From a virus (taxonomy: Duplodnaviria > Caudoviricetes): DNA of 24,799 bases. The stretch is taken from positions 1 to 24,799 of the IMG/VR virus record IMGVR_UViG_3300023173_000970. One strand, given 5' to 3'. This document shows positions 1 to 24,799 of this stretch, piece by piece. The translations under genes were made by a program, and so were the position numbers. The notes beneath the pieces were generated by a model. That model ran no database searches and was not told where the DNA came from. It saw only the letters and a list, made by a program, of their open reading frames with translations. Numbering within the stretch: the first letter of the stretch is position 1; each line of letters opens with the position of its first letter.

Positions 1-19
1 GTGCAGCATGAGTGCTCAT
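1..19 (-). CDS. 5' end of a gene running off the window (MSTHAA...)
   Basis: ATG at 19-17 preceded by the SD-like AAGAAGG; continues the minus-strand operon. Confidence 0.55.
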
Positions 20-134
20 GCTTACCTTCTTGTACCCCACAACATCATGGATGGATCTCGCTTGAGTGAGGATCTCTAAATGTGGTGGAGCAAACATCCG
101 TGCCCTACCCCGCAGTTGCGGGTCACGCAGAATG

Positions 135-335
135 TCAGTCGCTATCTCTGCGATAGGCCGTCGGACCATAGAACACCTCCGTTACTTCATCTAATGGAAC
201 GATGCGCTCGTCGATGCGGTCGATGACCGCTTGCCATGCGGCAGCGATGAGCACTTCGCTTAGTGATACCTCGTCCTCGATGAATGTCTCGTGGACAAGT
301 TCACCGTCTTGCGTTACTTCAACGTGGTACATCAT
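135..335 (-). CDS. small acidic hypothetical phage protein (66 aa)
   Basis: ORF track; AAGGAGG immediately upstream of ATG; tightly packed in the operon. Confidence 0.85.
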   Translation of the reverse strand: MMYHVEVTQDGELVHETFIEDEVSLSEVLIAAAWQAVIDRIDERIVPLDEVTEVFYGPTAYRRDSD

Positions 336-474
336 CCTCCTTTACAAAGCCGCACTCGGGACAGCACCAAGCGCAGGACGTTGGACATTCGCTGTCGTCC
401 AGACAATCCATTCCAGTTTGAGTTTGCTTCTTGCACTCGTAACAGTAACTCGTCTGCTCTTCTGTGTCTAACAT
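319..474 (-). CDS. small Cys-rich Zn-ribbon protein (51 aa, MLDTEEQTSYCYECKK...CAWCCPECGFVKEDDVPR)
   Basis: Translated by hand (below the ORF-track cutoff); CxxC...CxxC motifs; GTGAGG SD; overlaps the next gene. Confidence 0.75.
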   Translation of the reverse strand: MLDTEEQTSYCYECKKQTQTGMDCLDDSECPTSCAWCCPECGFVKEDDVPR

Positions 475-483
475 TTGCCTCAC

Positions 484-585
484 CTACCCTGCAATCTCTT
501 CGTTGCAATCGGGACACAGCCACCCTGTTAGGTGCTGGTCTGTTCTGTCACACATGGCGCACATCGCATCAGGTGGATAGGCCAT
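484..585 (-). CDS. mini Zn-finger protein (33 aa, MAYPPDAMCAMCDRTDQHLTGWLCPDCNEEIAG)
   Basis: Translated by hand; AAAGGAG SD; two CxxC pairs; fills the gap between neighbours. Confidence 0.7.
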   Translation of the reverse strand: MAYPPDAMCAMCDRTDQHLTGWLCPDCNEEIAG

Positions 586-599
586 CACGCCTTCTCCTT

Positions 600-833
600 T
601 TACCATTGTGGGCTGAACTCTCCCCTGCTCATTACTGCTACAGGGTGCTGAGCGTTCGGGTCGATGTCGGGATCAACGTCGTCATCTTCTTCATCTTCGA
701 TGTCATCGAGGTAGCACCAGCCGTGCTCATGTTCACAACCAACATGCTTATTGATGTAGTCGTAATCGGGTGTGTAATCGCAACCCAAGCCGTCGGTGTG
801 ACCGCAGCATGGGTAATCCTCGCACCTACTCAT
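600..833 (-). CDS. Cys/His-rich acidic hypothetical protein (~77 aa, MSRCEDYPCCGH...)
   Basis: Internal ATG of ORF 600..917 with GGAGG SD, overlapping the upstream stop; RCEDxPCCG motif; acidic tail. Confidence 0.8.
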   Translation of the reverse strand: MSRCEDYPCCGHTDGLGCDYTPDYDYINKHVGCEHEHGWCYLDDIEDEEDDDVDPDIDPNAQHPVAVMSRGEFSPQW

Positions 834-1008
834 CATCCTCCACCTCGTCTTCCTCTTCTTCCTTGTGTGTTGTCCATACCTCGGCAACCATCTCAACGTC
901 GTTGATAGCCTGCTCAAGTGCTTCCTGGTGTGCGTCGCTTTCGTTATACTCTTCGATTGTGTATGTGTCGGTGTAGTGCAACCTAACTTTCACTTCATAA
1001 GTATTCAC
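826..1008 (-). CDS. small acidic hypothetical protein (60 aa)
   Basis: GTG start directly after the upstream stop; GGAGG SD; E/D-rich C-terminus. Confidence 0.8.
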   Translation of the reverse strand: MNTYEVKVRLHYTDTYTIEEYNESDAHQEALEQAINDVEMVAEVWTTHKEEEEDEVEDDE

Positions 1009-1338
1009 TTACTCAACCTCCTTATCTAGTTCTTCTTGATGATCTTTGATTGCTTGCCTCAAGTGATCCTCGATAGCGAGGAGGACCACGATGGTCATGC
1101 GTGTAAGGATTGACTGGAATGGAGTGAACAACTCCGCAGAACCCCACTCAAAGTCTTGAACCTCTGGGCTGCTGTTCCAAATGTCTATCACCTCGCTATG
1201 CCAGATGACGAACTCGCAACCATCAGCCGTCTCGTGAACCCACCTATCAACGTCATCACCAGGCAGGTCACCACTCTCAAAGGCATCCACTACCCACGAG
1301 TCGAGGGTCGCTTTCACCTCATCCCACTTGTTACTCAT
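1009..1338 (-). CDS. Ocr (T7 gp0.3)-like acidic DNA-mimic / anti-restriction protein (109 aa)
   Basis: About 26 D/E vs about 7 K/R; DDVDRWVHETADGCEFVIWHSEVIDI resembles Ocr [25 protein letters not shown] (from memory); similar size; early-region context. Confidence 0.6.
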   Translation of the reverse strand: MSNKWDEVKATLDSWVVDAFESGDLPGDDVDRWVHETADGCEFVIWHSEVIDIWNSSPEVQDFEWGSAELFTPFQSILTRMTIVVLLAIEDHLRQAIKDHQEELDKEVE

Positions 1339-1558
1339 CGAAGGAACCTCCCCTTTGAGCCAAAGGCTCGGTCATACGAGGCTCGTTCCAGTTACGGACG
1401 ACATACTGATGGGCGCTCTGACTGCTCTCTATATCTACTGAATCGGCTTCGTACAGCCCAACCTCGTATCCGTGGGCAAAGAAAGTCTCATTGAAGAATC
1501 GAATGAGACCTTCCTCGTCGTTGAACATGAGGTTGAGAACGAACGGTTTGTTACTCAT
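1331..1558 (-). CDS. hypothetical protein (75 aa)
   Basis: ORF track; AGAAAGG SD; overlaps the next gene. Confidence 0.8.
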   Translation of the reverse strand: MSNKPFVLNLMFNDEEGLIRFFNETFFAHGYEVGLYEADSVDIESSQSAHQYVVRNWNEPRMTEPLAQRGGSFDE

Positions 1559-1570
1559 ACCTACCTTTCT

Positions 1571-1645
1571 TGTTGAACGATCTGTCCAACATGGCGAAGG
1601 TCAGAGCCGAAGCCCTGACCTCCACCATACTCACAGATCCGTCAA
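1571..1645 (-). ncRNA. intergenic long UUCG hairpin with overlapping alternative 3' hairpin (element E5)
   Basis: GAUCUGU-G-AGUAUGGUG-GAGGUCAGGGC-UUCG-GCUCUGACCUU-CGCCAUGUU-GG-ACAGAUC; alternative stem UGUUGGAC/GUUCAACA; G:U pairs only on the minus strand. Confidence 0.7.
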
Positions 1646-1656
1646 TCATGCTGCAT

Positions 1657-2598
1657 TTAGCACTCAACCACATCGCTTACTTGATAGTCGTCAATGGTGA
1701 TTATGTGGTCACCCTCTCTCACCTCCGAGTTAACTAGGCTGTCGTCAATGTACGAACTAGCCTCATCACCGACGATTGACTCCGCATCTTGCTCGTTGCG
1801 TGCTGTCACGGAGATAGTGACAGGCACCGTCATCGTGACTGTCACATCAACGGTTACGTCATACTCCTTCTCACGAGGAGAGATGTAAGCGATCTTCGAC
1901 TCGCCATTGAACTGGTCTATGAACTGGTCGTACTCATTACACCAGTTACGGCTCTCGGCCTCCTGCTCAAGCATCGAACCGATCAGGTCAATGTCTGAGG
2001 AGTAATCCCGCTTCTGCTTCGTCATCTCCCAAAGCCGCATACTCACGCTGTGAAACTCATGGAACAACGTGGCACGAGTTTCCGACTCGGGATTGGGGAC
2101 AGACTCAGCAAATGTCCACGGCAAGCGGGTACTCCTACCAGCAGGCATCGCAAACTTGACCTGCTCTGTGTCGTCAGGCTTCTGCCGTGACTTGACCTCA
2201 CCCGTGACCACGACGCTGCCTTGAGAGTGATCCTCACCGTAAACCCAAGCAACATCAGTGACCGTTACTGTGTGTTCGGCAATAGATTGAGCATCCCTGA
2301 GAGAGTTGTAGCGATCCCAACGGTACTCATAAGGGAACTCTGGCTCATTACCGACCAGGATCTTGTCACCAATCATGGGGACGAAAGCGATCTGGTCGAA
2401 GTGAACCCAGCGATATTCGTCAGACCCCTCCTCACGGAAGTACCAGCGATCCTCACCGCTTTTGTAGTTAGCGTAACCCTTCTTGCCAATCATCGCGTCG
2501 GTGTAACCAGCCACGCTTGGTGCCTTTATGAACGCACGCGACTCGTTGTATCGAAGGGGGTTGCTCGATACAGCATCATCGTAAGTAATCGTACTCAT
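1657..2598 (-). CDS. hypothetical phage protein (313 aa, MSTITYDD...)
   Basis: ORF 1657..2676; the ATG at 2598 has an AGGAG SD, and the upstream extension lies inside a structured element. Confidence 0.85.
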   Translation of the reverse strand: MSTITYDDAVSSNPLRYNESRAFIKAPSVAGYTDAMIGKKGYANYKSGEDRWYFREEGSDEYRWVHFDQIAFVPMIGDKILVGNEPEFPYEYRWDRYNSLRDAQSIAEHTVTVTDVAWVYGEDHSQGSVVVTGEVKSRQKPDDTEQVKFAMPAGRSTRLPWTFAESVPNPESETRATLFHEFHSVSMRLWEMTKQKRDYSSDIDLIGSMLEQEAESRNWCNEYDQFIDQFNGESKIAYISPREKEYDVTVDVTVTMTVPVTISVTARNEQDAESIVGDEASSYIDDSLVNSEVREGDHIITIDDYQVSDVVEC

Positions 2599-2618
2599 TC
2601 TTACTCCTGTTATCTCAC

Positions 2619-2683
2619 CATCTATGCACGTTACATAGATGAGAAGGAGGGCAGGTTGCCCTGCCCCCCAACTCACTCATGCA
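2619..2683 (-). ncRNA. intergenic irregular GCAA-loop hairpin with alternative 3' hairpin (element E4)
   Basis: UGCAU-GAG-UGAG-UU-GGGGGCAGG-GCAA-CCUGCCCUC-CUU-CUCA-UCU-AUGUA; alternative stem CAUCUAUGUA/UGCAUAGAUG. Confidence 0.65.
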
Positions 2684-2696
2684 CCCTGCTATTACC

Positions 2697-2864
2697 TCAG
2701 TAAACGCCCACCCCTAACATTTGATGAGGCGTGCGCTCGAAGTTCACATCTTCTAAATAATCTAAGACTTCTTCAGCGTCCAAGTTGTCGGGGACACTTA
2801 CAACTACACAATCTTCTACGGGCATGTAAGTACCCGTTCCTTCGTGATACCAAACCATGCTCAT
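2697..2864 (-). CDS. small acidic hypothetical protein (55 aa, MSMVWYHEGTGTYMPVEDCVVV...)
   Basis: Translated by hand; ATGA overlap with the upstream stop; fills the gap. Confidence 0.75.
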   Translation of the reverse strand: MSMVWYHEGTGTYMPVEDCVVVSVPDNLDAEEVLDYLEDVNFERTPHQMLGVGVY

Positions 2865-3061
2865 ACCAACTCACGCTCTCCTTCATTGATCTCCCATGCT
2901 GCACGTTGAGCAGCGAACTCAGTCATGAAGTCACCTTGAGAGCCGTCACCACCCTCATTCCTCGTCGGCAAGTGGATCAGTTCATAACCGTAGTTGCCGT
3001 TGTAAGGGTCATGAACAATCCACCACTCACCATCAGAGGAGAAGAACTCCACTCGTTCCAT
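2861..3061 (-). CDS. hypothetical protein (66 aa, MERVEFFSSDGEWW...)
   Basis: Internal ATG of ORF 2861..3163 with GAGG SD, just after the upstream stop. Confidence 0.75.
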   Translation of the reverse strand: MERVEFFSSDGEWWIVHDPYNGNYGYELIHLPTRNEGGDGSQGDFMTEFAAQRAAWEINEGERELV

Positions 3062-3062
3062 G

Positions 3063-3173
3063 TCATACCTCGCAATCGTGTCCGTAGTGCCATTCCTGAC
3101 GGTCAATCCCATCAGCCATATCGAACACTCGATCACACTCCTCGCACTTCTGATACAAGCCAATGCCCAGCAT
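3063..3173 (-). CDS. mini C2HC Zn-finger protein (36 aa, MLGIGLYQKCEECDRVFDMADGIDRQEWHYGHDCEV)
   Basis: Translated by hand; TAATG overlap with the upstream stop; CxxC...HxC motif. Confidence 0.75.
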   Translation of the reverse strand: MLGIGLYQKCEECDRVFDMADGIDRQEWHYGHDCEV

Positions 3174-3559
3174 TAGTCGAGCCTGCTCTCTACCCAAGCG
3201 TCAATGTCATGAGACTGAAGCACACCAACAAAGGCATGGGCATAAGCACACTTGATCTCATACGATTGACCGCCCTCATGGACAGAGATAGCAAGCCCAC
3301 TCGGGTAGCCCTTCCGAGCCACACCAGCAGCCTTAGCCCATCTGCCCCAACCTGTATTGCCCTTGAAGCAGATAGAAGCGAAGCCACACACACCTTGAGG
3401 GACGTAGTACGTCGGCTTAGTCTCGTCAATCGTGTCATCGAACAGCGACTTCGCTGTCCCCACGATCATCGGAACCGGAACCTTCGCATTGGCGGCTTCC
3501 ATAGCAGCCTCATGCGCCTCAATGTAGATGGCCCCATAGTTCTTGTCATACCAACTCAT
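3173..3559 (-). CDS. conserved-type phage hypothetical protein (128 aa; CGFA...QS..K.AYA.AF..VL...SRLD)
   Basis: ATG at 3559 with AAAGAGG SD; motif pattern recalled from phage early proteins; function unknown. Confidence 0.85.
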   Translation of the reverse strand: MSWYDKNYGAIYIEAHEAAMEAANAKVPVPMIVGTAKSLFDDTIDETKPTYYVPQGVCGFASICFKGNTGWGRWAKAAGVARKGYPSGLAISVHEGGQSYEIKCAYAHAFVGVLQSHDIDAWVESRLD

Positions 3560-3584
3560 CTTGATACCTCTTTCTCTTGAACGT

Positions 3585-3641
3585 AGCGTTGTTGCCACGC
3601 TCAGGGAAGCCACCCGAAGGTGGCAACCCTCAACTTGGCAA
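3585..3641 (-). ncRNA. intergenic irregular UUCG hairpin with alternative 3' hairpin (element E3)
   Basis: UUGCCA-AGUUG-AGGG-UU-GCCACC-UUCG-GGUGGC-UU-CCCU-GAGCG-UGGCAA; alternative stem AGCGU/ACGCU. Confidence 0.65.
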
Positions 3642-4064
3642 GTTGCTTCTGATGTTGGCGATGTGCTCTTGATGTTGCTTGTCTTGAAGGTGCTTCACTT
3701 GTCGCAAAGCGAGCAGATGGATACACCATTGCAAGTAAGGATCAGTCCGTAACGCCTGCTGTCTACTGTCCTTGCCGCCCGTAAAAAGGGTGGTGCTGTG
3801 ATAGTCGCCGTCCTCGCCGAAGCGAGCGACAACCTGAGTGCCCCGACCGTCCCAACCTTGGTGAACACAGACGTAGCAGTCCCACCTTCTCTGCTCCCTC
3901 TGAAGTTCACCATCAACCCTCGGCACCCACATCGTTTCTTCGATGATCTGCCCTATGGGTTCACAGTTGTCGCAATCGTGACGGTGGCGGTACTGCGGAA
4001 GCCTTGGCGTTTCGATGTATTCCATGACCTCGTACACCATGCGGCGGCCCTCGTCACTCATCAC
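3630..4064 (-). CDS. hypothetical protein with HDCxxC / YxC metal-binding motif (~144 aa)
   Basis: ORF track; overlaps the upstream stop; HDCDNC...DCYVC...VVARFGEDGDYHS. Confidence 0.85.
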   Translation of the reverse strand: MMSDEGRRMVYEVMEYIETPRLPQYRHRHDCDNCEPIGQIIEETMWVPRVDGELQREQRRWDCYVCVHQGWDGRGTQVVARFGEDGDYHSTTLFTGGKDSRQQALRTDPYLQWCIHLLALRQVKHLQDKQHQEHIANIRSNLPS

Positions 4065-4221
4065 TTACCCTCTCGATTACAACCGCCTCGACTACAACGT
4101 CGTCGTAGCCGTCGTTCTTGAGGATCTGAGCAGTTAGGTCTGCCGCCTCTTTAGTCATGTAGTAGTCGGCCTCTACGCCACCAACCCACACAACAAAGTG
4201 CGCTTCACTCCTGGTACTCAT
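4054..4221 (-). CDS. small hypothetical protein (55 aa, ...VVWVGGVEADYY...GYDDVVVE)
   Basis: Internal ATG of ORF 4054..4362 with AGGAG SD. Confidence 0.8.
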   Translation of the reverse strand: MSTRSEAHFVVWVGGVEADYYMTKEAADLTAQILKNDGYDDVVVEAVVIERVSDE

Positions 4222-4237
4222 CTCGCTACTCCTAACT

Positions 4238-4299
4238 CCCTGGTGATCTGCCAGGGTGAAAGACAGGGGCCGAAGCCCCTGCCTAACAGAATGGCAGAT
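4238..4299 (-). ncRNA. intergenic irregular UUCG hairpin with alternative 3' hairpin (element E2)
   Basis: AUCUGCCA-UUC-UG-UU-AGGCAGGGGC-UUCG-GCCCCUGUCU-UU-CA-CCC-UGGCAGAU; alternative stem CCCUGG/CCAGGG. Confidence 0.7.
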
Positions 4300-4306
4300 A
4301 ACTAGA

Positions 4307-4606
4307 TCACCCTGCAATCCATTCAGGCTCAATCTCCTTGTAGGCGGCAATCTCAGCCTCATGGACAGCCCTTTCTTCAGCCTGCTCAGCAGCCAACTCT
4401 GGGTCGGTCGGCTGGCAACCAGTCATATCGAAGGGCACTTCGTAGCCGTCAGATGACGACATGCACAACTGAGCCAAGAACCAGTTAAACTCGTCTTGTG
4501 CCCTGACTGCTGCGGTGTCTGCGTCACCCGCTTCGGTAACGATGTGGATAATCGCTTCGACCTTTGCGTCGTTTCTGACGTAACGATAGGTAGTACAATG
4601 CTCCAT
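4307..4606 (-). CDS. acidic hypothetical protein (99 aa)
   Basis: ORF track; AAGGAG SD. Confidence 0.85.
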   Translation of the reverse strand: MEHCTTYRYVRNDAKVEAIIHIVTEAGDADTAAVRAQDEFNWFLAQLCMSSSDGYEVPFDMTGCQPTDPELAAEQAEERAVHEAEIAAYKEIEPEWIAG

Positions 4607-4627
4607 CGTGATACTCCTTGATCGCTA

Positions 4628-4692
4628 AGTTGGCCTATCTGACCAACTGAAAGAGCCAGGGTCGAAACCCTGGCCCAATCAGAACGTCAGAC
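4628..4692 (-). ncRNA. intergenic irregular UUCG hairpin with alternative 3' hairpin (element E1)
   Basis: GUCUGAC-GUU-CUGA-UU-GGGCCAGGGU-UUCG-ACCCUGGCUC-UU-UCAG-UUG-GUCAGAU; alternative stem AGUUGGUC/GGCCAACU; begins right after the TAG stop. Confidence 0.7.
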
Positions 4693-4956
4693 CTAATACT
4701 TGTATCCAGGACAGTCCTGCTCACCAAGAAGGTGTCCCTCGGCGTAGCACACCGGACAGACCCACTTGATATCCCTCTGCCGCATACAGACTTCGAGAGC
4801 CATCGGCAGCGGAACCCTGCTCGACGACGACAGACCCTCGAACCGTGGGAAGTACCGCCGAAGGTCAGTCAGAACGTCCCTCGATAACAGACCGAGGAAC
4901 ATCGCAACCTCGTAGACTCTCGGCCCACGTTCCACCGTCCACTTCTGCTTAGCCAT
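4693..4956 (-). CDS. hypothetical protein with C-terminal CCHC zinc knuckle (87 aa)
   Basis: GAAAGGAG SD; CPVCYAEGHLLGEQDC. Confidence 0.85.
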   Translation of the reverse strand: MAKQKWTVERGPRVYEVAMFLGLLSRDVLTDLRRYFPRFEGLSSSSRVPLPMALEVCMRQRDIKWVCPVCYAEGHLLGEQDCPGYKY

Positions 4957-4972
4957 ACTGATCTCCTTTCAG

Positions 4973-5026
4973 AGGCTCATCAGCACCGTCATCAACGGTG
5001 GACACCCCCGAAGGGGTGTTTCGCCT
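4973..5026 (-). ncRNA. type II hammerhead self-cleaving ribozyme; predicted cut after GUC, between 5001 and 5000
   Basis: AGGC-GAAA-CACCCC-UUCG-GGGGUG-UC^-CACCGU-UGAUG-ACGGUG-CUGAUGA-GCCU: full CUGAUGA/GAAA/GUC core with three perfectly paired stems, stem II open. Confidence 0.93.
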
Positions 5027-5239
5027 TTAGGCATTTGACAACTTGCGGATCAGGTCAGAAGCCCCACCCTTGGTCTTGACGTTGGGCAGGTCAGCGATCT
5101 TGAGCGACTGCTCGTAGCAGAGCGTCGAGATCTTCCTGATCTGAGCAGCCGTAGCAGGGTCTTTCCGCCAATCCCTCTTAGGCTTGACCGTCCTGGTCTT
5201 GCCGTTGGCGAGGGTCACGGTGAAGGATTGCTTAGCCAT
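5027..5239 (-). CDS. small basic protein, first gene of the early operon (70 aa; PATAAQ...TKGGASDLIRKL, DUF3072-like helical motif)
   Basis: ORF track; GAAAGAGAG SD; motif resemblance from memory. Confidence 0.85.
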   Translation of the reverse strand: MAKQSFTVTLANGKTRTVKPKRDWRKDPATAAQIRKISTLCYEQSLKIADLPNVKTKGGASDLIRKLSNA

Positions 5240-5266
5240 TTTGATCTCTCTTTCATCTTGCAGGGT

Positions 5267-5317
5267 GTAACCGGCAGGGTGTTCTGTCGGCTACTTCCAT
5301 TCCATCATGCACGTCAA
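5267..5317 (-). promoter_or_regulatory. candidate early promoter region and 5' leader hairpin
   Basis: TTGACG at 5317-5312 (-35-like), but no good -10 at 17-18 bp; hairpin TAGCCGACAG/CTGCCGGTTA upstream of the first gene. Confidence 0.3.
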
Positions 5318-5337
5318 ATCAGGGGGGCATACCAGGG

Positions 5338-5419
5338 CAAAACGGACACTCCAGGGGGCACAGGGGACAGGTCCGTGCTCAAGCCCCAGGCAAAGAGGGA
5401 ATAAGCCACAAAACGGACA
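5338..5419. repeat. 11-bp direct repeat CAAAACGGACA (5338-5348, 5409-5419)
   Basis: Exact match seen twice, 71 bp apart, in the divergent non-coding region. Confidence 0.7.
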
Positions 5420-5621
5420 GCACACTACCCCAATAGGTGCAGAAACGCACGACCTGGGGGGGTTTTAAGCAAGCCCCCCCGTGGGGTGTGTACAGACCTG
5501 AGAAAAATTTTGACCAGAAACCCGCGTGTTTGCAGGGTGTTGAAAGTTTTTGTTTCTTGGGGGGTTGCTTTTTGTGAATTGCCAGACTACAGGGTTATTA
5601 GTAGAAGCCTTTTTTTACTAA

Positions 5622-5644
5622 GCCTCCCCGCCTTTAGGGGAGGC
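5622..5644. other. GC-rich inverted repeat GCCTCCCC-N7-GGGGAGGC
   Basis: 8-bp perfect stem flanked by T-rich tracts; role unclear. Confidence 0.45.
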
Positions 5645-5719
5645 GGCGGGTCGGCTTTGTTTGTGATTGTTCGACCGAGTTCCGCGAGGTCGTGGGACGC
5701 TCGCGTCACTTTGAGCAGG

Positions 5720-5725
5720 TAGAAT
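5720..5725 (+). promoter_or_regulatory. candidate -10 element (TAGAAT) for the morphogenesis operon
   Basis: TANNNT match ~55 bp before the first ATG, followed by the hairpin GGAACG/CGTTCC; no clear -35. Confidence 0.3.
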
Positions 5726-5780
5726 ATGGGAACGGTCACAACGTTCCTGTGATTTATCCCCACTTTTAGGTGGGTGAGTT

Positions 5781-6242
5781 ATGTCCAGAGTGAGTTCGTT
5801 ACTGCGCTCGTTTGATCCGTTCGCTTCCTGCGTCAGCGACGCTGCGATTTTCTACGCGGTGGAGGAGAAGTCCTCCGCATGGTGGGATCGGAACGTTTGG
5901 CATTTTGTTCGGCTTGATGGTTCTGGCTGCGCCATTTGGCGCGGCGCATTGCAGGCCAATCAGAACATTGGCGGTAGGTCTTTATCTCACCCGTTGGTCG
6001 AGTTGAAGGTCGCCGGTTACACATCTTTTATCCCGTTGAGGACGCGCCGGTTGTTGTGGGCGTGGGCGTATGGGTACGAGACGCTGCCCGATGGGAAGCA
6101 GACAGATTTCTCCACCGACGAGGTTATCTCGATGACCTGCTGGAACCACTTGTGCGTGAGCGCACAGCACATGGAGAAGGTTGATCGGACGGAGTTGGGT
6201 TACAAGACATGGGCCAAGGAGACAGGTCAGGTCGCCGGGTAG
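5781..6242 (+). CDS. HNH/His-Cys-box endonuclease-like protein, catalytic motif degenerate (153 aa)
   Basis: GCAIWRGA...RRLLWAWAYG...LPDG...ISMTCWNHLCVSAQHME matches the CWxWxG...HR...HxCxNxxCVNPxHL pattern with substitutions. Confidence 0.7.
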   Translation: MSRVSSLLRSFDPFASCVSDAAIFYAVEEKSSAWWDRNVWHFVRLDGSGCAIWRGALQANQNIGGRSLSHPLVELKVAGYTSFIPLRTRRLLWAWAYGYETLPDGKQTDFSTDEVISMTCWNHLCVSAQHMEKVDRTELGYKTWAKETGQVAG

Positions 6243-8095
6243 TCGGTACTGAGGTTGCGAAGGGTGAACTGCTCGCCCTTATCCGTTCGGGTGAGCGGGT
6301 GCGTGACGCGCTGCGGAAGATCGAGAGGTCTCGTTCCTGGTATCAGGATCAGCGTAGGCGTGACTCCGACTGGGCGGCTTTGTGTGACTTCTCCCGCCAT
6401 AAGCGTCTTGAGTTAGTTGCCTCGAATACTGAGAAGGTCGGGTTCTCCGAGTTCTCCGAGAAGTACCTGGGTGTGAAGGTGTGGCCTCACATGCAGAACG
6501 TGGTCGATCTCATGGAGGGGCGCGACCCAGGGTGGCTGCACCCGAGCATGGTGTACGAGAAGGGCACTTCTGGACTGAGCCGGTTGCTCGTTAACGTCCC
6601 GCCCAATCACGCGAAGTCGATGACCGTGAGTATTAATTACGCGACGTATCGGGTGTGCAAAGACCCGAACATCAACGTGATTATCGTGAGCAAGACTCAA
6701 GATCAGGCTAAGAAGTTCTTGTACGCGATTAAGCAACGGTTGACCCACCCCCGCTACGCGGAGATGCAGGCGGCGTTCGGCCCTACTGACGGGTTCAAGG
6801 CTTCCGCTGATGAGTGGTCTGCTACCCGCGTTTACTTGGGGGGCGACCGGGACAGCGACTCCAAAGACCCAACCATCGAAGCCATCGGCATGGGTGGAAT
6901 GATTTATGGATCGCGTGCGAACCTCATCATCCTCGACGATGTTGTGACGCTAACCAACTCGTCCGATTGGCGTAAGCAGCAAGACTGGATCAGGCAGGAA
7001 GTTGCGTCCCGTCTCCCACCGAGGGGCGGTCAGTTACTTGTTGTTGGTACCCGCGTCGCCTCGATTGACTTGTATAAAGAGTTGCGTAACGCGGAGCATT
7101 ACACGGACGGGAAAGTCCCGTGGAGTTACCTGGCTATGCCAGCCGTGTTGGAGTCCAAGGAAGACCCGAAGGATTGGGTGACCTTGTGGCCTAAGTCCGA
7201 GCAGACACTCATGGAAGATGATGTGCCGGACGAAAATGGAAACTTCGAGCGGTGGAGTGGCGAGCGCCTATCCCAAGTTCGTAACGAGGTCGGGCCGAGT
7301 AAGTGGAGCCTGGTCTATCAAAATCTTGACGTAGCCGAGGACGCGATATTCGATCCCGTCTGCGTAAAGGGTTCCGTGAATGGCATGAGGAGTGTTGGCC
7401 CCCTGTCGTCCGGTGTCGCTGGTCACCCGAAAGACCCTGAAGGCTTCTACCGGGTGGTTGGTATTGATCCAGCGATGAGTGGCGATACGGCTTCCGTCGC
7501 CTATGCCGTAGACCGGAGAAGTGGTAAGCGTTATGTGATGGATGTCGATGTGATGACATCGCCTTCGCCAGCCGCGATCAGGACGCTGATTCGTAATTGG
7601 GCAGAGCGGTACAGACCGCAGACTATTGTTGTGGAGTCCAATGCGTTTCAGTTGTTTCTGACTCAGGACGAGGAAATCAGATCGTTCCTGGCAAGCAAGG
7701 GAATCTCTTACCGGCCCCATCACACAGGCTCAAACAAGCAAGACCCTGAGTTCGGTGTGGCCTCCCTCGCTCCCCTGTTTGGTTCAAAGACGACGCGAGA
7801 AGGTCAACTAACCACGAAGCACGCTGGCGACAATCTCATCGAGTTGCCTGCCACTACAAATGAAAACGTCAGGAAACTGGTCGAGCAACTAATCACCTGG
7901 CAGGCGGGGGTTCCCCCGAAGAAACTGAAGCAAGACGCTGTGATGGCTTTATGGTTCGCCGAACTTGTTGCTCGTGAGCAGTTGTTCCGCATCAACAGCA
8001 ACTACCAAACAAATTTCATGTCTACTGAGTTCGTTACCAGGGGCGATAGAAGCGCCCAGTTCACGGTAAACCTCAATGATGTCATTTCCGTATAG
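6209..8095 (+). CDS. terL: terminase large subunit with N-terminal HTH-like extension (628 aa)
   Basis: Walker A VPPNHAKS, Walker B LIILDD, motif III VGTR, nuclease GIDPA...VESN...QDAVMA; upstream of the portal. Confidence 0.95.
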   Translation: MGQGDRSGRRVVGTEVAKGELLALIRSGERVRDALRKIERSRSWYQDQRRRDSDWAALCDFSRHKRLELVASNTEKVGFSEFSEKYLGVKVWPHMQNVVDLMEGRDPGWLHPSMVYEKGTSGLSRLLVNVPPNHAKSMTVSINYATYRVCKDPNINVIIVSKTQDQAKKFLYAIKQRLTHPRYAEMQAAFGPTDGFKASADEWSATRVYLGGDRDSDSKDPTIEAIGMGGMIYGSRANLIILDDVVTLTNSSDWRKQQDWIRQEVASRLPPRGGQLLVVGTRVASIDLYKELRNAEHYTDGKVPWSYLAMPAVLESKEDPKDWVTLWPKSEQTLMEDDVPDENGNFERWSGERLSQVRNEVGPSKWSLVYQNLDVAEDAIFDPVCVKGSVNGMRSVGPLSSGVAGHPKDPEGFYRVVGIDPAMSGDTASVAYAVDRRSGKRYVMDVDVMTSPSPAAIRTLIRNWAERYRPQTIVVESNAFQLFLTQDEEIRSFLASKGISYRPHHTGSNKQDPEFGVASLAPLFGSKTTREGQLTTKHAGDNLIELPATTNENVRKLVEQLITWQAGVPPKKLKQDAVMALWFAELVAREQLFRINSNYQTNFMSTEFVTRGDRSAQFTVNLNDVISV

Positions 8096-8103
8096 AAGGT
8101 TGT

Positions 8104-9852
8104 ATGGCGACGTATAACGAGCGTTTCGAGCAGATTCGTATGCGCTTCTCTGAGCGCGACAAAAAAATGAGCATGGTTGCCGAGGCGCGTAACGGGAACC
8201 TGGGATCGGTCTACCCCTCCCTGTTCCCCGAGGGCCAATGGTCCCAGCCCATCGTCGCCAACATGATCGACATTGTTGCTAAAGACTTGTCCGAGCAGAT
8301 CGGTGTTCTCCCCACTATCTCCGCTTCCGGTGACTCAGCCCTCGATGAGAGTGCTCGAACGAAAGCCGACAAGCGCACGAAGATAGCGAACTACTACCTC
8401 GCCAAGTCGAAGATGAGTAGCGAGATTATTCGCGCCGCTGACCAACTGATTACCTTCGGTTTCGTTCCCCTGCGCGTGGAGCCAAACTTCAAGGACGGTG
8501 CTCCCCACATCAGCGTCGAGCACTCGATGGGCACCTACTGGGATCAAGACCGCTTCGGTGAGATGCGCGTCTTCTGCAACAGTTTCCGCAGGAAGGTCGG
8601 CGATCTAGCCGCCATGTTCCCCGAACTGGCAGACAAGATCCGCTCGTCCCGCCGCGACGACAACTCCTACATCAACGTTATCCGTTGGACAACCCCAGAC
8701 GAGATCGTCATGTTCACGGAAACCGATGTAGTGCTGACTCGTCAGGAAAACATGATGGGTGTCATCCCCGTTGCCTTGGCGAAGCGACCCACGTTCGACG
8801 GAGGGGTATCTGGTCAATTTGACGACGTTCTGCCCGTGTATGCAGCAAAGGCACGGCTGGCGCTACTCATGTTGGAGGCCACTCAGAAGAGTGTTGAGGC
8901 TCCACTAGCAATCCCGCAGGACGTTACCCAGTTGAACGTGGGGCCGGATTCGGTCATCCGAAGCAACACGCCAGAGAAGATCCGGCGCGTAAGCCTGGAT
9001 GTACCGCCTTACTCGTTCGCAGAGAACAACATTCTGAGCGACGAGTTGAAGTACGGAACTCGATTCCCCGAGTCACGAGCCGGTCAAGCCGACGGATCTA
9101 TCGTCACAGGTCAGGGCGTGAAGGCTCTACAGGCCGCGTTTGACCAGCAAGTCAAGGTCTCGCAAGCCATCCTGGGTGAAGCATTGGGTGAGGCGATCAG
9201 CCTTTCCATGCGCTGCGATGAGGTTTACTTCAACAATCGCGTCAACCAAGTTTCAGGCAAGGTCAACGGAGTACCGTTCAGCCTCAAGTACACGCCGCGC
9301 ACCGACATTCAGGGCAACTACGGCGTGAACGTTGACTACGGGCTTCTCGCTGGCCTCGATCCCAACCGTGCTCTAGTTTTCGCGCTACAGGCGCGGGGCG
9401 ACAAGTTGATCTCACGATCCTTCACTCGCCGACATCTACCTATCCAGATCAACCCATCCGAAGAAGAGCGTGCGGTTGATATGGAGGACATGCGTGACTC
9501 TTTGAAGCAAAGCATTCAGGCTCTCGCTTCAGCGATTCCCGCTTTGGCTACCCAGGGTCAAGACCCCATGAAGGTTGTCAACTCTCTTGCGACCGTGATT
9601 GACGAGCGCAAGAAGGGAACGCCAATCGAAGAAGCGGTGAAGCAAGCGTTTGAGCCGCCCAAAACTGAACAGCAAGAACAGCAACAACCCCGAGAAGAAC
9701 AGATTCCAGGGCTACCAGAAAACACAGCCATGCCGGGTGCGGAAGTCCAGCAGCCGCAGGCACCGATGTCTATGCAGAACCTTCTTGCAGGACTTTCCGG
9801 TTCGGGTAGCCCAGTTCTTAAGGGAAACATTCAGCGACAAATTCCAGCGTAG
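8104..9852 (+). CDS. portal protein (582 aa)
   Basis: Directly after terL; size; helical composition; Q/P-rich C-terminal tail typical of podovirus-type portals. Confidence 0.85.
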   Translation: MATYNERFEQIRMRFSERDKKMSMVAEARNGNLGSVYPSLFPEGQWSQPIVANMIDIVAKDLSEQIGVLPTISASGDSALDESARTKADKRTKIANYYLAKSKMSSEIIRAADQLITFGFVPLRVEPNFKDGAPHISVEHSMGTYWDQDRFGEMRVFCNSFRRKVGDLAAMFPELADKIRSSRRDDNSYINVIRWTTPDEIVMFTETDVVLTRQENMMGVIPVALAKRPTFDGGVSGQFDDVLPVYAAKARLALLMLEATQKSVEAPLAIPQDVTQLNVGPDSVIRSNTPEKIRRVSLDVPPYSFAENNILSDELKYGTRFPESRAGQADGSIVTGQGVKALQAAFDQQVKVSQAILGEALGEAISLSMRCDEVYFNNRVNQVSGKVNGVPFSLKYTPRTDIQGNYGVNVDYGLLAGLDPNRALVFALQARGDKLISRSFTRRHLPIQINPSEEERAVDMEDMRDSLKQSIQALASAIPALATQGQDPMKVVNSLATVIDERKKGTPIEEAVKQAFEPPKTEQQEQQQPREEQIPGLPENTAMPGAEVQQPQAPMSMQNLLAGLSGSGSPVLKGNIQRQIPA

Positions 9853-9860
9853 GAGAAAAA

Positions 9861-10016
9861 ATGATTGGAACTCAAGGCGGTAACGCATCTGCACCTGTGG
9901 CGCAGCCCTGCAAATGCTCGCGTTATGGCGGTTCTGTGCCCGGTGGTGGCACTCAGCAGCGTCCCCAGGGTGACAAGCCCAAGGGTATCGGTGCTGGCGG
10001 CAGCAACCTGAAGTAG
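9861..10016 (+). CDS. small Gly/Pro-rich protein (51 aa, MIGTQGGNASAPVAQP...)
   Basis: Translated by hand; AGGAG SD; fills the gap after the portal. Confidence 0.75.
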   Translation: MIGTQGGNASAPVAQPCKCSRYGGSVPGGGTQQRPQGDKPKGIGAGGSNLK

Positions 10017-10018
10017 TT

Positions 10019-10255
10019 ATGCCAGGAAATTACGACGACAGTATGGGTCGGCGCTTGGCTAAGAACTTTGGAATGAACTTGAAGCCGGGTAAAAAGCGTT
10101 ACAAGTCGAAGAAGAAGAACGCGAAGCAGGCGATCCTTAAGGACGACGCACGCGGTTACCGCAAGCGTCGCGTTGAAGAACTGCGTGCCGACAAGAACCA
10201 CGACATGTTGCAGCACTTCATTGGGAAGAACGCCACGCGCAAACCCCGTAACTAG
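10019..10255 (+). CDS. small Lys/Arg-rich protein (78 aa)
   Basis: ORF track; tight packing with neighbours. Confidence 0.75.
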   Translation: MPGNYDDSMGRRLAKNFGMNLKPGKKRYKSKKKNAKQAILKDDARGYRKRRVEELRADKNHDMLQHFIGKNATRKPRN

Positions 10256-10263
10256 AGGAAACA

Positions 10264-12459
10264 ATGGCTAAGAGAAAATTTGGTGAGCCGCCAGGTCAAA
10301 CCCGAACGAAGAGGCAAACCAAGAAAAAGGGAAACCGCTACTCGAAGTTCGGATTAGGTCCGGCTTTTGTGGGGGATGTCGCTAAGGGACTCGGTGAAGA
10401 CCTAGTAAGTATGGGTAAGACCGCGTTCGATCCGCGCCTGCCATTCATGCGGGGGAAGGACGCTGAGAAGGCGAAGCGAGACGCTGCCCTTCTAGGGATG
10501 ACCGTTATCCCTGGTGGCAAACTCATAAAGCCGATTGCCAAGGCAGCGAAGACCGCGAAGAAGACCACGAAAACTCCTGGCACTTCCACCGTCAAGAAGA
10601 CGACGAAGAAGGCAGCCGAGAAAAAGGCAGCGGCTAAGAAGACAACCAAGAAGACCACGGCTAAGAAGACCCCTACTCTCCAACTTAGGAAAGTTCCCCC
10701 GAACTTTAAGAATCTTCCGCGCCCCAAGTCGGTCAAGCCCGGTGCTCCCAAGAAGCCCCAGTTTATGATTGATAAGCAACGGGCGGCAGACCTTAAGAAA
10801 CTTGGTGACACGGGTAAGCGTGGTCGTCCACAGCCTAAGCCCAAAGATTTAAAGACAGACGCTCCTGGTGGTTCGACCAGCCCAGGGTTCACAAAAAAGC
10901 GTTCTCCTAAGTACGAGCCTGAGCCGACAACGGCTCGACCCGTTTCACCGGCTAAGAGCGGTGAGGCTCGCACTACCCCGATGAGCACCAAAGAGGTAGA
11001 GGACACTCTTGGTAAGTTGGGATTCAAGCGAAGCGAGACTGGACTCGAAGGCGCGTACAAGCGTTACAAGAGCAAAGGTCTTGACAAACCCAAGACCCGC
11101 ACAAAAGGTGTAACAAAGAAGACCTCCGCTCAGCGCGAGGCTTCGGAAGCACAGGTCGAGCGCAGGAAGAAGGCTGGTGGCAGTCAGGCATTAAAGGACG
11201 CGATCAGGAACCCGAAACTTGGTGGTGATGTTTCCATCGCCAAGATGTCTCCTGCTGAACTCAAGAAGGCTTTGTCTAACCCAAGAAGTTCTGAGTCTCG
11301 CCTAATGAAGACTCTTGAGAAGCGAGCCAGGCGCGGGAATCTGCGCGAAGGTGAGATGCAGGTTCTCAACCGGCTTCGGGATAACGCTCCGAAGGCAAGC
11401 AATCAAAGGCAAACCGAAGGCTTGATGCGAGATGGCATTCGATCCGTCGGTCAAGGTCAGGCAGAAGGTGGCTCTAAGGCTGGATTCGTAAACCCGCCGC
11501 GTAACGTCAAGGCCAGTAATCCGAAGTGGCGAGGCGAAGGCGGCAAAGACGCGCCGAAGGGTCCAGAAGGTAAATCCGGTACAGCCAAGCGTGGCGACAA
11601 GGTAACCGAGAGGGCTAAGGAAGAAGACGGCGTAACCCGCATTAAGGGTAAGGGCGGTCAAGCACGCAGGGTGATCGCACCAAGCACAGATGTTGCTGTT
11701 GCCCGTGGCGGTCCTCGCGGTCGCCGCGTTGGTGGGGGTGCCACATCTGGTCGTAAGCCAATCGCCCTCGGCTCCGGCAGGAGAACGCCAAGCAAAGATG
11801 TAGTTCGTGGCGAAGTAGTCCGTGGAGGTAGAACTAGCGGTGGCAGCAAGGGGCGCACAGCGAAGCCCGTTGATCTCAAGACCAGGCCCGTTGGTGGCGG
11901 TCGTGGAAGTTCCGGTCGCGGCCCTGCTGCTCGTGGTACTGCTGGTCGTGGTGCTGCTCGCGCTGCTATCGGATCTAGTGCTGCAAAAGGCAAGGGCAAG
12001 GGAAAGAAAGCCAGGGACATAACTCCTGTTGCTGCTGCTGTAGGTGCGGGTGGATTTGCCGCAAGCAAGGCAGGCGGCGTAGCCGAGAGGACTGCCCCGA
12101 AGGAATCGGACAAGGACAAGGTAACTCCTCGCCCGAAGAAGCCCACGAGCCAGTTGCGGGATAAGTACGGTCGCAAGATTGATCGCGCCGAGTTCAACCG
12201 ACGCGAGGCTTACCGCAAGTCCCTTGAGGGTATGACCGAAGCGGAGAAGAAGAAGGCTCGCAAGGCCGAGATGAAGCGCCGGGAGGCGTACCGCGCCCGT
12301 AAGGGTAAGGGAGCGAACATCATTACCCGCAACCTTGACCTGAAAGAAGGCGTATCTAGCCGCAAGGTCAACAAGGAAATGAAGGCTGCTGCCGGTAAGG
12401 GTGGCAATCGTCAAGCGGCAATCGACGCTCGAAAGAAGTACCAGAGAAAGAAGAAGTAA
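10264..12459 (+). CDS. very large basic low-complexity protein with histone-H1-like K/A/T tract (731 aa)
   Basis: GAGG SD; KKTTKKAAEKKAAAKKTTKKTTAKK tract; RGG/GR-rich segment; few hydrophobic residues. Confidence 0.85.
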   Translation: MAKRKFGEPPGQTRTKRQTKKKGNRYSKFGLGPAFVGDVAKGLGEDLVSMGKTAFDPRLPFMRGKDAEKAKRDAALLGMTVIPGGKLIKPIAKAAKTAKKTTKTPGTSTVKKTTKKAAEKKAAAKKTTKKTTAKKTPTLQLRKVPPNFKNLPRPKSVKPGAPKKPQFMIDKQRAADLKKLGDTGKRGRPQPKPKDLKTDAPGGSTSPGFTKKRSPKYEPEPTTARPVSPAKSGEARTTPMSTKEVEDTLGKLGFKRSETGLEGAYKRYKSKGLDKPKTRTKGVTKKTSAQREASEAQVERRKKAGGSQALKDAIRNPKLGGDVSIAKMSPAELKKALSNPRSSESRLMKTLEKRARRGNLREGEMQVLNRLRDNAPKASNQRQTEGLMRDGIRSVGQGQAEGGSKAGFVNPPRNVKASNPKWRGEGGKDAPKGPEGKSGTAKRGDKVTERAKEEDGVTRIKGKGGQARRVIAPSTDVAVARGGPRGRRVGGGATSGRKPIALGSGRRTPSKDVVRGEVVRGGRTSGGSKGRTAKPVDLKTRPVGGGRGSSGRGPAARGTAGRGAARAAIGSSAAKGKGKGKKARDITPVAAAVGAGGFAASKAGGVAERTAPKESDKDKVTPRPKKPTSQLRDKYGRKIDRAEFNRREAYRKSLEGMTEAEKKKARKAEMKRREAYRARKGKGANIITRNLDLKEGVSSRKVNKEMKAAAGKGGNRQAAIDARKKYQRKKK

Positions 12460-12626
12460 TGCCCGGTCGAGTCTTTTGGAAAAACCCAAATCCCACGAAG
12501 AAGAAGAACCGGAAGAAGATGACCCCAGGCGAGAAAAGCGAGGCGGCTCGTCGAGCAAGCGCCAAGGGTCGTCGCTACCCGAATCTCGTGGATAACTCAG
12601 CGGTCATTCGCAAGCGTAATAAGTAG
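12459..12626 (+). CDS. small basic protein (55 aa, MPGRVFWKNPNPTKKK...GRRYPNLVDN...)
   Basis: Translated by hand; TAATG overlap; FW..NP...YPNLVDN motif recalled from phage proteins. Confidence 0.8.
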   Translation: MPGRVFWKNPNPTKKKNRKKMTPGEKSEAARRASAKGRRYPNLVDNSAVIRKRNK

Positions 12627-12638
12627 TAGGAGGTAGTC

Positions 12639-13067
12639 GTGCCGCCTGGTGGATACCAAGCACCACGAAAGCCTGCACCCGTAAGCGGCCCTGGTGCGCT
12701 ATCAGAAAGAACTGACGGCGCACCGGGGCAATCAATTAAAGACTTGCCCAACGCCGGGTACGGAGAGCAGAAGGACTTCCAGCAATTACAGAAGTCGGCA
12801 AAGATGGCGAAGGCTGCCTCGATGCCAAAGGTCACTCCGCTTGATGCTCCTACGGAACGACCGGACGAACCGATTACCGAAGGTAACTCGCTGGGTCCAG
12901 GTCGAGGGCCGGAGTCTTACGGGATTTCACGCAACGTCTCAGAACTCTCGCAGATGGAGATAAGTGATATTGCCCAGTCGTTACCTCTGTTGGAGGGGGC
13001 GGCTAACGATCCGAACGCTCCGCGTTCATTTGTCCGATTCGTTCGCTACTTGAGAGACAATGCCTAG
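12639..13067 (+). CDS. putative virion-associated protein (142 aa; PAPVSGPGALSERTDG motif)
   Basis: GTG start with AGGAGG SD; position in the structural operon. Confidence 0.85.
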   Translation: MPPGGYQAPRKPAPVSGPGALSERTDGAPGQSIKDLPNAGYGEQKDFQQLQKSAKMAKAASMPKVTPLDAPTERPDEPITEGNSLGPGRGPESYGISRNVSELSQMEISDIAQSLPLLEGAANDPNAPRSFVRFVRYLRDNA

Positions 13068-13212
13068 CCTTCCAGAAGATATTTCCGCAGCCGTAGACGC
13101 TTTAGGTGTTGAGCCTGTCGGAATTATTTGGGGTATCGGCATGACTCCGTGGGAGTCTGCTGAGCAGCGTGACTCATTCCTTCGAGCCATTACTGGCGGT
13201 CGAAATGGGTAG
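13060..13212 (+). CDS. small hypothetical protein (50 aa, MPSLPEDISAAVDALG...)
   Basis: Translated by hand; overlaps both neighbours by 8 nt. Confidence 0.7.
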   Translation: MPSLPEDISAAVDALGVEPVGIIWGIGMTPWESAEQRDSFLRAITGGRNG

Positions 13213-16200
13213 GTTCATTGGTGACGAAGCGGCAACCTTGACTCCTGCCGATAATCTCGGTAAGCCAATCAAGGATGCGTCAGAAGAAACTCGTCAGCAG
13301 ATGATTGAGGCTGATCGAGTGCGGCAACGAATGGCCCTTCAGGAAGAAGCCGAAACTCCCAATCTCGTTCAGCGATTCCTCAATCCCGCCCTAAACGCTG
13401 TTGATTCCGGCATCGAAAAAATAGATAACTTTTACAAAGAGACGGAACAGAATTACACCGCTCTCATTGATTTTGCTGGTAGCGCAGTTACGGGTAATGA
13501 GCGACTAACGCTGGAAGATACCTACAAGGTCTCCCCCGGTCAGGCTATTGAAGCGAACATAGAGGCTCTATTCGATGACAGCGTTCGGTTGGCTGACGAT
13601 GACTGGCGTGAGTCCCAATGGGGTGTGTCTAACCGCAACCCACTCGATGATGACTTCAATGTCAACTATTCGACTGGTGCCCTTGACTTCGCCGTTGACT
13701 GGTATCTCGATCCACTTGTCCTCGGGTCCAAGTTTACAAAGGTTCTACGTTTCGGTACGGCATTCGGTAAGCCCATTCCTGGCATGGCGGGTGGCCTAAC
13801 GCACCGCTTAACATCCGGCAAGGCTGGCGCAAAAGTAATACAGCAGGTCGGTAATGACATTGACCAGGCAATCGCCAACCCCAGTAGTCAGGTGGGAAGC
13901 GTCGGCAAAATAAATCAGATGGCTAGGGATCTAGCCAAGAACGATTACAACTACGCGCTCACGGTGCGAGAGTTTCGAGGCCCAAATCAGGGAGCCTTGG
14001 CTACGGCAGCGTCATTGATAGATGACGAGAGAACCATGAAGGTGTTTCTCGGGGCGATGACTGGTTCGCAGCGCCACATTGACGAACTGGCGAACATCAG
14101 GAATGACATCTACACGAATGTTATGAAGTTGGCTCATCCTGATGTGTACGAGCGTCTTGCGGTGCATACGGCAGAGTCGAAAATGCCCGTCGCGCTAGAG
14201 CGTTTCCTCGAACCCGGCGCTGACGGCGTGAAGCGCATCGAGGCTATGGCTGACAATAGCGAAGAGTTCGCCGACATCCTCCGTGAAATGGGGTACGGCT
14301 ACAGACTTAAGGGAGTTAAGGCCGCTTCCCGTCTTTCGCAGGAAGTCGGCGGCGGTGCGGTCATTCGAGACTGGCGCAGCCCTTACCAGTCTGCTTTGTA
14401 CAAGAAGCGCAATGCCCGTAAGTTGCAAGCGGAGAAGCGCGGCACCTCACCGGCTGCACGCGAGTTTATGTACATAGACAACTTCGGTATTCCCCTTCGC
14501 CTGTTGTCTGCCACCAAGCAGTTCCTTACTGGCAAGGAGACCAACGGCCTCGTCCAGGTGAGGGGCTTGGAGGCCGGTCGAGGCTTTACCGAGATCAGGG
14601 CAGTCGGAACTGACTCCTCGGTTCTGCGTAACTCTGGTTTCGAGCGTGAGGCTTTGGAAATCTGGGGTAAGGCTGTAACCCCAGACGAAAAGTTTGTTGC
14701 GGTCAAGGAGATCGAGAACCGGGCTTTCGAGATCCAGGTCGCTCACTACCTTGGTAAAAGCGATCTCGGTGAGCAGGTGAAAAAACTGTCCGACGAGGAT
14801 CAGCGCAAGGTGATGAAGGATCTTAACGATCTTCGTAGTGACTTGTACAAAAGGATTGATAAGCGACGGGCTGAGATTCTTCGGATCGCTCGTGACCCGA
14901 AGCGTGCCTACGCCACATACATTGACCCCGATAATGGCGTTCAGGTAGTTTTGGATAAGCGTCTGCGCTCGCAGTTATCTGTTGCTGAGCCGATGCTGGA
15001 CATGAAAATGTTGCAAAAGACCGCTCGCCTTCTTGTCAGGGACTTTTCTAAGCAGTACGACTTAACAAACGATCTACTGTCTGCCGGTAGTAGGACAAAA
15101 GTTCCCGGCGTGGGCAAGGGTCAAGGCTTCCGAAATTGGAGCGTAAACACGCTCGATACCACTCTCGCCTTGTGGAAGGCTACTGTCCTAATCCGTGCGG
15201 GTTACACGCAGCGCAACCTTTTCGAGAACTCTCTACGTTCCGTTGCCACTATCGGCATCTTGCCGATGATCGCCAGAATGCCTGGTGGTGTAGCGAAGAT
15301 AACGAACAACACCTACAAGCGTGGCAAGAACAGAACCATTGTGAAGCGGTGGAACCGCCTCGCTAATGAAGAGGCTGAAAAGATCGCCAACTTTAAGGCT
15401 CGCATTGCTAGGGGCACTCTTGGTCTTGATGACCAACTAGCGGAGTCAGAGCAGCAACTCGCCGCCCTTTTGGAAAAGATTCGTAAGACCGAACTTAACC
15501 TGACCGGGGACGCGCAGAAAGTATTTGGACTGGAACTATTCAAGGCAACGGGTATCAGGGTTGGGGACGAGTGGTTCACTCCCTGGGATGACGTTACTCG
15601 TGACCTGACTTCGATGGGAAACACCAATCGCCAGACCTTGAACGCCCTGATTGATGGTGAGTCTGACCTGCTGGTTGACAGCCAAAAGTACATCATGGTC
15701 AACCCTGGCGACCCGCAGTATTGGGACGAGTTAGTCCAGTCAGGTATTCAGTTTGTTGAAGATGAGGTTACTAAACGAGTCCTGCAAGGCCAGAGCGCAG
15801 AGTCCATCATCAAGTGGATGAAAAGCCCCAATGCTCGCTACTACCGAGACGACATGAAGACACCCATTCGCGGTGTCTCCGACTACGTTGCAAATCGAGT
15901 TGAGATGGTCGAACGGTACCTGCCAACGGAGAAGTCCAGGCAGATGGTCCTCGATGGAAACGTCTCCCCCGCTCAACTCAAGGCCGAACTGGGGAATCTA
16001 ATCGAGTCAACGATAACCCCGCTCAGCCCGATTCATGGTCGGGAAGTTACGGAAAAAGTTAGAAACTGGGGATTTCGACCCGTTACCAATTGGGTCTTCA
16101 ACCTCATCGGTGATCTACCGGAGACACATCTGAATCGGCAGCCCTTCTACGACACCGTATGGAGGAAAGAGTTCAACGCTCGGGTCGCTAACGCACGGGA

Positions 16201-17863
16201 GCAGGGAACGGAACTTAGCAAGGAAGTCCTTGAGGGGATCAACCGCGCAGCAAAGGCACAGGCTTTGCGGGATCTGAAGGAAACGCTGTACACCATCGAG
16301 CAATACTCGACGATGGCTAAGTACCTGCGCTTCATTATCCCCTTCTTCCCTGCCTTCCAGAACACGGCATCAACGTGGGCGAGGATCGTTGCGCGAGACC
16401 CTGCTGTCATTCCACGCGCCGATACATTATGGAACCTCCCCAACTCCCTGGGGATGGTGGTGGATGATGACGGAGAGGTAGTTCCTTACGACCGTTACGG
16501 CTTCATTCGCGGTGGTGAGTCCAACTGGATCATCATGCCTCAACCCGTTCGGGACTACTCGATAGAAAAGTTCGGCATTCCTTTCGATGTTCCGCAGGGA
16601 AGCCTGAACGTTGCTTTCCCCGGCGAGACTCCTTACTTGCCTGGGTTCGGGCCGCTCGTAACTATGCCCGTGAACATGTTCTTGGCAAACAAGCCAGATG
16701 TGCAAAAGATAGTTCGTGAAACCATTGGCGAAACCTTTTACCAGAACATTGTCCCGTTCGGCAGGACTGAGCCAGAAACTTGGAAACTCGCGGCACCTGG
16801 CGGGTGGCGCAAACTTTTGAATTGGCAGGGCGGGGAAGGTAACGACGTTTACCTAGGTATCGGTGGAGCGATCATGCGAGACGAACACTTCCGCTGGGCC
16901 GAAAGTGGAGGGTTGCCCGACGAGAAATACTCGGCAGAAGGAGTCATTGAAAAAATCAATGCCTACTTCACGATGAGCGTTCTCGCCTCATTCGGTGGTC
17001 CGGTATCTATTTCCCCTGGATCAGCAAACGCTCTCGCGTTGGGTTACTGGCGCAGGCTGCTGGAAGACCCGACGCTTACTTACGACGAGCGCCTAAAGCG
17101 ACTTGAGGACAAGTTCGGTCCCAACGCTGCGGTGTTGGTTACGTCCACCTCGGAGAAGGTCAAGGGTGTCGGCTACACGATGGAGGAGTACCAGCAGCAG
17201 AAGAAGTACCAGGATGTAGCCAGGGACTTGGGCAAGATTGACCCCGACCTTGTAGGTCTTATCAGTTCTGGTGTTCCCGCTGGTGAGTTCGATCAGGGTG
17301 TTTACACCGCTTTGGGCATGGAAGAGGTGCCGGGAACTGGTGTTCCCTACCGGGAAAAGAAGTCCTTAAGTGCAATGGAAAATGACCTTGCCTTGAGTAC
17401 CGCTTGGGATGAATACAACGAGATGAAAGATGCTCGGGATGCGGCGCTAGATGAGATCGGTGCGAGCATTAACAGTAACGCCGCTCGCGGCATCCGTGAG
17501 GCTTGGAACTATTTCAAGTACGACTTCATGGAGCAGAAGCACGGACAGGCGTGGGCTACTGCTATTAACGGGTTCGATCTAGACCAGGGTAGAACGTTGC
17601 AGGGCATCCAGGTTCTCCTTAATGACGAGAAATTTATGAGCGAGCACGGCAATACGCCGATGTGGATGCAGGTTCGTGAGTACATGGAAACCAGGGCTGC
17701 GGGACAGCAGGCCATTGCGGAGGGCGCTGACTCTGGTTCGGTGAACGATATGTGGGCCGTCTACCGGGAGCAGGTTAGGTACTCGTCACTCTTGTTTAGT
17801 GACTTCTTTGATATGTACCTCGATAACGATGACGTTATTAGAGATTACGCGGCGGTGGACTGA
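13205..17863 (+). CDS. large internal virion / DNA-ejection protein (~1552 aa)
   Basis: Size, helical character, LRFIIPFFPAFQN segment like those in large ejection/LPD38-type proteins; ATG 13205 overlaps the upstream stop. Confidence 0.7.
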   Translation: MGRFIGDEAATLTPADNLGKPIKDASEETRQQMIEADRVRQRMALQEEAETPNLVQRFLNPALNAVDSGIEKIDNFYKETEQNYTALIDFAGSAVTGNERLTLEDTYKVSPGQAIEANIEALFDDSVRLADDDWRESQWGVSNRNPLDDDFNVNYSTGALDFAVDWYLDPLVLGSKFTKVLRFGTAFGKPIPGMAGGLTHRLTSGKAGAKVIQQVGNDIDQAIANPSSQVGSVGKINQMARDLAKNDYNYALTVREFRGPNQGALATAASLIDDERTMKVFLGAMTGSQRHIDELANIRNDIYTNVMKLAHPDVYERLAVHTAESKMPVALERFLEPGADGVKRIEAMADNSEEFADILREMGYGYRLKGVKAASRLSQEVGGGAVIRDWRSPYQSALYKKRNARKLQAEKRGTSPAAREFMYIDNFGIPLRLLSATKQFLTGKETNGLVQVRGLEAGRGFTEIRAVGTDSSVLRNSGFEREALEIWGKAVTPDEKFVAVKEIENRAFEIQVAHYLGKSDLGEQVKKLSDEDQRKVMKDLNDLRSDLYKRIDKRRAEILRIARDPKRAYATYIDPDNGVQVVLDKRLRSQLSVAEPMLDMKMLQKTARLLVRDFSKQYDLTNDLLSAGSRTKVPGVGKGQGFRNWSVNTLDTTLALWKATVLIRAGYTQRNLFENSLRSVATIGILPMIARMPGGVAKITNNTYKRGKNRTIVKRWNRLANEEAEKIANFKARIARGTLGLDDQLAESEQQLAALLEKIRKTELNLTGDAQKVFGLELFKATGIRVGDEWFTPWDDVTRDLTSMGNTNRQTLNALIDGESDLLVDSQKYIMVNPGDPQYWDELVQSGIQFVEDEVTKRVLQGQSAESIIKWMKSPNARYYRDDMKTPIRGVSDYVANRVEMVERYLPTEKSRQMVLDGNVSPAQLKAELGNLIESTITPLSPIHGREVTEKVRNWGFRPVTNWVFNLIGDLPETHLNRQPFYDTVWRKEFNARVANAREQGTELSKEVLEGINRAAKAQALRDLKETLYTIEQYSTMAKYLRFIIPFFPAFQNTASTWARIVARDPAVIPRADTLWNLPNSLGMVVDDDGEVVPYDRYGFIRGGESNWIIMPQPVRDYSIEKFGIPFDVPQGSLNVAFPGETPYLPGFGPLVTMPVNMFLANKPDVQKIVRETIGETFYQNIVPFGRTEPETWKLAAPGGWRKLLNWQGGEGNDVYLGIGGAIMRDEHFRWAESGGLPDEKYSAEGVIEKINAYFTMSVLASFGGPVSISPGSANALALGYWRRLLEDPTLTYDERLKRLEDKFGPNAAVLVTSTSEKVKGVGYTMEEYQQQKKYQDVARDLGKIDPDLVGLISSGVPAGEFDQGVYTALGMEEVPGTGVPYREKKSLSAMENDLALSTAWDEYNEMKDARDAALDEIGASINSNAARGIREAWNYFKYDFMEQKHGQAWATAINGFDLDQGRTLQGIQVLLNDEKFMSEHGNTPMWMQVREYMETRAAGQQAIAEGADSGSVNDMWAVYREQVRYSSLLFSDFFDMYLDNDDVIRDYAAVD

Positions 17864-17864
17864 T

Positions 17865-18683
17865 ATGACGATTGACTTCACAGGGACGGGTCAGGGATTA
17901 AGCCTGACGGGTACGAACTTCGAGAGCAAAGTAGACGAGTTCAACAGAAAATTTAGGGAAGCGACGGGCATGAACTCCGGTTCTGTCGGAAGTGACCCTA
18001 CCGAATTTGCTGTCCCTGTCGGCCCTGGTCGAATGGTTGGAACAGACACGTTCGTTAACCCTGACGCTCCTTACATATCTCTGTATGACGCTCGCCGCGA
18101 AGTGTTCCCAACGATGACGAACACCGAGATCAAGCAAAAACTCTTGGAAATGAAGGCGACTGACCCGAAGCAATACAAGGATTTTCTCGACTTGATGGAT
18201 AAGTCTGGATATGACGACGTTGATGAAATGCTTCAGGGGGCCGCTCTCGCTAAGCAGGATGTGAATGAGTTCCTAACCAGTCGCGCAGACATGGGTTTGT
18301 TTGGTTCTGGCTCGGGTGGTCCGACGACCACGGTGACAACGAACGAGTCCAATCGTGGTCAGGCGTTCACGACAGTCAACCCGCAGTTTGAGGCTGGCCT
18401 AGGTCGTCAGGTAAACCCCGATGAGGTCGCAGATTTTCAGAAGACTCTTAACCAGTTCGAGCGTGCAAACCCGTATGTGACGACTTCCGGTAGGGGTTTC
18501 TCTAAGACTACTGGTGGGTTCAACCCCGCTGAACTGGCTCGGTCTTACGTCCAAGGGCAAGAGGATTACGCAGAGTCTCAGGTTGCGTCGAACTTCCTTG
18601 GTGTTCTTGATGGCATTCTTGCAGATCCAAGAAATCGACCTGGCCCTGATCTTCAGGAGCGCATGTCGAGGATGGGCTACTAA
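17865..18683 (+). CDS. putative internal virion/ejection protein (272 aa)
   Basis: ATG 1 nt after the upstream stop; operon context. Confidence 0.7.
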   Translation: MTIDFTGTGQGLSLTGTNFESKVDEFNRKFREATGMNSGSVGSDPTEFAVPVGPGRMVGTDTFVNPDAPYISLYDARREVFPTMTNTEIKQKLLEMKATDPKQYKDFLDLMDKSGYDDVDEMLQGAALAKQDVNEFLTSRADMGLFGSGSGGPTTTVTTNESNRGQAFTTVNPQFEAGLGRQVNPDEVADFQKTLNQFERANPYVTTSGRGFSKTTGGFNPAELARSYVQGQEDYAESQVASNFLGVLDGILADPRNRPGPDLQERMSRMGY

Positions 18684-19705
18684 TGGTCTACAACCCGTTG
18701 GATGAAAACAACGACGGCAAGGTCTCCAAGAAGGAGATGAAACGCTTCAATAAAGGGAAGCGCCAAATCGACACCTTTGAGACTGAGAAGTATGCACAGC
18801 AGTTCGGGTACGGAGCGGCCTACCTTGACAAGAACCCGCAACTCATTGCTCTTTTCAATGAGATGATTGGTGATCTTGTCACCGATGCCTCCATCATTGA
18901 GGCTCGCATCAAGGGAAGCGACTGGTTCCGTAAGTACAACGCTGAGTGGCAGGAGAAGGACAAGCAGCGTTCGGAGTTGGGCGAGGACGCTTTCAACGCG
19001 ATCATCGACAACGATGTCGAGGAGTTGCGTAAGAGGTTCGAGGCTCGCGGTGCAACCGTTCCTCCTGACGAGGTTCTTCGAGACTTGGCTACTAAGTCCT
19101 TCTACGGAGTTTCAGAGCGTCGTAAGAGTTACGAGGATTACGACGAAGAATGGCTCGACGACATCGTTAATGGCTACGTCAACTTCGATAACACCCAGAT
19201 GGTCGGTGGCATTGAGGTCTTCGATTTCGACGGTGAGGCGGGTGTTAAGTCAGATGAGTTGTATCAACTTGCTCGGAACTATGGCATTGACACCTCTATG
19301 TCGAACACCGCTTTTACTTCTTGGTTTAGAACGACCCTCAATCGTTACCTCGATGGTGACATCAAGAGGGATGCTCTGGATCAGGAACTTAAGGACATGG
19401 CTAAGGGCTTGTACCCAGGTCTCGCTAAGCAGATTGATAACGGGTACGACGTTGTTACCGCTATCAATCCCTACCAAAAGGTGATGGCTCAAGAGTTGGA
19501 ACTTCCTGATCTTGACTTCAATGACCCGCTCATGCAGAGAGTCGTGAACTCAATGGGAGAAGACGGTGAATGGCAGCCTCTTAATCTTTATGACGCTCGA
19601 ATGATGGCGCGTAAGGATGAGCGGTTTGACTACACCTCTACGGCTATTAAGGAGAAGACCGACATCGCATCGCGGATTCTCAAAGACTTCGGGTTCTTGG
19701 GGTAG
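18683..19705 (+). CDS. putative internal virion/ejection protein with N-terminal EF-hand-like loop (340 aa)
   Basis: TAATG overlap; DENNDGKVSKKE. Confidence 0.7.
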   Translation: MVYNPLDENNDGKVSKKEMKRFNKGKRQIDTFETEKYAQQFGYGAAYLDKNPQLIALFNEMIGDLVTDASIIEARIKGSDWFRKYNAEWQEKDKQRSELGEDAFNAIIDNDVEELRKRFEARGATVPPDEVLRDLATKSFYGVSERRKSYEDYDEEWLDDIVNGYVNFDNTQMVGGIEVFDFDGEAGVKSDELYQLARNYGIDTSMSNTAFTSWFRTTLNRYLDGDIKRDALDQELKDMAKGLYPGLAKQIDNGYDVVTAINPYQKVMAQELELPDLDFNDPLMQRVVNSMGEDGEWQPLNLYDARMMARKDERFDYTSTAIKEKTDIASRILKDFGFLG

Positions 19706-19708
19706 CGC

Positions 19709-20917
19709 ATGGTTGATATCAACAGAATTGACCTAGCCGCCCTTCAACAACTGCAAGCCGATCTGGATCGCCAGACGAGCACTCCGCAGGGGCGAAATGA
19801 ACTTGACTCATTCCTTGCGGCGAACTCATCGGGGTATTACCAGAGTGTTCAGGAGGCGATACCCCAGCCACCGCCACGGCAGAACGACGACCCACCGCCA
19901 GCGCCCACGGTCACAGGCACTTACCAGAAGAGAATCCTTGGCGGCTACCTAGTCACGATGGAGCGCCTGTCAAATGGGACAGAGCGCGAGATTTACCGTG
20001 AGCGTTCTCAGTCTGCCGGTGATGCAGTCAACCTGATGTTCCAGAACCTTGGCCTTGGTCAAGGTCTCATCGACAGTATTAACGCCAGCATCAAGAGTTT
20101 GTACGCTAACTTCCTTGACCCGTCCGAGGCACAGATCTTGAACGAGATCTACACCTCTGACGCTTACAAGCAACGCTTCAAGGGCAATGAGATTATTCGT
20201 CAACGGTTGGCTAATGGTCAAGGTCGCCCAGGCGACCGCATGTTGACACCCGCTCAGTACATCGAGCAGGAACGCCAGTACCGGGAAATCCTGCAATCCG
20301 CTGATATGCCTGGTGGCTTCTACGACTCACCTGATGATTTCACAAATCTGATCGGCAACAGCATCAGCGTTGCTGAGTTCCGCAATCGAGTTGACACGGC
20401 ATACGCGGCGCTCAACGAGGCAGATGACTTCTTGAAGGAGCAGTTATCTACATACTATGGATTGACGACGGGCGAGATGGTTTCGTACTTGTTGGACCCG
20501 GCAAGGGCGACCCCGATTTTGAATCAGAGGCAAACCAACAATCCGTATGGACTGAACTCGTACAGAGAATTGCAGCGGCAGTACGAGACAGCCGAGGTGG
20601 GCGCTGCAAGCGAGCGGCTTGGCGGGAAAGATATATCCAGGGGATTCGCTGAAGAGTTTGTTGATGCTGGCAAGGCTGATAAGGCTGAGCAGGCATTCTC
20701 TACGGCAGTTGCGATGGAAGGCGATGTCACTCGCCTTGGCAAGTTGTACGGCGATGACACGATGAATTATCAGGGTATCGCTCGTGAGGCTGCTTCGTTA
20801 ACTGGTGGCGCTGCCATAGGCAAGCGTCGTCGTAAGTTCGCCAGTAAAGAGCGAGCACAGTTCAAGAAGGAAAGTGCTCTCGGGCGAGGTTCCTTGTCCA
20901 AGAGAACAGACGTTTAA
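19709..20917 (+). CDS. putative internal virion/ejection protein (402 aa)
   Basis: ORF track; helical, basic C-terminus; operon context. Confidence 0.7.
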   Translation: MVDINRIDLAALQQLQADLDRQTSTPQGRNELDSFLAANSSGYYQSVQEAIPQPPPRQNDDPPPAPTVTGTYQKRILGGYLVTMERLSNGTEREIYRERSQSAGDAVNLMFQNLGLGQGLIDSINASIKSLYANFLDPSEAQILNEIYTSDAYKQRFKGNEIIRQRLANGQGRPGDRMLTPAQYIEQERQYREILQSADMPGGFYDSPDDFTNLIGNSISVAEFRNRVDTAYAALNEADDFLKEQLSTYYGLTTGEMVSYLLDPARATPILNQRQTNNPYGLNSYRELQRQYETAEVGAASERLGGKDISRGFAEEFVDAGKADKAEQAFSTAVAMEGDVTRLGKLYGDDTMNYQGIAREAASLTGGAAIGKRRRKFASKERAQFKKESALGRGSLSKRTDV

Positions 20918-20924
20918 TACGTCG

Positions 20925-21005
20925 GGGCATGACAGGTTAGAAGGAAAACGTAAAGCATCGCTCTACAACTTCCTTAACTCCCGTTCGATTCGGGACATGT
21001 CCACC
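20925..21005 (+). ncRNA. minimal tmRNA-like RNA: tRNA(Ala)-like domain only, no tag reading frame
   Basis: Acceptor GGGCAUG/CAUGUCC with G3:U70 and discriminator A; stemless D-loop ACAGGUUAG; helix AAGGAA/UUCCUU capped by a short hairpin; T-arm UCCCG-UUCGAUU-CGGGA. Confidence 0.75.
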
Positions 21006-21009
21006 CATA

Positions 21010-21130
21010 GCAGGATCGGTCGGCCCCTGCGTGAGTAGTAGTCCGATAGTCGCTACAGCCATTCGCGGTAACCCCCTTGACGCGATGTGGGTAGTGCAAC
21101 CCGAAGAAGGGCATACACAGAAAGGGTGTA
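21010..21130 (+). ncRNA. structured 5' leader of the scaffold/capsid genes (pseudoknot plus long hairpin)
   Basis: GCAGG/CCUGC crossed by AUCGG/CCGAU; hairpin CGCUAC..CCA.UCGCG-loop-CGCGA..UGG.GUAGUG with a CCCCCUU loop complementary to AAGGG near the SD. Confidence 0.55.
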
Positions 21131-21133
21131 CCG

Positions 21134-21604
21134 ATGGCCCAATACGAGAATGAATACGATGAAGAGTCGATGTCCGGCTCTGATCTGATTAAGCACCTTC
21201 GCAAGCAGATCAAGGATCTGTCTTCAACGCTCGATGAGCGTGACGATCAACTCGATGAGTTGTACGCGGAGGTTAGGTTCAACGACCTAGCAGCAGCACT
21301 CGAAGAGTCTGGCGTAAGTCCAGCACTTGCACAGTATGTGCCGGATGAGGTTGAGGATATGGATGACCTCTACGACTGGCTTGACGATAACGCTGAGATA
21401 TTCGGCATTGAGGCTGTCGATGACGAAGGACAGGATTATGAAGAGGAGCAATCCTTAATTGATCCGGCAGTCGTTCGTGCCGCAGAAGATATGGCTCGGT
21501 TAACGGACGGTGGGATTGACCCCACCGTTGGCACATCTGTCGAGGACTTGATTAATTCAGCGCAAAGTCCCGAAGAGTTGCAAGCCATTCTACGCGGTCA
21601 GTAA
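21134..21604 (+). CDS. capsid scaffolding protein (156 aa)
   Basis: Acidic, N-terminal coiled coil, immediately upstream of the major capsid gene. Confidence 0.8.
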   Translation: MAQYENEYDEESMSGSDLIKHLRKQIKDLSSTLDERDDQLDELYAEVRFNDLAAALEESGVSPALAQYVPDEVEDMDDLYDWLDDNAEIFGIEAVDDEGQDYEEEQSLIDPAVVRAAEDMARLTDGGIDPTVGTSVEDLINSAQSPEELQAILRGQ

Positions 21605-21637
21605 TCGGTCCCAACGAAAAAGTGAAAGGAGGCGAAG

Positions 21638-22636
21638 ATGGCTAACAACCCAATCGGTACCACGAGTCACACTCATACCGCTGACTCGACCAGTACCACC
21701 ACGATGGGGCACTTGGTTGTCACCGCCTACGACAAATTCGTTGAGATGGCCCTTCGCTCGGAACCCATGTTCCGTAAATTCGCCGATAAGAAGCCGGTTG
21801 ATGTTACATCGCCGGGTTCTACTGTCGTTTTCCAACTGCATAACGACATTGCGCGGGTTACTGCGGCTCTCAACGAGACTCAGGACATTACCTCTACTGC
21901 GATGGAGAACACCAACAAGGTTGCTGTTACCGTCAATGAATATGGTAATGCCGTAACGACCACGGAGCGTTTGTCTTTGGAGGCTATCTCCAAGGTGGAC
22001 CCAGCCGTGGCCGACATACTCGCGTTTAATCAACGCGACAGCCTTGACGCTCTGGTGTGGGCAGTCATGGTTGGTGCTCAGACAGCATTCACCAACTCTG
22101 CCGGGGCTTCAAGTACCCCGGCTCTGCCTGGTGAGAACCTGTCTGGCGGCACGCCTGGAACCATCACCTCGGCTTCCATTCGGAAGGCGGTCAGCAAGTT
22201 GCGCGGCGCTAACGTCCAGCCCCGCGAAGGTTCCTACTTCATGGGCTTCATGCACCCAGATGTTTCTTTCGATCTTCGGAGCGAAGCAAACACCCAGGGT
22301 AATGACCAATGGCGTGCGCCTCACATCTACAACGACACCGGAACCGGAGCGATCTGGGACGGCGAAGTTGGAGTGTATGAGGGAGTCAAGTGGGTAGAGA
22401 CTCCGCGTGCAGAATCCCAGTCGGGTTCTGGCGCGAACAAGATCTACGACACCTTGATTATCGGCAAGCAGGCGCTTGTCGAAGCGGTTCAGTACGAACC
22501 GAAGACGATTGTAGCGCCGGACGTTGACAAGTTGCGTCGTTTCCGCACGGTGGGCTGGAAAGCCTTCCTCGGCTGGAACACGTTCCGCAACGAAGCGCGT
22601 TACAGCATCAAGGTCAAGAGCAGCATCGCTGCCTAG
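21638..22636 (+). CDS. major capsid protein (HK97 fold, N4-gp56-like; 332 aa)
   Basis: AAAGGAGG SD; VTVNEYGNAV, MHPDVSFDLR, GEVGVYEGVKWVE, DKLRRFRTVGWK motifs; follows the scaffold. Confidence 0.92.
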   Translation: MANNPIGTTSHTHTADSTSTTTMGHLVVTAYDKFVEMALRSEPMFRKFADKKPVDVTSPGSTVVFQLHNDIARVTAALNETQDITSTAMENTNKVAVTVNEYGNAVTTTERLSLEAISKVDPAVADILAFNQRDSLDALVWAVMVGAQTAFTNSAGASSTPALPGENLSGGTPGTITSASIRKAVSKLRGANVQPREGSYFMGFMHPDVSFDLRSEANTQGNDQWRAPHIYNDTGTGAIWDGEVGVYEGVKWVETPRAESQSGSGANKIYDTLIIGKQALVEAVQYEPKTIVAPDVDKLRRFRTVGWKAFLGWNTFRNEARYSIKVKSSIAA

Positions 22637-22646
22637 CCGTTGTGTG

Positions 22647-22674
22647 GAGGGGTCGGCCTTCGGGTCGGCCCCTC
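22647..22674 (+). terminator. GC-rich UUCG hairpin after the capsid gene (terminator or mRNA stabiliser, no U-tail)
   Basis: GAGGGGTCGGCC-TTCG-GGTCGGCCCCTC, 10 nt after the stop. Confidence 0.7.
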
Positions 22675-22692
22675 TGCCATGACAAGGAAGAC

Positions 22693-22944
22693 ATGCCAAC
22701 TTTTACGACTCCCCATCGTCACATTAAGTACGGGTTACCGAACCCTTTGTGGTGGGCTGAAGTTGTCGAGGGATATTGGGTTGTTAAGACAGCCGAAGGG
22801 ACTTGGCAACAACTTGTTTGCCCCACCCCTGAATTTATTAAAACGTGTCAAGCCTCTTATCAGGGAGGCATGATCCACGAAATCACTCAAGCAGAAGCCG
22901 ACGAACTGACGGCAGGCGGTTACGGAAGTTATGTCACTACATAA
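22693..22944 (+). CDS. small virion-associated protein (83 aa, MPTFTTP...)
   Basis: ATG with AAGGA SD inside ORF 22642..22944. Confidence 0.8.
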   Translation: MPTFTTPHRHIKYGLPNPLWWAEVVEGYWVVKTAEGTWQQLVCPTPEFIKTCQASYQGGMIHEITQAEADELTAGGYGSYVTT

Positions 22945-23170
22945 GCACATCACACACCCCGAGTTTGTCGAGGGTTGCTTCGGCTGTAAGGCATCTACTT
23001 TGCAATGGGTCTCGATGGACGCTCAGAACAAGAACCGGGCGAATGACCGGGAGTTGGATGCTTACAGGTCTGCCCGTAAGCAGGGCATTCAGCCGAGGTC
23101 TACGAAGATGAAAGATATTACCCTTGCTGTTCGCGCCTCTGAGGAAGTCGGTCGGGCGGTCAAGGCATGA
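22931..23170 (+). CDS. small protein with H..HP....CFGC motif (79 aa)
   Basis: Overlaps both neighbours; HPEFVEGCFGCK...AYRSARKQGIQP. Confidence 0.8.
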   Translation: MSLHKHITHPEFVEGCFGCKASTLQWVSMDAQNKNRANDRELDAYRSARKQGIQPRSTKMKDITLAVRASEEVGRAVKA

Positions 23171-24060
23171 GCACTTTCCTTGAAATTACAGAAGAAACTC
23201 TTGCAGAGATCTCTTCGTATGTTCGCAACCAGGAATCCCTCACGGTTCTGTTGCAGTCGGTTTCGGATACTGACTTGACCTTCACGGTTGATGACGCGAC
23301 CGCTCTTAGTCGAGGCATCGTAGAGATTGACAACGAACTTATTTACGTCAAGTCCGTCAACAAGACCGCTGGCACGGTCGAGATCATGCCCGGTGGTCGG
23401 GGCTTCCGTGGAAGCACCGCTGCTGCTCACTCTGTAAATGCCATTATTCGGAATAATCCGACATTCCCCCGAAGTCAGGTAAAACGGGCACTCAACGACA
23501 CGATCCAGGGCATTGACCTCGTTGCAATCGGCAGTCACACCTTCACCTTCGACGGCATTACTTACGCCTATCCCCTGCCGACGGACTTTGAGGAAATTAC
23601 TGGGGTCTCATTCGACGCGGTTGGGCCGACGGATGTTTGGCACCTTCTAAAGCGGTATCGAGTGGACAGGAACTTCAGGGTTGACGGTGACCCCAACACC
23701 GTCAGGTCAGCCATTGTCTTGCTTGAGGCTCCTATGGCTGGTCGAGATGTTCGTGTGCAATACACGAAGTACCCGTCTCCCCTGGTGAACGACTCGGACA
23801 ACTTTGCGTCCACAAGCGGTCTTCCGCAATCAGCGGAAGACGTTATCCGTCTTGGTGCTATGTGGCGTTTGGTGAGCACGATTGACCCCGGCAAGGTGAC
23901 GGCGGTGTCGCCTTCGGCAGACGTTATGGATGCTCCCTTCGAGGTGGGGCAGTCCTCCTCCGTTGCTCGCTACTTGTACCAGTTGTTCGGTGTTCGTCTG
24001 GCTGAAGAGAAGGCGAAGCAACAGAAAAATTATCTATCAATCATTCAGTACGCGAGGTAA
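23167..24060 (+). CDS. head-tail adaptor / tail tubular protein (297 aa)
   Basis: ATGA overlap; position after the capsid; VKRALND...YAYPLPTDF pattern of podoviral adaptor proteins. Confidence 0.65.
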   Translation: MSTFLEITEETLAEISSYVRNQESLTVLLQSVSDTDLTFTVDDATALSRGIVEIDNELIYVKSVNKTAGTVEIMPGGRGFRGSTAAAHSVNAIIRNNPTFPRSQVKRALNDTIQGIDLVAIGSHTFTFDGITYAYPLPTDFEEITGVSFDAVGPTDVWHLLKRYRVDRNFRVDGDPNTVRSAIVLLEAPMAGRDVRVQYTKYPSPLVNDSDNFASTSGLPQSAEDVIRLGAMWRLVSTIDPGKVTAVSPSADVMDAPFEVGQSSSVARYLYQLFGVRLAEEKAKQQKNYLSIIQYAR

Positions 24061-24066
24061 GAAAGT

Positions 24067-24799
24067 ATGGGAACTCCCGCTCGGTATTACTCTTCCACAG
24101 CAGTAACCACGACACTTTCGCTGTCTATCTCCTCAACCGACGTTGCTATTCAGGTTGCTTCATCGAGCGGTTTCCCGTCCAGTTATCCGTTCACCTTGAT
24201 CTTGGCGAAGGACTCGGCGAACGAAGAGATCCTGACGGTGACTGCGTTAGTTGGCTCTCAGTTTACGGTCACGCGAGGTGTCGATGGAACGTCTGCACGA
24301 AGCCATACGGCTGGCACTTCTGTTGAGCACGGTGTATCTGCGCTCGACTTCACAGACCAGCGCAGCCATCAGGCTGCCGGATCTAATGTTCACGACATCG
24401 GAGCGTCGTCGAGCGTTGTTGGCACAAACACTACCCAAACGCTGACTAACAAGACTCTAACTTCCACCACTCTTGGTGGTGACTTGGCTGCTGGGTCGAA
24501 CAAGATCACGGATCTTGCTGACCCGACGTTGGCGCAGGATGCGGTGACGAAGAACTGGGCTGAGACGGGCATGTCTAGCCAGTTGGCTCAGGCGACTACG
24601 CAGGCCACTAACGCTGCTACGAGTGCGACTGCGGCTGCGGCATCTGCCGCCGCTGCTCTCGTGAGTGAAGGCAACGCCTCCGCTTCTGAAACGGCTACGG
24701 CTGCTGATGTCGTCTCAACAAATGCTGATGCCGCTTCGACGGCGGCTGATGTTGTCACGACGAACGCGAACGTGGTTTCATCGGCTGCGTCTGCGGCTG
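24067..24799 (+). CDS. tail fibre/spike protein, N-terminal part (runs off the window)
   Basis: Open frame from ATG 24067 (MGTPARYYSSTAVTTTL...); TQTLTNKTL and NKITDLADPTLAQDAVTKNW fibre motifs, then an Ala/Ser/Thr coiled coil. Confidence 0.85.
   Translation, partial: MGTPARYYSSTAVTTTLSLSISSTDVAIQVASSSGFPSSYPFTLILAKDSANEEILTVTALVGSQFTVTRGVDGTSARSHTAGTSVEHGVSALDFTDQRSHQAAGSNVHDIGASSSVVGTNTTQTLTNKTLTSTTLGGDLAAGSNKITDLADPTLAQDAVTKNWAETGMSSQLAQATTQATNAATSATAAAASAAAALVSEGNASASETATAADVVSTNADAASTAADVVTTNANVVSSAASAA
24697..24780 (+). repeat. 42-bp (14-aa) degenerate tandem repeat in the tail fibre: TAADVVSTNADAAS / TAADVVTTNANVVS
   Basis: Visible at both DNA and protein level. Confidence 0.7.

Follow-up and report, generated by a model that had tools for sequence, protein, structure and literature searches.

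The window analysed here (the whole 24,799-nt stretch of DNA) comes from a podovirus with kinship to the Beephvirinae, cluster BF of the Streptomyces phages; its host is likely an actinobacterium, judging from a WhiB gene and the relatives of the phage terminase. An array of small leftward genes, early by position, is punctuated by five structured RNA elements, E1 to E5, with a type II hammerhead ribozyme at the first junction (Table 1). No family above the cut-off was found for the ORFs of this array. The phage has no RNase III gene; the enzyme was found in all four bacterial genomes checked (three Streptomyces and one labelled Nanopelagicus). A T7-type RNA polymerase was not found in the complete genome, in a search whose control likewise found nothing.

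Table 1. Features of the early gene array and its surroundings, in window coordinates. P3 is the second hairpin of each element; cuts are predicted.
Feature	Position	Strand	Description
Early-leader DNA boxes	5260..5281	+	Two box copies, opposite orientation; third copy at 5532-5539
Small-gene array	1331..5239	-	Leftward genes punctuated by E1–E5
Type II hammerhead	4967..5026	-	First junction; Rfam RF02276, 43.9 bits, E 4.3e-06
E1	4628..4692	-	Basal helix; UU/UU loop (4678-77 / 4652-51); 10-bp apical stem 4676-4653 capped by UUCG; downstream cut after 4650; P3 4648-4628
DNA box	4308..4315	-	GCAGGGTG, operator-like; lies immediately before E2 and is distinct from its RNA fold
E2	4238..4299	-	Basal helix; UU/UU loop; 10-bp apical stem 4284-4261 capped by UUCG; cut after 4258; P3 4256-4238
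E3	3578..3641	-	Basal helix containing the upstream stop codon (3632-3630); UU/UU loop 6 bp below UUCG; cut after 3602; P3 3603-3578, up to 10 bp, preferred even uncut
DNA box	2682..2689	-	GCAGGGTG, overlapping the 5′ end of E4
E4	2618..2684	-	Basal helix; UU/UU loop; 10-bp apical stem 2669-2646 capped by GCAA; cut after 2643; P3 2642-2618
DNA box variant	1640..1655	-	GCAGCATG, then a TGAnG block at fixed spacing; upstream of E5
E5	1571..1645	-	Basal helix; uninterrupted 18-bp stem 1629-1590 capped by UUCG; cut after 1595; P3 1591-1571; homologues in sister phage clade

A preliminary description of this DNA had proposed the five elements, and all of them are present on the minus strand (fold z −4.64, −4.38, −4.70, −5.35 and −6.72), with as good a fold in 0 of 200 shuffles for each. 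The minus-strand RNA had been named as the functional form, and it is indeed 2.5–16.7 kcal/mol more stable than the plus strand; the z-scores of E1 and E2 are alike on both strands, so that the strand call there comes from the UUCG loops, G·U pairs and gene direction. The caps (four UUCG and one GCAA), the UU/UU internal loop of E1 to E4 and the RUCUG/CAGAU basal helix of E1, E2 and E5 are all as first read. Likewise, a second hairpin, P3, shares the basal 3′ strand in all five (p = 0.0105, 0.013, 0.006, 0.0015 and 0.009 when the bases 3′ of the P3 loop are permuted), although that of E3 is longer than had been stated, at up to 10 bp and reaching 3578. The SD, described as free in both folds, is so in E1, E3, E4 and E5 (unpaired probability 0.62–0.89 uncut and 0.69–0.97 in the 3′ product) but not in uncut E2 (0.29 in the segment folded). 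The stated lack of a long U-tail applies to E2 to E5 but not quite to E1, where five of 8 nt are U and a simple terminator scan scores a match; as that scan gave 3 sites against 3.6 expected, the E1 match is no enrichment. Equilibrium folding predicts that P3 is already preferred without a cut by E3, and by E2 with some flanks, the P3 probability of E2 flipping between 0.0 and 0.98 with the flanks chosen. Rfam holds no family for elements of this type.

The hammerhead reported at the first junction is real, scoring above the gathering score of 37, with its CUGAUGA and GAAA core, NUH triplet and three stems all present. Self-cleavage is predicted between 5001 and 5000, and the downstream product folds with a 7-bp hairpin at its start, ahead of the SD; a hairpin likewise begins the predicted products of E1–E5. 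None of the hammerhead core, in contrast, is found in those elements. Its sequence is identical in the related genome L062, and only identical or near-identical copies (L002, L062) occur among the relatives scanned.

Separate from the hairpin elements, a repeated DNA box overlaps or precedes E2, E4 and E5. The spacing from GCAGCATG to TGAnG upstream of E5 is unchanged in homologues, and the early-leader copies are retained in L004, L005 and L062.

One architecture, in which a long irregular stem flawed by a U·U is overlapped by a second hairpin and followed by the SD, recurs in 29 of the 51 annotated early-gene junctions of five cultured Streptomyces phages (Beephvirinae) and the window, compared with 36 of 612 dinucleotide shuffles. 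The distance from the apical loop to the start of P3 is 13–17 nt for 26 of the 29 real matches versus 13 of the 36 shuffled ones. Among 49 elements that we curated out of 67 matches, 48 have a 3′ arm of 25–31 nt, the irregular long helix being counted as quasi-continuous. Ten of the 49 are perfect duplexes across their first 16 positions; in the 39 with a flaw, the first one is U·U in 22 (seated on a G–C pair in 20), and 34 have it at a distance of 7–11 positions from the loop, with just 6 bp above it in E3. In a sequence-only alignment of 24 copies, the SD columns alone are invariant.

Covariation had been named as the check on the second hairpin, and both hairpins covary among 15 E5 homologues: pairing holds in 98.3% of cells, with 11 of 20 pairs changed on both sides, and P3 is 100% paired, with four of its six pairs changed on both sides. 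This was matched by 0 of 500 shuffles, and slid controls pair at 28–57%. The basal strand also pairs into the P3 loop, in 56 of 65 cells (partner-swap p = 0.01, with kinship among copies ignored), although imperfectly at the outer positions (8/13 and 9/13). Three helix substitutions of E4 in the close relatives L062 and L054 all preserve pairing. Because P3 overlaps the long stem, the two folds exclude each other; of the pseudoknot and the mutually exclusive fold offered earlier as alternatives, the latter is favoured. The long-stem fold takes 20–90% of the 5′ strand of P3 in 49 of 49 elements, and between the basal helix and the 3′ strand of a full-length P3 there are 0 free nt in 44, 1 in three and 2 in two; by the usual geometry of pseudoknots, a linker of 0–2 nt would be too short to cross a 5-bp helix, and a minimal 5+6-bp knot with a 2-nt linker is disfavoured. 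When cut in silico at arm position 13, 44 of 49 elements are predicted to form P3 with a probability above 0.5 (median 0.99), whereas uncut the probability has a median of 0.05 and exceeds 0.8 in eight. The five in-silico products of the window have 0–3 unpaired 5′ nt.

Their geometry, covariation and conservation in cultured Streptomyces phages suggest that E1–E5 are probably RNase III-type cut-and-refold signals, with cleavage as a prediction. The long stem, of about two turns, would form first during transcription; RNase III would then make one cut in its 3′ arm, beside the U·U flaw and some 13 nt down from the apical loop, as described for the internal-loop sites of T7 and SP82. The upstream mRNA would retain a 3′ hairpin and the downstream mRNA would begin 0–4 nt before P3. 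Once folded, P3 would protect the newly made 5′-phosphate end against RNase J and RNase E, and the SD would stay open. At the first junction the hammerhead would reach the same outcome by self-cleavage. Of the two forms of the earlier idea of cleavage modules, that of an RNase III cut followed by a 5′ hairpin is supported, with the cut itself predicted, and that of an unrecognised ribozyme is not.

Several properties of RNase III bear on this proposal. For the E. coli enzyme, 11 bp of helix must separate the cut from the tetraloop, and a typical substrate has two turns (PMC1540722); in T7 and SP82 internal-loop stems the cut is on the downstream side (PMC1935012). In the phage elements the arm lengths correspond to about two turns with at least 11 bp from cut to loop, the flaw is mostly near the cut, and the start of P3 falls just past the downstream cut predicted from RNase III geometry. 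The rpsO–pnp hairpin of S. coelicolor is an RNase III substrate, cut at an internal loop, and the RNase J of this species favours ends with a 5′ monophosphate (PMC10126417). In that hairpin, however, the cuts are made on both sides, mainly the 5′, and are destabilising (PMC10126417), whereas we propose a single protective one. The rules used to place it come from E. coli, and the host of the window phage is itself only inferred. We also checked the E. coli box preferences (proximal positions 2 and 4 free of G–C; a UA/UG distal box): counted from the loop, in a register that is not fixed, G–C occupies position 9 in 22 of 49 elements and position 11 in 19, and positions 1–2 are mostly G–C. A G–C at position 11, below which the E. 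coli enzyme cuts, is a catalytic antideterminant for that enzyme (PMC1540722). As Streptomyces RNase III prefers G–C-rich duplexes (PMC10126417), the E. coli proximal and distal box rule may not apply. Since E3, and E2 with some flanks, are predicted to prefer P3 uncut, their RNase III helix would be too short unless the order of folding traps the long stem.

It is unlikely that the long stems instead stay uncut and act as barriers (U-poor terminators, pause sites or blocks to 3′ exonucleases) that grade expression along the operon, with P3 protecting 5′ ends made by another nuclease. U-poor terminators are common in actinobacteria, the apical stem of E1 passed the terminator scan, and the PeSL stem-loops of T4-type phages are proven terminators (PMC2839356). 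Yet at most four U occur in the 8 nt after 47 of the 49 apical stems; the G+C hairpin and U-rich tract of an intrinsic terminator are seen in E1 only among the five, and five U in 8 nt in only two across the family; P3 is followed by no U-tract (at most two U in 8 nt, 49 of 49). Nor does a terminator require a two-turn irregular lower stem, or a second hairpin at a fixed 13–17-nt offset.

Comparison with close relatives indicates that the elements are breakpoints of gene exchange between phages; under the cut-and-refold proposal, the marking of such sites by conserved elements would be a side effect. E3, E4 and E5 are 93–98% identical islands in L062 and L054, placed at gene-swap breakpoints as PeSLs are (PMC2839356, PMC4122927). 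Different genes follow E2, E3 and E5, and a different gene precedes E3; in L062, E3 is 97.7% identical (86 nt) between neighbours that are new on both sides, and E2 is unchanged next to a different gene. A PeSL-like arrangement, in which each junction has its own promoter, P3 is the 5′ hairpin of an internal transcript and the long stem stops upstream transcription, is nevertheless improbable. The E5-type 5′ arm does have invariant bases and an upstream box at fixed spacing, the first gene of the sister clade has the box and a ATGGTGGTAG-type block followed only by a P3-like hairpin, and a promoter of a non-E. coli-consensus kind is possible at E5-type elements. But the box is absent from E1 and E3, the elements at Streptomyces phage junctions lack the box as well as any conserved promoter-like bases, and a scan for sigma-70-type promoters found none at an element (1 site against 3.2 expected, for the E. 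coli consensus only); a start near the top of the 5′ arm, moreover, would not make P3 the 5′ end.

We give little credence to a ribosome-gated switch, in which a ribosome terminating at the upstream stop would melt the basal helix and flip the RNA to the P3 fold; the RNase III helix would thereby lose its lower half, and whether the RNA is cut or protected would depend on upstream translation. The helix base lies −6 to +12 nt from the upstream stop in 18 of 24 Streptomyces-phage elements, but compact spacers would place the stem near the stop regardless. With pairing blocked as far as 12 nt beyond the stop, the P3 probability goes from 0.01 to 1.0 for E1 and from 0 to 0.4 for E4, but E5 does not flip. 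The two states are within ~5 kcal/mol in most junctions, among those listed; the SD, however, is mostly open in both, with no obvious translational output. There is only a slim chance that such processing switches tie early-transcript segmentation to the translation of each upstream gene, with host-nuclease switch and hammerhead interchangeable on swappable cassettes.

A self-cleaving ribozyme that has gone unrecognised, or a pseudoknot with basal helix and P3 formed together, is very improbable even with a real hammerhead at the first junction and a basal 5′ strand that complements the first 5 nt of the P3 loop, with compensatory changes (E1, E2, E5, L005 and the sister clade), given the steric constraints above, the perfect-duplex elements, the lack of any Rfam match (E ≤ 1) for E1–E5 or their homologues, and the lack of an invariant core, which makes a new ribozyme unlikely: the invariant bases of the E5 type lie inside a duplex or the upstream box and are missing from E1–E4.

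The elements are unlikely to be a new ribozyme, and the cut-and-refold principle has precedent. If the proposal is true, segmentation of early messages in the T7/SP82 style also operates in podoviruses that infect actinobacteria, where a second, built-in step caps every mRNA set free. Cultured phages carry the same elements, and their laboratory Streptomyces hosts are available as rnc and rnj null mutants, which makes the idea directly testable. The roughly 50 natural variants would help to define what actinobacterial RNase III recognises, and the elements could yield portable mRNA-stabilising spacers for Streptomyces expression.

Among known systems, the PeSL cassettes of the T4-type phages RB49 and phi1 likewise combine a conserved intergenic stem-loop and SD with exchange of small flanking genes (PMC2839356, PMC4122927); they carry strong sigma-70 promoters besides their proven terminator stems, and no such promoter was found at E1–E5. 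The present elements differ further in that copies within one genome differ in sequence and a second hairpin overlaps the first. The Streptomyces rpsO-pnp hairpin, a site of the host RNase III (AbsB), is likewise long, irregular and cut at an internal loop (PMC10126417), although its two-sided processing departs from our proposal. Folded in three Streptomyces genomes, it shows in each a U·U that sits above a G–C pair, ~12 positions away from the loop; we infer this to be the cut internal loop, the loop bases not being given in the review text (PMC10126417).

The early mRNA of T7 has RNase III sites R0.3, R0.5, R1, R1.1 and R1.3, and R1.1 has a larger asymmetric internal loop, in contrast to the small 1×1 or 2×2 U·U flaws seen here. 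Like the present elements, T7 sites are intergenic irregular stems of about two turns between podovirus early genes, with UUCG/GNRA-type caps, an internal flaw ~10–12 positions below the loop and a single downstream cut that leaves a 3′ hairpin (PMC1540722, PMC1935012), the cut being a prediction for our elements. The E1–E5 family differs in its likely actinobacterial host, its G–C-rich stems and the covarying second hairpin built into the 3′ arm.

By analogy, the early RNA of the Bacillus phages SP82 and SPO1 is the closest functional precedent for cut-and-refold. Sharp and Bechhofer reportedly found in 2005 that the downstream SP82 product is stabilised by a 5′-terminal stem-loop. Bs-RNase III cuts the internal-loop stems of these RNAs once, on the downstream side (PMC1935012), and the downstream product is stabilised by the RBS (PMC7509114). 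Host phylum and phage type are different; in the phages described here, a refolding hairpin occurs at most junctions and is kept by covariation.

The five long irregular hairpins (E1–E5) that the preliminary description placed between the leftward small genes hold up as folds of the minus strand, with folding z scores of −4.4 to −6.7 and none of 200 shuffles as stable. Their tetraloops, the UU/UU internal loops of four and the RUCUG/CAGAU basal helices of three are as described, as is the overlapping second hairpin (P3), for which permuting the bases 3′ of its loop gave p = 0.0015–0.013 across E1–E5. Some details required revision: P3 of E3 exists but extends further than first drawn, E1 passes a simple terminator scan despite the supposed lack of U-tails, and the SD, held to be free in both folds, is not clearly so in uncut E2 (unpaired probability 0.29). 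P3 is predicted to outcompete the long stem without any cut in E3 and, with some flanks, in E2.

Positions of the elements, of selected genes and of the repeated box (L040, complete genome matching the window in the genes compared; L043 and L044, compared phage genomes or contigs)
Feature	Sequence	Position	Strand	Remark
E1	window	4628–4692	minus	fold vs shuffles
E2	window	4238–4299	minus	fold vs shuffles
E3	window	3585–3641 (P3 reaching 3578)	minus	fold vs shuffles
E4	window	2619–2683	minus	fold vs shuffles
E5	window	1571–1645	minus	fold vs shuffles
Tyrosine integrase	L040	7279-8244	minus	
WhiB	L040	11738-12139	plus	
Sigma-70-region-4 protein	L040	15322-15963	plus	
Box copies	window	4308-4315, 2682-2689, 1647-1654	minus	
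Box copies	window	5260-5267, 5274-5281, 5532-5539	plus	
Box copy	L040	15317-15324		
Box copy	L043	6494		
Box copy	L044	10790		

Metagenome contigs and a sister clade whose terminase is about 68% identical supplied homologues of E5. Aligned, 15 of them show pairing of the long stem plus P3 in 98.3% of 290 cells and changes on both sides in 11 of 20 pairs; P3 by itself is paired in 100%, with four of its six pairs changing on both sides. These figures are not probabilities, because the structure was derived from the same, related sequences. None of 500 shuffles reached these values, and slid controls paired in 28–57%. The opening five bases of the P3 loop also find partners in the basal 5′ strand: 13 distinct rows give 56 paired cells of 65 (partner-swap p = 0.01), none of the unpaired cells falling in the three middle positions. 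Among the window's near relatives, four of five helix substitutions keep pairing and the other abolishes a terminal G·U pair in E1; none hits a P3 stem. Three E5-type copies in compared genomes or contigs (L049 493-597, L058 15-133, L063 619-723) carry a short UUCG unit duplicated atop the stem, which lengthens it and leaves the lower stem and P3 intact.

Most early junctions of the cultured Streptomyces phages Immanuel3, WRightOn, Manuel, FlowerPower and Dennebes carry the same architecture (Abafar, nearly identical to WRightOn, was examined and kept outside the counts). Of these phages, Manuel has S. lividans as its host. Annotation alone was used to define junctions, as spacers of ≥45 nt (45 in the five phages, six in the window; no hand selection). 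The architecture descriptor matched 29 of 51 real junctions vs 36 of 612 dinucleotide shuffles, and the distance from the apical loop to the start of P3, on its 3′ side, was 13–17 nt in 26 of the 29 real and 13 of the 36 shuffled matches. The descriptor missed the window's E2 in this count and its E5 in a separate locus scan; a first, looser version had many in-gene matches and was replaced. A larger set comprises 49 elements kept by hand from 67 matches to the second descriptor at 20 loci. Those dropped comprised matches inside genes, hairpins in leaders, a single first-promoter hairpin and a variant whose apical stem is duplicated; their P3 offsets were 7–21 (5/18 within 13–17). Among the 49 retained, the offset is 13–17 in 45, the 3′ arm measures 25–31 nt in 48, and of the 39 with any flaw 22 have U·U as the first; a U-tract follows P3 in none, and five U in the 8 nt after the apical stem occur in just two. 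The Streptomyces elements lay beyond the E5 covariance model, as did E1, E3 and E4, and E2 was found weakly (E 0.015); since the model fails on the Streptomyces copies, the wider family is united by architecture rather than sequence. Nor is the array general: across 41 further terminase-related loci it is clear in one (L071, sister clade), 14 have one to three scattered matches and 26 none, and by eye it is absent from the compared loci L012, L065 and L157.

We moderately favour a reading of the elements as RNase III-type cut-and-refold signals. Cuts by this enzyme usually leave a 2-nt overhang. The E. coli enzyme is described as needing an 11-bp helix from cut to tetraloop, with two-turn substrates typical (PMC1540722), and the internal-loop stems of T7 and SP82 as being cut on the downstream side (PMC1935012). 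Given the 11-bp rule and the overhang, RNase III would be expected to cut the 3′ arm after position 13, 0–4 nt upstream of P3, and this cut would free P3 to form at the downstream 5′ end with the SD open. Cutting at position 13 in silico raised the median P3 probability from 0.05 to 0.99 (above 0.5 in 44 of 49 elements), and the five window products then began with 0–3 unpaired bases, the SD staying open. In E1 to E5, respectively, the cut is predicted after 4650, 4258, 3602, 2643 and 1595 (±2). Structure at the 5′ end is reported to block access of RppH and RNase E (PMC3997798). For S. coelicolor, one account has RNase J preferring monophosphate ends and RNase III preferring G–C duplexes and cutting the rpsO–pnp hairpin at an internal loop (PMC10126417). 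Folds of that hairpin from three Streptomyces genomes place a U·U on a G–C pair some 12 positions away from the apical loop; this U·U is presumably the internal loop that is cut, and 20 of the 22 U·U flaws in the phage elements lie on a G–C pair. Counter to the model, P3 is already favoured uncut in 8/49 elements, a G–C pair, which is antideterminant for E. coli RNase III, occupies position 11 in 19/49, and the host rpsO–pnp site is described as cut on both sides and destabilised (PMC10126417).

In four salt-marsh metatranscriptome runs the region is present as contigs only, at depth 2–8. Among 24 of the 25 pieces, two have ends near predicted cuts (at 4258, exactly where E2 should be cut, and at 1597, 2–3 nt off the predicted E5 cut) vs an estimated 0.4 or so by chance. 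Seven pieces cross predicted sites (E1, E2, E3 and E5 once each, E4 twice, the hammerhead once, by 25 nt). Coverage also extends beyond the likely promoter on its upstream side, which means that the RNA libraries may contain DNA, and the contigs count neither for nor against cleavage.

A switch between the long stem and P3 gated by ribosomes appears quite improbable to us. In 18 of 24 Streptomyces elements the base of the helix does coincide with the upstream stop or follow it closely, and E1 flips to P3 in silico once the stretch at or past that stop is blocked. A new self-cleaving ribozyme, raised in the preliminary description, is unlikely: 24 copies aligned by sequence only share no invariant column aside from the SD, 10 of 49 elements are perfect duplexes over 16 positions, and Rfam scans (47 source entries) found nothing but the hammerhead, in two near-identical copies, with no match for E1–E5. 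A minimal knot with a 2-nt linker over five pairs would be geometrically disfavoured. The pseudoknot once offered as an option is disfavoured because the long-stem fold uses 20–90% of the 5′ strand of P3 in 49/49 elements, with a gap of 0–2 nt between the basal helix and the 3′ strand of P3 (the zeros being counted with P3 at full length), making the two folds mutually exclusive.

The type II hammerhead at the first junction proved genuine (43.9 bits), and nothing else in the window matches Rfam at E ≤ 1. Its self-cleavage is predicted between 5001 and 5000. The downstream product is predicted to begin with a hairpin before the SD, which would fit a purpose shared with E1–E5. A small predicted hairpin containing the upstream stop codon (window 5022-5031, minus strand) competes with stem II, and hammerhead folding might therefore depend on translation of the first gene. 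In L005, a relative with 89% terminase identity, the junction after the first gene (about 100-185, minus strand) lacks the hammerhead and forms a stem-plus-P3 with a purine internal loop replacing UU/UU; the window's second gene is absent.

The window belongs to a tailed phage. The terminase starts a rightward structural operon at 6209, and the leftward small-gene array, from 5239 to the left end of the window, has no family match above cut-off. A complete record of 43,686 bp with direct terminal repeats has a terminase and a 128-aa early protein identical to those of the window. This record (L040, 43.7 kb), which shows full identity to the window across the genes compared, carries genes for WhiB, a tyrosine integrase and a sigma-70-region-4 protein, and is therefore likely a temperate phage of an actinobacterium. 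We infer both this host, leaving out the MAG labels of terminase contigs (Rhodospirillaceae, Polynucleobacter, others), and the label 'early' for the small-gene array. By terminase (about 41%), the closest named relatives are the Streptomyces cluster BF phages (Beephvirinae), described as podoviruses (PMC9753666). A search for a T7-type polymerase gave no match, and neither did its control. A 731-aa ORF that is extremely Lys/Arg/Gly-rich (window 10264-12459, plus strand) is flanked by the putative portal gene and an ORF of 1564 aa.

The early operon is headed by a TTGACG hexamer with a conserved downstream block (window 5312-5317, minus strand; no canonical −10 at 16-18 nt), the equivalent hexamer being TTGACA in the close relative L062 (about 905-935). 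The early leader of Immanuel3 (L064, about 14900-15400, minus strand) has several promoter candidates of the TTGACA/TTGACC-17/18-GAGGGT type, and two copies of a motif that we take to resemble rRNA-operon leaders (boxA/processing stalk), a possible antitermination mimic. Viral contigs scanned for a leader motif yielded 11 matches, all unrelated and attributable to chance. E5-type elements may hold a promoter too, since their upstream blocks recur at the first gene of the sister clade, where only a P3-like hairpin follows.

The asymmetric box GCAG[GC][AG]TG occurs 13 times in 20 kb vs 3.2 expected, and GCAGGGTG six times in the window vs 0.9 expected. It precedes E2, E4 and E5, is absent before E1 and E3, and was not seen at Streptomyces-phage junctions. 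Many copies lie at gene junctions, oriented with transcription, and one overlaps the start codon of a sigma-70-region-4 HTH gene in the window's phage (by eye, of the homologue in two relatives). The box probably serves as an operator independent of the RNA signal; a DNA operator is preferred to long-range RNA pairing of leader boxes with those at E2 and E4 because copies are found genome-wide, many at gene junctions. It appears to resemble the stoperators described in mycobacteriophages (PMC9283540).

In the close relatives L062 and L054, E3–E5 are islands of 93–98% identity and E2 is unchanged, while flanking genes have been replaced or lost. The PeSL cassettes of T4-type phages are described with such an exchange pattern (PMC2839356; PMC4122927), the difference being that a search for sigma-70 promoters at the window's elements found none. 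The Beephvirinae literature covered, mostly other than subscription papers and supplements, contains no description of such elements. They are real, conserved and uncatalogued, and the kind of signal is already known: by analogy, E1–E5 would work like the RNase III sites of T7, reportedly listed by Dunn and Studier in 1983, and of SP82, whose cleavage products are said by Sharp and Bechhofer in 2005 to carry a stabilising 5′ stem-loop.

Follow-up and report, generated by a model that had tools for sequence, protein, structure and literature searches.

What kind of RNA is encoded immediately before the capsid genes of this phage, and what might it do there? The window, by which we mean the whole 24,799-nucleotide stretch of DNA analyzed (positions 1–24,799 of IMGVR_UViG_3300023173_000970), is part of a phage genome (Caudoviricetes), and a preliminary description made from its letters had proposed that it encodes a tmRNA-like RNA without the mRNA domain. 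That proposal is borne out here, in the form of a conserved tag-less tmRNA-like RNA that is not a tRNA. The major capsid protein of the window is 40–43% identical to capsid proteins of Streptomyces Beephvirinae phages. A complete 43.7-kb record that matches the window at the RNA locus (G001) encodes a WhiB protein, so that, from general knowledge of WhiB, the host of the phage is most likely an actinobacterium; G001 also encodes a tyrosine integrase family protein (L520:7282–8244, minus strand), so the phage may be temperate. A very lysine-rich 731-aa open reading frame (ORF) with no Pfam or PHROG match follows the portal gene of the window (10264–12459, plus strand). The 24 RNA runs listed with the region comprise 22 from salt marsh and two marine runs.

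Anatomy of the RNA and its operon

The features of the locus are as follows.

6209–8095: terminase
8104–9852: portal
19709–20917, plus strand: upstream gene, 402 aa, PHROG 8424, function unknown, with a TAA stop 7 nt before the RNA
20925–21003, plus strand: tag-less tmRNA-like RNA (tRNA-like domain only), 79 nt from G1 to discriminator A73
20925–20931, plus strand: 5′ strand of the acceptor stem, G3 at 20927 (from the sequence and family covariation)
20932–20940, plus strand: stemless 9-nt D-loop with A at position 8, GG at 20935–20936 and the end TAG
20941–20975, plus strand: variable arm, made of a 6-bp basal helix (20941–20946/20970–20975) and a 23-nt inner hairpin (20947–20969)
20976–20978, plus strand: AAC linker
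20979–20995, plus strand: perfect T-arm, 5 bp and a 7-nt loop
20996–21006, plus strand: 3′ strand of the acceptor stem (20996–21002) with U70 at 21000, A73 at 21003, then CCC
21006–21133, plus strand: conserved leader RNA with a pseudoknot, a long hairpin, a small hairpin and a ribosome-binding site
21010–21014/21026–21030 and 21020–21023/21043–21046, plus strand: H-type pseudoknot of the leader
21134–21604, plus strand: 156-aa acidic protein, PHROG 7813, unknown function; probably the scaffold, from its position and size
21638–22636, plus strand: major capsid protein, PHROG 1357

The two acceptor strands form seven of seven pairs, including G3:U70 (20927:21000), and the tmRNA hallmarks listed in the preliminary description (GGG start, G3:U70, A73, stemless D-loop with GG, AAC linker and T-arm) were all found in place. 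Its hairpin of about 23 nt is likewise present at 20947–20969, where it ends in a 3-nt loop and a 7-nt anticodon loop is absent; the basal helix beneath it is the likely equivalent of helix 2a. The 3′ tail reads ACCC (21003–21006), as described, and CCA is not encoded. The length of 79 nt given previously holds to A73, and only the end coordinate of 21005 needs correction, as it takes in two C of the tail. The folding z-score of the RNA is −3.0, with equal stability in 1 of 200 shuffles, and the anatomy occurred in none of 300 shuffled windows (base-pair-block shuffles).

ARAGORN called no gene in the window, and the RNA had no Rfam match either in the window at E ≤ 5 or in 20880–21140 at E ≤ 10; these programs, which the preliminary description had named as checks, thus returned no canonical tRNA or tmRNA. 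Three known classes were considered and rejected. A canonical tRNA-Ala (RF00005) does not fit an RNA that lacks the D-stem, U8 and an anticodon stem with a 7-nt loop and that ARAGORN does not call. A standard tmRNA (RF00023) gave no match, and merely a 35-nt arm stands in place of the pseudoknot ring and tag frame. A permuted two-piece tmRNA is excluded by the order of the parts, 5′ then 3′ and closed within 79 nt; no alpha, beta or permuted tmRNA model matched in the window, and the same models match L148 and L164.

A conserved family with alanine identity and an altered elbow

A scan of IMG/VR with a pattern that fixed the D-loop motif, the T-loop, the three outer acceptor pairs and A73 found at least 120 viral loci (about 260 estimated), with 96 distinct sequences among the matches listed. 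Members were picked by the D-loop pattern, so D-loop conservation within the family is not an independent result. Among the matches listed, the acceptor is paired 7/7 in 95 of the 96 distinct sequences and the T-stem 5/5 in all 96, the acceptor and T-stem occur in 49 distinct frames, and the eight pairs left free by the pattern are paired in 99.5% of cells, compared with 62% after column shuffling. In an alignment of 24 members, none of them syntenic with the window, 100% of cells are paired, compared with 44–59% in slid controls, and 8 of 12 pairs show two-sided (compensatory) change.

As a guard against circularity, a second scan was run with no acceptor letter in the pattern, giving 120 loci and 105 distinct sequences, of which 73 have a full 5/5 T-stem and 27 of these 73 close an acceptor; the remaining matches are, by eye, mostly ordinary tRNAs, tmRNA 3′ ends or noise. 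All 27 closed copies carry G1:C72, G2:C71, G3:U70 and A73. G3:U70 and A73 are the determinants recognized by alanyl-tRNA synthetase (AlaRS) (PMC3968760), and their retention in 27 of 27 copies while neighboring pairs vary with compensation argues that the alanine marks are under selection. The search of phage contigs for homologs that the preliminary description had suggested therefore uncovers a large conserved phage family, and its alternative of a decayed pseudogene gives way to a conserved, covarying RNA, as seen in the 27 of 27 alanine marks, the excess of pairing (99.5% vs. 62%) and the compensatory change at 8 of 12 pairs.

BLASTN against 50,697 annotated phage records returned chance-level fragments only. 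A scan of 185,579 cellular genomes gave 29 matches, only six distinct ones of which are closed; most others resemble 3′ ends of full tmRNAs, as Rfam confirms for four. Two of 401 host-phylum genomes were matched, by one confirmed tmRNA 3′ end and one sequence resembling it; the 401 include G070 and G087, both without a match. A Saccharibacteria bin (G067) holds a closed mini copy on a 169-kb contig (L193:2501–2578; RF00023, 67.6 bits) and, on another contig, a full tmRNA.

Genomic context was counted over 66 distinct long-flank loci, after 54 of 120 had been dropped (40 with short flanks, L280–L319, and 14 duplicates). Among the matches listed, 76 of 95 members have A at position 8, where 15 of the 22 tRNAs of Streptomyces phage Immanuel3 have T; each arm forms a single hairpin, and the loop is 7 nt long in just 3 of the 95; 36 of the 95 acceptor strands exactly match an acceptor from a sampled tmRNA of the host phylum; ARAGORN calls the family RNA in 1 of 66 loci; and just 9 of the 66 have another tRNA no more than 150 nt away. 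CCA is encoded in 31 of 95 members among the matches listed and is absent from 9 of 25 correctly parsed host-phylum tmRNAs, so its absence from the window RNA is no obstacle.

A covariance model (R1) was built from the 24 members not syntenic with the window, the RNA of the window being left out. R1 matched the window at exactly 20925–21003 with 51.2 bits; the RNA of mycobacteriophage DS6A scored 46.9 bits, 3′ ends of full tmRNAs 25–38 bits and the best true tRNA, a tRNA-Ala of Streptomyces relatives, 28.8 bits, the E-values being rough.

The elbow sets the window RNA apart from the tmRNAs of its host phylum, for which 28 loci were examined (L540 and L546 left out). Host-phylum tmRNAs have D-loops of 11–13 nt that end in GGNWTCGA in 27 of 27 parsed cases, and the junction is GGAC in all 25 with a parsed 3′ end; the window RNA has the D-loop end GGTTAG and the junction TAAC, as against TCGAC and GGAC. 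The TCGAC motif is kept in DS6A and in a related viral locus, L446. By cryo-EM, SmpB makes contacts at A15, U17, C18, G19 and A334 (PMC8363625), of which plausibly only the equivalents of G19 and A334 are kept in the window RNA. Because TCGAC, the D-loop motif with which SmpB makes contact, is missing from the window RNA, binding is not assured, though it is plausible; and because the elbow is noncanonical, the window RNA is a variant of the DS6A kind rather than a plain member. A search of 38 carrier phages found no phage SmpB; 10 of 14 controls gave a positive result. The elbow variants that occupy one slot (L446, L017 and the window) form a natural series in which sequence rules for SmpB binding are directly testable.

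A refilled slot before the capsid genes and the leader behind it

Eighty viral loci were found by means of the downstream protein. The slot holds a short-D-loop RNA in 21, an RNA with a longer D-loop in two, a minihelix remnant in two and nothing in 55, so the RNA is dispensable. In a tree of 30 downstream proteins, L017/L018 and L446 are the closest relatives of the window on starred branches. L446 retains at this slot the full TCGAC D-loop. L017 matches RF00023 with 35.6 bits, below the 47-bit threshold, and about 35 bits is not proof alone, as tRNA-sized matches of 33–44 bits occur in bacterial genomes. L446:1293–1371 and L017:1887–1967 have the acceptor and inner arm in common and differ in their D-loops, one of which is canonical. 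The slot thus appears to have been refilled, in one direction or the other, with different tag-less RNAs. In Immanuel3 it is occupied by 22 tRNAs. L022, L024 (about 2320–2366) and L451 carry an acceptor-plus-T-arm minihelix without the variable arm, with A3:U70 in two of the three; R1 gives no match to the minihelix in L022.

The variable arm is exchanged in L005/L006 relative to the window: L005, whose downstream protein is 97% identical to that of the window, has the same acceptor, T-arm and leader and another arm. L019 and L448 have identical downstream proteins and different arms. A near-identical 40-nt inner arm is present in L009, L019, L229 and L300, with differing D-loops and flanks, and this suggests that the arm is a portable cassette.

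Among the matches listed, the RNA starts 5–8 nt past a same-strand stop codon in 15 of 66 loci, and a capsid module lies directly downstream in 16 of 66, with one further locus placed after a capsid gene; the neighbors of the rest are terminase, DNA-metabolism or unknown genes (5 of 155 neighbor ORFs were left out of the count). The 16 capsid-adjacent loci represent two lineages, not 16 events: ten, the window included, precede PHROG 7813/1357, and six lie between the head protease PHROG 80 and the unrelated capsid PHROG 10. At L201, L212, L245, L258, L266 and L271 the RNA begins 5–6 nt past the head-maturation protease gene, just before the unrelated major capsid gene.

Behind the mini-RNA, 92.7% of cells in the leader are paired, compared with 70.2% after shuffling, with two-sided change at 15 of 17 pairs, and its pseudoknot helix is paired in 22 of 22 sequences. 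The leader is an RNA separate from the mini-RNA and is kept in relatives that lack it, from close relatives to GenBank record L016. Rfam gave no ribozyme or riboswitch match on the leader, and its order of helices, judged by eye, suits neither an HDV-like nor a pistol ribozyme. A C-rich loop in the leader could pair with the ribosome-binding site. No sigma-70 promoter was found on the plus strand in 20500–21700; the phage encodes both WhiB and a sigma-region-4 protein, so a promoter of another type is possible. The RNA evidence comes from 8 of the 24 listed runs, as contigs from which ends, strand and level are unreadable. In five of these eight metatranscriptomes, contigs start at 21019–21035 without upstream cover, which proves nothing alone, and the runs may come from one campaign; of the remaining three, one has a contig start at 21096 and two cover the element. 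The starts are a weak hint of a transcript boundary near the element, and because they fall inside the pseudoknot, stalling of reverse transcriptase, or a promoter, would account for them just as well.

The preliminary description had also seen significance in a co-occurrence with self-cleaving mRNA elements, which is not upheld. The sole self-cleaving element found in the window is a Hammerhead_II at 4967–5026 on the minus strand (43.9 bits, Rfam). It is intergenic, between two small early-strand ORFs, and starts immediately past a stop codon; cleavage there would therefore not give rise to a nonstop mRNA. With the Hammerhead_II model, the only one used for co-occurrence, no match was found in 35 other carriers of the RNA, 19 of them at least 90% complete, and among 30 relatives one was above the cut-off (apparently the same phage) and one other gave a 22-bit match; eight of the nine element-bearing relatives among the 30 are fragments.

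Possible roles and the closest known systems

From what is observed directly, namely the fold, conservation, alanine marks and position of the RNA, we infer all the functional steps of our main reading, to which we give a probability of about one-half: the RNA would be excised from the late transcript, alanylated, and would compete with host tmRNA for SmpB, EF-Tu and stalled ribosomes. Transcription with the late operon, suggested because 15 of 66 loci begin 5–8 nt past a stop and no sigma-70 promoter was found, would yield the RNA in capsid-scale amounts. Host RNase P would cut at 20925, and a 3′ nuclease and CCA-adding enzyme would finish the end; tmRNA itself is matured by RNase P and 3′ processing (PMC3968760). 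The same cuts would release the scaffold-capsid message, beginning with its own pseudoknot. Host AlaRS would charge the RNA with alanine, and, there being no tag frame, trans-translation would remain incomplete, so that fewer phage proteins would be tagged and destroyed in the late phase of infection. Competition with host tmRNA is supported because the DS6A form is reported to inhibit host tmRNA, copies in sister lineages are closer to tmRNA and no SmpB was found in the 38 carrier phages; it is weakened because the elbow is altered, RF00023 does not match and 55 of 80 syntenic loci lack the RNA. The altered SmpB-contact elbow makes it the weakest step.

The placement of the RNA would also suit a main role as a tRNA-like signal at which the late transcript is cut in two, the released RNA being a by-product and the scaffold and capsid message being stabilized or translated apart from low-copy upstream genes. 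This would account for the 16 of 66 loci, among the matches listed, that lie directly before a capsid module in two unrelated layouts, for a slot filled by 22 tRNAs in Immanuel3 and by minihelix remnants in L022, L024 and L451, and for the contig starts at 21019–21035 in five of eight runs. However, an RNA cut signal needs neither G3:U70 nor A73, and all 27 closed copies keep both; 50 of the 66 loci, among the matches listed, are not directly before a recognized capsid module, the 16 that are represent two lineages, and 55 of 80 relatives have the same operon without the RNA. We therefore regard it as unlikely to be the main role, and the roles of decoy and processing signal can coexist. Instead of competing through SmpB, the RNA might act independently of it, as a decoy for defenses or enzymes that read tRNA acceptor ends; without an anticodon loop, it would escape cleavage at that site. 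Escape from recognition would suit the altered elbow and the exchangeable arm, and there are defense toxins that modify tRNA CCA ends and are triggered by a major capsid protein (PMC9712102, 10.1101/2024.07.05.602228); the window RNA sits in the capsid operon. However, strict alanine identity and a tmRNA-type frame would be superfluous for a general decoy. We know of no tRNA-CCA-modifying defense toxin for the host, and consider this role improbable.

The RNA might also, together with host SmpB, accept the stalled chain, add alanine and free the ribosome without a destruction mark. SmpB and a fragment of the tRNA-like domain support template-free polyalanine synthesis in vitro (PMC3929946), and mitochondrial and some plastid tmRNAs are kept without a tag frame (PMC11915505). 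Such tag-free rescue is hardly probable here, however: the RNA encodes neither a stop codon nor a release step, the DS6A form is reported to be an inhibitor (PMC4131195, PMC11915505), the element proposed to supply cleaved messages does not accompany the RNA, the hammerhead is intergenic and the elbow is altered. That the window RNA is what is left of a decayed tRNA-Ala or tmRNA and serves no function is the most improbable reading of all. In Streptomyces relatives the slot does hold an array of tRNAs, including the tRNA-Ala with 28.8 bits on R1, and remnants and losses occur there; but 95 of 96 acceptors pair 7/7, 96 of 96 T-stems 5/5, compensatory changes and 49 frames are present (among the matches listed), and near-identical phages carry different arms on an unchanged frame. 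For the family as a whole, a functionless remnant is refuted by the 27 of 27 alanine marks and the covariation.

If competition with host tmRNA is correct and the family are trans-translation inhibitors, RNA-based interference with ribosome rescue would be a common phage strategy; if the placement before capsid genes reflects processing, host tRNA enzymes would be used to cut phage late messages. More speculatively, and against the odds, the tRNA-like domain of tmRNA may be a portable two-purpose phage cassette, inserted independently before capsid genes in at least two unrelated lineages: excision by tRNA enzymes would decide where the capsid message has its 5′ end; the alanine-charged RNA, with its rebuilt elbow and exchangeable arm, would act on host translation or tRNA-targeting defenses outside the normal rules of SmpB.

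Among known systems, the window RNA shares with standard SsrA tmRNA (RF00023) the acceptor and T-arm frame, alanine identity, A at position 8, a stemless D-loop with GG and AC before the T-stem. It differs in lacking the pseudoknot ring, resume codon and tag frame, in its length (79 vs. about 350 nt) and in its altered D-loop and junction motifs. Organellar tmRNAs without a coding sequence (mitochondrial, and in Mallomonadaceae plastids) likewise have no tag frame (PMC11915505) and, compared by description, are the only tmRNA of their organelle, whereas the window RNA is a phage passenger beside the host tmRNA. The tRNA array of Immanuel3 (Streptomyces Beephvirinae) shares the slot before scaffold-like and capsid genes and mostly does not encode CCA, but its tRNAs have anticodon arms and yield 22 ARAGORN calls, whereas the window RNA is not called. 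In three of them (Trp, Ala and Arg; L015:6692–6763, 7167–7235 and 8195–8262) the D-arms appear much reduced.

Our literature search found no report on a phage mini-tmRNA, phage-encoded tmRNA-like RNA or tRNA-like RNA since 2018. The tag-less tmRNA as a type is nevertheless already known from DS6A, whose RNA is listed as "TLD only" (tmID 11587; PMC4131195). A molecule similar to it is reported to inhibit tmRNA strongly, perhaps through titration of SmpB (PMC4131195), and the DS6A form to inhibit endogenous tmRNA in E. coli (PMC11915505). Some family members may already be among the 79 phage sequences of PMC11915505. In that 2025 database, "standard, no CDS" tmRNAs account for 9 of 97,179 sequences; against these nine curated tag-less forms stand at least 95 distinct short-D-loop copies from a scan of one viral collection. 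The DS6A RNA (JN698994.1, L170:979–1061) and the window RNA both come from actinobacterial phages and share a closed tRNA-like domain of about 80 nt, G3:U70, A73, a stemless D-loop, a short hairpin arm, a 3-nt linker and the absence of an encoded CCA, and both score 47–51 bits on R1. By eye, 27 of 95 family arms (among the matches listed) have an A-rich internal loop and then a C-rich mini-stem, like the DS6A arm. The two RNAs differ in the D-loop (13 nt ending in TCGAC in DS6A, 9 nt ending in TAG in the window), in the match to RF00023 (34.7 bits for DS6A, no Rfam match for the window) and in their position, the DS6A gene lying between gp33 and the DNA polymerase III gene and the window RNA in the capsid operon. 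Three things are new here relative to DS6A: the elbow is altered, the slot has been refilled, and the RNA recurs ahead of capsid genes.
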